Shown: positions 1 through 64,000 of the stretch, piece after piece
How positions within the stretch are numbered: the stretch's first letter is position 1
Layout of the letters: every line of letters starts with the position of its first letter
Source: a bacterium
GTDB taxonomy: Bacteria > Vulcanimicrobiota > Xenobia > Xenobiales > Xenobiaceae
DNA: 64,000 nucleotides
Assembly (NCBI GenBank): GCA_022839105.1
Contig: JALHDH010000004.1
Location: forward strand, 2,062 to 66,061
Direction of reading: 5' to 3'
Program-made: the position numbers and the translations under genes
The notes under the pieces: model-generated
What the model saw: only the letters and a program-made list of their open reading frames with translations
Database searches by the model: none
Told to the model about the DNA's origin: nothing

Positions 1-430
1 GTCGGCCCAATCCTGGGCATCGACGCCCCCCGCCCCGGCGTGGACGGTGAGAATCGCCGTCGAACGATCGTACTCCCCGCTCATCAGGGCGCTGGTCTCG
101 GCCCTCTCGAGCTCAGCCCCAAGAGCCTGATGGGCCCGCTCGACCTCGGCGATCTCCTCGGGACTCTCGTCCGAAGCCATCTCCAGGTAGAGCTCGAACT
201 CCTCCAGCCCGACCGAGAGGCGGTCCCACTGGTCCACCACGCTTCGGTGCAGGTTCAGCTCTTCATTCAGCTTGCGGGCCAGGTCCGGATCGGTCCACAC
301 ATCGCCCGCAGCAAAACGGGACTCGATCTCCTCGATCTTGGAACGACTTGAATCCAGGTCAAAGATAGTCGCGCATCCGGTCGACCCGGGCGCGAATCTC
401 GGTCAGGCGGTCGGCGAATTGAGCCAGCAT
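1..430 (-). CDS. prfB: Peptide chain release factor 2 (5' part, runs off the window), with programmed +1 frameshift at CTT-TGA-C (358-364)
   Basis: ATG at 430 gives MLAQFADRLTEIRARVDRMRDYL, then CTT TGA C. The +1 frame continues DLDSSRSKIEEIE...LMSGEYDRSTAILTVHAGAGGVDAQDWAD, which matches the RF2 N-terminal region. Lies downstream of secA, a common synteny. Confidence 0.95.
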
Positions 431-516
431 GCTTGGCGAGTCCTTTCTGTTGGTCTGCACGGTGGGCGTGGGCTGGTCGGTCGGGTTTCCAGACCAGGCC
501 ACTTCCTCCGGGAAGC

Positions 517-3114
<2,598 letters not shown>

Positions 3115-3272
3115 CAGTATCACATCCCTGTCATTCTTAGACGTGCTCGGGACCCGTACAGCCGCAAATGCTCCCAACGGGCCCTCCGGAGCCTGGATGG
3201 CTCCTGTCGCCCTGGGAGACCTGTCGACTCGGGCAAGAAGGCTCCCCCAGAGGAGCCTTCCCGACGGGGAAC

Positions 3273-3301
3273 ATTCTATCCCGCCGCCATGAGGGTGTCA
3301 A
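3273..3301 (-). promoter_or_regulatory. Sigma70-type promoter for secA-prfB: TTGACA-N17-TAGAAT
   Basis: Minus strand TTGACA (3301-3296), 17-nt spacer, TAGAAT (3278-3273), about 160 nt upstream of the secA start. Confidence 0.8.
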
Positions 3302-3365
3302 ACGCAGGAAGGACCCCTCCGCGCAGGCGACGGAGAGGCCCTTCCGAGCGTGGCCTGCGAAGGCC

Positions 3366-4904
3366 TCAGGGCTTGACGGCAACCCCCCAGGGAATCGAGT
3401 TGGGCAGCGGGGTGGTGGAGAGGAGGACGCCGCCGGTGCGGGCATCCAGGACCGTGACGCTGCCGGCGCCGGTGCAGCCCACGAAGGTCTTGGTGCCATC
3501 GGGGCTGACGGCGACCCCGACGGGGCCCTTGCCGACCGGGACGGTGGCCACGGGGGCCTGGGTCACCCCGTTGAGGACCGTCACGGTGTCGGACCCCTTG
3601 TTGGTGATGAAGACCCGGGAGCCGTCTGGAGAAACGGCCGCCTTCTGGGGATTGACGCCGACCCGGACGCGGCCGAGTTCGGTGAAGGCCCAGGCGTCGA
3701 TCACCGAGACGTCGCCCGAGCTGGAGTTCACCACGTACAGGAAGCGGCCGTCAGGAGAAAGCTCCATCCCGGTGGGATTGGCTCCGACGGGGATGGAGGC
3801 CTGGGGGATCCCGGTGAAGGTGTCCAGGGCCACCACCTCGCCCGCCGAGGGGGTTCCCACCACCACGAACATGCGCGTTCCCTCGCGGTTGGCGGCCACG
3901 GCCCGAGGCTGGCCGGCCTCGCCGTTGCGCATCGGGGGCGTGGGGATCCGGCGCTGAGGTGCGTTGGTGCGGGTGTCGATGACCAGTACGCCGGGCTGGG
4001 CTCCCAGGACGCTGGCCAGGATGTTGTTCCCGTCGGGGGTCAGCTTCAGGTCGGTGATGATTCCCCCGGTCGGAATGGAGGTCAGGAGGGTGTTGGAGTT
4101 CACCGTATCCATGACCTGGATGCTCTGGGCCGCGGTGCTGACGTAGAGACGGGTGCCGGCGGCATTGAAGGCGACCCAGAAGGGCTGGGTGTCCATCTCC
4201 TTGTAACCGGTCTGCCCGGGGTTGTCGACGGGAAGCATCATCAGGGTGTTGGGCGCGACCTGCATGGGGGTGTGGTAGTCCCCGGGGTTCACGTCTCCGG
4301 GGCGGGGAGCCTGGATGGCGCCGCCTCCCATCCCGAAGGGATCCCCCGTCCCCCCATGAAGGATCATCTGGCGATAGGTCTGGGTCGTGCTCATCTGGTA
4401 CCCGCCCGCCGGTCCGTGCCCCGCCGGGGCCCCCGGACCCGCCTTCTGACCGAAGGCCACGTAGGCCGTGCCCGGAGCCAGCGGGGCGCCTCCCCCACCG
4501 GGTCCGGTGCCGAAGGGCGAACTCTGGATCTGGCCAGGATTCAGCACGATGTTGATCATCGAGGGAGTCGGGCCGTCCTTGACCTGGACCGAGCGGGTGG
4601 CCATGCCGACCCCCTGCTTCTGGGCCACGATCACGTACTCGCCCGCCGGAACCTTGAAGCGGAACAGGCCCAGGGTGTCCGTGACGGTCTTGTAGGAGGT
4701 TCCCTGAAGGGTGACCTCCACGCCTTCCAGCGGATCATAGGGCTGCCCGCCAGGGCTCTTGTTGGTGGAGGTGGTCACGACAATCCCCACCAGGTTGTCC
4801 CCCTTGGCCTTCTCCACATCCTTGTCCCGATTCCGGGCGCTGACGGGGGCCACCCCCATGATCAGGACCAGGGCCGCCAACAGGGCGATTGCTCCCCTTC
4901 TCAT
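3366..4904 (-). CDS. Secreted protein: signal peptide, carboxypeptidase-regulatory-like beta-sandwich and YncE/YVTN beta-propeller
   Basis: Signal peptide MRRGAIALLAALVLIMGVAPVSA; segment PLEGVEVTLQGT..TVTDTLGLFRF; repeated PxGxAxSPDGxxxYV / VSVIDA propeller motifs. Confidence 0.8.
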   Translation of the reverse strand: MRRGAIALLAALVLIMGVAPVSARNRDKDVEKAKGDNLVGIVVTTSTNKSPGGQPYDPLEGVEVTLQGTSYKTVTDTLGLFRFKVPAGEYVIVAQKQGVGMATRSVQVKDGPTPSMINIVLNPGQIQSSPFGTGPGGGGAPLAPGTAYVAFGQKAGPGAPAGHGPAGGYQMSTTQTYRQMILHGGTGDPFGMGGGAIQAPRPGDVNPGDYHTPMQVAPNTLMMLPVDNPGQTGYKEMDTQPFWVAFNAAGTRLYVSTAAQSIQVMDTVNSNTLLTSIPTGGIITDLKLTPDGNNILASVLGAQPGVLVIDTRTNAPQRRIPTPPMRNGEAGQPRAVAANREGTRMFVVVGTPSAGEVVALDTFTGIPQASIPVGANPTGMELSPDGRFLYVVNSSSGDVSVIDAWAFTELGRVRVGVNPQKAAVSPDGSRVFITNKGSDTVTVLNGVTQAPVATVPVGKGPVGVAVSPDGTKTFVGCTGAGSVTVLDARTGGVLLSTTPLPNSIPWGVAVKP

Positions 4905-5398
4905 CCTCTGCTCCTCCCAAGGCTCTTCCAGGCCGGGCCCGAGCCGGGCCTTTCTGGTTTTGAGTCTTTCGGGGCCTCCCGGGTTTCGCCGGCGGCCGGG
5001 CGGAGGGCCGCGGACAGGAAGTCCTCGGCCATGACCACCGCGGCGTAATCATCCCAGGGGCCGGGAGGCACCCGAAGGCCCAACGGGATCAGCCGCCACA
5101 GTCCCCGCGGGGGATGGTCCTGGAAGTAGCGCACCCGGGCCCGCTCGGTGGTGTGGCTTTCGTCCACCACCCGAATCTCCCGATCCAAGGCGGCCTTCAG
5201 CTCGGCCAGGACCTCCCGGGAGCCCGTGCTCCCACCGACCAGGAGCTCGGTGGGCTGGTATTCCTGAAGCATTCGTCGCACCGCCTGGACGAGATCTTCC
5301 CGACGCGCGATCCCCCGGAACAGGACTCCCCTCTCCGAGCAGACCACGGCCAGGCCGCACTTGCGCCGTCCGGGATCCAGGGCTGCCACGACCCTCAC
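4901..5398 (-). CDS. YqgF/RuvX-like RNase H-fold nuclease
   Basis: ALDPGRRKCGLAV, VDESHTT and DDYAAVVMAE match the YqgF acidic-residue pattern; GTGA overlap with the upstream gene. Confidence 0.8.
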   Translation of the reverse strand: MRVVAALDPGRRKCGLAVVCSERGVLFRGIARREDLVQAVRRMLQEYQPTELLVGGSTGSREVLAELKAALDREIRVVDESHTTERARVRYFQDHPPRGLWRLIPLGLRVPPGPWDDYAAVVMAEDFLSAALRPAAGETREAPKDSKPERPGSGPAWKSLGRSRG

Positions 5399-6339
5399 TC
5401 GGAGCCTCCCCCTTCGGCGAGGGGCCGAACCTCGATCCGCACATCCAGGCTGCTGGTCTCGTACAGATCGCGGTTGGCCACGGCCAGCAACTCCAGCGAG
5501 CCGTGTTGGGTGCGGATCCGGTCCACCAGGTCGTTGAACTGCTCCTCGGTCAACCCTCCTCCCAGGCTTCCCCCGATCGGACGCATGCCGCGATCCACGG
5601 CAGACTTCCGGGTGTTCTCGATGAACTCGAAGAAGGCCGAGAGGACCTCGGGGTCCTTGGGATTGATGCGGCGCCGGGCCACCTCCTCGCCCTCGCGGAA
5701 GACCCGATGCACCACCCAGGCCTCCAGGCGGACGCGGGTCCGGTCCCGGTACAGACAGTTCCGATCCGCCACCACCCGCAGGCCCATGAAGCCCTGGCTC
5801 TGGGAGAGACGCCGGACCAGCCGCTCGAGCTGATCGGCCTGGAAGTCCAGCAGGACCTGATCGGCGGGAAGTGGCGGTTCCTCCTTCTCGCGGGCGATCC
5901 GGTTGTTCTGCAGGATGGTCTTGGCGTTGGCCTCGGCCAGCAGGCTGGTGAGGGCCTGTCGGGTGCGATCCGGGGAAAGACCGGCGGGGAGGGTCATATG
6001 GACGATCGGTTCGTCCACCTTCCAGACGATCGCCCCCTCCTCCAGGATCTGGCTGAGCTGGGCCACCCTGGCGCGCAGGGCCGCCTCCTCGCGACGGAGC
6101 TTCTCGACGCCCAGCAGGAGGTTCTTGACGGGTTCGGAGAGCAGGGCGAAGACCGTCAGGGTCACCACGGCGATCATGACTCCGGTCAGGGTCGTGATCA
6201 GGATCGAGGTATGACGCGGCCGCAGACGCAGGACGCTCATCTTGCGCCGGCCGATCTGGCGGCCCAACTGGTTGCCCAGAAAGGCGATGCCCCCGGCCAG
6301 CAGGCCAACCAGGAAATAGGTGATCAGGATCTGGGCCAA
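5395..6339 (-). CDS. DUF3084 domain membrane-anchored coiled-coil protein
   Basis: GGIAFLGNQLGRQIGRRKMSVLRLRPRHTSILITTLTG is the DUF3084 N-terminal signature; probable TTG start at 6339 after GGAG. Confidence 0.8.
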   Translation of the reverse strand: MAQILITYFLVGLLAGGIAFLGNQLGRQIGRRKMSVLRLRPRHTSILITTLTGVMIAVVTLTVFALLSEPVKNLLLGVEKLRREEAALRARVAQLSQILEEGAIVWKVDEPIVHMTLPAGLSPDRTRQALTSLLAEANAKTILQNNRIAREKEEPPLPADQVLLDFQADQLERLVRRLSQSQGFMGLRVVADRNCLYRDRTRVRLEAWVVHRVFREGEEVARRRINPKDPEVLSAFFEFIENTRKSAVDRGMRPIGGSLGGGLTEEQFNDLVDRIRTQHGSLELLAVANRDLYETSSLDVRIEVRPLAEGGGSE

Positions 6340-6412
6340 AGACTCCAAGGCTTCCCTCGCAAGGCCTGCGCCAAAGCGCACAGGCCTGTCTTCAGGATAG
6401 CACAGCGGATGA

Positions 6413-7534
6413 CTACTTGCGTGAGGCCTCCAGGACCAGGAAGAAACCGACCAGGCCGAACAGGATGTTGGGAAGCCAGGCCGCGGCCCAGGGCTGCAAG
6501 GCGCCCGTCTCGCCCAGGATCATGCCGACCGTCATCAGGACGTAGTACAGCAGGATGAAGAGCAGCGAGAGGCCCAGGCCGATGGAGGTGCTGGTCCGGT
6601 GCGGCCGGATTCCCAGCGGGATGGCGAAGGTCCCGAAGACCATGCAGGTCAGGGGAAGCGAGATCTTCTGGTGGTACATCACCAGATACCGGTTCCTCTT
6701 GCGCAGCATGTCGTCGTCCCCTTCCCGGGGCACCGGCATGCTGGCCAGGCTCTCGGCGAGTTCGGCCCGATTCATCTCTTCGGGGCGCAGCTTCCGGCGC
6801 CTCAGGACGTCGGGGTCGGGAGGCGACTCTCCGGGAGACAGGGCCGTCCAGCCCCGTTGCCCGGCCAGTTCATAGCGCACGTCTCCCTCCCGGCTGTACT
6901 CCACGCTCCGGATATCCTTCATCTCCCAGACGGTTCCGTTCCAGCGGGCCTCGTGCGCGTAGATCTCGCGAACCCTCATGCTCTCCCAGAAGAAGTGGAT
7001 GAAGATGCCCCTCATGGTCTTCTCCTTGACGTTGAGGGAGTGGGCGTAGATCATCTGCTCCTGCCCGTTGGCCAGAACCCGAGGCGAGGTGATCAGGGCG
7101 CGTTCCAGTTCGTCCCCGCGCTGATGCTCGATCAGGATGTCGTAGGCCCGCTTCATCGAGGGCGGAACCCAGGAATCGTTCATCCACAAGGAGACGCCGG
7201 CCACCAGGGTGCAGAAGGCCAGGCCCGGGATGAAGATGCGGAAGAAGCCGATGCCTCCGGCCTTCAGGGCCACCAGCTCGCTGTCCCCGGAGAGTCGTCC
7301 GTAGGCCATCAGGGCCGAGAGGAGGATCGACATGGGGAAGGTCAGGACCAGCACGTAGGGCAGTCGGCAATACAGGTACTCGATCACCACCGAGACCCCT
7401 GCCTGGGACTCGACCACCATGCGGGCCACCCCCATGAGGGTTTCGGCCGAGAAGAAGAGCAGGGTGAAGGTGCACAGCCCGAAGAGGAAGGGCCAGGCCA
7501 TCTCGGTCATCAGGTAGCGATCCAGGATCTTCAT
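6413..7534 (-). CDS. LptF/LptG (YjgP/YjgQ) family LPS export permease
   Basis: MKILDRYLMTEMAWPF, LSGDSELVALKAGGI, hydrophobic helices, AWLPNILF; adjacent to lptB. Confidence 0.92.
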   Translation of the reverse strand: MKILDRYLMTEMAWPFLFGLCTFTLLFFSAETLMGVARMVVESQAGVSVVIEYLYCRLPYVLVLTFPMSILLSALMAYGRLSGDSELVALKAGGIGFFRIFIPGLAFCTLVAGVSLWMNDSWVPPSMKRAYDILIEHQRGDELERALITSPRVLANGQEQMIYAHSLNVKEKTMRGIFIHFFWESMRVREIYAHEARWNGTVWEMKDIRSVEYSREGDVRYELAGQRGWTALSPGESPPDPDVLRRRKLRPEEMNRAELAESLASMPVPREGDDDMLRKRNRYLVMYHQKISLPLTCMVFGTFAIPLGIRPHRTSTSIGLGLSLLFILLYYVLMTVGMILGETGALQPWAAAWLPNILFGLVGFFLVLEASRK

Positions 7535-8274
7535 TCCGGAGCCTCCTCCTCCAGGCCGGTCCGGAAGGCCTCGCCCAGGTAGTATTTCCGGGCGTCGGGA
7601 TGGTTGGCCACCTCCTTGGCGCTCCCCGCCACCAGGATCCGCCCTTCCCGGATGATGTAGGCCCGGTCGGTGATGGCCAGGGTCTCGCGCACATTGTGGT
7701 CGGTGACCAGGATCCCCAGGCCCTGGCCCCGCAAGGTCCGGATGATCTCCTGGATGGTGGCCACGGCGATGGGATCCACTCCGCTGAAGGGTTCGTCCAG
7801 CAAGAGGAAGGCCGGGCGGGTGGCCAGGGCCCGGGCGATTTCCAGGCGCCGACGCTCGCCGCCCGAAAGCTCCAGGGCCCGACTGCGGCGGACCCGCCCC
7901 AGGTCATACTCCTCCAGCAGGGCTTCCAGCCGCGTCTTCTGCTCCTTGGCAGGAAGGCCGTGGACCTGCCAGATCAGGCGCAGGTTGTCCTCCACCGACA
8001 ATCGGCGGAAGGCGGAGGGTTCCTGGGGCAGATAGCCGATTCCCCGGCGCGCCCGGCGATGCATGGGCATTCCCGTGACCTCCTGCCCCTGCAGGAAGAT
8101 CCGTCCGCCATCCGGGCGGACCAGTCCGACCACCATGTAGAAGGTCGTGGTCTTCCCGGCGCCATTGGCCCCCAGAAGGCCGACCACCTCGCCGGGTGCG
8201 ACCTCCAGGCTGACATTGTCGACGACCCGGCGCTTCCGGTAGATCTTGACCAGGTCCTGGACGGCGATGGTCAC
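7531..8274 (-). CDS. lptB: LPS export ABC transporter ATP-binding protein
   Basis: GANGAGKTTTFYMVVGL, GIGYLPQEPSAF, LSGGERRRLEIARAL, LLDEPFSGVDPI, ITDRAYII. Confidence 0.95.
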   Translation of the reverse strand: MTIAVQDLVKIYRKRRVVDNVSLEVAPGEVVGLLGANGAGKTTTFYMVVGLVRPDGGRIFLQGQEVTGMPMHRRARRGIGYLPQEPSAFRRLSVEDNLRLIWQVHGLPAKEQKTRLEALLEEYDLGRVRRSRALELSGGERRRLEIARALATRPAFLLLDEPFSGVDPIAVATIQEIIRTLRGQGLGILVTDHNVRETLAITDRAYIIREGRILVAGSAKEVANHPDARKYYLGEAFRTGLEEEAPE

Positions 8275-8909
8275 CGGGGCACCTCCCCAGCCGGAATCCC
8301 TTCCGGCAGCAGCACCCGGACATCCCCCTCGACCTCCAGGCGGCGCAGGTCTGGAGAAGCGACGAGTCTCTTCCCGGTCAGGACCGTGCCTTCCCGCACC
8401 ATGCGGACCCCCTGGCTTCCCAGGAACTGTCGGGCCTCGCCGTCCCAGACCAGGTTCTGGACGTTGAGGACCTCCCCGCGCATCCCGCGGGCCACGACCG
8501 GCCCCTCGAAGGAGACCTTCATGGTCTCCATGTCGACCAGGGCCCCGTTGCCCTCCACCGTCACCAGATCGGCCCCCTGCGAATCCATCAAGGTCCAGGT
8601 CAGGACGCCCACGCGAGCCGTCCGGCCGACCTCCTCATACTCGATCCGTTCGGCATCCAGCTTCCAGGGATTCTCACCCCGGGAACGCAGGGTCGAACTC
8701 TCCAGGATCCGACGGTCTGGCGCGCCGATTTCGGGCGAGACCACGGGAGAAGGCACGAGCGGCGAGGCTTCGGGGGAAGAAGCGGGGATCGTCGGAAGGG
8801 CGGCGGGAGAGGAAGCGTCATGAGGCTCCGGCCCCGGGCCGGAACAGCCCAGGGCCCCGAGAAGGGCCAGGGCCGCCAGGCCCCGTGCGATGTCCGCGAC
8901 GCGCACCAT
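8271..8909 (-). CDS. lptC: LptC-like periplasmic LPS export protein (possible lipoprotein)
   Basis: Lipobox-like ALLGALGCS; beta-jellyroll-like WKLDAERIEY...LVWDGEARQF; immediately upstream of lptB. Confidence 0.65.
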   Translation of the reverse strand: MVRVADIARGLAALALLGALGCSGPGPEPHDASSPAALPTIPASSPEASPLVPSPVVSPEIGAPDRRILESSTLRSRGENPWKLDAERIEYEEVGRTARVGVLTWTLMDSQGADLVTVEGNGALVDMETMKVSFEGPVVARGMRGEVLNVQNLVWDGEARQFLGSQGVRMVREGTVLTGKRLVASPDLRRLEVEGDVRVLLPEGIPAGEVPR

Positions 8910-8952
8910 CCGACTCAATAATCCTCGACCAAGTCCTCAAAACCGTCCACAC

Positions 8953-8980
8953 AGTATACACGACGGAGAATCCCGGTAAA
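8953..8980 (-). promoter_or_regulatory. Possible sigma70 promoter for the lpt operon: TTTACC-N16-TATACT
   Basis: Minus strand TATACT (8958-8953) and TTTACC (8980-8975) in the divergent intergenic gap. Confidence 0.4.
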
Positions 8981-9061
8981 GACTCGCCCTCTTCCCGGGT
9001 TCCTCCGGAACCCGGGAACCCGCCAGGAAGGAGGACTCGATCCTGCGGGGGAAGGCGGCCG

Positions 9062-12000
9062 ATGATGCGAAACCGAAGACTGGCCCCTCGCTGGACTCCC
9101 CTCCTGCTGGCCTTGCTGGCCCTGCTCGTGCCCGTCTCCGGCCCGGCGGCCCCGGATGGAACCCCCACCATGCGAAGCTCGGAGCTCAGGCCGGGCATGC
9201 AGGGGTACGGACTGACCGTCTTCCAGGGGACCCGGATCACCCGCTTCCCGATCACCGTCCTGGGAGTGGCCCGGGGCCATCTGAGCGGCTCGGACCTGGT
9301 GCTGATCCGCGTGGACGGAGGTCACCTGGTCGAGCAGGGAATCGGGATCGTGGCCGGGATGAGCGGCTCGCCGATCTACGTCCAGGGACGGTTGATCGGG
9401 GCGATCTCCTACGGCTGGGGCTTCTCGAAGGTCCCCATCGGCGGGGTCACCCCGATCCACGACATGATGGCCGAATTGCCCGGACCGTTGGCACCGATCC
9501 CCCAGAGCGCCCCCTGGGGCGCCGTGGGGCGCCTGGAGAACCCGGTGACCCTGGAAGGCCGCACCTATCGCGAGATCCGGATCTCCCCCCGCCCTCAGGC
9601 CACCCCGGGCCAGGCCCTGGAGCTCTCGCCCGTGGGCACCCTGCTGCAGACCTCGGGCCTGGACCAGGCCTCGATCGAACGCCTGAACCGCTCGCTCAAG
9701 GAACTCCCCCTGCAGGCCGTGCAGGGATTCCAGGGGCAGCGGCCGGCGACGGGGATCCCTCCGATGGTGCCCGGAGCGGCGGTGGGCGTCCCCTTGCTGA
9801 CCGGAGACATCGAGGTGGCCGCCACGGGAACGCTGACCTGGCGCAAGGACAACTCGATCCTGGCCTTCGGCCATCCCCTGGCCCAACTGGGAGAGGTCCA
9901 GCTTCCCCTCTCGGCAGCCCATATCCACACGGTCCTGCCCAGCTACCAGATGTCCTTCAAGATGGCCTCTCAACTCGGCCTCATCGGCGAGATGAGCCGG
10001 GACCGGCTCTGGGCCATCGGGGGTCGCCTCCACGCCCCCGTCTCGATGGTTCCCGTCCAACTGGTGGTCCACGATCCCTCCAGGAGCCAGAGCCGGACCT
10101 GGAACATGCGCGCAGCCCAGCATCGCTACCTGACCCCGGCCGTCCTCAGCACGGCCACGAACTACACGGTCGGCAGCATGAGCGCCTCGATGCAGGCCTC
10201 CACGGCAGACCTGCACGTGCGGATCCAGCCTCAGGGGCAGCCCCCCCTGGAGCTGGAGGACCTGGTCTCGGGCCCGGGCCTGGCCAACCAGGTGGCCAGC
10301 CGCGTGGAATCGGTCCTGCGACGCCTGGTGGACAACCCCTTCGAGCCCCTCAAGCTGGATTCGATCCGGATCGAAGCCCGGATCGTGCCCAGGCCCTTGC
10401 GGGCCTCGATCCAGAGAATCTACACCGACCGGACGGAGTACCGACCCGGCGAGACCGTGCGCCTGGGAATCGTCCTGAAGCCCTATGACCAGGAGCCCCA
10501 GGTTCGCGAAATCCCCCTGAGCCTGCCCCACGATGCCCGCCCGGGAAAGATCCGGATCGGGGTGGGGGCACGGGAATCCCTCGGCGAGCTGGCCAAGACC
10601 CTCAACATCGAAGAGCCCGTCCCCCAGGATCTGTCCGGCCTGCTCGAGCAGATTCGGGGCGAAGAGCGGGGAGGCGATCTGGCCATCCGGACCGTGCTCC
10701 CCGGAGAGGGCCTGAAGATGGGGCCCCACAGCCTGCCTCTGCTCCCGGCCTCCTGGCGTGAGGCCCTGAGGTCCTCCAGCCACAGCCATCTGAACTCCAC
10801 CGCCGAGATCCTGCGCAGCCGGCTCTCCACCCCCTGGTCCTTGCGGGGTCGGGCCACCCTGGAACTGGAGCTCAAGCCGGCTGAGACGACTCCGGTGCCC
10901 AAGGTCCCGGCCACCGAGCCGACTCCCACGGTGGTCGAGCTTCCGGCCGGAGGCCATGCGTGGACCTTGAAGCCCTCCGCTCCAGGGGGGGAATTCCTGG
11001 GCGCCGCCCTGGACGCCACGGGAGCCCTGATGGCCGGTCCCCCCTTCCAGACGCTCTGGAGGTCCAGCGACGACCTGATCGCCAGCCTCTGCCCCGGACC
11101 CGGAGAGGACCTGCTGGCCGGCCTGGCCGGCAGCGGCGAGGTGCTGCGCCTGGTCCCGGGCCAGGCCGCCACCCTCTTCGGCCGGACCGGGAGCGCCGCG
11201 GTCTTGAGCCTTCTGCGCTCCGAAGACGGGATCTGGGCCGGCACCGCGCCGGATGGAAACCTGGTGCGCTGGAACCTCTCAGGTCGGCCGACCCTGCGGG
11301 TCCACCTTCCAGGGGCCTATGTCTGGGCCCTGGCACCGGCTCCCGGAGGAGGGGTCTACGCCGCCACGGGGATGCCCGGCTCGGTCCACCTGGTCGAGGC
11401 CTCCGGTCGGACCCGACGCTTGTGGTCCGGGGCCGCCCAGCATGTCCGAGGCCTGGCGCTGCTCGGCGATGGCCGGTTGCTGATGGCGACCAGCCAGGCC
11501 GGGCGGGTGCTGCGGCTGGATCCCGCCTCCGGAGAGGTGGAGACCCTCCTGCTCAGCCCCTCTCCGGACCTGGAGGCGTTGGCGATCTCGGGGCCCCATG
11601 CCTGGGTGGCCAGCTCGGATTCGCTCTTCCGCCTCTGCCTGGAATCCGGTGCGGTGCAGCGGATCGAGGCTGGGAACAGCCCGGTCCTGTCGCTGGCCGG
11701 CGACGCTTCGGGTGGAGTCTGGGCAGGTCACGCCGACGGCTCGGTGCTCCGCATCCCGGTCTCCGGAGAGGCCCTGCGGATGCCGGCTTCCTCGAAACGC
11801 CCGATCCTGGCCCTGCTGAGCCGCCCCCAGGGCGTCCTGGCCGCCCGCAACCTCCCCGTCGAGTTGCTGAGCTTCGGCCCCGGCCTGGCCCCAAGCGAGT
11901 ACCGCAGCCCCGTCCTGGACGCCCGCGCCCCCTCCCACTGGGGACAGATCCGCTGGCTGGGCGTTCCCGGCTCGAAAAAACCGAGGGCCCTGCGCACCCG

Positions 12001-12787
12001 CAGCGGCCCGACCGGCGTGCCCGACGAACACTGGAGTCCCTGGTCGACGATCCCGGGAGCTTCCACCGGAGCCCCCGTCCACTCCCCTCCAGACCGCTTC
12101 CTCCAACTCTCCGTGCTCCTCGATCCCGAAGAGGCCGACCCCATCCGAATCCAGAGCCTCGAGGTGGGCTTCGCCTCCCAGTCCGGCCCGCTCGGCCTGC
12201 GCTGGGTCGAGCCCGAGGGCTCCGAACGCTGGGCGGGGGCCCGGACCCTGAAGTGGCGATTGAGCCAGGGGGATCCCTCCAGGGTCTCCTGGGAGGTGGA
12301 GATCAGCCCCGACGGGGGAAGCACCTGGGTTTCCCTGGCCAGCAGCCGTCCCTTCCGCGGGCGCGAGCAGACCCTGGATCTGGAGACCTCGCGCTTCCCG
12401 GATGGACCCCACAGATTCCGCGTTTCCGCCTGGGATCGCCAGGCCCCCACCCTCAGCCGGGTGGAGAGCCTCTCGGGGACGATCCTGCTGGCCAACTCGA
12501 AGGCTCGAATCGCCTGGCTCTCAGGGCCGGGCTCAGGCCCTGTGCGGGGTCGGGTCCATCTGCCGGTGGCCGCCATCAGGGAGGTGCACTTCCGCAGGTC
12601 TCCCGCGGGTTCTTGGCTTCCGGCCACTCCGCTGGACGGACTCTTCGACTCGAACCGGGAGGATTTCGAGGTCCCCCCGGGGGAATTGACCCGTCTGGAG
12701 ATCCGCGTGAAGGATGAAGCGGGGAACGAGACCACCGTGGCCGGACCGCCCCCTCGGGGGAGGCCGGGCGAAGGAGAGGCCCGTTGA
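9062..12787 (+). CDS. Secreted SpoIVB-like peptidase S55 fused to a beta-propeller and Ig/FN3-like domains
   Basis: Signal peptide; GYGLTVFQGT...GIVAGMSGSPIY catalytic-Ser motif and ILAFGHP; C-terminal propeller repeats (VWALAPAPGGGVYAATG) and YRSPVLDA...WGQIRW. Confidence 0.8.
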   Translation: MMRNRRLAPRWTPLLLALLALLVPVSGPAAPDGTPTMRSSELRPGMQGYGLTVFQGTRITRFPITVLGVARGHLSGSDLVLIRVDGGHLVEQGIGIVAGMSGSPIYVQGRLIGAISYGWGFSKVPIGGVTPIHDMMAELPGPLAPIPQSAPWGAVGRLENPVTLEGRTYREIRISPRPQATPGQALELSPVGTLLQTSGLDQASIERLNRSLKELPLQAVQGFQGQRPATGIPPMVPGAAVGVPLLTGDIEVAATGTLTWRKDNSILAFGHPLAQLGEVQLPLSAAHIHTVLPSYQMSFKMASQLGLIGEMSRDRLWAIGGRLHAPVSMVPVQLVVHDPSRSQSRTWNMRAAQHRYLTPAVLSTATNYTVGSMSASMQASTADLHVRIQPQGQPPLELEDLVSGPGLANQVASRVESVLRRLVDNPFEPLKLDSIRIEARIVPRPLRASIQRIYTDRTEYRPGETVRLGIVLKPYDQEPQVREIPLSLPHDARPGKIRIGVGARESLGELAKTLNIEEPVPQDLSGLLEQIRGEERGGDLAIRTVLPGEGLKMGPHSLPLLPASWREALRSSSHSHLNSTAEILRSRLSTPWSLRGRATLELELKPAETTPVPKVPATEPTPTVVELPAGGHAWTLKPSAPGGEFLGAALDATGALMAGPPFQTLWRSSDDLIASLCPGPGEDLLAGLAGSGEVLRLVPGQAATLFGRTGSAAVLSLLRSEDGIWAGTAPDGNLVRWNLSGRPTLRVHLPGAYVWALAPAPGGGVYAATGMPGSVHLVEASGRTRRLWSGAAQHVRGLALLGDGRLLMATSQAGRVLRLDPASGEVETLLLSPSPDLEALAISGPHAWVASSDSLFRLCLESGAVQRIEAGNSPVLSLAGDASGGVWAGHADGSVLRIPVSGEALRMPASSKRPILALLSRPQGVLAARNLPVELLSFGPGLAPSEYRSPVLDARAPSHWGQIRWLGVPGSKKPRALRTRSGPTGVPDEHWSPWSTIPGASTGAPVHSPPDRFLQLSVLLDPEEADPIRIQSLEVGFASQSGPLGLRWVEPEGSERWAGARTLKWRLSQGDPSRVSWEVEISPDGGSTWVSLASSRPFRGREQTLDLETSRFPDGPHRFRVSAWDRQAPTLSRVESLSGTILLANSKARIAWLSGPGSGPVRGRVHLPVAAIREVHFRRSPAGSWLPATPLDGLFDSNREDFEVPPGELTRLEIRVKDEAGNETTVAGPPPRGRPGEGEAR

Positions 12788-14274
12788 ACCAGCCGGATCC
12801 AAGAGACCAGGCGGAACGCCGTCTTCCAGGCCTCCCCCCGCCACCCGTCACCGAGGAGGAGGAGCCCGCGCGCCGTTTCCCAGGCCTCCCCCCGCCACCC
12901 GTCCCCAAAGAGGAGATGCCCGCCATTCCGGCTCCCACCGGCCCGGATTCGCGGTCGAATTCGGCGCGGCTGGCCCTGGATGATCTGGAGGCCAAGGGCC
13001 TCTTCCTGGTGCGCCCCTCCAAGCCCGGCCCATCTCCCCAAGCCCCCGTCGCCCCCCTCTCCGGAACCCCAGGCCGGGGCTCCGACTGGAACCTCTTCAT
13101 CGGAACCTCGGCTGAGGCCGGACCCCTCGGGTCACTCCCCGGGCTCCCGGCGAAGGCCGACCCGTCTCCCCTGGCCGCCGACCCCACCCTGGACCGGACC
13201 GGGAAACCGCCGGAATACCGGGCCGCCGATCTGCTGGTCGACGAAATGGCTGGAAACGTCCGCCACGAACGCTTCCAGGACTTCATCCGCCGATTCGAGA
13301 GGCCCGTCGAAGCGCACCGACGGGCCCTGGAGGATCTCTACCCTCCTGGGGTCGTGAACCTTTTCGACCGGAAGGCCTGGCAGGCCCTGATCGAAGGCTT
13401 CCAACGCGTGATTCCCAGCGCTCCGGAAGAGCCTGCGGCCTGGATGGGGCTGGCCCTGTGCGCCCTGGCCCAGAAGGACCTCAAGACGGCCAGCGCCTTG
13501 GCGGATCACGCTTTGGGGCTCGACGAGACCCTGGCGCTGGATCGCTTGCTGGCCGAAGTCCGCCCCACCGCTCCCAGGAACTGGCTACGCCTGGCCGAGG
13601 CCCTGGGGCGGCTCGGCCACCTCGAACCGGCGATGGACATCTGCAACCGGGTCGCCAGCGACCTGGAGACACCCGATCCGGTGCGTCGGCGCGCCCAGAA
13701 GACCCGCTCCAAGGTCCGCCACGACTATTTCCGGAACCGGGGGGAAGCCGATCCCGAGACGGGACGCGAGAGGTCCTCTCCCATCCGGGCGCTACGGGTC
13801 TTGGGGACGGTCCTGGCGGTCCTGGCCTGCCTGGGCCTGGCCTTCGCCGGCTTCGTCAAGGCCCGGACCGCCTTCTACCTGGAACGGGGGGAGACGCGCC
13901 TGGCGATGGCCCTGAACCTTGCCGAGAAGCTGGAGCGCCGCGAACCGGTCCCAGACCACAGGGTCTCCATCGAAGAGCATGTTGCGGCAGCCATGACCGA
14001 CTTCTCCGAAGCCCGCCGCTGGAACGACGCCCATGTCCGGGCCACCTTCCTCAACGCGGCTGCCGCCGATCTCCTGCTGGAGATCGGGAGGCTCCGCCGG
14101 GCCAGCGACAGGCGCTGGGACTCCAGAGGCTGGGCAGAGGCCCGCCAGACCCGGGACCGGGCCCATGCCGAGCTGGAACGGCTGGATCTGGACCCGACCC
14201 GACGAGCCGCCGAGGAAAAGGCTCTGGGCGACCTGAAGAAACGGGCCTCCCGCGGAGTCGACCTGGGCTTCTGA
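12784..14274 (+). CDS. TPR-containing membrane protein with Pro-rich N-terminus
   Basis: TTGA overlap with the upstream gene; TPR-like AWMGLALCALAQKDLKTA; transmembrane segment VLGTVLAVLACLGLAFAGF. Confidence 0.65.
   Translation: MNQPDPRDQAERRLPGLPPPPVTEEEEPARRFPGLPPPPVPKEEMPAIPAPTGPDSRSNSARLALDDLEAKGLFLVRPSKPGPSPQAPVAPLSGTPGRGSDWNLFIGTSAEAGPLGSLPGLPAKADPSPLAADPTLDRTGKPPEYRAADLLVDEMAGNVRHERFQDFIRRFERPVEAHRRALEDLYPPGVVNLFDRKAWQALIEGFQRVIPSAPEEPAAWMGLALCALAQKDLKTASALADHALGLDETLALDRLLAEVRPTAPRNWLRLAEALGRLGHLEPAMDICNRVASDLETPDPVRRRAQKTRSKVRHDYFRNRGEADPETGRERSSPIRALRVLGTVLAVLACLGLAFAGFVKARTAFYLERGETRLAMALNLAEKLERREPVPDHRVSIEEHVAAAMTDFSEARRWNDAHVRATFLNAAAADLLLEIGRLRRASDRRWDSRGWAEARQTRDRAHAELERLDLDPTRRAAEEKALGDLKKRASRGVDLGF
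12817..12915 (+). repeat. Two-copy in-frame tandem repeat (45-nt unit, 54-nt period) encoding RR(L/F)PGLPPPPV(T/P)(E/K)EE
   Basis: Copies at 12817-12861 and 12871-12915 are visible directly. Confidence 0.9.
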
Positions 14275-14349
14275 GCCTGAATCCGCCACCTACCGTGGCA
14301 TTCGGCCGCCGATCCGGGCCAGGCGGCGGATTCAGGCTGAGGGGACTCC

Positions 14350-14982
14350 TCAGGAATCCAGGGCCCGGACGAAGGGATTGCTCCTCTTCTCCTCTCCGAC
14401 GGTCGTGGCCGGACCGTGGCCGGGATGGAGGATCGTGTCGTCCGGCAGACTGTAGATCCGATTGCGGATCGAGCGCTGGAGCTGCCGGAAATCCCCTCCG
14501 GGCAGGTCGGTCCGGCCCACCGAACCGGCGAAGATCGTGTCGCCGACAAAGGCGTTCCCTCCGCTGAGGAGGACGACTCCACCGGGTGAGTGCCCGGGCG
14601 TATGCAAGACCTGGAAGACCAGGCTGCCCGCCCGGAAATCCGTTCCTTCCCGCAGTTCTCCATCCACCACGGGAATGGGACCGGGTTCCAGCCCGAAGAG
14701 CATGGCCTGCTGAGGCGCCGCCTGGATCAGCTCCAGATCCCCCGGGTGGGCATGGAGGGGAACGCCCAAGGCCTCCTTCACCTCCTGCGCGCGCATCACA
14801 TGATCCACATGACCGTGGGTCAGGAGCAAGGCCCGGATCGTCACCCCTTCGGTGCGGATCAGGTCCAGCAGTCTTCCGCTCTCATCCCCGGGATCGATCA
14901 GGACCCCATCCCGGGTCTCTTCATCGGCCACCAGGTAGCAGTTCATCTGGAAGGCCCCGACAGGGCAGGTGCGAATCAACAT
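14350..14982 (-). CDS. MBL-fold metallo-hydrolase (YcbL/glyoxalase II-like)
   Basis: THGHVDH motif, HTPGHSPG, GDTIFAGSVGRTDLPGG, PGHGPATT. Confidence 0.92.
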   Translation of the reverse strand: MLIRTCPVGAFQMNCYLVADEETRDGVLIDPGDESGRLLDLIRTEGVTIRALLLTHGHVDHVMRAQEVKEALGVPLHAHPGDLELIQAAPQQAMLFGLEPGPIPVVDGELREGTDFRAGSLVFQVLHTPGHSPGGVVLLSGGNAFVGDTIFAGSVGRTDLPGGDFRQLQRSIRNRIYSLPDDTILHPGHGPATTVGEEKRSNPFVRALDS

Positions 14983-15206
14983 GGGCCTCCCTTTCTCGAC
15001 CGGGGAGGTGGAACCCCTCCTGTCGGGACCGCCATTCGGAACAAAGGAGGAAGGCACGGGCCTGCGCCAGATCATCCCGCGGCCCGGAGCCGTTCCCTAT
15101 CCTGACCATGCCCGCAGAGCCCAAGGGACGCAGCCCCGTTCCGCGAAGGTTGCACCGATGCTCCGGGCAAAGCCCTCCGCCCCTGGCCGAGGCCCCGAGG
15201 AAGTCC

Positions 15207-17291
15207 ATGCCATCACTTCTCGACAATATCAAAGCCGTCCTGACCGGGATGAAGGTCACCCTCTCCAACTTCATGCGAAAGCCGGTGACGGTCCAGTATC
15301 CCTGGGACATGGACGAGATCCCCGCGAACTCGCGCGGAACCCTGCGCATGGTGGACTTTCACGACGAGTCGACCATCTCCGAGAAGAGCGCCTGGTACCC
15401 CGGCACGCGCTGGGCTCCCTGCACCGAGGGCTGCCCGGCCCATACCGACGCGCGCGGCTATGTCACGCTGGCGGGTGAGGGCAGATGGCAGGAGGGCCTG
15501 GACACCCTTCGCCGGACCTATCCCTTCGTCGGCACCCTGGGTCGAGTCTGCCCGGCTCCCTGCGAGAAGAAGTGCTCTCGGGGATTCACCGGCCCCGAGC
15601 CGATCGCGATTCGCAAGCTCAAGCGCGTCTTCTCGGACTGGGAGGGTTCCCTGCCCGAGGCGGAAAGATTTGATTACGAAAAGCATTGTTGCTCCACCCC
15701 CCTCTCCGGCAAGACCGTGGGAATCGTGGGAGCCGGACCGGCCGGCTACCAGGCGGCCATGCTGCTGCGCTCGTGGGGCTTCGAAATCTTCCTGTACGAA
15801 GCCCGGGCCCTGCCGGGAGGCTTCCTGACCCAGGGGATCCCCGTCTACCGCCTTCCCCGCCAGGTGGTCCACGAAGAGATGAGACGGATCCACTCGCTGC
15901 CCGGGATCCACCTGCAGTTGAACACCGAGATCGGTCAGGACCTGGCTTTCGAAGAGTTCGAGAAGCGCCACGACGAGGTGATCGTGGCGGCTGGGGCCTG
16001 GAAGCCCTATCGCCTGGGCCTGGAACTGGAGGAGAAACCCTGGGTCTGGTATGGAGAGGACTTCCTCGAGCACCAGATCCGGGGATTCCTGACCGAGGTC
16101 CCCTCCAAGGTGGTCGTCGTCGGAGGAGGCAACACGGGCTTCGACTGCGCCCGGACCTGCCGGCGCCTGGGCGCCGAGGTCACCATGATCTACCGGCGGA
16201 CCCGCAAGGAGATGCCCTCGGAGGATGAAGAGATCGAGGACGGCGAGGAGGAGGGCGTCCACATCCTGTGGTTGACCTCACCCAGCCGGATCGTCGTGGA
16301 AGACGGAAAGCTCAAAGGGCTCGAGGTCCTCCAGAACCGACTGGGCGCCAAGGACCGCTCGGGGCGACGGGCCCCCTTGCCCATCGAAGGTTCCGAACGG
16401 ATCCTGGAGTGCGGCATGGTGATCACCGCCCTGGGTCGGGAGGTCGACCTCCCCTGGCTTCCGAGCGATGTCCGGACCAACCGCAACGGGACCCTCGTCA
16501 CCGACGAGGAGGGCCGGACCACCCGGGAAGGAGTCTGGGCCTGCGGCGACGTGACCCGGGTCTCGACCATCATCGCCGCCATCGGCTCCGCCGACCGGGT
16601 GGCCCTGGGCATCGCCCGCAAGCACGGGGCGGCTCCCGAACGCTTCGACTTCCTCTACCCCTACCACAAGACCGGGACGGTCCCCCTTCAGGACGGCTCC
16701 TCGCCCGAGCCGACTTCCGGGGTGCTGCTCCGGCCCCAGGGCCTGGGCATGGTCCCCCACCCGGTCGACCTCCCGCTCGGGGACTCCACCCCCTACCAGA
16801 CCGAACCCCAGCAGAAGCCCTTCCGCGCCATGGGCCGGCAGAACCCCATGCCCAAGATCCCCGCCGAGGAACGGGCCTCAAACTTTGAAGAGGTGGAACT
16901 GGGCTTCCCGCTGGAGACGGCCCGCCTGGAAGGCCAGCGGTGTTATGGCTGCTCGGCGGAGATGTGCGTCGGATGCGGAGTCTGCGTCGATGCCTGCCCT
17001 GACGCCTGCATCTACCTGGAGTCCCGAGCCAACCCGGAAGGCTTCGAATCGGCCCGGATCTATTCGATCGATCTCTCCCGATGCTGCTACTGCGGGCTGT
17101 GCACCGAGGCTTGCCCCACCAAATCCCTGGTCATGACGGCCAACTTCGAGTTCTCGGTCTATGACAAGGCCGAGACCTACCTGACCAGGAATCGCCTGGA
17201 CCTGGGCCTGGTCCGGGCCGAGAAGAATCGAACCGGGCCCGCGGAATCCCCAGCCCACGCTCTCGAGCCCTCTCCGGAGCCGCAGGCCTGA
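15207..17291 (+). CDS. Chimeric oxidoreductase: NuoI-like N-terminus, GltD/NfnB-like FAD/NADPH flavoprotein and NuoI-like 2x[4Fe-4S] C-terminus
   Basis: N-term GMKVTLSNFMRKPVTVQYP..SRG. Middle PCTEGCP, LGRVCPAPCEKKC, VGAGPAG, VGGGNTGFDCAR..YRR. C-term CVGCGVCVDACP and IDLSRCCYCGLCTEACPTKSLVMTANFE. SD GAGGA before ATG 15207. Confidence 0.85.
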   Translation: MPSLLDNIKAVLTGMKVTLSNFMRKPVTVQYPWDMDEIPANSRGTLRMVDFHDESTISEKSAWYPGTRWAPCTEGCPAHTDARGYVTLAGEGRWQEGLDTLRRTYPFVGTLGRVCPAPCEKKCSRGFTGPEPIAIRKLKRVFSDWEGSLPEAERFDYEKHCCSTPLSGKTVGIVGAGPAGYQAAMLLRSWGFEIFLYEARALPGGFLTQGIPVYRLPRQVVHEEMRRIHSLPGIHLQLNTEIGQDLAFEEFEKRHDEVIVAAGAWKPYRLGLELEEKPWVWYGEDFLEHQIRGFLTEVPSKVVVVGGGNTGFDCARTCRRLGAEVTMIYRRTRKEMPSEDEEIEDGEEEGVHILWLTSPSRIVVEDGKLKGLEVLQNRLGAKDRSGRRAPLPIEGSERILECGMVITALGREVDLPWLPSDVRTNRNGTLVTDEEGRTTREGVWACGDVTRVSTIIAAIGSADRVALGIARKHGAAPERFDFLYPYHKTGTVPLQDGSSPEPTSGVLLRPQGLGMVPHPVDLPLGDSTPYQTEPQQKPFRAMGRQNPMPKIPAEERASNFEEVELGFPLETARLEGQRCYGCSAEMCVGCGVCVDACPDACIYLESRANPEGFESARIYSIDLSRCCYCGLCTEACPTKSLVMTANFEFSVYDKAETYLTRNRLDLGLVRAEKNRTGPAESPAHALEPSPEPQA

Positions 17292-17292
17292 G

Positions 17293-17889
17293 TTGAGCGC
17301 ACCGGAGCCTACCCCGCAGAGCCTCCTGGCCCGGCTCCAACCCGTCCTCGAAGAGGAGGGATTGGAGATCCAGGTCGTGGACCTTCGCGATGGCCTGGTC
17401 CATCTGAGAGGGCGGCGGGTCTCCCCGGGAGTGCCCATGGCCTTCATGGTCCGGGCCCTGGAAGGGACCTTCCGCCGCTATCTCTCCGGCTTCAAAGGGG
17501 TGGTCCTCGACGAATGGGAGGATCTCGAGGAGCGCAAGACCCCGCCCCGGGCCCTCGGGCCGATCATGCGAGGACTTCCCGGCCTGGATCTGACCGGGAC
17601 CGATCGCAGGGAGGCGGCCTCGGCCCTGGACATCTTCGCCGGGATGTTGCGCCGGCAGGGCGCTCGCCGCGCGCGCCTGCTGGGCGTCGGGCAGGGGGGG
17701 GCCGAGCAGGCCCTCGAGAAATGGCTGGCGATCCACCGTGAAGCGGGAGACCTCGGGCACCCCGAAGCCGGGCATCGGGGCCGGTGGATCCTGCATCTCG
17801 GGCAGGCCTGTGAAGATCCCGGGACCTGCGGCAGCGACGAATCGGGCGAGACCCTTCCCGCCGGAATCCTGCTGGCCGGTCAGCCCTGA
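17293..17889 (+). CDS. NifU C-terminal-like domain protein lacking the CxxC motif
   Basis: LQPVLEEEGLEIQVVDLRDGLVHLRG follows the NifU pattern (RPxLxxDGGDVELVDVxDGxVxVRL); abuts the upstream gene. Confidence 0.5.
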   Translation: MSAPEPTPQSLLARLQPVLEEEGLEIQVVDLRDGLVHLRGRRVSPGVPMAFMVRALEGTFRRYLSGFKGVVLDEWEDLEERKTPPRALGPIMRGLPGLDLTGTDRREAASALDIFAGMLRRQGARRARLLGVGQGGAEQALEKWLAIHREAGDLGHPEAGHRGRWILHLGQACEDPGTCGSDESGETLPAGILLAGQP

Positions 17890-18452
17890 TCCGACAGGAG
17901 CGGTGAGGGTCGGGAGCGCGGACGACGCTTCCGCGGACGCCCCTGGCGCTGAGCCTCGGGAAGCCTTCCCGAAAGACCCTCGCGGATCAAGCCGAGAAGA
18001 CCGAGGGCCCTCTCGTCCGCCCCGGAAGATTCCATCCGGTCCAGGTAGTCCGCCATCGCGGGAACCAGACGGAGCTGCACCGCGCTGAGCTGGTCGGCCG
18101 CCAGCATGGAGCGCGATTTCCAGCTTCTGCTGCGCAGATCCCAGAACAGGTCGCTCGGGTCGTAGTAGTAGGGAGCCGGCAGGCCATTGAGCTTCTCCCG
18201 CAGGGAAGGGACCGAGAAACCCTGCTCTTCGATCATGCCCTTGATGAAGGCCATCTCCACCAGGTCCGACCGGGTATAGCGTCGCGAACGTCCTTCATGG
18301 GGATATTCCGGGTGGAGCAGGCCCTGGCTCTCCCAGTACTGGATCACGCGGGTGCTCACCTCCAAGGCCCTGGCCGCATCGGCCTGGCTGAGGTACAGGA
18401 CCATCCCGTCAAAGAGTTCGAGCTGGGCGTCCGGGCGAACTCGCGGTATCAC
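17880..18452 (-). CDS. MerR-family HTH transcriptional regulator (start uncertain: GTG 18452 or ATG 18404)
   Basis: YLSQADAARALEVSTRVIQYWESQGLLHP...RRYTRSDL is a MerR winged-HTH pattern. Confidence 0.85.
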   Translation of the reverse strand: MIPRVRPDAQLELFDGMVLYLSQADAARALEVSTRVIQYWESQGLLHPEYPHEGRSRRYTRSDLVEMAFIKGMIEEQGFSVPSLREKLNGLPAPYYYDPSDLFWDLRSRSWKSRSMLAADQLSAVQLRLVPAMADYLDRMESSGADERALGLLGLIREGLSGRLPEAQRQGRPRKRRPRSRPSPLLSDQG

Positions 18453-18487
18453 GCCCAAGGGATTCGTCAGGCCCGGGTCTTGCTCCC

Positions 18488-18558
18488 TTCTCCACACCTG
18501 CTGTCCACATATGCACAAGACTTGTGCATATGTGGACAAGCTGTGTGAATGTGGACAC
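18488..18558. promoter_or_regulatory. DnaA-box-like array containing a perfect 18-bp inverted repeat (18502-18519 / 18521-18538)
   Basis: TGTCCACATATGCACAAG-A-CTTGTGCATATGTGGACA. Nonamers TTCTCCACA, CTGTCCACA, ATATGCACA and inverted TGTGCATAT, TGTGGACAA, TGTGGACAC resemble TT(A/G)TNCACA. Confidence 0.65.
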
Positions 18559-18567
18559 AGAAAGTTG

Positions 18568-18595
18568 TTGACATGGCCCATGCAGGGTGTATAAT
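18568..18595 (+). promoter_or_regulatory. Consensus sigma70 promoter TTGACA-N16-TATAAT
   Basis: TTGACA at 18568-18573 and TATAAT at 18590-18595. Confidence 0.85.
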
Positions 18596-18601
18596 GAAAT
18601 C

Positions 18602-18737
18602 ACCTCGAGCATCGAGCCGGACGGCTCTGCAAGAGGAGCGCCGCGAAGGGTTCCCTGGCCCGAAGCGTCGCAGTGGTTCCTCCTATATCCCTTCATGTGC
18701 CCCCTCCGACTCACAATCCGGGGGGCCTTCTTTTTTC
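18602..18737 (+). ncRNA. Candidate ~135-nt small RNA of unrecognised family
   Basis: Bounded by the consensus promoter and a hairpin plus U-tract; no credible SD-ATG ORF; several stems, with G-U pairs on the plus strand. Confidence 0.5.
18699..18737 (+). terminator. Intrinsic terminator, possibly bidirectional
   Basis: GCCCCCTCCG...CGGGGGGC hairpin followed by CTTCTTTTTT. Confidence 0.7.
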
Positions 18738-18743
18738 CAGGGA

Positions 18744-18912
18744 CAGGAGGCAGACGATGCCGGCCCGGTCCTGCTTTTAAACGCCGTCAGCAGGCCTTCT
18801 TGGCAGCCGTGGCGAGTCCAAGGCTCTTCGCACGCCTCTCTGGGCTGGCGTCCGCCGCTCGAAAGCCTGGTGAGAAGGTCGGGGGTTCCAGGCACGACAA
18901 CAAGCCCCCGGT
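18744..18912 (-). ncRNA. ssrS: Probable 6S RNA
   Basis: On the minus strand it folds into an extended hairpin: GGGGGC/GCCUCC closing stem, GUGCC/GGCAU, a central bubble with UUUAAAA on the 3' side, then CAGGCUUUC/GAAGGCCUG and GCGGC/GCUGC. Four G-U pairs would be A-C mismatches on the plus strand. Confidence 0.55.
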
Positions 18913-18916
18913 GTGA

Positions 18917-18961
18917 GATCCGGTTTAAAACAGTGCACTGATCCGGCCTAAAATGGTGCAC
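18917..18961. repeat. Tandem 22-bp direct repeat (18/22 identical, 23-bp period) with CAGTGCACTG palindrome at 18931-18940
   Basis: GATCCGGTTTAAAACAGTGCAC versus GATCCGGCCTAAAATGGTGCAC. Confidence 0.75.
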
Positions 18962-19136
18962 GGTTCCCCGACCGTTGGTAGCCTCTGACAAGAACCAGTA
19001 AATATCGGGCTTTCCTGCATCAAGCCTGTTGGTGTATACGTATGCGGACAAGAAGAGAGCCCGAGAATGCCCTGTAAAATCGGGCTTCCCGGGCTCTACC
19101 GCAGGCTAACGCGGGTGCAGTCTGAGTAAACTCGCG

Positions 19137-21398
19137 CTAGGACCCCTTGCCTTCGGGCTGGCGGCTCCGGCGCAGCAGCAGGGGGGCGGGAATCCGGGAC
19201 GTGGCGGGCGGGGCCTCCCGATCCTCCTCCACGGGCGGAGCGGCGGAGGGAGGCGGCTCAGCCGGACCGCCGGGAAGGCGCACTGGAGGGACCGGGCGGG
19301 TGGAAGGGCGCGACTCGGATGGAGTCGGCGGGACGAGGGGATGGAGGCCCTCGTCCTGGGAGCGGGGAACCGGTCCCGTGCGCGCCGGGGACGAGCCCAG
19401 GACCCGGCCCGAGGCGGTCTCGCCCAGCACCCGACCGGTGGGTTCCTTGCGCAGAGGCGAATCCTCACGGATCGAGGTCACAGGCATCTCGGTGAGCTCT
19501 GGGGGCGGCGGCGGAGCCTGGGGCAGAGGCGAAGGGCCCCGCTGCAAGGCGCTGGTCTGGCCCGGACGGCTCTCAGGCGCCAGATGGGGCAGTCGGGCGG
19601 CCGGTCGGTAGCCTCCGAGGTGGCCGGGAGGCGACGCGCCCACGGGGGAATCGCCTCGGGTCCCGGACTCGGGCGCAGCCTGGGAAGACGCGACGCCACT
19701 TGAGGTCCGTTCAGGACCTGTCGCAATCGGGGCCGCCCCCCCGACCCGTGGAGGTGGCGGGGGGGTGTAGGCCGGCGGAGGGGGCGGGGCGGGCGCCTCC
19801 TCGCCCAGGGTCCGAAATTCCAGGCTGCCGGCTCGAGGATGGCGCACTTCGAGCAGGACTTCGCCGTCTCCCCGGACCAGCCACTCCAGGGTCCTGGACT
19901 GCCTCTCGGGGGAGTCCGCAAACCACGGGGCCTGAGCCGTGGGATGGAGATGACCCGTCCCGATGCCGGACAAGGGCCCGAGCGGAACCCGGGGTGAGCC
20001 GACCAGCAGACCGCCCGCTGCGGGAGGATGGATCTCGACCATGACGGGAGTCGAAGCGGACCTCGCGCGCTCGCTGATCCAGGTCGGCAGATAACCCTCG
20101 TTGGTGATCTCCAGGACCACCTTGCGCAGCGGAGAGGGCATGCTCAAGGGCTCGTCGGAGGCCTGCGCGGCGTCGGCCCAACCCACCTGCTCCTCATGGC
20201 AGGTCGCCCTCAGATGGGGCAGGGCTCCCGCCAGGCAGAGCGCCAGATCCACGTTGCGCCGACAATCCTGGATCAACGCCTCCCCGGGCGGTGGATTCAG
20301 CCAGGTGTTCAGCAGATCCCATCCCCCGATTTCCACCGGCCCCAATTCAGGATGCTGGCACAGAGTCCAGGGAACAAAGCCGCTCCCGGCCCGCTCGCGA
20401 TCCAACCAGCGCAGGATGGCCAGAAGCTCCACCTCGGTCGGCTCTCCGGAATGCCTCTCCAGGCCCGCCACCCTGGGCAGGGACCACAGACTCGGGCGCA
20501 GGCATGGAATTCCCAGCTCCTGGTACAGCCAGTCCGCGAAATCCCCGCCCCCCGTCTCCTCCTGGAGCGGACACCCGACCATCTCTTCGGCTCTGTGTCC
20601 GAGGATCCGGATCAAGGTCCGGTCGAATTCCACGAGCCCCTCCAGGAGCGGCGTCAGGATCCGCCCCTGGGAACTCCGCAGGGAAAGGGCCAGACCCAGG
20701 TTCGGATGATGCCGGAGGAATCGGGCCACGGCCTGGGACTCGGGCTCGCTGAGGGCCCCCGAGACTTCGGGGCCGGGGAAGTTCCGGGCCAGATCCCGGT
20801 CGGGTCCGCCAGGCTCCCCCAGGAATCCCTCGCACTCCAGGCGATAGAAAGGCCCCTGCCGATCATCCGGGGCACGCCTCAAGAGAAGACGCGGGTCCCG
20901 CTTGGAGGCCTTCCAGGCACCGCGCGGATCCTTGCTGCGCATCTGCAGGATGCGGCCATCCCCATCGACATCGCCCGGGATCACCCTTCCCGCGCGTCCG
21001 GAGCCGGCCCGGACCAGCCCCCACTGCAGACTGCGCTCGGCGCCATCGGGGTCCATGCGCGGCAGGATGTAGAAGGTGCGGGTGTCCAGGAGGAAGGTCA
21101 CCAGCTCGTCGCGCCCGTGATCCGCGGCCAGTCGCTGCAACAAGGCCAAAGCCGCGACCGATCCGGCCACCTCGTCCCCCCGGACGTTGCCGTCCACCCA
21201 CAGAGCGGGCTTGAGGGAAGCGGCCCCGGTTCCCTGGTTGGTCACCTCGGCCAGCATCAAGGGGCGGCCCTCGGCCGACTCCCCGATGGTGTACAGGCAG
21301 ACCAGGTGCGGGACCGCCTCGGCGACCCTCTGCATGTAGCTGCAAAGCTCGGCAGACCTGGGATAGTGACGCGTCTCGAGAGGTGGGACGACCGGCAA
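19137..21398 (-). CDS. M14 zinc-carboxypeptidase-like protein with degenerate metal site and long Pro-rich C-terminal tail
   Basis: YTIGESAEGRPL..EVTN, KPALWVDGNVRGDE, FYILPRMDPDG, DLARNFP, SEPESQAV, HPELGPVEIGGW; probable TTG start after GGGGAG. Confidence 0.8.
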   Translation of the reverse strand: MPVVPPLETRHYPRSAELCSYMQRVAEAVPHLVCLYTIGESAEGRPLMLAEVTNQGTGAASLKPALWVDGNVRGDEVAGSVAALALLQRLAADHGRDELVTFLLDTRTFYILPRMDPDGAERSLQWGLVRAGSGRAGRVIPGDVDGDGRILQMRSKDPRGAWKASKRDPRLLLRRAPDDRQGPFYRLECEGFLGEPGGPDRDLARNFPGPEVSGALSEPESQAVARFLRHHPNLGLALSLRSSQGRILTPLLEGLVEFDRTLIRILGHRAEEMVGCPLQEETGGGDFADWLYQELGIPCLRPSLWSLPRVAGLERHSGEPTEVELLAILRWLDRERAGSGFVPWTLCQHPELGPVEIGGWDLLNTWLNPPPGEALIQDCRRNVDLALCLAGALPHLRATCHEEQVGWADAAQASDEPLSMPSPLRKVVLEITNEGYLPTWISERARSASTPVMVEIHPPAAGGLLVGSPRVPLGPLSGIGTGHLHPTAQAPWFADSPERQSRTLEWLVRGDGEVLLEVRHPRAGSLEFRTLGEEAPAPPPPPAYTPPPPPRVGGAAPIATGPERTSSGVASSQAAPESGTRGDSPVGASPPGHLGGYRPAARLPHLAPESRPGQTSALQRGPSPLPQAPPPPPELTEMPVTSIREDSPLRKEPTGRVLGETASGRVLGSSPARTGPVPRSQDEGLHPLVPPTPSESRPSTRPVPPVRLPGGPAEPPPSAAPPVEEDREAPPATSRIPAPLLLRRSRQPEGKGS

Positions 21399-21636
21399 GG
21401 CAAACTCCCCTTCAATTCCTGGGGATGCGGCCGCACCAGGACCTGCTCGGGCGGGGGTCTCGGCAGGCACCTCGTCCCAGGCACTCTTCAGGCTGCGGAG
21501 GGACCGGCCTCCGCTCCGGGCATCGAGGTCTGGAGCGACTCTCGATTTCCAGACCTCCTTCGTGCCGGCACGGGCGATCCCCTGGTCGACGGAAGCGCCG
21601 GGAGGATTCGGCGGGCCGGCCTGGGAAGGGGAACCC

Positions 21637-22389
21637 ATGAGAGCCATCACGGTGAGGGCCCTGCCCGCCCTGGACGACAACTACATCTACCTGCTCCGCG
21701 GCCCGAACGAAGAGGAGTGCGCGCTCGTCGACCCCTCCCAGGCGGCTCCCATCCTCGAGGAACTGCGCCGGCACCCCGGCCGCCTGGTCGCGATCTACCT
21801 GACCCACCACCACCATGACCATCTGGGGGGCCTGAAGGAACTGCTTGAGCGCCTGGGCCCGGTTCCCGTCCACGGCTCCCGGGTGGACCAGGCCCGCATC
21901 CCGGAAATCTCCGTTCCCCTGGAGGATGGGGACCGGATCTCCTTTGCCGGCGAAGAGGGCCAGGCCTGGCTCGTCCCGGGCCACACCCGAGGCCACCTGG
22001 CCTACCACTTTCCCCGCAGCGGACACCTCTTCAGCGGCGACACCCTCTTCGGGGCCGGCTGTGGCCGCCTCTTCGAGGGAAGCGCCGAGCAGATGCACCG
22101 ATCCCTGCAGAGGCTGGCGGGACTTCCCGACGAGACGCGGATCTGGTGCGGGCACGAGTACACCCGGGCCAACCTGCGCTTTGCCCGCACCGTGGACCCC
22201 GACAACGCCGAGCTGGCCGAGAGGGAGAAGCGCTGGGCTCCTCCCACGGTCCCCCTGGAGATGGGCCTGGAGAAGCGCACCAACCCGTTCCTGCGCTGCG
22301 CCGAGCCGGCCCTGCAGCGGGCCACCGGCAAGTGCGCTCCGGTGGAGGTCTTCGCCGAGTTGCGCCAGAGGAAGGATCGCTTCTCCTGA
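21637..22389 (+). CDS. gloB: Hydroxyacylglutathione hydrolase (glyoxalase II)
   Basis: PALDDNYIYLL, THHHHDHLGG, PGHTRGH, FSGDTLFGAGCGRLFEG, CGHEYT, EKRTNPFLR. Confidence 0.93.
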   Translation: MRAITVRALPALDDNYIYLLRGPNEEECALVDPSQAAPILEELRRHPGRLVAIYLTHHHHDHLGGLKELLERLGPVPVHGSRVDQARIPEISVPLEDGDRISFAGEEGQAWLVPGHTRGHLAYHFPRSGHLFSGDTLFGAGCGRLFEGSAEQMHRSLQRLAGLPDETRIWCGHEYTRANLRFARTVDPDNAELAEREKRWAPPTVPLEMGLEKRTNPFLRCAEPALQRATGKCAPVEVFAELRQRKDRFS

Positions 22390-22432
22390 AAGCTCTTCCC
22401 GAGGTGCCCGGAGCCCGGTCCGAACCCGCGAC

Positions 22433-24196
22433 TCAGAAGGAGGGGACCCCTCCCGCCAGGCCGACGAAGGCGTCCAGGGGATCCGGCGCCTGACGGGCCG
22501 CCTCCAGGACCAGGCTGGTCCCCTTCTCTCCGGTCGCCAGGTGGACCCGATCGCAAAGCTCCAGCAGGATCGAATACCCCAGCCCCAACGAGGGGGCGGT
22601 GGAGAAGCCGGGCATCAGGACGGCCCGCGGAAGGTTCGCAAAGGCGATGCCCGGCCCCACGTCGTCCAGGCGCAGGCGGACCGCAGCCTCGTCGGCGCGC
22701 ACCTCGAGCCGGCCGGGAGGGCCGTACTTCACCACGTTGGTGGCCGCCTCCGAGACGCAGGTGACCATGTTGAAGATCGTCTCGGGCGAGAGCTCCTGCT
22801 CCTGCATGCACTTCTCGACGCTCCTCCGGGCCAGCGGAACGTCCGCCTTGTGCACCAGGGGAATGGAATCGAGAAGCTCCCCGCACCCATCCCAGTGGGC
22901 CTCGAGCTCCTCCTGCTCGCAGAGGATCAGTTTGCCCCGAGTGACCGCCTGCAGGGCATCCCTGTAGAACTGGCGGCGCGTGGCCTCCTCCTCCAGTCGC
23001 GACTCCACCCAGCGGGCATTCTGCAGGGCCATTCCGGCCTGGGCCCCGACCGAGATCAAGAGCGAGTTCTTCTCGCGGTTCATGGACTCGCCCTGGGTGG
23101 CCAGGACCCACAAGAAGCCGATCCTCTGGCTCCCGGCCGAGAGGGGGACACAGGCCAGGCCGGTATAGCCCTCCAACTGGACGATCCCGGCTGCCGGGTC
23201 GGGATCCTTCTCGGGATCCTTGACCACCCGGATGTTCTGATTGGGCATCAGGCGCTCGCAGAAGCCGGCGATGGCCTGCTCCAGGCGGGGGGAGAGCAGG
23301 GCACCCTCATGCAGATCCGATCGGGACGGGTCCTCGAGCCAGCGGATCCCGACGGCAGCGTAGTCCCCCAGGCTGCGAGCGGCCTTCAGGACGGCGTGGA
23401 CCACGTCGCAGACCCCGAAGGCCTGGCTGAGGGCGGAAGCCAGGCTGTAGAGGGTCACCAGGCTCCGGCTGGCCTCCAGCTCGGCCTCGGTCCGACAGGA
23501 ATCCAGGCGGACCAGGGCCGAGGTTCCCAGGTAGGCTCCCTCGGGTCCGAAGCGAGGGGTGGGGTCCACTTCGACGATGGGTCCTCGACGGAGCTGAACC
23601 AGGAACGGGGCGATCACCCCACCGCGCTGCTGCTCGCGAACCGCCCGCAGGCAGAGCACGTCGCGCTCCTCGACCAGCTCCTCCAGGCGCATGCCTTCCA
23701 GGCGTTCCTCCCGGACGACCCGCCGGATGGCTGCGTTGGACCAGCGGATCGAATCGTCGGGGCCCAGTTCCAGGAGGCCATCGCCGATGCGGTTGAGGAG
23801 CTTTCGATAGCGCTCGTGCACGGGGGCCTCACTGCTCTGCAGCTCCCACCAGGTCCCACAGGCCTGCAGAAGCTGGCGGGCGAATTTCAGGCTGCCGAAG
23901 CGGGTCCGCCCCAGGTAGGGGACCTCGTCCTCCAGGCCGGATCCGGCCCGCGGCCGGAAGAAGAGGGGAATCTCCAGGCCCGATTGGGCCGCCCGGGCCA
24001 GGACATCGGAATGCCCCCGCAAAGCCGCCGAGACCAGGACCAGATCCGCTCCGACCTCCTCGAGCAGGGTCCGGGCCGAACTGGCCCGGGCGCGATGCAG
24101 GACCCGCCCCCGGCGGGCCGCCAGGAGCTCTCCGAGAGAGCGCCGGCGCCGGGGACTGGCGTCAACCAGCAGGGTCTGAAACCGCGAGACAGGCAA
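22433..24196 (-). CDS. Sensor protein: receiver-like, PAS, GAF and RsbT/RsbW-type HATPase (anti-sigma Ser/Thr kinase) domains
   Basis: PAS IGDGLLELGPDDSIRWSN; GAF with QAGMALQNA; kinase VSEAATNVVKYG, DDVGPGI, GFSTAPSLGLG. Confidence 0.75.
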   Translation of the reverse strand: MPVSRFQTLLVDASPRRRRSLGELLAARRGRVLHRARASSARTLLEEVGADLVLVSAALRGHSDVLARAAQSGLEIPLFFRPRAGSGLEDEVPYLGRTRFGSLKFARQLLQACGTWWELQSSEAPVHERYRKLLNRIGDGLLELGPDDSIRWSNAAIRRVVREERLEGMRLEELVEERDVLCLRAVREQQRGGVIAPFLVQLRRGPIVEVDPTPRFGPEGAYLGTSALVRLDSCRTEAELEASRSLVTLYSLASALSQAFGVCDVVHAVLKAARSLGDYAAVGIRWLEDPSRSDLHEGALLSPRLEQAIAGFCERLMPNQNIRVVKDPEKDPDPAAGIVQLEGYTGLACVPLSAGSQRIGFLWVLATQGESMNREKNSLLISVGAQAGMALQNARWVESRLEEEATRRQFYRDALQAVTRGKLILCEQEELEAHWDGCGELLDSIPLVHKADVPLARRSVEKCMQEQELSPETIFNMVTCVSEAATNVVKYGPPGRLEVRADEAAVRLRLDDVGPGIAFANLPRAVLMPGFSTAPSLGLGYSILLELCDRVHLATGEKGTSLVLEAARQAPDPLDAFVGLAGGVPSF

Positions 24197-24387
24197 GCGC
24201 GGGGGGTCTTCTCGTCCCGCCGAAACAGTCCTGTCCCGGAGGGCTCCGGTTCAATCCAGGAAAAGGAAGAAGCCTCTCCTGGTGGGGGAAGGTGGACCAG
24301 TCGAGGCTTGAGCTCAAGATAGCACCCGCTCCCGAAACGCGCTACCCCTAAATCCAACTATCCGTCTCGGGCACTAGGACAAATCTC

Positions 24388-25143
24388 CTATCCCAACATG
24401 GCCTTCCAGTATTCCTTGCGCATCCTGGCGATATGGTGGATCGAGACCTCCTTGGGACAGACCGCCTCACACTCGCCGTGGTTGGTGCAGTTTCCAAAGC
24501 CCTCGAGATCCATCTGGCGGACCATGCTGGCCACCCGGCGCCGGGCCTCGGGACGGCCCTGGGGGAGATAGGCCAACTGGGAAACCTTGGCGGAGGTGAA
24601 CAGGAACGCCGAGGCGTTGGGGCAGGCGGCCACGCAGGCCCCGCACCCGATGCAGGAGGCCGCGTCCATGGCGTTCTCGGCATCGTCCTTGGGGATCGGG
24701 ATGGCGTTTCCGTCCGGAGCTGATCCCGCATTCTGGGAGACGAAGCCCCCCGCCTGGATGATCCGATCCAGGGCGGTGCGATCCACCACCAGATCGCGAA
24801 GCACCGGGAAGGCTGCAGCCCGGAACGGCTCGACCTCGATGGTCTGCCCATCCTGGAAATGCCGCATCCGCAGGGTGCAGGTGGTCGTGGCCGAGAGCGG
24901 ACCGTGGGCCACCCCGGTGATCACCAGGCCGCACATCCCACAGATCCCTTCGCGGCAGTCGCTGTCGAACTCGACGGGACGCTCTCCCTTCCGGGTCAAC
25001 TGCACGTTCAACTCGTCCAGCATCTCCAGGAAGGACATCTCCGGCGAGATGTCCACCACCTTGTAATCCACCAACCGGCCAGGCTCCTGTGGGCCTTCCT
25101 GACGCCAGACCCGAAGGTTGAAGGACATGCTCTGGGTGCTCAT
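24388..25143 (-). CDS. sdhB: Succinate dehydrogenase/fumarate reductase Fe-S subunit
   Basis: [39 protein letters not shown]. Confidence 0.95.
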
Positions 25144-25155
25144 GGCGTGCTCCTG

Positions 25156-27111
25156 CTACTTGTAGCTGCGCTGCCCGGGCTGCACGTGCTCGAACTTGAG
25201 GTTCTCCTTGTGCAGGCGGGGGCGTTGAAGATCCCCGGTGTACTCCCACGCGGCCACGTAGGTGAAGCGCTCGTCGTCGCGCAGGGCCTCGCCCTCGGGG
25301 GTCCGGAACTCCTCGCGGAAATGGCCGCCGCAGGACTCCTCGCGATGCAGGGCGTCCATGGCCAGCAACTCCGCGAACTCCAGGTAGTCGGCCACCCGGA
25401 TCGCCATCTCCAGGCTCCTGTTGAGTTCCCTCTCGCCACCTGGGATGCAGACCTCCTGCCAGAAGGACTTGCGGAGGTCCCGGATCTCCTCGAGCGCCTG
25501 GTTCAGGCCCGAGGCCTCCCGGCTCATGCCGACCCGCTCCCAGCAGATATGGCCCAGACGGCGCCACAGGTCGCGAACCGGCTCCTTGCCTGCCACCTCG
25601 AGCAGGCTCTGGATGCCCTGCCGAACCTCGGCCGCGGCCTGGGCGAAGGCCTCATGCTCGGTGGAGATCGGCTGGGGACGCCACTCGGCGAGGTAGGCTC
25701 CCAGGGTATAGGGGATCACGAAGTAGCCGTCGGCCAGGCCCTGCATCAGGGCGCTGGCGCCCAGGCGGTTGGCCCCGTGATCCGAAAAGTTCGCCTCGCC
25801 CAGGGCGAAGAGGCCCGGAATGGTGGTCATGAGGTTGTAGTCCACCCAGAGCCCGCCCATCGTGTAGTGGGGCGCCGGATAGATCCGCATGGGGACCCGA
25901 TAGGGATCCTCGGCGGTGATCTCCTCATACATGTGGAAGAGGTTTCCGTAGCGTTCGGCGATGACCGGCCGGCCCAGACGCTCGAGGGCGGCCTGGAAGT
26001 CCAGGAAGACGGCCCGGCCGGTCTTGCCCACCCCCTTGCCTTCGTCGCACATCCGCTTGGCCGCGCGCGAGGCGATGTCCCGGGGGACCAGGTTCCCGAA
26101 GGCCGGGTAGATCCGCTCGAGGTAATAATCCCTCTCGGATTCGGGGATCTCCGCCGCCGAGCGGTGGTCTCCGGCCTTGGCAGGAACCCAGACCCGCCCA
26201 TCGTTGCGCAGGCTCTCGCTCATCAAGGTCAGCTTGGACTGGGTTTCGGCCTCCTGCGGGATGCAGGTCGGGTGGATCTGGGTGAAGCAGGGGTTGGCGA
26301 AGAAGGCGCCGCGCTTGTGACACCTCCAGGCCGCCGAGTTATTGCAGTTGACGGCGTTGGTCGACAGATAGAAGACCGTCGAGTAGCCGCCGGTGGCGAG
26401 CAGGACCGCGTCCCCGGCATAGGTCTCGAGCTCGCCGGTCACCAGGTTGCGGCAGACGATCCCCCGGGCCCGCCCGTCGACCAGCACCAGGTCCAGCATC
26501 TCGCGCCGGGCCAGCATCGTGACGGTGCCCGCCGCGACCTGGCGCATCAACGAGCCATAGGCTCCCAGCAACAACTGCTGGCCGGTCTGCCCCCGGGCGT
26601 AGAAGGTCCGGGAGACCTGGGCCCCCCCGAAGGAGCGATTGGCCAGGGTGCCGCCATACTCGCGGGCGAAGGGCACCCCCTGAGCCACGCACTGATCGAT
26701 GATGGCGCCGGAAAGCTCGGCGAGCCGGTACACGTTGGCCTCGCGGGCCCGGAAGTCTCCGCCCTTGACCGTGTCGTAGAAGAGCCGGAAATCCGAGTCC
26801 CCGTCGTTCTGGTAGTTCTTCGAGGCGTTGATGCCGCCCTGGGCGGCCACCGAATGGGCCCGGCGCGGACTGTCCTGGATGCAGAAGTTCAGGACCCGAT
26901 AGCCCAGTTCGCCCAGGGCAGCCGCCGCGGCCCCCCCGGCAAGACCCGTTCCGACCACCAGGATCGTGTGCTTGCGCTTGTTGGCGGGCGAGACCAGGGA
27001 GACATGGCCCCGATGGTCCGTCCACTTGCGCTCCAGGGGGCCCGGGGGAATCCGGGCGTCCAGGATTCGGGCCGATTCCTCGGGTGGGGCATTGAGGAAG
27101 GTCTGGTTCAC
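25156..27111 (-). CDS. sdhA: Succinate dehydrogenase/fumarate reductase flavoprotein subunit
   Basis: [57 protein letters not shown]; GTG start overlaps the sdhC stop. Confidence 0.96.
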
Positions 27112-27857
27112 CGGGCACCTCCGAGGGTGGACGGCGCGGACTGGAAGGGACCGGCCGGGTCCACCACGGCATAGATGTAGACGGGCAGGACGAGGAAGCC
27201 CAGGGCCAGCAGGACCGCCAGCACGGCCCCCAGGATGAAGAGGGCGCGCCGCAGGGGGGTGTTGATCGTCCCCAGGGTCTGGAAGGCGCTCCAGATCCCG
27301 TGGCGCAGGTGGAATCCCAGAAGGGCCATCACGAAGAGGTAGATCCCCATCCAGAGCGGGGTGTGGAAGGCCTCGACCACGGTCCGGTACACGTCCCGGA
27401 CGGGATGGGCGCTGCCGGCCGACTCGGCGGTCACATGCCAGTCGAAGCCGACGCCGAAGCGGAACTGGGCCACGTGCAGGACCAGGAAGGCCAGCAGGAT
27501 CAGACCCGTCACCACCATGGTCCGGCTGGACAGGGTCTGGTGGCTGCGTCCCCCGGCCGGGCGGCTGACCGCATAGCCCTGGGTCCGGCCGCGCCGGTTC
27601 TGCAGGGTGGCGCTCAGGGCCGTCAGGGCGTGAACCCCGAACAGGACCAGCAAGGCCAGCTCGCCGAAGGGCCGAAGCCCCCCGTGCAGCGCCGTCTCCA
27701 GGAAGTAGGCGTAGTCGTTCATCGCCTGGTTGCCCATGAACAGGGTGAGGTTCCCCACCAGGTGCACGATCACGAAACCAACCAGGCAGATTCCCGTCAA
27801 GGCGGTCCAGAACTTCCTGCCGACGGTGCTCCAGTACAAGGACACGAAGGTGTTCAT
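27108..27857 (-). CDS. sdhC: Succinate dehydrogenase cytochrome b subunit (single-anchor type)
   Basis: [52 protein letters not shown] (heme-ligating His residues). Confidence 0.92.
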
Positions 27858-27998
27858 AGTCGGCCGCGCCCGGGCTCCTTTCCACAAACAAGACCCGTGC
27901 CCCGGGGGACACGGTCCAGGCTCCCCCCCTTCCCTCCGCAGCCAGGGGTTCCTCCTGGGTTCACAGGGGCCTCCCCACCGAGCGGGAATGAGGAGCAG

Positions 27999-29342
27999 GT
28001 GAGACTCCCCCGACCCTTCCTGACGCTCCTGCTGCTCGTCCTGGGACTCCCGCTGCTCTGGCCCCATCCGGGTGCCCCGGCACCCTCCGACGAGGTCCCC
28101 GTCCAGGTCCGCCTGCAGGCCGACCTGGCCCTCCGGCTGATCCGTCTGGCCGACCTGGCGGAAGGCGAGTTGCCCCCCCCCTCGCGCACGAACCTCGAGA
28201 CGCTCGCCCTGTCCATGCTGGATCAGGGCCTGGCCCACCGACCGGAGAACCCCGACCTCCTGCTCCGCCGCGCCCTGCTCTCGGCTCGCGCCGGGAACCT
28301 CCCCGAAGCCCTCGCGCTTCTCTCGGAGATCCAGGATCCAGGCCCGACGATCTCCGCGATCCAGAGAGCCTGGAAGCAGGGGCGGCCGGGCCTGGACCGG
28401 ACGGACTCGATCCGGGAATCCCTGGATGGCTACGCCCTCTACCTGGCCCTGAACCAGACCGGCTGCGTGGAGGCCGCCCAGGCCCTGCGCCCCGAGCAGG
28501 AGGCTCGCGCCAGGAAGGACCTCGGTCTGCTGGCTCTTCTGGCCGGCCTGACCCTGATCAGCCTGAGCCTGGGAACGGCGGCCTGGATCGGGATGCCCTG
28601 GGTGATCCGTCAGCGCCCCCTTCAAGGCGGACCTCCTCACCCCACCCGCTGGGATCCTCTGGGGGCCCTGGCCTGCCTGGTGGGCTTCCAGGTGCTGGTG
28701 GCCCTGTTCGGAGGGAGCCTGTTCACGGCCCTGGGCGCCCTGGGGCTCTCGAAGATCGCCACGGGGGTGGCCACCCAGATCCTGATCTATCTGCTGGCCC
28801 TGGCCGGACTGGCCCGACTCCTCCCCCGCCTGGCCCGACCGGAGGGAGCCTGCAGGCCGATCGCTCTTCTGGGGCTCTCCCGGCCCCGGGGTCGGGATCT
28901 CCTGGCCGGCCTGATCGGCTTCTGGATGGCCCTCCCCGCCGTGCTGGCGGCCTCCTGGGCCACCTCTGCGATCCTGGGGCATTCCCCGGTTTCCTCCAAC
29001 CCTGCCCTGGAGAGGATCCTGAGTGCCTCTCCGGGAGAGCTCCTCGCCCTGGGCGTCCTGATCGCACTGGCCGCTCCCCTCTTCGAGGAGATCCTCTTTC
29101 GCGGGGTGCTCTTCGGGGGACTGCGCCGGCCCCTGGGGCCTTGGGGAGCCGGGCTGGTCAGCTCGGTGCTCTTCGCCCTGCTGCACGGGGATCCTCAGGC
29201 CAGGCTGGTCCTGGCGGTGCTGGGGGGGATCTTCGCGGCGCTCTACCACAAGACCGGCAGCCTCTGGCCGGCGGTGCTGGCCCACGCCCTGTGGAACGGG
29301 GCCACCGTGACGGCAATGCTCGTGCTCATGGCCAATCGCTGA
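27999..29342 (+). CDS. CPBP (CAAX/Abi) intramembrane metalloprotease with N-terminal TPR-like domain
   Basis: APLFEEILFRG, FALLH, HALWN; GTG start after GAGGAG. Confidence 0.9.
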   Translation: MRLPRPFLTLLLLVLGLPLLWPHPGAPAPSDEVPVQVRLQADLALRLIRLADLAEGELPPPSRTNLETLALSMLDQGLAHRPENPDLLLRRALLSARAGNLPEALALLSEIQDPGPTISAIQRAWKQGRPGLDRTDSIRESLDGYALYLALNQTGCVEAAQALRPEQEARARKDLGLLALLAGLTLISLSLGTAAWIGMPWVIRQRPLQGGPPHPTRWDPLGALACLVGFQVLVALFGGSLFTALGALGLSKIATGVATQILIYLLALAGLARLLPRLARPEGACRPIALLGLSRPRGRDLLAGLIGFWMALPAVLAASWATSAILGHSPVSSNPALERILSASPGELLALGVLIALAAPLFEEILFRGVLFGGLRRPLGPWGAGLVSSVLFALLHGDPQARLVLAVLGGIFAALYHKTGSLWPAVLAHALWNGATVTAMLVLMANR

Positions 29343-29450
29343 CGAACCCGCCTTCAAGGCGCCCCTCGAAAACCGGACGGACGACCGGGAGGACAAGCTT
29401 CCGAAAGACGATGAGGACTGCGCCGGAAGCCGAAGTCGCGGGCAGACGGG

Positions 29451-32400
29451 CTACAGGTCGTACAGCGAACGCCGTCCCACCACCATCAGCATGTTGAGGA
29501 CCTGGCGTTCGGTCTCCTCGGGCATCCCGAAGGCCTGGGCGATCTCGGTCGCCAGGCTCCGGATCCCGTCGCGGGAGGACTCTTCGCGGGCCTCGGAGAC
29601 TTCGGGAGCAGGCGCCGGCCCGGTCTCCTCCGGAGAGGGCTGAGGCTCCTCGATCGGCGCGGGCTGTTCCTCGGCCGAACCCGGACGCGGGAGCGAGGCT
29701 GCGGCCTTGCGGCCATGGAAGAGCGCCAGCAGGGCCTGGAGATCCTGGAGGTCCCGCTCTTCCTGACCGACCTGCTCGCGCAAGAAGGCCAGTTCGTGAA
29801 GCAAGGGAGAAAACCGGACCCGGTGGAGTTGAAAGACCTCGGCCGTGCGCAGGTCCGCCGGACGCGACAGGGTGAAGGCGGGCAGGTGGCTCTCGAGATC
29901 CTCCAGCGCCATCCCGCCCACCTTGGCCAGCCTCAGGACGCGGACCTGTTGGGACCCGGTCGTGGCCAGGAGCTCGGCCAGATCCAGGAAGAACCGGGAC
30001 TCCTCGAGGACCTCCGAGACGAACGAGCTCTCGCGGCGCCTGAAGACTCCGACCGACTCGCCGGGCGGAAGGTGGTACAGGGTCCTGGGCAGGTCCGGCC
30101 CGGTGAGGTAGGGTGAGGCTCCCAGTTCGTTCTTGAGCTCGGCGGCGTGGTCCTCGATGAAGAAGTGATAGTCCAGGAAGAGCTCGGCGGGGTTCTCCTC
30201 GGCGACCAGCTCGGCCAGGCGCCGGCCCAGCGAGAGGGCCATCACCTTCCAGGAATCCAGCCAGGCCCCGCGGAGCTGCTCGAGCTCCCGGCTGGAGATC
30301 ATCGTGAAGTAGCGCCTCTTGAAGAGCGACCCGTCCTGCCGGCAGGCGCAGTTCAGGGCGGCCATGACCTCCACCAGGGGCTTGAGCAGCTCGGCCCGGA
30401 GGTTCCCCTCCGGATCGGCCAGGGCAAGGGTGGCGGCCCGCTTGGGGTCGGAGGTCTTCAGGCTCTTGAACCAGTTGCGGATCTCGTTCTCCACGCGCCG
30501 CAACTCCTCGGCTTCCAGACCGGGGATCTCGCTGAGAGGCTCCTCTTCGGCCGCTTCGGGGAGCTCGTCGGGAGCCAGATGCACCAGGTCCACCATCTCC
30601 GGCAGGGGCACCTTGTCCATCAGGCACAAGCGCAAGAGCCCTTCGGCGGCGGCGCGCCCCACGGCCGGTTCGGGGTCGGCCAGGCCCCGCGAAAGCTCGT
30701 ACTCCACCACCAGCCGGACGCTGGAATCGGGGACCTCCTCGGCCGTGGCCAACAAGCGCAAGGCCATGGCCCGGATCGAAGGATCGGGAGAGTCGAGCAT
30801 CTCCATCAGGCGATTGTGGATCACCGCGCGGAACCGCGTGGCGTCGTAGTGCTTGAAGTAGCCCTCCGAGCCCACCAGTTCGGAGCGGCACATCTCGTAC
30901 ATGATGCGCAGTCCGGCGAACTCGAGTTGCTCGCGCCCCGCGCCGCCCTCCAGCAGGGGACGGTAGAGTCGGAAATCGAATCTCCGGGTCTCGCGGAGAT
31001 TCTTGTTCAGGTCGTCGTGGGTCCGGGCATCGATCAGGCCGGCCAGGATGTCCCGGGCGGGGCTCGACCACAGGGTCTTGCGAATCCGCTCCAGCAGATC
31101 GGGCCGGGCCATCAGGGATTGATGGTCGGTGGGACGGGTCAGCACCTGCCAGAGGGCCTCGTGGATCCACTCCAGGTTGCGAAGCTCGGTCGAAAGGGTG
31201 TCGGTCCGCCCCAACAGGGCGTCCTGCCCCAGTTCCCGCATGATGCCGGGCAGGCCCGAGGCCTCCGGGAACCAGACGACCTGGTGGCTCCACTCCAACC
31301 CCGAGTTGGCGGGTGGCTCGAGATCCCGGGTGGACTCGACCAGCTCAAGGCAGCGGAAATGACGGTTCTGCCGGTTGTCCAGGTAGACGGCCACGACCCG
31401 GCGGCAACCCACCAGTTCTTCGTCCTCCACCTTCTTCAGGCCGGCCAGCACCAGACGGCTGAAGTGGAAGGCGCTGAATCCCTCGACGAAACTGAAGCTG
31501 GTCCGTCTGCCCTCAGAAGCAGGGCTGCGCCACTCACCGTCCCGGATCGAACCCAGGCGCCTCCAGACCAGCGAACGGTCCAGATCCGACTGGAAGACCG
31601 CCACCAGGTCGTGCCCGGATTCAGCCAGGACCGCGAGATCGGGCTCGCTGAGCTGGTCCAGGATCGGGAAGGCCCCCAGGACCATCCGGGTGAACTCCAG
31701 CTCGCCATCCTCAAGGGCATGGTTGGCCTCTTCGGGCGAGCGGATCCAGTGCCAGTGGTGCCCCGCCCTCCCGGGCACCCGGAATCCACCCAGCAACCCG
31801 GCCTGGGCCTGCCCGACCAGGGCCGGCAGGCTTCGGGAGATCGGCTCCTGCTCGGACTCCTCCAGGACCAGGCCCCGGAGCTGCACCTCGAAGGCGCCGG
31901 CCACCGCGACCATGGCGTACATGGAGGTGTCGACCGTCTCCGAACTCCGGCTGAGGTTCTCCAGGTCGGCTTCGCTGAGGAAGCCCACCTCGGCGTCGAC
32001 GAAGAGGCAAAGGGCCACCAGGGTATTGGCCTGATAGCGGCGCCCGGCCGCCGAGAGCAGGGCCAACAAGGCCAACTGCTCGTCATTCAGGCCGATCCGA
32101 CCTTCGGGAAGACGCTGCTTGAGGCCCTCGGCAAAGGCGGCCGCGCGCCGGCTGTTGCTCTCCTGGGCGATCTGCTCGAGGATCTCCAGAGGGGTCCGGC
32201 GATCCCGCTGCTGACGCAGCTTCTCGCGGACCTGGATCAGGGCGTCCTGGGTGGAGCGGGCCCGGACCGACTCCAGGGACTCCTCGAGGAAAGGGAACTC
32301 GCTGGCCCAGGCTGCCGGCTCGAGTTCCAGACCGAAGTGCTCGGCCACCAGCAGGATGGCGTCGGCCGTGATCGGGATCTCCTCGGACTCCTCCACAACC

Positions 32401-33221
32401 CTCGAGGTCAGCGCACCGGCCTCCATGTCGGCGAAGAGGGCGAAGGCCATCAAGGCGTGAAGCGAGACGATCCGGCCCGAAGCCTCCAGGAGCCTGTGCA
32501 CCGCCTGCACGCCTGGATGCACCAGTTCCTGGTGGGGGCGCGTGCGCAGCTTGAGGGCCCGGATGGCCTCCGCGGCCTGCGGGGTGGCCCGCCCCTTGAG
32601 GCTCTTGAGGATGTCCAGGGCCGTGCGACGCTTCTGGGTGATGGCCCGGAGGAAGGCCGTCATCTGGGCTACGGGAGGGACCGAGAGGAAGACGGGCCTC
32701 TGGTCGACCACCTCCTCGAAGTCCAGCACGTCGATCCGCTGGTGGAGTTCCACCACGTAGCGGAACTCGTTCTCGCCCTCGCAGAAGAGGAACTCCAGAA
32801 GGCGCGTGTCGGGGGGAAGCTTGCCCTGGCCAGCCCGGGTCAGTTCCAGGTCCTGCCCGGGCTCGACCCCCCGAGGCAGGTGCAAGGTCACCTTGATCTG
32901 GACCCGCTCCCCCCCCGCCAGGGCCAGCGGGATTCCCACCACCACCCGACGACCCGCGGCCGCCTCCACCTGGGTGAACTTGGAGAGCGATCCGGCCAGG
33001 CTGGCCGGAAGCGAGAAGAGCCTGCGGGGATTCAGGGTGGAGTAGAAATCCAGGAACCGGCCGTCTCGAGGCACGACCCGAAGCCGCGCCTCGGGGGAGG
33101 AGACCTCCTCGGAGACGCTCGGCGAAGCCTCCGTCCCCGGGGCGCCCTGGCGCTCCCGCAGCAGACGGACGAGGCTTCCGACCTCCATGGTCCAATAACT
33201 GGTGGGCTTCTCGTCAGACAT
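29451..33221 (-). CDS. Large hypothetical protein (~1256 aa) with internal duplication and HEAT-like repeat
   Basis: Long ORF with coding-type composition, GGAG SD, 40 nt downstream of thrS; LDSPDPSIRAMALRLLA HEAT-like segment. Confidence 0.7.
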   Translation of the reverse strand: MSDEKPTSYWTMEVGSLVRLLRERQGAPGTEASPSVSEEVSSPEARLRVVPRDGRFLDFYSTLNPRRLFSLPASLAGSLSKFTQVEAAAGRRVVVGIPLALAGGERVQIKVTLHLPRGVEPGQDLELTRAGQGKLPPDTRLLEFLFCEGENEFRYVVELHQRIDVLDFEEVVDQRPVFLSVPPVAQMTAFLRAITQKRRTALDILKSLKGRATPQAAEAIRALKLRTRPHQELVHPGVQAVHRLLEASGRIVSLHALMAFALFADMEAGALTSRVVEESEEIPITADAILLVAEHFGLELEPAAWASEFPFLEESLESVRARSTQDALIQVREKLRQQRDRRTPLEILEQIAQESNSRRAAAFAEGLKQRLPEGRIGLNDEQLALLALLSAAGRRYQANTLVALCLFVDAEVGFLSEADLENLSRSSETVDTSMYAMVAVAGAFEVQLRGLVLEESEQEPISRSLPALVGQAQAGLLGGFRVPGRAGHHWHWIRSPEEANHALEDGELEFTRMVLGAFPILDQLSEPDLAVLAESGHDLVAVFQSDLDRSLVWRRLGSIRDGEWRSPASEGRRTSFSFVEGFSAFHFSRLVLAGLKKVEDEELVGCRRVVAVYLDNRQNRHFRCLELVESTRDLEPPANSGLEWSHQVVWFPEASGLPGIMRELGQDALLGRTDTLSTELRNLEWIHEALWQVLTRPTDHQSLMARPDLLERIRKTLWSSPARDILAGLIDARTHDDLNKNLRETRRFDFRLYRPLLEGGAGREQLEFAGLRIMYEMCRSELVGSEGYFKHYDATRFRAVIHNRLMEMLDSPDPSIRAMALRLLATAEEVPDSSVRLVVEYELSRGLADPEPAVGRAAAEGLLRLCLMDKVPLPEMVDLVHLAPDELPEAAEEEPLSEIPGLEAEELRRVENEIRNWFKSLKTSDPKRAATLALADPEGNLRAELLKPLVEVMAALNCACRQDGSLFKRRYFTMISSRELEQLRGAWLDSWKVMALSLGRRLAELVAEENPAELFLDYHFFIEDHAAELKNELGASPYLTGPDLPRTLYHLPPGESVGVFRRRESSFVSEVLEESRFFLDLAELLATTGSQQVRVLRLAKVGGMALEDLESHLPAFTLSRPADLRTAEVFQLHRVRFSPLLHELAFLREQVGQEERDLQDLQALLALFHGRKAAASLPRPGSAEEQPAPIEEPQPSPEETGPAPAPEVSEAREESSRDGIRSLATEIAQAFGMPEETERQVLNMLMVVGRRSLYDL

Positions 33222-33261
33222 TCGGCTCCCACCCGGACCGCGTCCGGGCCCAGGCATGGTT

Positions 33262-35091
33262 TCAGGCTTGGGGAAGCTCCACGTCCGGGAAGTTGTCCAT
33301 GATCCTGTGCTGGCGCATCCGGGTGAGGATGCTGCGGAATTCGGCGAAGGGCAGCCCCCGCTGGTCCGGAAGGCAATAGCGCCTCCAGGTGACCGAGGAG
33401 GTCTCCTGCTCCTTGCCGCCGACCACCAGGACGTTGGGAATCTTGGCCGTGGCCGCCTGGCGGATCTTCTTGTTCAGGCTGTCCGGACCCAGGTCCGCCT
33501 CGGCCCGGAACAGGTCCTGCCTGAGCTCGGCAGCCAGACGCTCGGCATACTCTCCGAAGTTCTCGACGTGGACCGGGATCACCCGAACCTGGAGGGGGGC
33601 CATCCAAGTCGGGAAGGCGCCCTTGAAATGCTCCATCAGGAAAGCCAAGAAGCGCTCATGGGTCCCCAGGGGCGCCCGGTGGATGCAGTAGGGGGTGTGC
33701 ATCTCCCCATCCGGACCGATATAGGTCAGGCCGAAGCGCTCGGGCACCGCGAAGTCGAGCTGATTGGTCGAGGCGGTCTCCTCCCGGCCCACCACGTTGC
33801 GGATCTGGAAGTCCACCTTGGGCCCGTAGAAGGCCGCTTCGCCAAGGGCCTCCTCATACTCGATGTCCATGCCGTCCATGACCCGACGGATGGCCTCCTC
33901 GGATTGCCGCCAGGCCTCGGCGTTCTGGACGTACTTCGCCGTGTTTTCAGGATCGTGCAGCGAAAGCCTCATCCAGTAGCGGGAGATCCGGAACATGTCG
34001 TAATAGCGGCGATGCAACTCCAGGACGGCGCTGAACTCGTCCTCCAGTTGCTCGGGAGTGCAGTAGATGTGGGCGTCGTTCATGCACATCCCGCGCACCC
34101 TCAACAATCCCGCCAGGGTTCCCGAGGGCTCGTAGCGATAGACCTGGCCGTACTCCGCCAGACGCAGGGGGAGTTCGCGGTAGGACCGGGGCCGGTGACC
34201 GAAGACCAGGTGATGGAAGGGGCAATTCATCGGCTTGAGGTAGTAGTTCTGCCCCTCATCCAGGGCCATGGGCGGGAACATGCCCTCCTTGTAGTAAGGC
34301 AGGTGGCCGGAGGTATAGAAGAGCTGCTCGGAGGTCAGGTGGGGGGTGACCACCCTCTGGTAGCCCTCCCTCTGCTCCCACTCCCGGGCCATGGCCTCCA
34401 GCTCGTCGCGCAGGACGGTCCCGTTGGGAAGCCAGAGGGGCAGCCCGGCGCCGACCTGATCGGAGATCATGAAGAGCTCGAGCTCCTTGCCGAGCTTGCG
34501 GTGATCGAATTTCTTGGCCTCCTCGCGCTGGCGGAGGAACTCCTTGAGATCCTTCTTGCTGGCAAAGGCCAGCCCGTAGATCCGGGTCAGCATCTCGCGC
34601 TTCTGGTCCCCGCGCCAGTAGGCGCCGGCCACCGCGTCCAGGGCGAAGCAGTCCGGAGGGATCTGGGAACCCTTCTCGACATGGGGCCCGGCGCACAGGT
34701 CCACGAAGGGTCCGCTCTGGTAGAGGCTGATCTCCTCGCCGCGCCCGGCGAGTTCACGGATATACTCCGCCTTCAGGGCCTCGCCGGCAGCCTCGAACTC
34801 GGCCACGGCCTGCTCCGGGGGGACCAGACGCCGCTCGAAGGGCTGGTCCTCGGCCAGGATGCGGCGCATCTCGGCCTCCACCTGGGCCAGGGCCTCGGCA
34901 TCAAAGGCCTCTGGGAACTGGAAATCATAGTAGAAACCGTTCTCGACCGGCGGACCGAAGCCCAGATGGGTGCCGGGATACAGCTTCTGCACGGCCTGCG
35001 CCAGGACGTGGGCCAGCGAGTGGCGTCTCTTGTAGAGCGGGTTGTCCCCCTTCTCCTGGGCGTCCATCCCTGCATACACCTGCCTGGCCAT
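33262..35091 (-). CDS. thrS: Threonine--tRNA ligase (short form without N-terminal TGS domain)
   Basis: RHSLAHVLAQA, DLCAGPH, DHRKLGKEL, LKPMNCPFH, GLLRVRG..NDAH, IHRAPLGTHERF. Confidence 0.97.
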   Translation of the reverse strand: MARQVYAGMDAQEKGDNPLYKRRHSLAHVLAQAVQKLYPGTHLGFGPPVENGFYYDFQFPEAFDAEALAQVEAEMRRILAEDQPFERRLVPPEQAVAEFEAAGEALKAEYIRELAGRGEEISLYQSGPFVDLCAGPHVEKGSQIPPDCFALDAVAGAYWRGDQKREMLTRIYGLAFASKKDLKEFLRQREEAKKFDHRKLGKELELFMISDQVGAGLPLWLPNGTVLRDELEAMAREWEQREGYQRVVTPHLTSEQLFYTSGHLPYYKEGMFPPMALDEGQNYYLKPMNCPFHHLVFGHRPRSYRELPLRLAEYGQVYRYEPSGTLAGLLRVRGMCMNDAHIYCTPEQLEDEFSAVLELHRRYYDMFRISRYWMRLSLHDPENTAKYVQNAEAWRQSEEAIRRVMDGMDIEYEEALGEAAFYGPKVDFQIRNVVGREETASTNQLDFAVPERFGLTYIGPDGEMHTPYCIHRAPLGTHERFLAFLMEHFKGAFPTWMAPLQVRVIPVHVENFGEYAERLAAELRQDLFRAEADLGPDSLNKKIRQAATAKIPNVLVVGGKEQETSSVTWRRYCLPDQRGLPFAEFRSILTRMRQHRIMDNFPDVELPQA

Positions 35092-35199
35092 ACTCTGAGC
35101 ACCTGCCGTCCTTGAAATCGCGGTCCGCGGAATGCCGGGAACCGGCCCGCAACCTTCTCCTTGACCCCGTGGGAACCTGCATGCCGGGGCGTTCGGGAC

Positions 35200-36822
35200 T
35201 CAGGGGGGGACCTGGAGGCCAGGCTCCGATTCCGGCTCCCCGCCAGCCTCCAGCTCCTCCAGCAGCAGGTTGACCACCTCCACCTCGTCCAGGCGATCCA
35301 ACCAGCGCAAGGCCTTGCGGGCCAGGTGGGTGGCTCCCAGTTGGCGCGCCAGGACGAGGCACTCGTGCAGATGATAGACGGCCTGTTCGGGGTCCTGGGT
35401 CTCGGCGTGGAGTTGCCCCAGCTCGTAGCGGGCCCGTGCCAGGGCTCCGGTGGGTCCAGCCTCGGCCAGGATTCTCAGGGCCTCCAGGTAGGCTTCCTGG
35501 GCCTCGCTCCACCTCTGCCGCAGCCGGAGCAGGGTGCCGGTGAGCAGCCAGATGCGGGCCCGATCCGAGTCCGGGCTGTCGGCGTGCAGCTCCTCGCGCG
35601 AGCGACGCAGGCTTTCTTCGGCCTCCGGGAGCCTTCCCCAATCCAACCAGACCTCCGCCAGATCCAGGTGGACCTGCATCGCCAGGGCCCGATCCTGCAA
35701 GCGCAGGAAACTCTCCAGGGCCTCCTCCAGGCAGCGTCGGGCCTCGGCCAGGTCGCCCCGAGCCCGCAAGGACAGGCCCAGATTCCGCCTGGCAAAGGCC
35801 AGGGCTCGGGAGTTTCCGAATCTTCGGCACAAGGCCACGTCGCGACGATGCAGATCCACGGCCTGAAGGTAGTCCTCCCGGCTCAGGTGCACCGCTCCCA
35901 GCTTGCCGTAGACCGCGGCCAGTTCGGCATCCGCTCCCAGCTCTTCGCAGGTCCAGCGAGCCTTCTCCAGGAAGAGCAGGGCATCGTCCAGGCGCCCCAT
36001 CTCAAGACATGTCTGCCCCAGCGAGTTGTAGACGCGGGCCCGGCCCAACGGCATCCGGTTGAGGAGGTACACCCGCAGGGCCCGGCGCAGATGGCTCAGG
36101 GCCTCGCGGTAGCGTCCCCGGACCGACCACAGGACCCCCATCAGCCGCCAGGTCTCGGCCTCGATCTCGGACTCGGGCCCCCAACGGGCCAGGATCTCCA
36201 GGCTCTGCAGGTAGCGCTCGCGCGCCAGTTCGGCCTGCCTCTCGCGAAAGGCCGCCAGGCCCAGTTGGGTCAGGGCGGTGGCCCGCAACAACCCGGATTC
36301 CGAGTCCCGCACCGACTCGGGAAGGATCTCCAGGACGCGGCGCAGGGATTCCCCCCCGGAGCGATGCTCGCCCATCCGGGCCTGGAGGGCCCCCAGGCTG
36401 GTCAGGACCCGGGCCTTCTCCAGGGGAGTTCCCAGAGCCTCGGCCAGGGTCAGGGCATTCTCCAGGCTCGAGAGGGCCTCGCCGTACTCGCCGTAGATCG
36501 CGTGGACCTGCGCCAGGACCACCAGGGCCCGGAGGATCAGGCCCGAATCGGACAGATCGTCCCGGACCGCAAGAACCCGATCCAGTTCGCCCAAGGCGGG
36601 CTGGAAACGGCCCAGGGCCACGAAGAGCTCGGCGCGCCGGTTGCGCAGAAGGGCCTTCTCCTCGGCGAGGCCCGGCCGGGAATCCATCTCCAGCAGGATC
36701 TCCAGGGCCCGGCCGTGCAGATCGATGGCCCGCTCGTAGTCCCGTGCCGTGGCGTGATCGGCTGCCAGGGCCACCAGGTCTTGAACCTGCGGACAGGATT
36801 CCGGGGAAAGGTAGAGCGTCAT
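35200..36822 (-). CDS. Multi-TPR protein (MalT-like TPR array)
   Basis: Repeated ARVYNSLGQTCLEMGRLDDA / AAVYGKLGAVHLSREDY-type TPR units. Confidence 0.8.
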   Translation of the reverse strand: MTLYLSPESCPQVQDLVALAADHATARDYERAIDLHGRALEILLEMDSRPGLAEEKALLRNRRAELFVALGRFQPALGELDRVLAVRDDLSDSGLILRALVVLAQVHAIYGEYGEALSSLENALTLAEALGTPLEKARVLTSLGALQARMGEHRSGGESLRRVLEILPESVRDSESGLLRATALTQLGLAAFRERQAELARERYLQSLEILARWGPESEIEAETWRLMGVLWSVRGRYREALSHLRRALRVYLLNRMPLGRARVYNSLGQTCLEMGRLDDALLFLEKARWTCEELGADAELAAVYGKLGAVHLSREDYLQAVDLHRRDVALCRRFGNSRALAFARRNLGLSLRARGDLAEARRCLEEALESFLRLQDRALAMQVHLDLAEVWLDWGRLPEAEESLRRSREELHADSPDSDRARIWLLTGTLLRLRQRWSEAQEAYLEALRILAEAGPTGALARARYELGQLHAETQDPEQAVYHLHECLVLARQLGATHLARKALRWLDRLDEVEVVNLLLEELEAGGEPESEPGLQVPP

Positions 36823-36948
36823 GGAGCCTCGAGCGGGTGGGGCGTGGGCCTGCCGCCCTCGAGACCGGTTCCCGATCCTGAAAGGGAACTCCTCCAGCCG
36901 CTGCGGCCCGAACCAGCCGAGCCGCAGCATGAAAGCGGGGAGATCAGG

Positions 36949-36954
36949 TATAAT
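36949..36954 (+). promoter_or_regulatory. Possible -10 element (TATAAT) for the ABC permease gene
   Basis: Perfect TATAAT 52 nt upstream of ATG 37007; no good -35 seen. Confidence 0.35.
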
Positions 36955-37006
36955 CCAAGTAGCGGCCGGATTCCGGCTGACAGGACGAAACAGGTGAAGC
37001 CCGACC

Positions 37007-38077
37007 ATGATCCCGCGCGAGATGATCGCCCACCCCCTGCTCCTCAAGGAGCTCGCCAGCCAGGCGCGCCGCCCCGGTCGCCGGGGCTGGACCTATCCCG
37101 GCCCGGGCTGGTTCCTGGTGGCCACCCTGGTCCCGGCCCTTCTCTACATGCTGCAGGAAGATCCGTCGGCGGCCCGCTCCTTCTTCCTCGCCTCCGCCCT
37201 CTTCGGGCTGTGGCTCCTGGCGCTGCGCTCAGGCCTGTACACGGCCACCTCGATGGCCTCGGACATCCGCCAGGGCACGTTCTCGGTCCTTCTCTCCACG
37301 CCCTTGACCGTACCCGGAGCCACGGCAGCCAAGCTGACGGCCTGCCTGCTCCCGCTGTGGCTGGAGGTCCTGGTGGCCCTCCCGGCCGCGCTGCTGGTCT
37401 ATTCCTGGTTCGGTGAGGCCCCCGTCGACCTGATCCTGGCCGTGACCGCCTTCCAACTGCTGGTCTCCTTGATGTCTGCAGGCTTCGGCCTGTGGTTGGG
37501 GAGTCTTCTGGGGGAGCCGGAACGCGCGGCCGGGACGGTCCGGGCCCTGGCCCTGGTCGCCCTCCCCGGGACCCTGCTGGCCACCCGCCTGGTTCCAGGT
37601 TCGCTGGTCTTGGCAGGCCTGATGCTGTGGGCCCTGCTGGTCTGGATCCCCCGGATCCGCCCCAACCAGGCCATCCCCAGCAGCGTCCTGGCCCTGATCC
37701 TGCTGCTGCTGCTGCCCTTCCTGCCGATCATGTCCACCCTGGGACGGGATCTCCGGGACCTGGATCTGAACCAGATCCACCCCATGCACGCCGTCCAGAG
37801 CCTGGCGCTCCCCGACCTGACCGATCCCTCCACCCTGGACCTTCTTGAAGGGGATCCGGACTTCGAAGAGCTCAGGGCCCGGGGGTCCAGGCACTTCGAG
37901 TCCTCCCGGGACTACCTGGCCCTGCGCGTCGGGGCCGACCGGTTGCTCCAGCAGCGCCTGGAACTGGCCCATCGCCAGGCAGGGCTGCAGCGCCTGCTCC
38001 TGCTGGGCCTGATCTACGGGTTGGCCAGCCTTCTCTTGATCCACTTCGCCGTGAATCGCGCCCGGACAAGCCGATAG
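37007..38077 (+). CDS. ABC-2-type transporter permease-like membrane protein
   Basis: HPLLLKELASQARR, SMASDIRQGTFSVLLSTPLT..AKL, multiple transmembrane helices. Confidence 0.7.
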   Translation: MIPREMIAHPLLLKELASQARRPGRRGWTYPGPGWFLVATLVPALLYMLQEDPSAARSFFLASALFGLWLLALRSGLYTATSMASDIRQGTFSVLLSTPLTVPGATAAKLTACLLPLWLEVLVALPAALLVYSWFGEAPVDLILAVTAFQLLVSLMSAGFGLWLGSLLGEPERAAGTVRALALVALPGTLLATRLVPGSLVLAGLMLWALLVWIPRIRPNQAIPSSVLALILLLLLPFLPIMSTLGRDLRDLDLNQIHPMHAVQSLALPDLTDPSTLDLLEGDPDFEELRARGSRHFESSRDYLALRVGADRLLQQRLELAHRQAGLQRLLLLGLIYGLASLLLIHFAVNRARTSR

Positions 38078-38100
38078 ACCTCAAGACTGGGAGGACACAC

Positions 38101-38889
38101 GTGGGCAACCCCTTCACCCCCGACCCGACCACGCCCAAGGGGCACGGGAAGTACGTCGAGCGAGCCCAGTTCCTGGGTGAGGCCGGCCGCCGCATCCGCT
38201 CCGAGCAGGACCCCGAGGAGTTCCGCTCCCTCCTGGAAGGGAAGATCCACAAAGAGAAGAGGGTCTCGGACCCCCTCGAGCCCGAGGATCTCCAGACCCT
38301 CCAGGACGCCGCCCGACCCGGAGCCAGCGCCCTCGGGGCGACCTCGGATCTGCGCCAGGAAGCCACCCGGCTGGAGGCCCGACGCGAGGAGTCCGGCCGC
38401 GAGGAAGCCGAGAAGAGGCTGGGCTCCTGGCACGGCCCCAGCGCCTTTGCCGGGCTTCCGGCGGCGGCCTCCCTGGGCCTGCTGAATGCGGCCCAGGTCC
38501 AGCAGGGCGACCGCCCTCGAGGGGGCAACCGGGCCTCCCTGCGCGTGGAGATCTCCCCGGGAGAGGCCCGAGTCGACCCCGAGCTGATCCAGGGCCTGCT
38601 CGACGCCGGTCTGCGCCGCCCGCTCTCCGGATTGGAGGATCCTCGTCTGGCCAGCGCCCCTCCCCAGCTTCCCGCCGAGGAGGGCTGGCGGACCGCCCCG
38701 ACGGGCAAGGGGGTGGCCATCCACTGGGAAGGTCCCGGCCGAAGCGCCTACCAGCGGCTGGAGTGGTCCGAGGCCAGCCTGATCCTGGAGACCGCCGCCG
38801 GCTCGAAACTGCAGGCCCTGGAGAGGCAGGGCGCGCAGATCTTCGTCCGTCACTCCTCCCGGGAGGCCCCTCCGGCCTTTCCGGTCTGA
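38101..38889 (+). CDS. Hypothetical protein
   Basis: GGAGGA SD before GTG; coding-like codon usage; no recognised motif. Confidence 0.6.
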   Translation: MGNPFTPDPTTPKGHGKYVERAQFLGEAGRRIRSEQDPEEFRSLLEGKIHKEKRVSDPLEPEDLQTLQDAARPGASALGATSDLRQEATRLEARREESGREEAEKRLGSWHGPSAFAGLPAAASLGLLNAAQVQQGDRPRGGNRASLRVEISPGEARVDPELIQGLLDAGLRRPLSGLEDPRLASAPPQLPAEEGWRTAPTGKGVAIHWEGPGRSAYQRLEWSEASLILETAAGSKLQALERQGAQIFVRHSSREAPPAFPV

Positions 38890-40823
38890 TCCTTCGGCGC
38901 GGAGGGCTCGGGGAGAGGCTCGAGCCTGAAGACCACCAGACCGTCGGCAAAGCGGGCGGGCTCTCCCAGGATCGGGATCAGGGCCTCTTCGATCTGCTCC
39001 TGGCTGGGGCCGACCAGGAGCCCGGTGTGCAGGACCAGGTAACCGAAGCCCATGGCGCGCAGCTTGAGGGCCCCTTCCCGCAAGCGCTGCCTGGCCTTGA
39101 CGGACCGCGCGGCTCCGGTCTGGGCGTTGCGCACCTCTTCCATGAAGGGGTTCCGCGCCACCTCGGGGCTGAGCACGCCGCTGGTCCGGTAGGGGATGGC
39201 CCGGTGGTGCACGGTCTGGTAATAGAAGAATTCACCCGGCAGCAACAGGCTCTCGGGCCTCTCGAAGGGATAGTCGATCAGGCCGTGATCTTCGGGATCG
39301 GCGGCCACCATCTCGTAGAAGGCCGGAACCGAGGCCGGACTGGTGGGAAGCGGCCAGGGCGCCGGCGAGAGCAGCGCCACCTCCAACACCACGGCTCCCG
39401 CCACCAGAACCGAGAGGCCCAGCGCATCCCAACGCCCGAGATCCCTCAAGAGCCCGCGCAATCCGAAGGCCGCCAGGATCCCCAGGGCCAGGAGGCTCAG
39501 GGCCAGGAAGCGGAAGGGGATGGCCACCTTGTGGAACATCGGGAAGAGCCAGTACATGGCATGGTAGAAGGGGCTGAAGAACCCGTGGGACGAGAAATCC
39601 GAGAAGGTGACCACCGGCCCCAACGAGAGCGCCAGGAAGAAGAGCCCCACGGTCAGCCAGTAGGTCAGGGCGGATCGATCCCGCGGCTCCAGACCGGGGC
39701 GGCGCCTCCAGGCCAGGATGGCCAGGCCCAGGGCCACCCAGCCCAGGTAGTGGACCCGGGTCAGGCGATCGATGGTGACCGTGACCGTGGCGTTTCCCTT
39801 GCCCGGGAGGAAGAAGCCCGCCAGGTTGGTATGGTTGTGGAATCCCCGGACGCCTCGAGCGCTGACGCTCCAAGGCGAGTTGCTCCCCAGGAAGTCCTGG
39901 AAGCGCAGGAGGGATCGGCTGGGAGCCTTGTCCGGCATCACGATGTTGGCCGGATCGCTGACCACCAGTTGGAAGACCAGGGCGAACGGGAAGACCAGGC
40001 AGGTCCCCAGGGCCAGGGCCGCGACGGTCCGGAACACGGGATCGCGCGCGTCCAGAAGGGCCCGGATCAGACGGGTGCGGACCTCCAGGAAGAAGGATTC
40101 CCGCTGCCTCCAGGTCCGCAGCCTCCAGCGCAAGGGGCCCGGCGCCAGGAAGACCCCCGCCGCTCGAAAGGCCAGCAGGAAGGCGGCGTACACCACGAGG
40201 AACTGACCGTAGTACCAGCACGAGAAGGTGGTCAGGAAGAAGAAGAGCCCGGTGGCCAGAAGGTCGCGGAACCTCCGGGCCTCCACCGAGCGGTGCATGA
40301 ACAGGATGCACAAGGGCATCCAGGCCGTGTTGAGGGTCTCGGTCACCCCACTGGTCACCGGGTAGGCCAGGACATAGGCCGAGAGCCCGTACACCGCTCC
40401 CGCCACCAGGGCCGCCGGCCCGTTCCGGACCACGTGCCGGGCCAGGGCCCAGGCCGCCATGCAGCCGGCCCAGAGGTTCCCGACGATCAGCAGGTTGTAG
40501 GCGGTGACCAGAGGGAAGACCCCCAGGAGCAGGCCCACCACCAGGCAGTTGAAGGGGTCGGCCACGAAGAGGTAGCCACCGGCGGGAGCGTTCACCAGCC
40601 GGCAGAACAAGGGAAGGGCTCCCTGGATCAGCGAATCGCGCACCCACCAGTGCCCCCAGGCATGCTTCCAGAAGTCCCCATAGGAGTCTCCCAGGAAGCG
40701 CTCGGTGAAGACCTGGGCCACAGGCCAGGTGGCCACCAGCACCAGGAAGAGGTAGAGGAGCGCGGCCAGGAGCCAGCCTTCCAGCCACGAGAAGCGGGGC
40801 CGGTCTTGAGGGGTCGGATTCAT
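38850..40823 (-). CDS. GT-C-fold (YfhO-like) multi-pass membrane glycosyltransferase-like protein, paralog 1
   Basis: N-terminal TM then FLGDSYGDFWKHAW loop; many TM helices; LALSLGP, FPMFHKVAIPFRF; soluble C-terminal domain (YQTVHHRAI). Confidence 0.6.
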   Translation of the reverse strand: MNPTPQDRPRFSWLEGWLLAALLYLFLVLVATWPVAQVFTERFLGDSYGDFWKHAWGHWWVRDSLIQGALPLFCRLVNAPAGGYLFVADPFNCLVVGLLLGVFPLVTAYNLLIVGNLWAGCMAAWALARHVVRNGPAALVAGAVYGLSAYVLAYPVTSGVTETLNTAWMPLCILFMHRSVEARRFRDLLATGLFFFLTTFSCWYYGQFLVVYAAFLLAFRAAGVFLAPGPLRWRLRTWRQRESFFLEVRTRLIRALLDARDPVFRTVAALALGTCLVFPFALVFQLVVSDPANIVMPDKAPSRSLLRFQDFLGSNSPWSVSARGVRGFHNHTNLAGFFLPGKGNATVTVTIDRLTRVHYLGWVALGLAILAWRRRPGLEPRDRSALTYWLTVGLFFLALSLGPVVTFSDFSSHGFFSPFYHAMYWLFPMFHKVAIPFRFLALSLLALGILAAFGLRGLLRDLGRWDALGLSVLVAGAVVLEVALLSPAPWPLPTSPASVPAFYEMVAADPEDHGLIDYPFERPESLLLPGEFFYYQTVHHRAIPYRTSGVLSPEVARNPFMEEVRNAQTGAARSVKARQRLREGALKLRAMGFGYLVLHTGLLVGPSQEQIEEALIPILGEPARFADGLVVFRLEPLPEPSAPKDQTGKAGGASREE

Positions 40824-40935
40824 CGAAGCCCATCGTAGCAGGCCGCCCCCCTCCGATTCAATGAGGAACCCTTCCTGCAGGCGCCCCGGACCTGGGCGAA
40901 AAGGGACCGCCCGGGCCTCGGGGAATGAGGCCCCC

Positions 40936-41763
40936 ATGCCTTCAGCCGCCCGAGCGTTCCGCCGTTCCAACCGCGGCACCGTTGTGCTGACCCTGGTCCT
41001 GGGCCTGCTGCTCAACCTGGGCATGATCCAGATCCTCATCGAGTCGCGCGAGTTTGCTCCCAACCAGCAGAACCCGCGGGCCAACGCGCTGCGAACGGCC
41101 TACTGGCCCGAGTCGCCGGTCTCCACCGGCGAGACCGGAGATCCGCTGGCCGACTGGTTGGGCCTGGAGGCCTATCTGGCCCGCTCGCCGCTCTCCCCGG
41201 AGCAGCTCGAGGCCTGGAGGCCCTTGGAGGACCGGGCCCTGGAAGCAGCGGAGCTGGCGCTGGAGGGCTATACCCGGCTCCTGGAGCCGCTGACTCCCTC
41301 CCAGCGCCAGAAGCTCGCCGAACCCCAACCGGGCGTCGTGGACCACCGGACGCTGGGCCTGGACAGCGCCGGCCTGGACCTGCTCCTGGTCTGGCTGCAC
41401 CGCCTGGATGAGCGGGCCCACCAGGCCGAGGCCGAGGCCCCGGCCCAAAGCCCGGCCCCCCTGCCGATGCGCCTGGCCCCGACCCGGCTGGCGGTCTCGA
41501 TGACGCGGCTTCTCGACGATCCCCACGAGCCGATCACCCCGGCCCAGGCCCGGGCCATCCTCAAGCGCGAGGTGGAGCTGCGCAAGGTCCTGGAGATCCT
41601 GCACCAGACCCATGCCCAGGCTCGCCGGCTCCTGACGGCGCAGCAGCGCCAGGAAGCCCTCGCGCTGCCGCTGCGGCGCTGGGAGCCCTTCCCGTCTCCA
41701 CGGGCCCTGGAGCTCTTCATCCGTTCGGTCCATGAGCGCCGGAAGGAGGCCCCGAGCGCGTGA
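40936..41763 (+). CDS. Membrane-anchored helical protein with LTxxQ (Spy/CpxP-like) motifs
   Basis: N-terminal TM; LTPSQRQKL, ITPAQARAIL, LTAQQRQEAL. Confidence 0.55.
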   Translation: MPSAARAFRRSNRGTVVLTLVLGLLLNLGMIQILIESREFAPNQQNPRANALRTAYWPESPVSTGETGDPLADWLGLEAYLARSPLSPEQLEAWRPLEDRALEAAELALEGYTRLLEPLTPSQRQKLAEPQPGVVDHRTLGLDSAGLDLLLVWLHRLDERAHQAEAEAPAQSPAPLPMRLAPTRLAVSMTRLLDDPHEPITPAQARAILKREVELRKVLEILHQTHAQARRLLTAQQRQEALALPLRRWEPFPSPRALELFIRSVHERRKEAPSA

Positions 41764-43712
41764 ATCCTGCCCGAAGACTCCTGCACCGGGCCGGTCCCTG
41801 GCTGGCCGCCCTGCTGGCCTACCTGGCCCTGGCCGTGGCCGTCACCTGGCCGCTGGCCCTGCAGCTTGACAGCCATGTCCTGGGCTATCTGGGTTTCGAG
41901 AACACGGCCCAGACCATGTGGCACTACTACTCCTGGCGCGAGTTCCAGACGGATCTTCTGCGCTCGAACCTGCAGGAGCGGGGCTTCCTGGGCACTCTGG
42001 CCAACCTCGGCGAGATCTATCGGATTTCGGTCTCCTTCCCCGAGAAGAACAGCCTCTCCAACGGCATGGACTTCGTCTGGACCTGGCCCCTGGATCTCCT
42101 CTTCGGCCTGCCGGCCTACCACAACGTCAAGTGCTGGCTGATCCTCGTTGCCAATGCCCTGGCGGGGATGGCGCTGGCCCGGGCCACCGGGGCGGGGCGC
42201 CTGGCCTCCTGGGTGGGCGGGCTCGTCTTCTCCTTCAACCCCTGGACCTTCCACATGCTGATCACCGGACGGATCGTGGAGGCCCAGACCTTCCTGGCCG
42301 CCCTGGCCGCCCTGGCCCTTCTCTGGACCTGGCGTCGGCCGGAGCCCTGGGCCTGGGCCCTGGCCGGAGGCGCCCTGGCGCTGGTGACGGCCAACTACTG
42401 GTTCTACGGCCACTTCATGATCCTGTTCACCCTGGTCTGGCTGGCCTGGCATCTCTTGACCCGAAAGCCGCCGACCCTGGGGCCCTGGGGGCGAAACCTG
42501 GTCTTCTACCTTTTGACCTTCCTGGTCGTGTGCATGCCCGCCGCCCACCCCTACCTGGTGCGGCTGGTCACCGACGAACGCCTGCCGGGGCTGGTCCGGC
42601 CCGATCCGGGCGACCGCCCCTCCCTGGAGCGACTGACCCGGCAGGCCACCGCCTTCTCGGCCGAAGCCGACTACCCGCTGCGCCAGCCTCCTCGCGGAGC
42701 CCATTCGGGATTCACCCCGCCCTGGTGGATCCCGACCCAGCACACCTTCCTGGCCAACGCAACGCTCCTGGCGCTCCTCCCGGCCCTGCTGCTGCGCCGG
42801 GGCGGTTTCTGGCTCTTCGGGGCCTTCGTCTTCTATCTTCTGCCCCTGGGACCTTATCTGAAGTTCGGGGGCGAGGTGATCCAGATCGGCGGCCAACCTG
42901 TCCCCCTTCCCTATCTGCCCCTGATCCTGCACTTCCCGCTTCTGGAAAAGCTCTTCTGGCCCAACCAGTCGATGTTCGTCTTCGCGATGTGCGTCTCCGT
43001 CCTGGTGGCGGGAAACCTGGACTGGCTGCTGCGCAAGGCCAGGCTGAGGGGGGTCGCGGCCCTGGCGGTGACGGCGGTCCTCCTGGGAGTCCTGGCCCTG
43101 GAGATGTTCGGGCGGGGACAACTGCCCCTGCTGCGTTCGGAAGTGGTGATCCCCCCCCTGTACCTGGCCGAGGGCCGGGGAAGCGGCTACATCTACCTGC
43201 CGATCGGCCGGCGCTATTGGGAGGTCCCCCGCGACTTCACCTTCAACCGCGACTACTACCATGGCAGCGACCTGACCCTGGTGGACCTTCATCTGGCCAT
43301 GCACGGAGGCAAGGGGCTCTTCGGGCGTCCTCACTACATGGCAGGCAAGGACTACTGGCTGTACGAGCCCTACCACCTCTCCACCCAACCCTTCCTCCGC
43401 TGGCTGGTTGCCCTGGGCGAGCGCGAACCGCCGCCCTTCGATCCCGAGGATCTCGAGCAGGTCCTGGCTGAAGGGTACGAGTATGCCGTGCTCCACGAGA
43501 GATTCTGCGCGCACCTGACCGACCGGGGAGCCTACCGGATCGACCTGGAAGACGGCCGCCTCCGTTATGAGCGGATCCACCAGACCATGCGCAGCGAGTT
43601 CGGTGCACCGGTCTACGAGGGCCTGGAGCCCTCCTGGGACCAGGGCGGAGAGACCCTGGACTCGGTCTCGGTGCACCCCTTCCGGGTGGCGATCTTCCGG
43701 ATCAGCCGCTAG
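41760..43712 (+). CDS. GT-C-fold (YfhO-like) multi-pass membrane glycosyltransferase-like protein, paralog 2
   Basis: LAVAVTWPLA, WVGGLVFSFNPW, YLLPLGP, PYLPLILHFPLLEKLFWPNQ parallel the paralog 1 motifs. Confidence 0.6.
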   Translation: MNPARRLLHRAGPWLAALLAYLALAVAVTWPLALQLDSHVLGYLGFENTAQTMWHYYSWREFQTDLLRSNLQERGFLGTLANLGEIYRISVSFPEKNSLSNGMDFVWTWPLDLLFGLPAYHNVKCWLILVANALAGMALARATGAGRLASWVGGLVFSFNPWTFHMLITGRIVEAQTFLAALAALALLWTWRRPEPWAWALAGGALALVTANYWFYGHFMILFTLVWLAWHLLTRKPPTLGPWGRNLVFYLLTFLVVCMPAAHPYLVRLVTDERLPGLVRPDPGDRPSLERLTRQATAFSAEADYPLRQPPRGAHSGFTPPWWIPTQHTFLANATLLALLPALLLRRGGFWLFGAFVFYLLPLGPYLKFGGEVIQIGGQPVPLPYLPLILHFPLLEKLFWPNQSMFVFAMCVSVLVAGNLDWLLRKARLRGVAALAVTAVLLGVLALEMFGRGQLPLLRSEVVIPPLYLAEGRGSGYIYLPIGRRYWEVPRDFTFNRDYYHGSDLTLVDLHLAMHGGKGLFGRPHYMAGKDYWLYEPYHLSTQPFLRWLVALGEREPPPFDPEDLEQVLAEGYEYAVLHERFCAHLTDRGAYRIDLEDGRLRYERIHQTMRSEFGAPVYEGLEPSWDQGGETLDSVSVHPFRVAIFRISR

Positions 43713-44980
43713 CGGCTCGACCGAGAGGGGGCATGGGGCAGGACCTGCCCGCACCCGTAGCCCTCCAGCCGCAGGTGGGTCTGCGCGGCCGAGAGCATGG
43801 CCTCAGGGGTCACCCGTCGGATGGCCTCCGGATAGCCTTCCAGGAACCCGTGCCCCGCCCCCATCAACTCGAAGAAGGCCAGGCGGGAGGCCTGCACGGC
43901 CTTGCGCTGCATGGCGATGGCGAAGAGGCCCAGGAGATGGCGGCGGACCTTCGCGAGTTCCTGTCGCGAGACCGGAACCTCGCGCACCCGGCGCAACTCC
44001 TCGAGAAGGCCCTGCAGGGCGACCTGACGGTGCTCCAGGGAGGTCCCCAGGTGGAATCCGAAGTGGGCCCGGTCCCGCCGGGGCTCCAGTCCTGCTCCCA
44101 CCGCATAGCCCAAACCCCGGCGATCGCGAAGTTCGGTGAAGAGCCGGCCGCTCATCCCGGCCAGGACCTGGGCCAGCACGTCCAGGGCCAGGAACTCCGG
44201 AGACGGGAAGGGGGGACCCATGAAGGACAAGGCCAGGGCCACGTGCTGTCTGGCTCGTCGTCGGCACCGGAGGCGAGGAGTCTCGGGAGGCTCCTCGGGC
44301 TCCGGCTCAGGCAGGCCGGGAAGGGGACGATCCAGGGGGGCGAAGGCCTCCGCGACCAGATCCCGCATCTGGCTGGCGCGAAGGTCCCCCACCACCGCCA
44401 CCACCATCCGATCCGGAGAGTAGAGGCGCCCATGCCAGCGAATCAGGTGCTTGCGCTCCAGGCGCCGGACGCTGGCCTGGGTGCCCGCCACGGGGAGGCG
44501 GTAGGGATGGCGGCGATACAGGGCCGCCTCCGAGAGATCCATCGCATACGCGAAACCGTCGTCCTGGCGCCGCCGGATTTCGGTCAGGACCAGGCGCCTC
44601 TCCCTTTCGAGTTCCTCGGGCAGGAAGGCGGGCTCCAGGATGCACTCGGCCAGGAGATCCAGGGCCCTGGGCAGGTTCCGGGAGAGCACCGAGAGCGTGG
44701 CTCCCACCAGATCCTTTGAGGTGAAAGGTGCGTAGCGCGCCCCCAGGAACTCCAGTTCCTCGGCCAGATCCTCGGCATCCCTGCGCCGGGTCCCCTTGAG
44801 CAGCATCCGCTGGGCCAGATGGGTGATTCCCGAGAGCTCCCGGCGCTCGTTGCGGACTCCTCCCAGACAGTAGACCGCGACCGCCGTGATGGGCGTGGCG
44901 TGGTTCTCGGCCACCACGATGCGGAGTCCCCCGGGGCCGAGGTGCATTCTTGGGGACAGGCCCCGGCAGGAAGGGCTCAC
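43709..44980 (-). CDS. M16 family peptidase-like subunit, non-catalytic (HLAQR instead of HxxEH)
   Basis: SGITHLAQRMLLKGT, SGRLFTELRDRRGLGY; GTGA overlap with its partner gene. Confidence 0.85.
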   Translation of the reverse strand: MSPSCRGLSPRMHLGPGGLRIVVAENHATPITAVAVYCLGGVRNERRELSGITHLAQRMLLKGTRRRDAEDLAEELEFLGARYAPFTSKDLVGATLSVLSRNLPRALDLLAECILEPAFLPEELERERRLVLTEIRRRQDDGFAYAMDLSEAALYRRHPYRLPVAGTQASVRRLERKHLIRWHGRLYSPDRMVVAVVGDLRASQMRDLVAEAFAPLDRPLPGLPEPEPEEPPETPRLRCRRRARQHVALALSFMGPPFPSPEFLALDVLAQVLAGMSGRLFTELRDRRGLGYAVGAGLEPRRDRAHFGFHLGTSLEHRQVALQGLLEELRRVREVPVSRQELAKVRRHLLGLFAIAMQRKAVQASRLAFFELMGAGHGFLEGYPEAIRRVTPEAMLSAAQTHLRLEGYGCGQVLPHAPSRSSR

Positions 44981-46326
44981 GAAACCGTCCTCGCCCCGGG
45001 AGGTCGATAATGGACCACGCTGCAGCGTTCCGTCCGCAGATGGTCCCGGCAGGCCGCCAGGACCTCTTCGGAGCGGACCGCGGCCAGGCGGCGGACATGG
45101 AGTTGGGCCAGGGTGTGGTCCCCCAGCATCTCGAAGTGGCCCAGCGTGCGCGCGATGCCTTCCACCGTCTCCTGGTTGAAGACGAAGGTGCTCTCCGCCC
45201 GATTCCTGGCCTTCTGCATCTCCCGGGCAGTCGGCCCCTCCCTTCCCAGGGCCTCCAACTCCTCGAAGATCCCGGCCTCGACGGCCTTGAGATTCTCGGG
45301 AGGCAGGGTGCAATCCACCAGGAAGAAGCCGGGCTCGCGTTCCAGGAAGGCCGAACAGCCGACCCGGCTGACCAGGCCCTCCCGCTCGCGCAGCCGCCGA
45401 CACAGGCGCGAGGAGCGCCCCTCGCCCAGCACCGAGGCCAGAAGATCGCAGGCGGGCGCCTCCGGACTGAAGAGACCGGGCACGGGGAAGAGCATCTGCA
45501 GGTGGGCCGAGGAGAGGTCCTGCTCGAGATCCAGGCGGCGCAGAGCCTCCTGGGGAGACTCGGGCTCGGGGCGACTCGGGAGGGCCTGCCCGGGCGTCAC
45601 GGTCGCCAGGAGGTCCCCGATCCGCTCCAGGGTCGGCGCGGCCTGGACATCCCCCACCACGACCACGGCCATGTTGCGGCCCACGTAGTGGGCCCGGTGA
45701 TGGGCTCGGAGCTGGGAGGCCGTCATGGATCGCAGGACGGATTCGAGCCCGATCACGGGACGGCCATAGGGATGCCGCGGGTAGGCCAGGCGGAGCAGTT
45801 GCTGGGTGCACCAGGCCTCGGGGCGATCCTGGCGCATGCGCATCTCGTCCAGGATCACCCCGATCTCCCGTTCGGCCTCCAGATCTTCGAGGAGGGGGTG
45901 CAGGACCGTCTCGGCGAGGGCCTCCAGGACCGTCTCCAGATGGCGGCTGGGGACCACGCACCACAGACACGTAGACTCAAAGCTCGTGAAGGCATTGACG
46001 TACCCGCCCAGGGCATGGATCTCGCGGGTCAGGGTGCCGCTCGGACGGGCTGCCGATCCCTTGAAGAGCATATGCTCGAGGAAGTGCGAGATCCCGGCAT
46101 TCCCATCGGTCTCGTGCAGGGAGCCGATCCCGATCCAGAAAGCGACGCTGACGACCGAGGCGGGATAGACCTCCTGGACCAGGACCCGCAGCCCCGAGGG
46201 GAGGACCTCGCGCACCACATCCGAGCCCAAGGCCGACCAGGTTTCCTGACCGGTATACGGCTCGCACCGGCTCCGCGCGGAGGCGAGCCAGTCCGACGAT
46301 TTCCGGGGTCCGGCTCGGCGTGGCAT
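44977..46326 (-). CDS. M16 (pitrilysin family) zinc peptidase, catalytic subunit
   Basis: GISHFLEHMLFKGS, GGYVNAFTS, HPYGRPVIG, GEGRSSRL; start codon approximate. Confidence 0.9.
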   Translation of the reverse strand: MPRRAGPRKSSDWLASARSRCEPYTGQETWSALGSDVVREVLPSGLRVLVQEVYPASVVSVAFWIGIGSLHETDGNAGISHFLEHMLFKGSAARPSGTLTREIHALGGYVNAFTSFESTCLWCVVPSRHLETVLEALAETVLHPLLEDLEAEREIGVILDEMRMRQDRPEAWCTQQLLRLAYPRHPYGRPVIGLESVLRSMTASQLRAHHRAHYVGRNMAVVVVGDVQAAPTLERIGDLLATVTPGQALPSRPEPESPQEALRRLDLEQDLSSAHLQMLFPVPGLFSPEAPACDLLASVLGEGRSSRLCRRLREREGLVSRVGCSAFLEREPGFFLVDCTLPPENLKAVEAGIFEELEALGREGPTAREMQKARNRAESTFVFNQETVEGIARTLGHFEMLGDHTLAQLHVRRLAAVRSEEVLAACRDHLRTERCSVVHYRPPGARTVS

Positions 46327-46414
46327 GAGGCTGGCCCGGCTTCGCCCGGAATCTGGAGGACTCCTCCCCGGAAGGGAACCGGCCCCTCTCGACAGAACCC
46401 CCCTCCCACCGACC

Positions 46415-47095
46415 ATGCGAACCTCCAGACGCTCCCAGAATCGGGGCCGCACGCGACGCCCCCTGATCATGCTCCTCTCAGGCCTGGCCCTGGTCCTCCA
46501 GGCCCTCCTGCTCTTCGGCCTTCCCGGGGGAAGCCCGACGGCGAGCTCCTCCCTGAGCCCGACCTCTCCGGACGGAACCGCGCCGGCCTTGCCTGCGGCT
46601 CCGGTCCAGGGCCTGCAGCCCTCCCAGAACAACCCCTACCCCACCCTGACGGTCCCACCGCCTCCCGGAGTGCCGATCCCCGAGGGAGCCGTCCTCCTGT
46701 ACCTGCAGAGCCCATCCCAGGTGGGTCCGGGACCCGGTCCAGGCGCGGGAGCGACTCCCTCGCCGTCGGCCACCGCAGGCCTCCCCGACCGCCTGAACAG
46801 GCCCTTGACGCCTCAGGACCTGCTGCTGGGGATCCTCGAGCTGGAATCCCAGGGCGAGCTGGAACTGACCCCGGCCCAGGCCCGCCAACTGGCCGAGGTG
46901 GTCCGAGGCCTGGAGACCTCCTACCGGGACCTCGGCGGGGCCCGGGACGAGATGCTCGACGTCCTGACCATCGAGCAGAAGGCCTGGCTGGAGGACAATC
47001 CGCCCAAGCCCGGAGAGATCCCCTCAGGGGCTCCCGAGGAGACGGCCCTGGAGCCCGCCCGGCGCGCCCTGGAGTCCGTGGGGGATCCCGAGTAG
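46415..47095 (+). CDS. Exported Pro-rich protein with LTxxQ-type helical domain
   Basis: Basic n-region plus hydrophobic h-region; ELTPAQARQL...VLTIEQKAWL. Confidence 0.55.
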   Translation: MRTSRRSQNRGRTRRPLIMLLSGLALVLQALLLFGLPGGSPTASSSLSPTSPDGTAPALPAAPVQGLQPSQNNPYPTLTVPPPPGVPIPEGAVLLYLQSPSQVGPGPGPGAGATPSPSATAGLPDRLNRPLTPQDLLLGILELESQGELELTPAQARQLAEVVRGLETSYRDLGGARDEMLDVLTIEQKAWLEDNPPKPGEIPSGAPEETALEPARRALESVGDPE

Positions 47096-47138
47096 TCGAC
47101 GGCAGGAACCTCTCCCGGCTCCTGGGAAGTACTGCCCG

Positions 47139-49091
47139 ATGGCAAAAGAGCTGCTGCCCGGACAGGAACTTTGCGAAGGCCGCTACGAGGTGATCAAGAC
47201 CCTGACCTTCGTCGACGAAGGCGGAGTCTACACCATCCGCGAGCGGGAGACCCGTCAGGTCCTGCTGCTCAAGGAGGTCATCCCGCCCCCCCACATGCCG
47301 GCCGAGGAGGTCGACAAGCGGGTCCAGCAGTTCCGCGAAGCGCTCCTGATCCTGACCCAGTTCGACCATCCCAACCTCTCGAAGATCTTCCTCCACTTCT
47401 CGGAGGGACGCCGGCAATACGTGGTGATGGAGCGCGTCGAGGGCATCACCCTCAAGACGCTGCTGGACATGAGCGTCAAGCCGCTGCCCGAGCCCCAGGT
47501 GCTGCGCTGGGCCATGGACCTGTGCGACGCGCTGCACTACATGCACGACCGGCCCGCGCCCTTCATCTTCGATGTGCTCAACACCACGCACATCATGATG
47601 ACCAGCGAAGAGCAGCTCAAGCTGATCAACTATGGCCTGGACCGCTTCTTCGACGAGGAGGAGACCCGCAGCTTCTCGGCCAACCGAGAGGTCCTGGCCG
47701 ATGAGATGCGCAGCCTGGGAGACACCCTGGTCTTCCTGCTGACGCGCAAGCCTCCGGGCCCCTTCGGCCTGACCGGAGACGAGGAGATCTCCGAGGAGCT
47801 CTCCAGGATCCTGATCCGCCTGCTCACCGCCGACGGTCAACGGACCTACGCCTCCTTCGAGGAGCTCAAGAAGGCCTTCGACCGCGTCCTCAACCCGCCG
47901 CCCCCTGCGGCGCCCACTGCCAAGGCCCCCCAGGAGCCCTGGGTCAAGCTGCTGGATCTCAACCGCCTGTGGCAGGATGCCCTCTGGGGCTTCATGAGGC
48001 AACCCCTCTGGCTGGTGGCCAGCGAGATCCTCGGCGTCCTGGCCCTGGTCGTGGGAACCTGGTTCGTGCTCAACCCGCCGATCCACCCTCGGGAAGGCCC
48101 CGCGGCCTACGTGGCCTGTGGTCGCGAGATCGTGGTCCTGGATGCCCGCGAGAAGAAGCCCTTGACGCGAATCGTCATGGACCGGCCGATCCATTCGCTG
48201 GTCTCCACCCCCGAAGGAACCCGGCTCTACGCCGCGAGCGCCGAATTCCCCAACCTCTTCCTGCTCAACTCGCTTTCCAACCGCGTCGTCGGCATGATTC
48301 CGGTGGGACCCGGCCCGGAAGAGCTGATCATGGGCCCGGGCGGAGGCTGGCTGTACGTCCTGCACTCCCAGACCGGTCAGGTGGGCTTCGTGAAGCTCTC
48401 GAGCGAGGAGATCCCCATGGAGGTCGAGTCGGGGGTCTTCCGACCCAAGGACTCGATGATCGGGGTCTTCACCGCCGGCCCGGGTGTCCAGGGACTGGCC
48501 GCCACGCTGGCCGGCCCGTCTCCCGCCGAAGCGTCCGGCTCGCGGCCGACGCCGAGCCCGGATCCCCAGATCCCCGATGCCGGTCAGCGGATCTTCGTCA
48601 GCAGCCTGCTGGGGAACCGGCTGACCGCCCTGGAGCCCTCGCCCTTGAAGGTCCTGGCCACCGAGGACGTGGATGCCCCGGGTCCCCTGGCCCTGACCCC
48701 GGACGCCCGAACCCTGCTGGTCGCCCAGACCACCACCTCCCATATCCTGACCTATCGGGCCGAGAACCTCCAACCCGGTCCCCGCATCCTCCAGGTGGGA
48801 GGTTCGGACATCCAGCAGATCCTGATTTCTCCAAATGGCCAGGAGATCTGGTCGGTCAATGCCTCGGGAACCCTGGGAGTCCTCGGGCTCGAGGACCGCA
48901 AACTGCGCAGTACCGTCGAACTCCAGGGCAAACCCTCGGCGGCGTGCTGGTACCTGGTCGGCGAAGAAGCGGAACTCTGGGTCGCCACCAGCACCCCCAA
49001 CCAGATCGTCGTGGTCAACCCCTCGACCCGGATGGTCCGGACGAGAATCCCGGTCGGCGCCACACCGACCGATATCTGGATGGTACCATGA
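47139..49091 (+). CDS. Ser/Thr-kinase-like (probable pseudokinase) domain, TM helix and extracellular YVTN beta-propeller
   Basis: GRYEVIKTL, LLKE, FDHPNL, YVVMERVEGITL; catalytic loop FDVLNTTH and NYG replace HRDLKPxN and DFG; propeller repeats after the TM. Confidence 0.8.
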   Translation: MAKELLPGQELCEGRYEVIKTLTFVDEGGVYTIRERETRQVLLLKEVIPPPHMPAEEVDKRVQQFREALLILTQFDHPNLSKIFLHFSEGRRQYVVMERVEGITLKTLLDMSVKPLPEPQVLRWAMDLCDALHYMHDRPAPFIFDVLNTTHIMMTSEEQLKLINYGLDRFFDEEETRSFSANREVLADEMRSLGDTLVFLLTRKPPGPFGLTGDEEISEELSRILIRLLTADGQRTYASFEELKKAFDRVLNPPPPAAPTAKAPQEPWVKLLDLNRLWQDALWGFMRQPLWLVASEILGVLALVVGTWFVLNPPIHPREGPAAYVACGREIVVLDAREKKPLTRIVMDRPIHSLVSTPEGTRLYAASAEFPNLFLLNSLSNRVVGMIPVGPGPEELIMGPGGGWLYVLHSQTGQVGFVKLSSEEIPMEVESGVFRPKDSMIGVFTAGPGVQGLAATLAGPSPAEASGSRPTPSPDPQIPDAGQRIFVSSLLGNRLTALEPSPLKVLATEDVDAPGPLALTPDARTLLVAQTTTSHILTYRAENLQPGPRILQVGGSDIQQILISPNGQEIWSVNASGTLGVLGLEDRKLRSTVELQGKPSAACWYLVGEEAELWVATSTPNQIVVVNPSTRMVRTRIPVGATPTDIWMVP

Positions 49092-49444
49092 GCAGCGTCT
49101 GCCTACGCCACAAGGATCGTGAAACCGATATCCGCTGTGCCGCCTGCCTGCGCCCGATCTGCGAGGAATGCATCGTCATGGGCCCGGGCAACTCGCGCTT
49201 CTGCTCCACGGAGTGCAGCGAGAACGCCCAGAAGAGCAGCGAGCGCTTCGCCGACATGACGCGACGGGACGAAGAGGCCCTGCACGCCGCACGCCGGGCC
49301 GCCTTCGCCAGGCTGGTCATCGTGGTGCTCTTCCTGTTCGTCCTGGGGGTGGGCCTGCACGTGGCCTGGCCCTCCCTGCCCCAAGCCCTGACCGGTCCGG
49401 TGGAATCCTGGTTCGACCAGATTCGAAACCTCAAGCTGGACTGA
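49088..49444 (+). CDS. B-box-type zinc-finger membrane protein
   Basis: CLRHKDRETDIRCAACLRPICEEC and FCSTEC, then a C-terminal TM; ATGA overlap with the upstream gene. Confidence 0.75.
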   Translation: MSSVCLRHKDRETDIRCAACLRPICEECIVMGPGNSRFCSTECSENAQKSSERFADMTRRDEEALHAARRAAFARLVIVVLFLFVLGVGLHVAWPSLPQALTGPVESWFDQIRNLKLD

Positions 49445-49538
49445 AACTCGGGGTCCGCAGGAGGGGATGGGTCCCCCGGCAAGAAGATCTCCGCCTCAAT
49501 CAGGGGCGCATTCCGGGCGCCCGCTGGAGGCTGGATTG

Positions 49539-49754
49539 ATGGTACTTTCTCCCCTGGCCTGGGTCGGCGTGCTCCTGTACGTGCTCGTCTTCAATATCGC
49601 GATCCCGATCTACGTGGTCCTGCGTCTGTCCAGCCTGGACCACAACCTCGACAAGACCGTCCTGCTCCTGACGGTCCTGGCCAACAAGCAAGGGGCCACC
49701 CAGCAGGATATCGAGAATGCCCTGAGTCCCAGTCGCAAACCGGCTCGGGACTGA
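49539..49754 (+). CDS. Small single-pass membrane protein (71 aa)
   Basis: GGAGG SD; hydrophobic LAWVGVLLYVLVFNIAIPIYVVL. Confidence 0.6.
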   Translation: MVLSPLAWVGVLLYVLVFNIAIPIYVVLRLSSLDHNLDKTVLLLTVLANKQGATQQDIENALSPSRKPARD

Positions 49755-49813
49755 CTGTTCCCTTCACTTGAGGGCCCGGGAAGACGGGCCCTCCCGATTC
49801 CAGAGGAGCCCCC

Positions 49814-51799
49814 ATGTCCTTTTCCCTTGGCCTCCGGGCCTGGATCCCGGCGCTCTTGATCCTTGCCCTGGGGGCCAACCTGCCGGCCCTGGCTGCTCCG
49901 ACCCGCTCGCTGGTCCGCAAGGAGACGCGCTTCGCAGATTCCCCCGGCGCGAAGGAATTCCCGGGAGCCCAGGCCCTGTATCTCCTGGACGAGATCGGGT
50001 TCGAGGTCCTGCCCGACGGACACACGGTCTACACCGAGCACGACGCGATCAAGGTCCTGACCCCCGAAGGGGCCGCCTCCACTTCCATCCTGGCCAGGAC
50101 CTATCGGGCCGGGCTCGAGAGCATCGAGGTGGAGCAGGCCCGCACCATCAGCCCGGACGGCGAAGTCCTGGATGTCCCGGCCTCCAACATCCAGGACCTC
50201 CCCCTGGCCCCTGATTCCCCCCTGTACCGCGAGCAGAGGCTCTTCCGCCTGGAATTCCCGGATGTCCGTCCGGGCTCGGTCCTCGAGTTCCGTCTGCGGA
50301 CCCGGCGCTCCCCGCGACCTGACGGGCGCTGGTGGGGGGCCTCCTTCGTCCAGAACCTGGAGCCGATCCTCTCCTCCACCTTCACGGTTCGCGTCCCCCA
50401 GGACTCCAAAATCCACTGGAGCGCCCCCGGGGTCACGCCAGGACGTCCCCGTGAGAGCGTCCAGGACGGAATGCGCATCCTGCGCTGGGAGGTCCGCAAC
50501 GTCCCGGCCCTGGTCCCGGAGCCGGCGATGCCTCCGGTCGAGCGCTGCCTGCACCGGATCGAGGTCGGAAACCTGGACTCCTGGCAGGATCTCGGGGACT
50601 GGTTCGGACGCCGCTGGCAGGCCGCATTGGAGCAGGACCGGGGTCTGGACCTGGTGAGTGCGGGCCTCGTCCCGGCTTCCCGCCCGGCCGAGGAGAAGAT
50701 CCGGGCGGTCCTGACCTGGGCCGCCCGACGCTACAAGATCCAGGAGAACCTCTCGGACCCCTGGAATCCTGCACCCGCCAGCCAGGCGCTCCGGGCGCAG
50801 ATCCTCAGCCCCACGGACATGGCGCTCCTCCTGAGCGCCACCCTGCGCCGCCTGGGCCTGGAGGCCACGCCCGTCCTGGCCTCGAGCCTGCGCGAAGAGC
50901 GCCTGGAGCGAGAACTTCCCCAGCCCGAGAAGGTGGCCCGGGTCCTCCTGAGGATCGCCCGTCCCCGGGGTGGCTGGTGGTGGATCGATCCCGCCTCCCC
51001 CGGAGAACTCCTGAACTCCGCGCCAGGAGGAGCCCAGGGAGTGGGCGCCCTCCTGGTCCGCCCCGAAGGATCTGAGAAGATCTCCACTCCCGTCTCCTCC
51101 CCCGACGAGAACCTGCGGGACGTCGAGATGGAGGTCCGCATCGAGCCGGAGGGCCAGGCCGAGCTGATCATGTCCTTGACCTCGGAAGGGGCCAACGCCG
51201 CCCTGTGGCGCTCCCTGGAGCAGGAGCTGGCCGGTACTCCGGGCTCTGAGCGGGAAAGGCTGCTGGACCGGCTCTTCCACAGCCTGATCCAGGGCTTCGC
51301 GGTGAGCGGTCGGCTCTACTCGCACTACTTCCCCGAGAAGCTCGCCCCCGGGGCTCCCTTCCAGGTCTCGACCACCCTGGTCTTCCCCGAATTGGCGGCT
51401 TCCCGCGAGGATGGCCGGACTCGGGCCCTGCCCCTGCCCCTGTATGGCGGCGATCGGCTGGCCTCCCTGGCGGATTCCGGGGCCCGCCTCTTCCCGGCCC
51501 GCTTCGAGTTCCCGTTCCGGGACGACGTGCGGATCCACCTGGCCCTTCCGGAGGGCAGCCGGATCCTCGAGGTGCCTGCGGACCAGTCGATCCAGACGCC
51601 GCTGGGCTCCTTCTTCAGCACGACCCGCCAGGAGGGAAGCCACGTCTGGCTCTACAGTCGGCTGGTGATGCAGAGGACCTGGGTCAACCCTGAGGACTTC
51701 GAGGCGCTCCGCCGCCTGGCTCAAGCCCAGGCCGAAGTCCTGACGACTCCGCTGGTCTATGAGCCCCCGACCTCCACCACCGCCCAGGAGGCCCCTTGA
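49814..51799 (+). CDS. DUF3857 / transglutaminase-like / DUF3858-type exported protein; catalytic Cys apparently absent
   Basis: Signal peptide; FPDVRPGSVLEF; LSPTDMALLL at the usual GDCKD position; WWIDPA. Confidence 0.75.
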   Translation: MSFSLGLRAWIPALLILALGANLPALAAPTRSLVRKETRFADSPGAKEFPGAQALYLLDEIGFEVLPDGHTVYTEHDAIKVLTPEGAASTSILARTYRAGLESIEVEQARTISPDGEVLDVPASNIQDLPLAPDSPLYREQRLFRLEFPDVRPGSVLEFRLRTRRSPRPDGRWWGASFVQNLEPILSSTFTVRVPQDSKIHWSAPGVTPGRPRESVQDGMRILRWEVRNVPALVPEPAMPPVERCLHRIEVGNLDSWQDLGDWFGRRWQAALEQDRGLDLVSAGLVPASRPAEEKIRAVLTWAARRYKIQENLSDPWNPAPASQALRAQILSPTDMALLLSATLRRLGLEATPVLASSLREERLERELPQPEKVARVLLRIARPRGGWWWIDPASPGELLNSAPGGAQGVGALLVRPEGSEKISTPVSSPDENLRDVEMEVRIEPEGQAELIMSLTSEGANAALWRSLEQELAGTPGSERERLLDRLFHSLIQGFAVSGRLYSHYFPEKLAPGAPFQVSTTLVFPELAASREDGRTRALPLPLYGGDRLASLADSGARLFPARFEFPFRDDVRIHLALPEGSRILEVPADQSIQTPLGSFFSTTRQEGSHVWLYSRLVMQRTWVNPEDFEALRRLAQAQAEVLTTPLVYEPPTSTTAQEAP

Positions 51800-52680
51800 C
51801 CCCCCTGCTCTGCTCGGCCCCGGCCAAGTTGAACCTGGCCCTGGAGATCCGTGGGCTCCTTCCAGGCGGATACCATGAGCTGGACACCGTCTTCACCTGG
51901 CTGGAGCTCGAGGATCTCCTGGAAGTCCAACCGGCGGCGCGGACCGAGCTGGTCCTCCGGGACGAGATCGCCCGGGGCGCCCGGGTCCTGGCCGATGAGG
52001 AGAACCTGGTCATGCGGGCCCTGCGAAGCCTGGAGGACCAGGTCGGCCGGGAACTGCCCACCCGGTTGCACCTGGTCAAGAGGATCCCGGCCGGGGGAGG
52101 CCTGGGCGGCGGCAGCGCCGACGCCGCAGCCGCGCTCCTGGGGGTGGCCCGGGCCCACCGGCTCCCCCTGAGCCGGGGCGATCTGCTCCGCCTGGCCGCC
52201 CGACTGGGAGCCGATGTGGCCTTCGGCCTGGACGGTGGGACCGCCCGGGGGCAGGGGCGCGGCGAGATCCTCAGCCCCCTGCCTCCTCCACCCGATCTGC
52301 CCGTGATCCTGCTGATCCCGCCCTTCCCGCTGAGCACCCCCGAGGTCTACCAGAGCTGGGATCGGCTTCCCGACGCGGCCCGAAGACCGGGAAGAGGAAG
52401 CGTCGAGCGCGTGGTGTCCGCCCTGCCGAGCGGTCGGGCCGAGGACCTTCTCGAAGCCGTCGGCAACGACCTGGAGCCTGCCGCCGAGGCCCTGCGCCCG
52501 GAGCTCTCCGAGCTGAGGGCGAAGATGCTGCAGGCCGGCTGCTCGGTGGCCAGGCTCTGCGGCAGCGGCTCGACCCTCTTCGGCCTGCTGGGCTCCAACG
52601 GTGACCCGGCCCCCGTGGCCGCCCGCCTGGAAGGCCTGGGCCAGGTCCTGTGCACCCGCTTCCGGAGGTCCCCCCGATGA
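51796..52680 (+). CDS. ispE: 4-(cytidine 5'-diphospho)-2-C-methyl-D-erythritol kinase
   Basis: APAKLNLAL...GYHEL, KRIPAGGGLGGGSADAA, LGADVAF, NDLE, GSGSTLFG. Confidence 0.95.
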   Translation: MTPLLCSAPAKLNLALEIRGLLPGGYHELDTVFTWLELEDLLEVQPAARTELVLRDEIARGARVLADEENLVMRALRSLEDQVGRELPTRLHLVKRIPAGGGLGGGSADAAAALLGVARAHRLPLSRGDLLRLAARLGADVAFGLDGGTARGQGRGEILSPLPPPPDLPVILLIPPFPLSTPEVYQSWDRLPDAARRPGRGSVERVVSALPSGRAEDLLEAVGNDLEPAAEALRPELSELRAKMLQAGCSVARLCGSGSTLFGLLGSNGDPAPVAARLEGLGQVLCTRFRRSPR

Positions 52681-53459
52681 GCTTCCCAGACCGCGTCGAG
52701 GCGGTCCTTCTGGCCGGAGGACACCTCGAAAGCCTCCCCGAGGGCGAGAGCGCTCCTCCTGGGAAGGGCCTTCTTCCCATCGGCCCGCTTCCCATGGCCG
52801 CCAGGACCCTGCGCGCCCTGGTCGAGTCGCCTCGCATCGAGCGGGTGATCCTGGTCAGTCCGGTCGACCCCGGAAGCCTGGGACCCGAATGGGAGGGCGC
52901 CGACCAGGTGGCTCCCGCCGGCGCCGATCTGATCCAATCCCTGCGCGCGGGCCTGGAGTGCACCCGGGATTCCCAGGCCCCGGTACTGACCGTGGCCGGC
53001 GATCTGCCCTTCCTGAGCAGCTCGGCGGTGACCGACTTCCTGGGGAGATGCGCCGGACGGCCCGAGGCCTCGGTCTGGTACGGGTTCATGCGCAAGGAGG
53101 TCTCGGAGGAGAAGTTTCCCGGAGTGCGCCACACCTGGGCCCGACTTGCCGAGGGCACCTTCTGCGGAACCGGACTGGTGGCGCTGCGCCCCCAGGTGGC
53201 TGAACGCATGGAGCAGGCCCTGAAGGAGCTGGCTCGGGCCCGCAAGAACCCGCTGCGCCTGGCGGCCATCCTGGGGTGGCGGACGGTCCTGGCCTTCGCG
53301 CTGCGCCGCCTGAGCGTGCCCCTGGCCGAAGAATCCGCCCGGAGGCTTCTGGGGGTCCCCTGCGCGGGAATCGAATCCCCCTACGCCGAGACGGCCTTCA
53401 ACGTCGACTGTCGCGAGACCCTGTTGGAGGCCCGCCGACTGGCCACCCGCCTGGGCTGA
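52677..53459 (+). CDS. Nucleotidyltransferase family protein (NTP_transf_3/MobA-like)
   Basis: AVLLAGG...KGLLPIG, GDLPFL, FNVDC. Confidence 0.75.
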   Translation: MSFPDRVEAVLLAGGHLESLPEGESAPPGKGLLPIGPLPMAARTLRALVESPRIERVILVSPVDPGSLGPEWEGADQVAPAGADLIQSLRAGLECTRDSQAPVLTVAGDLPFLSSSAVTDFLGRCAGRPEASVWYGFMRKEVSEEKFPGVRHTWARLAEGTFCGTGLVALRPQVAERMEQALKELARARKNPLRLAAILGWRTVLAFALRRLSVPLAEESARRLLGVPCAGIESPYAETAFNVDCRETLLEARRLATRLG

Positions 53460-53580
53460 TCCCGGAACGACCTCGCCAAAGCCCCAGGCGGACTCGATCC
53501 TTTGTCCAGACATGTTGACTTGAGGCCGGGTTGACCTGATAAGGACATGAAGAGCTCGAGTCTTGAGGAGGCGAAACGCC

Positions 53581-54915
53581 ATGTACGTCGGTTCTGGCCA
53601 GGTCTACGGCCCACAGGGGGTCGGGTTCACCCTCGGAGGCCCAGGCCTTCCCATGGCGGCCACCGGATACCAGGGCCAATCGGGAGTCTCGTCCACCCTG
53701 CTGGGGGGCCCTTGGGGCGACGCCGGCTATAGCGGCAGCTTCGGGACCTATGGCGGGGCCTTTGCCGGCATGGGCACCATGGGCGAGATGGCGGGCTACT
53801 ACATCGGTGACTCCTACCTCAATCAGGGCGCGGTGGGCTCCAACTACTCCGACCACATGATGAACCTGGGTTCGGCGGTCTGGGTGGAAGAGGTGGTCAC
53901 CGAGACTCCCGGCAAGATGTGGGACGTCTGGTTCGACCATGTGGACGGACAGAAGACCACCCAGCGCTCGCCCATCGTCCTGGATCTCAACGGCAATGGC
54001 AAGCCCGACATCACGGGCGCCAACGTCCTGGGCAACGGAAAGATCGACGGAGCCACCGCGCTCTTCGACATCGACCCCACCAAGAGCAGTTGGGAATTCA
54101 AGAGCCTCCAGCGCCGTCCAGGCAACGGCGCTCCCAGCGTCCCGGGCGGGCGCTGGATCGAAGAGGACGGGCGCAAGCTGTACGTGGACAAGGACGGCAC
54201 GGTCCAGGGCGAGCTGAAGCGCACCGGGGCCGGAGGCAAGGAGGAGTACCACTGGGGCAAGCAGGAGACCCGCGAGAAGACCGAGTGGCTGGCCAAGAAC
54301 GGCGGGGATGGCCTGCTGGTCTGGGATGTCGACAAGGACGGAAAGATCACCTCCAGCAAGGAGCTCTTCGGCGAGTTCGACACCGATGGCAAGAAGCGCT
54401 TCGCCAACGGGTACGAGAAGCTGGCCTTCCACTTCGACAAGGACGGCGACGGCCTGGTCAAGGGCGAAGAGCTCGAGGGCCTGCAGATCTGGATGGACTC
54501 CAATGCCGACGGCAAGGTGGATGCGGGCGAGCTTCGCGAGCTTTCCGAGTTCGGGATCACCTCCCTGAACGTCGGGGACTACGACTCCAAGACCATGGAG
54601 GGCAGCTTCGGAGTCGAGACGCGCTCCCAGGAGGTTCGCAGCGCGGTCTGGGCCGGCTACAACGGGACCCAGGGTTCCCAGGGCGCCATCGGCGGCTCCT
54701 TCGGGATGGCCGTGGGCGGCGTGTACGGCCCGGGCGGCCTGAGCGGCTGGAGCGGCGGCTGGAATGGGACGGCGGAGACCACCGGGACCTTCCCCTCAAG
54801 CCAGTTCAACCTGGCCGAGCTGGTCAGCGCCTACCTCAAGGCCTGGAACCCCTCCCAGTCCGCCAACCTGTGGAACCAGGGCTGGGGCGCCGGTCGGGGC
54901 TACTCCTTCTGGTAG
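53581..54915 (+). CDS. Gly-rich protein with RTX-associated EF-hand-like calcium-binding domain
   Basis: SPIVLDLNGNG, DGLLVWDVDKDGKITSSKELFG, NGYEKL..DKDGDG, WMDSNADGKVDAGEL; GGAGG SD. Confidence 0.7.
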   Translation: MYVGSGQVYGPQGVGFTLGGPGLPMAATGYQGQSGVSSTLLGGPWGDAGYSGSFGTYGGAFAGMGTMGEMAGYYIGDSYLNQGAVGSNYSDHMMNLGSAVWVEEVVTETPGKMWDVWFDHVDGQKTTQRSPIVLDLNGNGKPDITGANVLGNGKIDGATALFDIDPTKSSWEFKSLQRRPGNGAPSVPGGRWIEEDGRKLYVDKDGTVQGELKRTGAGGKEEYHWGKQETREKTEWLAKNGGDGLLVWDVDKDGKITSSKELFGEFDTDGKKRFANGYEKLAFHFDKDGDGLVKGEELEGLQIWMDSNADGKVDAGELRELSEFGITSLNVGDYDSKTMEGSFGVETRSQEVRSAVWAGYNGTQGSQGAIGGSFGMAVGGVYGPGGLSGWSGGWNGTAETTGTFPSSQFNLAELVSAYLKAWNPSQSANLWNQGWGAGRGYSFW

Positions 54916-54966
54916 CCTGGACTTCTCCAGGCCCGAATCTTCCGGGGCCCGGGTCCCGGCCTGACC

Positions 54967-54990
54967 AGGCCCGGGGAAACCCGGGCCTTT
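54967..54990 (+). terminator. GNRA-capped 9-bp hairpin, probable terminator or stabiliser
   Basis: AGGCCCGGG-GAAA-CCCGGGCCT-TT after the stop at 54915. Confidence 0.55.
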
Positions 54991-55006
54991 GCACTTGGAG
55001 GCACCC

Positions 55007-56965
55007 ATGACAGAGCATCCCCTGGCCCGCCCCATGACCCGCCTGGTCAACATCCTGCGCCGCTCCCCATCTCCGGACTGGGAGGCCCTCAAACCCGCCC
55101 TGCTGGAAGCCGCCGCCTATACCCGGACCCTTCAGGCCAGGACCCGGAACGGTCTGCCCCTCCTGGCCGCAGCCCGGGGATTCGAGGACCTCTGCACCCG
55201 TGCCGAGACGGCCCTCTCCGAGCAGGCGGGGATCCTGACCGGCCTGGCCGAGGCGGTCCAAAGCCAGGACCCGGAGACCCTCGGCGCCCTGGTCGAGCCT
55301 CTGGAACGGGTGGCCGGGCGGGTGAGCCAGACCCTCGAGGGCCTGCGCGAGACGGCTCGGAGGATGCCCCACTTCAGCGACGTGCCGATCCTCGACGAGA
55401 TGATCACGCTGGCGCTGAACCAGCTCAAGATGGAGAAGGACTTCTCCGAGGATCTCCGGGCCCGCCTTCCCGCTCTTCGAGGCTTCCTTCAGTACCTGCG
55501 CCAGGTGGCCGGCCGCTTCCGCGATCGCCACCCGGAGCGGGCCGATCTGGCCGAGGGGCTCGAGGAGGTGACCGGATCGCTGGAGCAGGCCGCCGGAGGT
55601 CTCTTCCTGTACCTGCAGGAAGGCCAGGACCCGGTCGATCTCTCCCAGGCCCTCTCCTTGATGGACCGGGGAATGCTGGCCCTGGGTCGGATCTTCCAAG
55701 GGATGCGCGAGGTGCAGCACTCCGGACTGGTCTTTTCGGAGAACCCCGTCCTGGATCGGCTGGCTCGCTCCATCCAGGCCCTTCAGGCAGGTGAGCCCGG
55801 GCTGGCCCGCATGGAGGAGGATCTCGGGGAACTCACCCGATTCCACCAGGGCCTGGCCCGGGAGGCGGCCATCCTGGAGAGCGCCACCTTCATGCCCCTC
55901 TCCCTGCGCGACGAGTTCCTCCCCGGAATCTTCGAGCTCCTGGCCAGGATGGACGCCGAGCTGGATCTCCTCCATCGCCGGCCAGCGGACCCGGGGGACC
56001 TGGCGGAGGCGATCAACCGCTACCAATTCCTGGCCAGCGACCTGGACCGGATCCAGGCTGGTCTCGAAGAGCGACTGGCCAGACTCCCTTCCCTTTCCGG
56101 GGCTGGCCACTTCGAGGAACTGGCCGCCCTCCTCCACGGGGTCTACACGGGCTCGGTCCCGGATTGCCGCCTGGAAGGGAAGATCCAGGCCCTGCGCGCC
56201 CTTCAGGAGCAGTTCCAGTCCCAACTGCTCCAGACAGGCGCCCGGAGCGCGGAGGAGGCCGAGCATGCCCGGCAGGTCCTGGCGGCCCTGGCCGATCAGC
56301 GCCAGGCCCTGGATCTGGCCGAGGAATACCTCGGGTCGGGCCACCGGGACCTCCTGCTGGGCTCCTTCGAGGCGCTTCTCTCCCCGACCCGGGCCCTGAT
56401 CGAGCTCAAGAACCGGCCCGAGGCCCGGAGCGCCGCCTCCTCCCAGGTTTCCACCTGCCCGGAATGCGCAGGACACAACCCCCCGGACTCAAGCCGCTGC
56501 GGGCACTGTGCCCGGCCCCTGCCCTTCTCGAGCGCGTCCGGGTCCTCGGCCAGCCTGGATCTCTTCGACTCAGGGGCTCGGACCATCCCGGCAGGAGATC
56601 CCTCCAGCCTCTCGGGAAACTTCCGAAGACTGGTCGAGATCCTCGAGGATGCGGGCAACGGAAGGCTCCCGGCCCCCCAGGCCCGAGAACAGATCGCCGG
56701 ATTCCTGCAGACCCTCGAGCGGGCCGAGAACCAGATGCGCGAACAGGTGGCTCCCCTGGTCCGGAACGTCGAGGATCAGACCTTGTCCTCCTATCAAGAG
56801 GAGCTCGAGACCCTGGTGGCCTATCTGCGCGAAATCGTGGAGGCCGTGCTCGAAGCCCTGGACTTCGAGAATCCGACCGTCCTGCCCGAGATGCAGGCCC
56901 GATTGCAGGAGGTCGGCGAGGCCCTGGCCCGCTTCCATGAGGAGGTCACCCGGGCCGGCACCTGA
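55007..56965 (+). CDS. All-helical hypothetical protein with double zinc-ribbon motif
   Basis: CPECAGHNPPDSSRCGHCARPL; otherwise helical-bundle composition; GGAGG SD. Confidence 0.7.
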   Translation: MTEHPLARPMTRLVNILRRSPSPDWEALKPALLEAAAYTRTLQARTRNGLPLLAAARGFEDLCTRAETALSEQAGILTGLAEAVQSQDPETLGALVEPLERVAGRVSQTLEGLRETARRMPHFSDVPILDEMITLALNQLKMEKDFSEDLRARLPALRGFLQYLRQVAGRFRDRHPERADLAEGLEEVTGSLEQAAGGLFLYLQEGQDPVDLSQALSLMDRGMLALGRIFQGMREVQHSGLVFSENPVLDRLARSIQALQAGEPGLARMEEDLGELTRFHQGLAREAAILESATFMPLSLRDEFLPGIFELLARMDAELDLLHRRPADPGDLAEAINRYQFLASDLDRIQAGLEERLARLPSLSGAGHFEELAALLHGVYTGSVPDCRLEGKIQALRALQEQFQSQLLQTGARSAEEAEHARQVLAALADQRQALDLAEEYLGSGHRDLLLGSFEALLSPTRALIELKNRPEARSAASSQVSTCPECAGHNPPDSSRCGHCARPLPFSSASGSSASLDLFDSGARTIPAGDPSSLSGNFRRLVEILEDAGNGRLPAPQAREQIAGFLQTLERAENQMREQVAPLVRNVEDQTLSSYQEELETLVAYLREIVEAVLEALDFENPTVLPEMQARLQEVGEALARFHEEVTRAGT

Positions 56966-57057
56966 GAACTCGACCACTCCGTTCCCTTGTGGTAGGGTCG
57001 GTCCGGAATCAAGGCCCTCGCAGGAGGCTTTCGCGATCCCGCTCGAAGGGAGCCGGC

Positions 57058-58131
57058 ATGCCGCTGATGCCGAGACACTCGGTGGTCGTCCCGGTCTGCA
57101 ACGAGGCAGAGGTCCTCGAGGCCTTCCATGCACGCTGCTCCTCGGCCATGCGCTCTCTGGGCGACGAGTACGAGATGGTGTACGTCGACGACGGCAGCCA
57201 GGATGGCTCGTGGGAGATCCTCAGGAGCCTGGCCCAGGAGGATCCCCGCGTCTGCCTCTTGCGACTCTCGCGGAACTTCGGCCATCAGATCGCCATCACG
57301 GCGGGGCTCGAGTCGGCCCGGGGCGAAACCGTCACGACCCTGGATGCGGACCTTCAGGATCCCCCGGAGGTGATCGCCGAACTGGTCGCCGCCTGGCGGG
57401 GAGGGGCCGACGTGGTCTGCGCCGTGCGCCAGGAGCGGAGGGGCGATCCCTGGTTCAAACGCGTCTCCGCCAGCGCCTTCTACCGGCTGGTCAACCGGTT
57501 CTCGGACATCCCGCTCCCCGCCCAGACCGGCGACTTCCGGCTGCTCTCGCGCCGAGCGGTGGACTCCCTGCTCTCGATGCCTGAACAGCATCGCTACGTC
57601 CGCGGAATGGTCGCCTGGCTCGGCTTCGAGGTGGCGACGGTCGGCTACTCCAGGGAACCCCGGGCCGCCGGCACGACCAAGTATCCCCTCTCCCGCATGC
57701 TGGGGCTGGCCTCCGACGGGATCATGGCCTTCTCGACCCTTCCCCTCCGGGCGGCGAGCTGGTTCGGCCTGGGAGCGACCGGCCTGGGCCTGGTGGTGGG
57801 GACGCGGGTCGCCTGGGAACACCTGGCCGGCCAGCAGGGCCCGAGCTGGGACCGCTCCTTCCTGGCAGCGCTGATCCTGCTCGTGGCCGGCGGGCAGTTC
57901 CTGACTCTCGGGATCCTCGGGCAATACCTCAAGCGGATCCACACCGAGGTCCGAAGGCGCCCGCTGTACCTGGTGCGGGATCAGCGAGGCTTCGAGGAGG
58001 GCTCGGCGCGGATCACTCCGGGGGCTCCAGACCCCGGGCCCAATCCAGGCGGCTCCGGGCCCGCAGGACCTCGTGGCGGGCGGCGACCTGACTGGTTCGA
58101 GCCGCCAGCAGGTCCACCCGGGCCTGGCTGA
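57058..58131 (+). CDS. GT2 glycosyltransferase, GtrB/polyprenol-phosphate sugar synthase type
   Basis: SVVVPVCNE, YVDDGSQDGS, LSRNFGHQIAITAG, DADLQDPPE, TGDFRLLSRR, two C-terminal TM helices. Confidence 0.92.
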   Translation: MPLMPRHSVVVPVCNEAEVLEAFHARCSSAMRSLGDEYEMVYVDDGSQDGSWEILRSLAQEDPRVCLLRLSRNFGHQIAITAGLESARGETVTTLDADLQDPPEVIAELVAAWRGGADVVCAVRQERRGDPWFKRVSASAFYRLVNRFSDIPLPAQTGDFRLLSRRAVDSLLSMPEQHRYVRGMVAWLGFEVATVGYSREPRAAGTTKYPLSRMLGLASDGIMAFSTLPLRAASWFGLGATGLGLVVGTRVAWEHLAGQQGPSWDRSFLAALILLVAGGQFLTLGILGQYLKRIHTEVRRRPLYLVRDQRGFEEGSARITPGAPDPGPNPGGSGPAGPRGGRRPDWFEPPAGPPGPG

Positions 58132-59422
58132 CCTCCAGGAAGACGGCCACCCCGCTCCGATAACGTCCCTCCGCCATGGCCAGCGCCTCCCGGGCCCGCT
58201 CCACTTCGACCTCGGCAGCCTTGGAGGCGCGCTCGGCGCTCTGGTGCTCCAGCCAGGCCCGGCGAACCTGCAGGGCCACCGACTCGCGGGCCTCCCGCCA
58301 GTTGGCCTCCGCCTCCTGGACCCGGGCCCGCGCCTGACGGACCTCGTGGGTCTTGAGGTTGCCGTCCAGGAGGACCCAGCGCGCCTCGAGGGCCACCCGC
58401 CAACCGGCCTCACCGGGCAGCAGATCCTTGTCGTAGGAGACCCCGTTGGTGGAGCCCACCGCATAGAGCTCGGGGTGGCGTCCCGACTCGACGGCCTGCA
58501 GGGCCAGACGCGAGGATTCCAGCGCCGAGCGGGCCTGGAGGACCTCCGGACGGGTCTGGCAGGCCTGCTCTTCGGCTTCCTCGAGAGAACCCGGCGACGC
58601 CGGAGGCAGCGGAGGCCCGGACAAGGCCAGGGGGGTCCCCAGGGGCAACCCGAGCAGCCGGTTCAGGTCTGCCTGGGCCAGCGCCACCGAGTTCTCGACC
58701 TGGACCCGATCCAGTTCAGCCCGGGCCACGGGAACGCGGGCAAAGACCAGATCGGCCCGCGCCGCCGTCCCCTCCTCGAAACGGATCTCGGTCATCCGCA
58801 TCTGCTCGTGGGCCAGGACCTCGGCTTCCTGGGCGAGCTCCAGCCGGAAGCGGGCCTGGAGAGCCTCCAGCCAGGCCTCTTCCAGATCCCGGCGCAGATC
58901 CCGCACCACCGCCCCAAGCGCCGCCCGGGCCTGCCCCTCCAGGGCCCGCGCCGAGGCGATGCGGGCCGCGATCTGGCCTCCGTCGAAGAGGAGCTGGCGA
59001 ACCTCGAGCTGGAATTGACTGGACCCGTACTCAAAACCCTCGGTCTGGAAGGGACGGTCCTCGACCAGCCCCACGACCCCGGGACGCATCCCGAACGTGC
59101 TCAGCACCAGGGGAGGTCCGGGGGTGGTGCGGACCTGCTCGCGGAACCCCGTCAGGGCGGCCTGGGTCCGAGCCGGCGCCGAGGCGACTTCGGTCTGCTC
59201 CTGGGCCTGGGTGATCCGCGCCAGGGCCGCCGCGACCCCGGGACTGTGGGCCAGGGCCAGACGCCAGGCCTGCTCGAGTTCAAGAGGCAGGGCCTGTCCG
59301 GCAAGGTCGGCTCGCTCGACGGCGGCCGGAGGCCCCTGCGCGGGCTCCGAAGCCAGCGAGGCTGCTCCCGGAGAGAAGGCAACGAGCGAAGCCCCCAGCA
59401 GGGCAAGCCAGCAGGCCCTCAA
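58013..59422 (-). CDS. TolC-family outer membrane efflux protein
   Basis: Signal peptide; LELEQAWRLALAHSP, RQLLFDGG, AEGRYRSGVAVFLEVSQAR. Confidence 0.88.
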   Translation of the reverse strand: MRACWLALLGASLVAFSPGAASLASEPAQGPPAAVERADLAGQALPLELEQAWRLALAHSPGVAAALARITQAQEQTEVASAPARTQAALTGFREQVRTTPGPPLVLSTFGMRPGVVGLVEDRPFQTEGFEYGSSQFQLEVRQLLFDGGQIAARIASARALEGQARAALGAVVRDLRRDLEEAWLEALQARFRLELAQEAEVLAHEQMRMTEIRFEEGTAARADLVFARVPVARAELDRVQVENSVALAQADLNRLLGLPLGTPLALSGPPLPPASPGSLEEAEEQACQTRPEVLQARSALESSRLALQAVESGRHPELYAVGSTNGVSYDKDLLPGEAGWRVALEARWVLLDGNLKTHEVRQARARVQEAEANWREARESVALQVRRAWLEHQSAERASKAAEVEVERAREALAMAEGRYRSGVAVFLEVSQARVDLLAARTSQVAARHEVLRARSRLDWARGLEPPE

Positions 59423-61209
59423 ATCCCCTCCTCCGGGCCCGGTTCGCCCAGCATTCCCCGCGCGGTCTGGAGGGCTCGGGAAGCCTCTTCGGGATCCGTC
59501 CCGACCAGGCCCTCCCCGGCCGTCTGGTAGGCCCAGGCCCAGGTGCGCACCAGGTGCCGGGTCCAGAATGGCCGCTCGGATTTCAGCGAATAGTCTCCCC
59601 GACGCCTCACCCCGTCCAGGATGGCCAGGGAGCGACGCGAGGCCTGTTCGCGCTCGGGAATCGGCTCACCAGGAGCCAGATAGCGATAGAGCAGGCCTTC
59701 GGGGACAAAGAACCCCTCCACCTCGGCAGGGAGGAAGTCGAGATGGACGGGAAGGCCTTGCGCCCTGGCCTGCCGGAGCAGACCCGACAACCCTCCCTCC
59801 CGAAGCGCCCGGGCCTGGTCCGAAGGCAGCGTGGCCAGGAACCACTCCGAGGTGCCCAGGCCGGCCGGCACGTGCGTCAGGGGCCTGCCCTCGACCATCG
59901 TGGCGTAGAAGAAAATCCCGGAGGTCAGATCGTTGCCCGTCACCACCAGAGCCCCCGGAGGGAGCCCGGCAAGCATGGCCTCCAGGCTTTCGGGCACCTG
60001 ATGCTGACCGCGCTCCGAACATGCGGGAAGATTGAGGAGGAACGCGCCCAGAAGGCTCAGCCCGCAGATTCCCAGGGACAGACTCCGGACCCAGGCGCGG
60101 GGGAAGCGCAGGGCCCAGGCCAGGCCCAATCCGATCAGGCCCGCGAATCCCAGATCCGAGGAGGCATAGAATCGCTCCATCATGTCCAGGTAGCCCTCGC
60201 CTCGCGGCTGGGCGCCCACCAGGGCCCAGACCGGGCCCGCCATGAGCCACAGGAACCCGAAGAGCAGAGCCTCGGGCCTCCGGCGGAGAATCCCCAGTCC
60301 CCCCCCCAAGACTCCGAAAAGGCCCCCGAAGAAGGGAAACTGCCAGGCCAGGAGCGAGCGCCCCCAGGCCTCCAGGTGAAAGGCCCCCGCAGGCTGGGTC
60401 CCCGAGGCCCGACTGAGCTGGATCCCCCCGTATCCCTGGCGCGTGACCGACCACCAGAGACGCTCGGGCGAATCGGGGTTGCCCCAGTTCAAGGGAGGCC
60501 CCTGCGAAGCACGCCAGGACATCCAGGCATAGGGGGACAGACCCAGGACCAGGGCCGGCACGCAGGCCCAGGACCAGCCCACGGGCCGCCCGTCCCGGGC
60601 CAGCCACAGATAGCCCAGCAAACCAGGAAGCACCAGCACGATCGTCTGGTGATGGGCCATCCCCAGGCCCAGGACCAGGGCCCCCAGCGCCAGGAGGCGC
60701 CGGCGTCCCGGATCGTCGGCCTCCCTCCAGCAGGAAGCCAAGGCCAGCAAGGCCGCGAGCAGGGCCAGATGCAGCGAGAAGACCTCTGCCCCCACGGCCA
60801 TGCGCCAGGGGGTGCGCGCGCAGGCGAAGAGGGCTCCGGCCAGGAGACCGGCCAGCGCCAGACCCGTGAAGCGGGCGATGGCAAAGGTCGCCAGACCGAC
60901 CCCCAGGGCCCCGGCCAGGGCGGCGAAGAGGTTCATCGCCCAGGCCGGATCGCCGGGCACGAGGCGGGTGAAGAGGTGGCCGATCAGGACATAGAACGGA
61001 TATCCGGGCGGATGGGCGATCCCCAGGACCGTGGCCGCGGTGACCAGTTCGGCGCTGTCGTGACCGGGCGGCAGCCCGGGCGCCATGGTGGCCAGATAGA
61101 GCGCCAGACTGCCGGCAAAGGCCAGAGCGCCTGCCCCGATTTTCCAGTTCACGGAGGCTGATTTCTGCGCCCCCCGGGCCAGGCCTGCCCGGGGAAGGGG
61201 CCTCGCCAT
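59419..61209 (-). CDS. DUF2723 (TMEM260-like) membrane glycosyltransferase-like protein; start may be GTG 61152
   Basis: DSAELVTAATVLGIAHPPGYPFY, AEVFSLH, HHQTIVL, LNWGNPDS. Confidence 0.85.
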   Translation of the reverse strand: MARPLPRAGLARGAQKSASVNWKIGAGALAFAGSLALYLATMAPGLPPGHDSAELVTAATVLGIAHPPGYPFYVLIGHLFTRLVPGDPAWAMNLFAALAGALGVGLATFAIARFTGLALAGLLAGALFACARTPWRMAVGAEVFSLHLALLAALLALASCWREADDPGRRRLLALGALVLGLGMAHHQTIVLVLPGLLGYLWLARDGRPVGWSWACVPALVLGLSPYAWMSWRASQGPPLNWGNPDSPERLWWSVTRQGYGGIQLSRASGTQPAGAFHLEAWGRSLLAWQFPFFGGLFGVLGGGLGILRRRPEALLFGFLWLMAGPVWALVGAQPRGEGYLDMMERFYASSDLGFAGLIGLGLAWALRFPRAWVRSLSLGICGLSLLGAFLLNLPACSERGQHQVPESLEAMLAGLPPGALVVTGNDLTSGIFFYATMVEGRPLTHVPAGLGTSEWFLATLPSDQARALREGGLSGLLRQARAQGLPVHLDFLPAEVEGFFVPEGLLYRYLAPGEPIPEREQASRRSLAILDGVRRRGDYSLKSERPFWTRHLVRTWAWAYQTAGEGLVGTDPEEASRALQTARGMLGEPGPEEGI

Positions 61210-61228
61210 CGTCGTGGAATCCGCCGCC

Positions 61229-61615
61229 ATGACTTCAAAGCATACCCCCATCACCACCGAGAACGCCCCGGCCGCCATCGGCCCCTACTCCCAGGCCATC
61301 CGCTGCGGAGACCTGGTGTTCTGCTCGGGACAGATCCCCCTGGATCCCCGAAGCGGTGAGCTGGTCGGAAAGACCACCGCCGAGCAGACCGAGCAGGTCC
61401 TCAAGAACCTGCAGGCCGTCCTGGAAGCCGCCGGTTCCAGCCTGGACCGGGTCCTGAAGACCACCGTCTTCCTGCAGGACCTCGCGGACTTCAACGAGTT
61501 CAACCAGGTCTACGCGCGCTTCTTCGCCCAGGTCCCCCCGGCGCGCTCGGCCGTCCAGGTGGCCGGGCTCCCTCGCGCGGTCCGGGTGGAGGTGGAGGCC
61601 GTGGCCCGACTCTGA
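61229..61615 (+). CDS. ridA: RidA family reactive-intermediate/imine deaminase
   Basis: APAAIGPYSQA, SGQIPLDP, KTTVFL, PARSAVQVAGLPRAVRVEVE. Confidence 0.93.
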   Translation: MTSKHTPITTENAPAAIGPYSQAIRCGDLVFCSGQIPLDPRSGELVGKTTAEQTEQVLKNLQAVLEAAGSSLDRVLKTTVFLQDLADFNEFNQVYARFFAQVPPARSAVQVAGLPRAVRVEVEAVARL

Positions 61616-61695
61616 AAGCCCGTGCCTCGGGCCTTCCGACAGAAGGAATCGGGAGCAAAAAGAGGAAGGAAAGCGGACATTTTTCGACCCGCAAT

Positions 61696-61711
61696 TCGAA
61701 CTTGAGTTCGA
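61696..61711. promoter_or_regulatory. Perfect Gram-positive-type LexA (SOS) box TCGAAC-N4-GTTCGA
   Basis: TCGAACTTGAGTTCGA in the intergenic region 95 nt upstream of ATG 61807. Confidence 0.6.
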
Positions 61712-61806
61712 GCGGCATGACCGGATCCTGAGGCGACAAGCCTCTGGCGCGTCGATCCGCCCTTGATTCCATGGGATCCGGCAAGAATTCCGGAGGTAGA
61801 CAAGAC

Positions 61807-62064
61807 ATGGCTCGCAGTTCGCCCAAGAAGCCCAGCCCGCCGAAGTGCCGCAGCACCGGCGCCAATCTGGAAGGAAAGGACTGGGTGCGTATCGGCGGCA
61901 GCAAGTGGCTCCGCGAAGCAGCCGTCAAGGAAGGCAAGTTCATCCCGATCGAGCACCGCGAGGGCTACAAGGCCAAGGCTGTGGCCAAGGCCGCCACGAC
62001 GCCTGAGGTCCCTGAGGCGCCCGCCGAGGAGAACGCCCCGATCGAGAGCGCCGCAACAGAATAG
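61807..62064 (+). CDS. Small hypothetical protein (85 aa; basic N-terminus, acidic Ala/Pro/Glu tail)
   Basis: GGAGGT SD; strongly biased codon usage; 26 nt upstream of the EF-G2 gene. Confidence 0.7.
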   Translation: MARSSPKKPSPPKCRSTGANLEGKDWVRIGGSKWLREAAVKEGKFIPIEHREGYKAKAVAKAATTPEVPEAPAEENAPIESAATE

Positions 62065-62090
62065 ATCCGCCACGGACGGAGGGACCACGC

Positions 62091-64000
62091 GTGAAGAGCT
62101 ATCCGACTGAACAGATTCGCAACGTCGGCCTATTCGGCCATCAGGGAGCGGGCAAGACCTCGCTGGCCGAAGCGGCGCTGTACGTTTCCGGCGCCATCGA
62201 CCGGTTGGGCAAGGTGGAGGAGGGTCACACCACCACCGACTTCGATCCCGACGAAATCAAGCGCCAGATGACCGTGTTCACGGCCCTGGCCCCCATCGAA
62301 TGGAAGACGGGCAAGATCAACATCCTGGACACCCCGGGCTTCTTCGACTTCCTGGCCGAGAGCCTCGGCGCCCTGCGCGCCAGCGAGGGGGCCGTCCTGG
62401 TGGCGGCCGCGAACTCGGCCATGGAGGTGGGCCTGGAGAAGATCTGGGACCTGACCGAAGAACGCTCGATGCCCAGGATCCTGTTCGTCAACAAGATGGA
62501 CAAGGAGAACGCGGACTTCTTCCGCCTGATGGACGAATGCGCCGAGAAGCTGCACGGAGCCCGGGTGGTCCCGGTGCAGATCCCCATCGGGACGGCCGAG
62601 ACCTTCCAGGGAATCGTGGACCTGGTATCCCAGAAGGCCTATACCTTCGACGCCAAGGGCCATCCTCAGGAGATCGCCATCCCGGCCGACCTGCAGGACG
62701 CCCTGGCCGGTTGGCGCGAGAAGTTGACCGAAGAGGCGGCCGAAGCCGACGACGAGCTGACCGAGAAGTATCTCGAGACCATGGAGCTGACCGACGAGGA
62801 GATCCGCGACGGCCTGTTCCGCCGCATCAAGTCGGGCAGCATCGTGCCCGCCCTGTGCGGTTCCTCGACCAGCCTGAAGGGCGTCTCGCTCCTGCTGGAT
62901 GCCATCATGGAGCTGATTCCGGCTCCCTGCGCCGAAGTGCCCGGAACCACCCCGGATGGCCAGGAGATCCGCCGCCCGGCGGAAGCCAAGGCCCCGCTGA
63001 CCGCGCTGATCTTCAAGACCAGCTCGGACCCCTACGTCGGCAAGATCTCCTACATGCGGGTCTATACCGGGACCCTGAGGCCGGACTTGGTGCTGCACAA
63101 CCCCAACCGGGGCGAGGATGAGAAACTCGGCCCGATCTTCACCATGCGGGGCAAGCAGCAGGACAAGGTCGATCAGGCCCAGGCTGGCGACATCGTGGCC
63201 GTCGGACGCCTGGGCGGCTCGGCCACGGGGGAGACCCTCTGTGACCCGGCCAACAAGATGCAGTTGCCAGCCCTGGAACTGCCCGAGTCCTTCTTCACCC
63301 GTTGCATCCGGGCCAGGTCCAAGGCCGACGAGGACAAGCTCTCGGCCAACCTGCAGCGCTTGATGCAGGAGGACCCGACCTTGAAGGTCAAGCGGCTCGA
63401 CGAGACCCGCGAGACCATCCTCTCGGGCGTGGGCGACGTGCAGCTCGATCTCTGCGTCGAACGGCTCAAGCGCATGGGCGTGGACGTGGAACTCTCCACC
63501 CCCAAGGTGCCCTACCGCGAGACCCTGCGCGGCAAGGTCCAGCAGGTGGCCCGCCACAAGAAGCAGTCGGGCGGCAGGGGACAGTTCGCCGAGGTCCATG
63601 TCGAGCTCAGCGGCCTGCCCAGGGCTTCGTCTTCGAAGACGGCATCGTCGGCGGAGTCGTGTCGAAGAACTTCATCCCCGCCGTCGAGAAGGGCGCCCGC
63701 AAGGCGATGGAGGAAGGAATCCTGGCGGGCTATCAGGTGGTCGACGTCAAGATGCGCCTGTACGATGGGAAGATGCACGACGTCGACTCCTCGGACATGG
63801 CCTTCCAGATCGCCGGCAGCATGGCGTTCAAGGAGGGAGCCGTCAAGGCGGGTCCGGTTCTTCTCGAGCCGATCTACGAGGTCGAAGTCCTGGTGCCGGA
63901 GTCCTTCATGGGTGACGTCATCGGCGATCTGAACTCCAAGCGCGGCCGCATCCTGGGAATGGAGCCCACGGGACGGAACCTGCAGCGCATCAAGGCCCAG
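62091..64000 (+). CDS. fusA: Elongation factor G-like protein (EF-G2 type), partial at the window end, reading frame broken near 63620 (pseudogene or sequence error)
   Basis: [27 protein letters not shown] in frame 62091; [24 protein letters not shown]...DVDSSDMAF...DLNSKRG resumes in the -1 frame from 63623. Confidence 0.9.

Follow-up and report, generated by a model that had tools for sequence, protein, structure and literature searches.

A NuoI-type protein with an inserted, circularly permuted GltD/NfnB-like module, the probable electron-input subunit of an eleven-subunit-type complex I in Xenobiaceae

A single gene in a window of 64,000 nucleotides from a Xenobiaceae genome (the whole stretch of DNA analyzed; assembly GCA_022839105.1, contig JALHDH010000004.1, positions 2,062 to 66,061) encodes a chimera of the complex I subunit NuoI and a GltD/NfnB-type flavoprotein. 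The gene (P0001) spans 15207..17291 on the plus strand and encodes 694 amino acids, as delimited by its translation, by domain matches and by about 60 clusters of full-length homologs. Direct reading of the sequence places the start at the ATG at 15207, a Shine-Dalgarno-like GAGGAAG 5′ of it (15197..15203, plus strand) and the end of the stop codon at 17291; apparent stops inside the gene in four relatives proved to be an artefact of alignments that overran the true stop. Public annotations name such proteins "FAD-dependent oxidoreductase" or "glutamate synthase small subunit-like." The GC3 of the gene is native-like (0.855), and since both GC and GC3 are the same as in the nuo genes and the genome as a whole, there is no sign of recent transfer and we rejected a foreign origin. 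Immediately 3′ of the chimera lies a 198-aa ORF (17293..17889, plus strand), which by tblastn synteny (31–69% identity) stays beside it in two of the order's three families; its ortholog in relatives has no Pfam match, and it is possibly an accessory or assembly protein. The convergent neighbor (17880..18581, minus strand) is a MerR-family regulator, identified by synteny and by an ortholog that matches PF13411 (MerR_1), and is conserved across the order. The other neighbor of the chimera is an MBL-fold gene.

Both ends of the chimera match NuoI, as the original prediction had proposed for the first ~47 and last ~110 residues. The N-terminal segment (residues 1–48, 15207..15350, plus strand), assigned with NuoI/NdhI models and residues 30–62 of bovine TYKY, comprises a helix at residues 2–22 followed by TVQYPW...SRGTL. 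Residues 9–48 alone match ten NCBIfam models, all ten of them NuoI/NdhI, although the best match (NF004537, positions 23–59 of 204) has an E-value of 1.3e-4 that is modest on its own. Aligned to TYKY 30–62, this end shows the helix, T-x-x-YP and then RG, and G14, T18, T28, Y31, P32, R43 and G44 are at least 90% conserved among 59 homologs. At the other end, residues 587–670 (16965..17216, plus strand; CVGCGVCVDACP, CCYCGLCTEACP and NFEFS) form the NuoI 2x[4Fe-4S] domain and tail, as judged from NuoI models, TYKY and Nqo9, with CxxCxxCxxxCP motifs at C587–P598 and C626–P637 and the post-cluster NFEFS at 646–650. Residues ~575–669 are best described by NuoI models (74–76 bits), reaching 76.5 bits at positions 65–159 of 204 versus 48 bits for PRK12771, a GltD-plus-ferredoxin family, so that both termini are of NuoI type rather than generic ferredoxin or DsrL-like. 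The C-terminal domain also matches TYKY and Nqo9 in complex I structures, and its cysteines are invariant or nearly so in the 59 homologs. When the N and C parts are artificially joined, the spliced construct aligns to TIGR01971 in one stretch (positions 1–120 of 121, 90.4 bits) and is collinear with bovine TYKY 30–151 and Thermus Nqo9 3–137. Neither the native chimera (75–82 bits) nor this construct reaches the curated cut-off of that NuoI family (113.05 bits).

The segment between the termini had been predicted to be a complete GltD/NfnB module. Its expected elements, Fe-S cysteines, an FAD GxGxxG and a second Rossmann fold with YRR, are all present, but the module is not contiguous. The later part of the GltD/NfnB Fe-S domain (residues 66–146, 15402..15644, plus strand) matches positions 30–108 of Fer4_20 (PF14691, E = 7e-20) and holds C72, C76, C115, C119, E120 and C123. 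It is followed by the FAD and NAD(P)H Rossmann domains (residues 171–460, 15717..16586, plus strand), which match Pyr_redox_2 (PF07992, E = 2.8e-37) and PF00070 and align with the structures of NADPH-dependent NfnA, NfnB and GltD; their motifs are GAGPAG (175–180), GGGNTG (306–311) and YRR (329–331), the last of which is, in this family, the motif for the NADPH 2′-phosphate. A variable Pro/Gly-rich linker (residues 471–540, 16617..16826, plus strand), recognized by its length variation, then bridges the original C- and N-termini of the GltD fold; it is short or absent in distant homologs and is the cut site in split forms of the protein. Only after this linker does the N-terminal segment of the GltD/NfnB fold appear (residues 541–586, 16827..16964, plus strand; PMPKIPAEERASNFEEVELGF...RCYGC, with R578, C579 and C582), within which positions 1–41 of Fer4_20 are matched. 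Residues 71–466 of the chimera correspond to Thermotoga NfnB 46–452 and residues 541–587 to NfnB 3–47, and the module is therefore circularly permuted: the ~45 displaced residues with their invariant RCxxC stand behind the flavin domains and lead straight into the first NuoI cluster motif. The PRK12771 model aligns over residues 65–644 with 385 bits.

This layout is widely conserved and is predicted to fold as one compact protein. Because about 60 protein clusters at 33–90% identity keep the whole layout together with all Cys ligands, the arrangement is not due to chance. Among 59 sequences, down to 33% identity, the seven cysteines and one glutamate of GltD type (C72, C76, C115, C119, E120, C123, C579 and C582) are invariant, as are R578, Y329, R330 and R331; both GxGxxG motifs and the eight NuoI-type cysteines are conserved. 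From structures of Nfn we presume E120 to be the Glu ligand of the proximal cluster typical of NfnB. A word-based search with residues 1–68 found six close relatives, and an exhaustive search with residues 1–125 found about 19 clusters (at 50% identity) that extend across the insertion junction. The AlphaFold2 single-chain model is compact and confident (pLDDT 89.3, pTM 0.86), with its lowest-confidence internal block inside the linker. Its best fold matches by Foldseek are NfnA and StnC, with 643–665 aligned columns; GltD, NfnB and DPD chains fill the list, and no NuoI chain is among the best 50 matches.

The source genome encodes a complex I that lacks exactly the parts the chimera would provide. 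Its single true nuo operon lies on another contig (C198), where hemL-like and polyprenyl synthase genes precede nuoA, and comprises nuoABCDHJKLMN, a full membrane arm. The nuoH TGA overlaps the nuoJ ATG, and nuoI is therefore absent from the operon; nuoEFG are absent as well. NuoB keeps GLACCAIE, GGC and GCPP and NuoD keeps HPSTHGV and RTY, which, going by complex I structures, we take to be the N2 ligands and the quinone site, respectively. Searching the genome with TIGR01971 found no canonical NuoI elsewhere: the chimera scores best at 75 bits and the rest are weak ferredoxin-like proteins, the 32-bit next best being a ferredoxin-NuoB fusion in a group-4-hydrogenase-like locus. The source assembly is 85% complete and could miss a canonical nuoI, but relatives at 94–100% completeness also lack one. 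Nor did a displaced nuoEFG emerge, since the five Complex1_51K (NuoF-like) genes are RnfC-like, HydB/HoxF-type or part of a HydABC [FeFe]-hydrogenase cluster; docking of one of these five proteins on complex I is formally conceivable. The genome also encodes a cytochrome bd quinol oxidase and hydrogenases, and has a quinone pool. In this genome the chimera gene lies apart from the nuo operon, in agreement with the earlier observation that it sits outside any nuo operon, and it stands alone both in the window and across the order.

In more distant lineages, by contrast with this order, the chimera occupies the nuoI slot itself. The full-length form lies between nuoH and nuoJ at three loci (L034/L035, L125 and L126), and a split form of two genes, NuoI-N plus GltD core followed by GltD start plus NuoI-C, lies there at two others (L033 and L036). 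The L036 operon is collinear with that of the source genome, and its two nuoI pieces match the chimera exclusively. Gene counts point the same way: in 9/9 related genomes checked, the number of true NuoH equals the number of canonical NuoI plus chimeras, with one NuoH and one chimera in four genomes, two NuoH with one canonical NuoI and one chimera in three, and none of any in two. Among genomes with two operons, one operon reads nuoABCD, a gap for EFG, then HIJKLMN, and the other is of the nuoI-less type. Each operon in these genomes has its own type of NuoI, which gives no support to the suggestion that the chimera is a swappable NuoI. The nuoI-less operon is intact and conserved at 36–70% identity, and in the source family, Xenobiaceae, the chimera-type enzyme is the sole complex I.

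We consider it likely that the chimera serves an 11-subunit-type complex I as its NuoI (Nqo9/TYKY) and that its permuted GltD/NfnB insert makes it at once NuoI and electron input. Given an operon without nuoI and nuoEFG, the stand-alone chimera would supply both the missing NuoI and the electron-input module, and, since it is the sole NuoI for an operon that also has no NADH-oxidising genes, electrons would probably enter from NADPH through it. An NADPH dehydrogenase attached to NuoI as an alternative electron input, as had been proposed, is supported by the sequences of the nuoEFG-less, nuoI-less operon and of the relatives with the chimera in the nuoI slot. NAD(P)H, probably NADPH by analogy with the relatives and by the YRR motif, would reduce the FAD, from which single electrons would travel over two [4Fe-4S] clusters of GltD type. 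C76, C115, C119 and E120 would bind the proximal cluster, and the distal one would draw its ligands from two places, C72 and C123 in the Fe-S domain and C579 and C582 in the permuted segment. The first NuoI motif (C587–C597) begins five residues past C582, and electrons could move from the GltD-type clusters to the two NuoI clusters (N6a/N6b), on to the N2 cluster of NuoB and finally to quinone in the pocket of NuoD and NuoH, whose reduction NuoL, NuoM and NuoN would couple to proton pumping. Such an enzyme would amount to an NfnB-like NADPH:ferredoxin oxidoreductase with NuoI as its permanently tethered ferredoxin partner.

Other readings of the same genes concern the direction of electron flow and the identity of the donor. 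Complex I is reversible, and the same subunit with the same wiring could let the proton-motive force drive quinol electrons uphill to NADP+, making it an NADPH generator for biosynthesis. This is possible but unlikely in our judgment. It would fit the hydrogenases and quinone pool of the genome, the larger relatives, where a canonical 14-gene NADH-type operon beside the chimera-type one suggests a division of labor, and the bidirectional behavior of the GltD/NfnB module in Nfn and Stn (PMC10482914). However, with the chimera-type enzyme as the sole complex I of the source family, a strictly biosynthetic function would leave the cell without any NAD(P)H dehydrogenase that pumps protons, and sequence alone does not decide which way electrons flow. 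Reduced ferredoxin, which eleven-subunit complexes are widely thought to use (PMC11238625), might instead still be the donor, the flavoprotein being a second port that is either ferredoxin/NADPH-linked or bifurcating, with NADPH reducing both quinone and ferredoxin. The NfnB-like character of the flavin module (NfnB houses the bifurcating FAD) and the invariance of E120 would be in keeping with this, but we regard it as improbable: no locus has an NfnA-like partner gene or a second electron path beside the chimera, the closest solved relatives, StnC and NfnA of NfnABC, use the module in a non-bifurcating way, and the module probably covers the docking surface for ferredoxin next to the outer NuoI cluster.

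Another alternative detaches the protein from complex I altogether and makes it a soluble NAD(P)H:acceptor oxidoreductase of the DsrL or PRK12771 type, its NuoI likeness being due to descent and the nuoI-less operon being inactive or served by another Fe-S protein. The gene does stand alone here and across the order, the PRK12771 alignment covers most of the protein, and a GltD core with a C-terminal di-cluster domain is known from the soluble enzyme DsrL (PMC7596348). Nevertheless, the N-terminal 48 residues are NuoI-specific and conserved and would have no role in soluble GltD proteins, the C-terminus, including the NFEFS tail, scores far better as NuoI, and the nuoI-less operon is intact and conserved. 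There is also no other NuoI candidate, the next best being fused to the NuoB of a different complex, and both the balanced gene counts and the occupation of the nuoI slot at five other loci tie the chimera to complex I. We therefore judge a soluble enzyme very improbable and retain the reading of the chimera as the NuoI of the nuoI-less complex.

Several known systems share features with the chimera. With NuoI/Nqo9/TYKY (NDUFS8) it shares the N-terminal helix, T(V/I)xYP...RG, two CxxCxxCxxxCP motifs, an NFEFS-type tail and, in relatives, the nuoI slot; unlike them, it has a flavoprotein of ~540 residues inserted behind RG(T)L and ahead of the first cluster motif, carries a further invariant pair of cysteines (RCxxC) just before that motif, falls below the curated family cut-off and, in this order, is no longer part of the nuo operon. 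With NfnB (NfnL), GltD and the N-terminal module of DPD (PDB 4ylf_B, 5jca_L and 6s6s; 28–33% identity, TM-score ~0.8 over the target) it shares the Fe-S domain, the FAD and NADPH Rossmann domains and YRR, but its module is permuted, has no GltB/NfnA partner and is fused to NuoI at both ends. FpoF/FqoF and NuoEFG are flavin modules that oxidize a soluble hydride carrier and feed the NuoI-NuoB cluster chain. By analogy the chimera module would have the same functional role, but those are separate docking subunits, whereas here the module lies within the NuoI polypeptide, one insert in place of three subunits.

The closest precedents are StnC of Sporomusa ovata StnABC and NfnA of Bfu-type NfnABC (PDB 8oh5_C, 9bov_A and 9n5u_A), the top phmmer and Foldseek matches over almost the full length. 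They too carry a permuted GltD module within a complex I-family Fe-S protein, with "R..NF.EV...RCxxC" after the flavin domains, and in StnC this module admits electrons from NADPH, without bifurcation, to a linear series of [4Fe-4S] clusters (PMC10482914). Their host, however, is a soluble, NuoG-like protein with a [2Fe-2S] head, an FdhF-like tail and NuoE/NuoF-like StnAB, whereas the host of the chimera is the NuoI of a membrane complex; Pfam finds no Fer2_4 or Fer4_Nqo3 in the chimera, and no StnAB genes lie nearby. Similarly, no dsr genes are present at any chimera locus examined, unlike DsrL. The idea of an NAD(P)-binding protein of GltD type taking the position of NuoI in a relative of complex I is shared with a 2015 paper (PMC4758237), which noted a gltD-related protein in the place of NuoI in Mbx-like operons and describes neither retained NuoI termini nor a permutation. 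Those complexes are Mrp/Mbx-type and ferredoxin-linked and do not reduce quinone, in contrast to the partner of the chimera with its nuoA, H, J, K, L, M and N and intact N2 and quinone-site residues. The PRK12771 model, asked as a probe for the Thermotoga Mbx-like GltD protein, stayed below cut-off in Thermotoga maritima and all control genomes. No account of a NuoI::GltD protein encoded in a nuo operon emerged from full-text searches of the literature. The claim that the architecture is undescribed agrees with this result for the NuoI version, although the architecture is not wholly unprecedented because StnC/NfnA has the permuted module inside a NuoG-like protein.

What donates electrons to complex I without NuoEFG is a long-standing question, usually answered with "probably ferredoxin." For one widespread group, the gene content described here offers a testable answer, an NADPH dehydrogenase within NuoI. 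"Headless" 11-subunit complexes of the chimera type occur in Eremiobacterota (Xenobia) and in MAGs labeled Chloroflexi, Armatimonadetes, Planctomycetota and Firmicutes; with the chimeras annotated generically, pathway tools will score the complex I of such genomes as incomplete. On balance we favor the view that complex I gained a pyridine-nucleotide input independently of NuoEFG, one permuted NfnB-like insert in NuoI replacing three subunits and yielding a quinone reductase that is natively linked to NADPH and pumps protons or, in reverse, an NADP+ reductase driven by the pmf. If so, two Fe-S chains would here have been joined in nature by domain insertion and circular permutation, a clear example with a module that is reused in StnC/NfnA. 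NuoEFG, FpoF and the ferredoxin-docking Ndh subunits would gain a counterpart in one more class of complex I input module. The electron donor of this headless group would then be written into NuoI itself, and both the quinone pool and the proton gradient would have a direct link to the pool of NADPH.

The gene at 15207-17291 (+) encodes a NuoI protein interrupted by an NAD(P)H flavoprotein, and model scans of its separate parts confirm the original prediction of such a chimera, including NuoI-like sequence at both termini. Its reading frame comprises 694 codons with an ATG start, follows a ribosome-binding site (GAGGAAG, 15197-15203), and has the same GC3 (0.855) as the nuo genes of its own genome. 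By Pfam, residues 70-146 are Fer4_20, residues 171-460 Pyr_redox_2 and residues 587-639 a di-cluster ferredoxin, and NCBIfam assigns residues 65-470 to GltD/NfnB-type families and residues 575-669 to NuoI families. Scanned alone, residues 1-69 matched ten models, 10/10 of them NuoI or NdhI (best: NF004537, positions 23-59 of 204, E 1.3e-4), and the last 164 residues scored highest with NuoI (76.5 bits, positions 65-159 of 204), as against 48 bits for the GltD-plus-ferredoxin family PRK12771. When residues 1-57 were joined artificially to residues 574-694, the spliced construct matched TIGR01971 in a single stretch (positions 1-120 of 121, 90.4 bits) and, in comparison with solved structures, was collinear with bovine TYKY 30-151 and Thermus Nqo9 3-137, with LTGMKVTLSNFMRKPVTVQYPWDMDEIPANSRG aligned over the corresponding TYKY segment. 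This collinearity places the insert between the RG motif and the stretch preceding the first cluster motif.

Alignment indicates that the flavoprotein module is circularly permuted. Residues 71-466 correspond to Thermotoga NfnB 46-452, and residues 541-587 to NfnB 3-47, with GRQNPMPKIPAEERASNFEEVELGFPLETARLEGQRCYGCSAEMC aligned over NRKTPMKEQSPESRRRNFEEVALGYTLEEALEEAQRCLQCPTHPC and Fer4_20 positions 1-41 matched by Pfam in the same region. A complete GltD/NfnB-type module had been proposed between the NuoI parts; the flavoprotein is present there, but its NfnB 3-47 equivalent lies late in the chimera, so that C579 and C582, the first two Cys of the GltD/NfnB cluster motif, come after the flavin domains. 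C582 is five residues upstream of C587, the first Cys of the NuoI motif CVGCGVCVDACP. Across 59 full-length homologs (lowest identity 33%), C72, C76, C115, C119, E120, C123, R578, C579, C582, Y329-R330-R331, both NuoI cluster motifs and both GxGxxG motifs are invariant or nearly so. The ligands number seven Cys and one Glu for two GltD-type clusters, and eight Cys for two NuoI clusters; we take ligation by three Cys and a Glu to be that of the NfnB proximal cluster in Nfn structures. At the level of sequence, the NAD(P)H/FAD site of the chimera is intact, and it has four sites for cluster binding.

With the 59-homolog alignment as input, AlphaFold2 gave a confident model of the chimera as a single chain (pLDDT 89.3, pTM 0.86). 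Confidence was lower only in the N-terminal helix and following loop (residues 1-40, pLDDT 60-79) and at the extreme C-terminus; low values in residues 1-40 are what one would expect of a part that in complex I packs against NuoH. Top Foldseek matches (643-665 columns) were NfnA of NfnABC (9bov_A, 9n5u_A) and StnC (8oh5_C), followed by NfnB, NfnL, GltD and DPD. NfnA and StnC also lead the sequence search, and both carry an R..NF.EV...RCxxC segment after the flavin domains, as the chimera does.

The chimera is the only NuoI-type sequence available to a complex I operon that lacks nuoEFG but is otherwise complete. Its own assembly (4.24 Mb, 320 contigs, 85% complete) has its sole strong NuoH match on contig C198, apart from the window's contig C60, in the order hemL-like aminotransferase, polyprenyl synthase, nuoA, B, C, D, H, J, K, L, M, N. 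The stop codon of nuoH overlaps the start codon of nuoJ (CCCGGATGATC), with neither space for nuoI nor a remnant of it, and nuoE, F and G are absent between nuoD and nuoH. The chimera, outside any nuo operon here as originally noted, is the best match of the NuoI model in this genome (75 bits); the second best (32 bits) is a ferredoxin-NuoB fusion at a hydrogenase-like locus on contig C86. The five NuoF-like genes of the genome belong to an RnfC-like protein, HydB/HoxF-type proteins and a HydABC [FeFe]-hydrogenase cluster. NuoB of the operon retains GLACCAIE, GGC and GCPP, and NuoD retains HPSTHGV and RTY, which we identify from complex I structures as the ligands of N2 and as the His and Tyr of the quinone site, respectively.

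Gene counts balance across genomes. Among 251 sampled genomes of the phylum, the chimera is matched at full length in 28 and truncated by a contig end in four, and the N-part of a split form occurs in six. We counted NuoH and NuoI model matches against the chimera in nine genomes, and true NuoH equals canonical NuoI plus chimera in 9/9: four genomes that are 94-100% complete (G072, G030, G098, G040) have one NuoH, no canonical NuoI and one chimera, three (G062, G050, G058) have two, one and one, and two (G003, G066) have none of the three. Genomes with two operons carry one with nuoABCD, a 4.3-kb gap at the EFG position and HIJKLMN, and a second that reads hemL-polyprenyl-nuoABCDHJKLMN.

The whole layout is kept in about 60 protein clusters, with close relatives in Eremiobacterota/Vulcanimicrobiota, class Xenobia (UBP9). 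Throughout the window's order the chimera is stand-alone, and in distant lineages it or a split form occupies the nuoI slot. At locus L126 the order is nuoA, B, C, D, H, a 632-aa chimera whose start overlaps the nuoH end, J, K, L, M, N, and L034/L035 and L125 have the chimera in the same slot. The L034 operon (8523-16797, 663-aa chimera) has an enlarged membrane arm with five antiporter-like subunits, one with an NADHdeh_related domain. Loci L033 (a Chloroflexi MAG) and L036 (an Eremiobacterota MAG) have two genes between nuoH and nuoJ, the first combining the NuoI N-segment with the GltD core and the second (139-144 aa) the GltD start with RCxxC and the NuoI ferredoxin domain. The hemL-like and polyprenyl synthase genes precede both the L036 and C198 operons, every L036 nuo protein matches C198 collinearly, and the two L036 nuoI pieces match only the window gene. 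Given this orthology, the stand-alone chimera would most simply have been relocated out of such an operon. With residues 1-125 as query, an exhaustive search among 1.8 billion representatives recovered about 19 clusters (50% identity) that extend across the NuoI-N/GltD junction and carry generic public names. In a maximum-likelihood tree all chimeras fall on one side of a split (support 85/91), with fused and split forms interleaved and StnC-like and other multidomain GltD proteins on the other side; the tree, which is unrooted, is compatible with one origin followed by repeated fission or fusion.

Genes near the chimera are also conserved. A MerR-family regulator (17880-18581, -) and an MBL-fold hydrolase (14350-15075, -) flank it in almost every genome of the order, and the former hints at redox- or metal-responsive control. 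A 198-aa open frame (17293-17889, +) begins two bases past the chimera stop, is kept beside it in two of the order's three families (31-69% identity), has no Pfam match in relatives, and may be an accessory or assembly factor. About 7 kb away lies a 251-aa SdhB/FrdB-like Fe-S protein (24388-25143, -) with a flavoprotein-subunit gene upstream (to about 27100), a pair whose orthologs in relatives have Fer2_3 and FAD_binding_2/Succ_DH_flav_C; the pair, a succinate dehydrogenase or fumarate reductase, could partner an NADPH-linked complex I through the quinone pool. Cytochrome bd quinol oxidase subunit I is encoded on contig C275 (9037-10341, 510 bits), and the 85%-complete assembly yielded no heme-copper oxidase subunit I. 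The UBP9 class has been described as without respiration genes (Ward et al., bioRxiv 534180).

Other redox clusters occur on further contigs. A second NuoH/NuoD/NuoB/antiporter-like cluster on C86 (about 6376-13000) resembles a group-4 hydrogenase or an Ehr-type complex; its NuoB is fused to a 2x[4Fe-4S] ferredoxin (252 aa in total), and its NuoCD-like large subunit has 480 aa. The HydABC-type cluster (C81, 3901-10080) encodes NuoE-like (163 aa), NuoF-like (628 aa) and HydA (671 aa) proteins, and after these a 571-aa, apparently sensory Fe-S protein. Three more GltD/NfnB-like modules lie in open frames of 777-1371 aa (C304, 24094-25398; C58, 10944-12137; C125, 8832-9422), and several multidomain enzymes of this genome make use of the NADPH module.

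The missing nuoI and nuoEFG and the gene-count balance support the original prediction of a built-in NADPH input on NuoI. NADPH would reduce the FAD, YRR being the 2'-phosphate motif of GltD, NfnB and DsrL-2-type enzymes. Electrons would then pass to the proximal and distal GltD clusters and on to the first NuoI motif within one continuous Cys-rich stretch; in the Thermus structure, N6a, which of the clusters lies farthest from N2, is bound by the first three Cys of this motif. N6b, N2 and quinone would follow, with proton pumping. The same chain run in reverse would make the enzyme an NADPH generator, which we consider possible but unlikely. Much less probable is a soluble enzyme outside complex I, given the match in numbers between NuoH and NuoI plus chimera.

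In NfnB, ferredoxin docks at the distal cluster, and the chimera would have its ferredoxin-fold NuoI domain tethered at that place. A ferredoxin-linked or bifurcating variant is improbable, only slightly less so than a soluble enzyme. In StnC the same module was found by experiment to let NADPH feed a linear chain of [4Fe-4S] clusters without bifurcation (PMC10482914), which favors simple two-electron input in the chimera as well.

No account of a NuoI::GltD protein within a nuo operon emerged from a full-text literature search. NuoI "substituted by a flavoprotein related to gltD" has been reported for Mbx-like operons of Thermotoga and some proteobacteria (Degli Esposti 2015, PMC4758237); compared by description, those are Mrp/Mbx-type complexes, for which neither retained NuoI termini nor permutation is described. 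The enzyme proposed here would be a complex I in which an alternative electron-input module is built in.

Follow-up and report, generated by a model that had tools for sequence, protein, structure and literature searches.

Small RNA (sRNA) genes standing back-to-back with a transcription-factor gene are known from oxyR-oxyS, gcvA-gcvB and sgrR-sgrS, in which a conserved operator lies between the divergent genes and the pair is inherited and lost jointly. sRNAs acting on Shine-Dalgarno (SD) regions include the LhrC family of Listeria monocytogenes, whose members are about 100 nt long, occur in multiple copies and are controlled by a dedicated stress regulator, a two-component system; UCCC motifs in a loop, in a single-stranded stretch and in the terminator loop of LhrC bind the G-rich SD region of the targets (PMC4132741). 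RsaE likewise works via C-rich motifs (PMC6158497), and RsaE/RoxS of the Firmicutes, conserved over a wide clade, possesses several unpaired C-rich motifs that pair with the SD regions of many mRNAs, with targets of housekeeping function (PMC6158497, PMC5419742). Clusters of DnaA boxes outside oriC, intergenic in B. subtilis, regulate transcription and contain TTATNCACA-like nonamers upstream of promoters (PMC2533591).

The locus described here was found in a window of 64,000 nt (the whole stretch of DNA that was analysed, to which all coordinates refer) and belongs to class UBP9, a basal, anaerobic class of Ca. Eremiobacterota (= WPS-2) (10.1101/534180). This class is an uncultured group from digesters, rumen and sediments. 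To our knowledge, no regulatory RNA has been described for it. Like LhrC, the UBP9 sRNA is a short RNA for which binding to the G-rich SD region of targets and control by a dedicated regulator are proposed, but it shows no sequence or model similarity to LhrC, is present in a single copy per genome, has a longer invariant seed (UGGUUCCUCC), carries CUCACA instead of UCCC in the terminator loop, adjoins a divergent MerR-family gene rather than depending on a two-component system, and comes from a different, uncultured phylum. With RsaE/RoxS it shares conservation over a wide clade, several unpaired C-rich motifs with proposed pairing to SD regions of many mRNAs, and housekeeping functions among what are, for the UBP9 sRNA, target leads only; it differs in that its motif is UUCCUCC versus CCCC, its 5' domain is replaced between families, and an Rfam scan gave no match to the RsaE model. 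The gene arrangement resembles that of oxyR-oxyS, gcvA-gcvB and sgrR-sgrS in having a candidate operator between divergent genes and in the joint inheritance and loss of the pair. The UBP9 regulator, however, is of the MerR family, the sRNA promoter has the full consensus with a normal spacer of 16-18 bp, and the candidate operator lies upstream of the promoter, outside the spacer, so that the classic MerR mechanism of DNA untwisting does not fit. By analogy, the sRNA would probably function like RsaE/RoxS and LhrC and be arranged like oxyR-oxyS or gcvA-gcvB.

The source assembly is a metagenome-assembled genome (MAG) of 4.24 Mb with 68% G+C, in which the window corresponds to C60:2062-66061. 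The preliminary description had claimed that a perfect TTGACA-N16-TATAAT promoter opens a unit of about 135 nt closed by a hairpin and a U-tract, and both elements were found, the promoter with the highest possible score and the end of the unit as a G+C-rich hairpin followed by the U-tract (Table 1). Only eight perfect sigma-70 promoters were present in the whole assembly, six of them immediately upstream of tRNA genes, one upstream of an mRNA gene and one at the sRNA locus, whereas the chance expectation of a perfect promoter here, estimated from the base composition at 68% G+C, is about 0.03. With six of the eight preceding tRNA genes, the consensus is evidently in use in this organism, where it marks strongly expressed RNA genes. 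The terminator was missed by a simple terminator scan because its loop exceeds the length rule of that scan. Its apical loop CUCACA is invariant in family f1 (5 genera) and may be a second contact site, and the terminator stems covary in other subtypes. When relatives were aligned, the conserved block began upstream of the promoter and stopped exactly at the U-tract, with the downstream sequence unalignable; on its right side, the locus is met by a converging M14-like gene.

Table 1. Coordinates of the features of the sRNA locus and the divergent regulator gene (window positions)
Feature	Position	Strand	Sequence or description	Basis
Divergent MerR-family regulator gene	17880..18452	-	~190 aa; GTG start 18452-18450; VIPRVRPDAQLELF...	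Pfam MerR_1, E 1e-15
Perfect 37-bp palindrome (candidate operator)	18502..18538		TGTCCACATATGCACAAG-AC-TTGTGCATATGTGGACA	sequence
Palindrome core	18514-18526		CACAAGACTTGTG; family-wide conserved element CACAW-N3-WTGTG	
Third half-site	18550..18557		TGTGGACA; between palindrome and -35 hexamer	
Sigma-70 promoter	18568..18595	+	TTGACA-16-TATAAT; -35 at 18568-18573, -10 at 18590-18595, 16-bp spacer	12/12 match
Predicted RNA	~18602-18736	+	~135 nt; predicted transcription start ~A18602	
5' hairpin domain	18603..18636	+	outer CCUC/GAGG, inner GAGCC/GGCUC	MFE fold
Middle hairpin	18638..18671	+	CGCCGC-GAA-GGGU[UCCCUG]GCCC-GAA-GCGUCG	symmetric internal loop, UCCC-containing apical loop
Single-stranded seed (predicted)	18674..18694	+	UGGUUCCUCCUAUAUCCCUUC	invariance and predicted unpaired probability
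Invariant 8-mer of the seed	18676-18683	+	GUUCCUCC	43/43 distinct RNAs
Pyrimidine tract	18677-18694	+	UUCCUCCUAUAUCCCUUC	
Intrinsic terminator	18699..18736	+	stem 18699-18726, arms GCCCCCUCCG..CGGGGGGC; apical loop CUCACAA; UUCUUUUUU directly 3'	-13.0 kcal/mol

Searches of RNA libraries bore out the earlier statement that the RNA falls outside the known families. ARAGORN predicted neither a tRNA nor a tmRNA, and no family of Rfam 15 matched the window or eight homologous loci at the gathering score. At E<=10, the strongest matches (down to E 0.002) fell on the upstream palindrome (18486-18554) and were to microRNA-precursor models; the RNA itself was touched by just two weak matches (E 6-7), one of them on the minus strand. 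The 6S, SRP, tmRNA, RNase P, riboswitch and known sRNA models gave no Rfam match to the RNA. The sRNA is a new family of a known kind, homologous to none of the systems compared above and absent from the libraries.

BLASTN detected the unit in each of the three remaining genomes of the genus and also in two additional genera. Six sequences served to build a covariance model which, run on the class, gave exactly one match per genome in 16 of the 19 genomes of family f1, spanning five genera and 38-62% G+C. These 16 loci were placed by the covariance-model coordinates, and those of families f2 and f3 by a motif search upstream of the MerR gene; in f2, f3 and the metagenome loci, a homologous unit was found upstream of every MerR homologue, on the opposite strand. 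The 58 loci examined fall within f1-f3, one order of class UBP9 in Ca. Eremiobacterota (38-62% G+C), and each had one sRNA copy at the same position, representing 43 distinct RNAs of 95-146 nt. TTGAC[ATG], a 16-18-bp spacer and TAnnnT were kept in 58/58 loci, as were a terminator and the invariant GUUCCUCC. An exact-pattern scan of GTDB genomes detected the core motif in UBP9_UBA1432, UBP9_UBA6111 and MAGs from goat rumen and digesters. With its own promoter and terminator in all 58 loci and a variable downstream gene, the unit agrees with the earlier claim of an orphan, self-contained small RNA. Very probably the locus is a genuine gene for a small regulatory RNA, hitherto undescribed, and that it is a real RNA gene can be held with high confidence.

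The sRNA adjoined the MerR gene, in divergent orientation, in all 37 genomes of the order that carry that gene, and both were missing together from three f1 genomes (G006, G007 and G017), one of which is 96% complete. The phylum sample includes 40 genomes of the order (f1, f2 and f3), and 37 of these carry one copy of the MerR-like gene; the gene is missing from the class's remaining orders, and otherwise occurred in only 2 genomes among the 401 sampled from the phylum. No such RNA was found beside either of the two MerR homologues outside the class. The protein has only 55 relatives among 5.8 billion proteins, and its homologues bear Eremiobacterota names. It is predicted to consist of a winged HTH, a long helix and a conserved beta-hairpin (APYYYDPxDxFWD..WKSR); its AF2 model (pLDDT 84) matched only the winged HTH plus long helix of the MerR family in the PDB. 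No NCBIfam equivalog scored above its cut-off, and no sensor domain was recognised by NCBIfam, a PDB sequence search or Foldseek. Across one order of uncultured bacteria, the sRNA gene has very likely been kept beside a MerR-type regulator gene of its own.

The fold of the single sequence showed no excess of stability over shuffled sequence (z = -0.39); the folding energy thus proves nothing, and support for the structure comes from comparison between genomes. In the subtype of the source RNA (A3), 8 of the 30 proposed pairs had changed on both sides and were still paired, a number reached by 0/500 shuffles, and slid registers collapsed. Half of the pairs in the middle hairpin (5/10) were double-changed in this way, so that the previously described hairpin with a symmetric GAA/GAA loop is backed by covariation. 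For the 5' hairpin domain, helices 1-3 received modest support from RNAalifold and pair counts on A3. Compensatory changes were also present elsewhere, in subtypes A6 (g8 type; 9 pairs) and A7 (f2 type; 4 pairs). The 5' hairpins differ by lineage, the replacement hairpin of other genera having its own compensatory changes, and the 5' domain was rebuilt at least six times across the order. In all subtypes, the closing stem ended 1-4 nt before (U)GGUUCCUCC and the terminator followed 10-30 nt further on. The extension of the stem by GAGGAG/UUCCUC, also claimed before, did not hold: relatives have AAAGGU there, and a stem sequestering the seed was rejected since the pairing is not conserved. Additional C/U-rich motifs occur in loops, namely UUCCCUGG in the source RNA, AUCCCG in genus g4 and GAGUCCUC in g7 and g9, and g9 RNAs contain a second GUUCCUC in a hairpin loop. 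A small ORF was rejected because indels of 1-2 nt inside the unit among close relatives leave no coding frame; the AUG at 18696 is not conserved.

The pyrimidine tract noticed in the preliminary description was recovered as UUCCUCCUAUAUCCCUUC, and its proposed anti-SD-like character gained from the comparison: GUUCCUCC, mostly as UGGUUCCUCC, was invariant in 43/43 distinct RNAs across the order and is predicted to be preferentially unpaired, the mean unpaired probability of the 8-mer being 0.64 versus 0.39 for the rest of the RNA, and higher than the rest in 41/43. This seed of 8-10 nt has outlived repeated rebuilding of the remaining RNA. Since an unpaired SD complement of this length is the only element invariant in all subtypes, it bears the signature of a base-pairing seed, and the exposed UUCCUCC probably blocks ribosome-binding sites of mRNAs.

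Candidate targets were ranked over 5588 crude ORF starts of the source genome. rplJ (L10) came third through 12 contiguous pairs and a further 6 (-31.9 kcal/mol), and the rank of rpsO (S15) was equivalent to seventh; in dnaA, hslV and murI, GGAGGAACC was present at the right spacing. Within ribosome-binding sites, GGAGGAAC was kept in rplJ in 4 of 8 genera (g1, f2, g7 and g9); 3 genera keep it in dnaA (g1, g3 and G008, the last with 11 bp) and 2 in rpsO (g1 and g3). No target common to the whole order was found, the rplJ, dnaA and rpsO complements being present only in some lineages. The count of GGAGGAACCA in three relatives equalled the control, with no orthologous gene recurring, and an exact-word search for GGATATAGGAG gave 6 occurrences, all within coding regions on the antisense strand. 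GAAGGGA of the MerR mRNA 5' UTR was rejected as a pairing partner of UCCCUUC, as the sRNA side is changed in G001 and the target side is uncompensated. As candidate targets, rplJ, rpsO and dnaA are leads only.

Upstream of the promoter, CACAW-N3-WTGTG was present in almost all 58 loci, being weakened to TGTA/TGTT in a few g4 and g7 loci. Measured from the -35 hexamer, the start of the repeat falls at -32/-34, -54 or -75, with successive positions about 21 bp apart. In most lineages its centre is at about -62, -83 or -103 counted from the predicted transcription start; copies in g4 (about -97 and -118) fall outside this series. Steps of two helical turns suggest a face-of-helix relation with RNA polymerase. 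In the source genome, the inverted repeat was found once at the locus and once on a short AT-rich contig, and 3 of the 36 genomic TGTCCACA sites lie at the locus; a repeat essentially single in the genome and inherited jointly with the MerR gene fits a dedicated local regulator. This upstream repeat, and not the dyad in the promoter spacer, is the conserved candidate control element. The spacer dyad CATGG-C-CCATG, noted earlier, is indeed present in g1 and g3 but is confined to these genera, and was rejected as the family operator. Of the proposed MerR control, the part that stands is plausible control through the divergent, co-inherited MerR gene and the upstream repeat. The classic form does not apply, since the dyad is so restricted and all loci have a spacer of 16-18 bp, versus 19-20 bp with an intervening dyad in classic MerR promoters.

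Control of the promoter by DnaA, instead of or together with the MerR-like protein, with the sRNA reporting replication status, is unlikely but has several points on its side. As in the B. subtilis clusters, TTATNCACA-like nonamers are clustered upstream of the promoter: two perfect TTATCCACA boxes are present in f3 loci, three TTATGCACA boxes in G008 and a perfect TGTGGATAA in other g1 genomes, and the source genome has TGTGGACAA, an 8/9 match. The dnaA promoter region of the source genome contains a cluster of TT[AGT]TCCACA boxes resembling the half-sites, 3 of the 36 TGTCCACA sites lie at the locus as given above, and the seed pairs with the dnaA ribosome-binding site over 10-11 bp in g1, g3 and G008. 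The locus is near the origin in several genomes, and in 5 of them it shares a contig with dnaA at a distance of 29-104 kb. Yet what is universal is a 13-bp core with the symmetry of an inverted repeat, which is tied to a local regulator gene and is extended in the source genome to the perfect palindrome typical of a dimeric regulator, and the repeat occurs in some loci that have no good DnaA box, L042 (TTGACACAA-CTT-TTGTGTCAA) among them. Moreover, dnaA shows no complementarity to the seed in f2 and f3, the lineages whose DnaA boxes are best. The locus itself was rejected as oriC, as dnaA is on a different contig (C277), where it has a box cluster of its own, and the window has no GC-skew switch. 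Dyad symmetry, essentially single occurrence, constant travel with the MerR gene and the box-less loci thus favour a local regulator over DnaA. A long shot is a wider circuit in which DnaA, with or without the MerR-like protein, would act on the box array and the sRNA would pair with the ribosome-binding sites of dnaA, rplJ and rpsO; if true, ribosome synthesis would thereby be coupled to the initiation of chromosome replication. We know of no replication-ribosome loop described that runs through a base-pairing sRNA.

A conserved RNA whose role is to bind or sequester a protein (an RNA chaperone, a Csr-like regulator, RNA polymerase or the ribosome), or which acts otherwise, with the tract as a protein-recognition site rather than for pairing with ribosome-binding sites, is quite improbable. 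It would account for the strong conservation of 5' domains inside each family, the invariant terminator loop in f1, the lack of a universal mRNA target and a promoter class shared with stable RNAs such as tRNAs; however, the only order-wide invariant is the unpaired SD complement, 5' domains are replaced between families, which a protein-binding scaffold would tolerate poorly, and neither a 6S nor an SRP model matches. A Csr-type sponge was rejected because GGA motifs are too few in the sequence. Very doubtful is a cis-acting leader or attenuator of the downstream gene in place of a free-standing sRNA: a co-oriented PiT phosphate-transporter gene does follow 140-450 nt downstream in g2, g3, g4 and g5, but the PiT gene of G004 has its own extended -10 promoter-like site, the next gene (M14-like) converges on the sRNA in the source genome and in those f2 and g9 loci that were examined, conservation ends at a strong terminator, and no riboswitch model matches. 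The downstream gene and its orientation thus vary between lineages. That no gene exists, and that a chance promoter-like site merely precedes an intergenic hairpin, agrees with the fold z-score but is hardly credible, being already contradicted by the comparative data, in which 43 distinct homologues hold a fixed syntenic position over the whole range of 38-62% G+C, with sharp boundaries, compensatory stem changes and an invariant 8-mer.

The reading preferred here, with a probability of about 0.6, is that of an anti-SD sRNA which acts by base-pairing and is controlled by the MerR-like regulator encoded next to it. The RNA would be started by the consensus-strength sigma-70 promoter and ended by the intrinsic terminator, and would consist of a lineage-variable, stem-closed 5' hairpin domain, the unpaired invariant (U)GGUUCCUCC, more C/U-rich sequence and the terminator. 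The exposed tract would mimic the anti-Shine-Dalgarno sequence and pair, on some mRNAs, with ribosome-binding sites of the GGAGGAAC type; at GGAGGAAC(C) sites, pairing would block 30S binding and/or alter mRNA stability, and UCCC-type motifs in hairpin loops may give extra contacts, as in RsaE/RoxS and LhrC. An exposed SD complement between the last hairpin and the terminator, together with redundant C/U loops, is the design of LhrC and RsaE/RoxS, and it is this design that points to a trans-acting repressor of translation initiation. The divergent MerR-family protein would be the dedicated regulator, binding CACAW-N3-WTGTG. Points that count against this reading are that a consensus promoter requires no activator, that -62 to -103 is an unusual position for the operator of a repressor, that the fold of the single sequence does not surpass shuffled sequence, that the order shares no common target and that a sensor domain was not recognised in the MerR-like protein.

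Given its order-wide presence and a promoter of tRNA strength, the sRNA is likely among the main post-transcriptional regulators of this group. The family can be modelled for Rfam, and the regulator-sRNA pair is testable. If the rplJ, rpsO and dnaA leads hold, the sRNA would touch growth control.

Downstream of the sRNA gene, a gene for a PiT-family inorganic phosphate transporter was located on the same strand, 140-450 nt away, in genera g3, g2, g4 and g5 (loci L017, L019, L020, L026 and L028), whereas in the genome of the window (G000) and in families f2 and f3 the next gene was a convergent M14-like gene. In the window, a spacer lacking conservation separates the sRNA terminator from the M14-like gene; it contained a tandem pair of 22-nt direct repeats, within which the second match of the promoter scan, TTAAAA-18-TAAAAT, was situated. 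On the other side of the module, an ORF of 198 aa, with no match in a Pfam search, converged on the MerR gene, and an f2 genome (locus L068) had a comparable ORF at the equivalent position, indicating that synteny also reaches the MerR-gene side.

In genera g8 and g9, a motif, CGAAC-N4-GT(T/C)(G/T)G (e.g. AAATCGAACAGTGTTTGGATTGAC), repeatedly adjoined the sRNA promoter; in g7 and f2 it occupied other intergenic positions. It was adjacent to the -35 hexamer at loci L042, L043, L048, L051, L060, L063, L064, L066, L070 and L071, and beyond the boxes at L037, L038 and L041. The motif is similar to the LexA (Cheo) box of Gram-positive bacteria, CGAAC-N4-GTTCG, from which it differs at 1-2 positions; none was found in the genome of the window.

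In the G000 assembly, six of the eight perfect TTGACA-16..18-TATAAT promoters were followed immediately by tRNA genes (contigs C105, C252, C266, C280, C286 and C311), and several one-mismatch promoters were likewise directly upstream of tRNA genes; one of these one-mismatch promoters was about 250 nt upstream of rplJ. The sole further site with the sequence of the candidate sRNA operator, CACAW-N3-WTGTG, was on C207, an AT-rich contig of 1.2 kb. Several further short AT-rich contigs (C53, C61, C149, C168, C223 and C231) look foreign to this genome of 68% G+C and may represent contamination of the bin.

Features located in the window and in the G000 assembly
Feature	Location	Strand	Sequence
198-aa ORF	window 17293-17889	+	
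Tandem 22-nt repeats	window 18917-18961		GATCCGGTTTAAAACAGTGCAC, GATCCGGCCTAAAATGGTGCAC
One-mismatch promoter (rplJ)	C46, ~14750	-	
Further operator-like site	C207:421		CACAW-N3-WTGTG
DnaA-box cluster	C277:1600-1760		CCGTCCACA, TGTCCACAG, TGTGGATAA, TTTTCCACA, TTATCCACA

Upstream of dnaA in G000, DnaA boxes formed a dense cluster, probably representing either the dnaA promoter or a portion of this MAG's origin. The MerR-sRNA module and dnaA were found on the same contig, 29-104 kb apart, in five genomes of four genera (G019:C192, G023:C1, G024:C7, G028:C1 and G011:C7). As four of these five genomes are 6.8-9.5 Mb in size, these distances point to a conserved origin-proximal position of the module.
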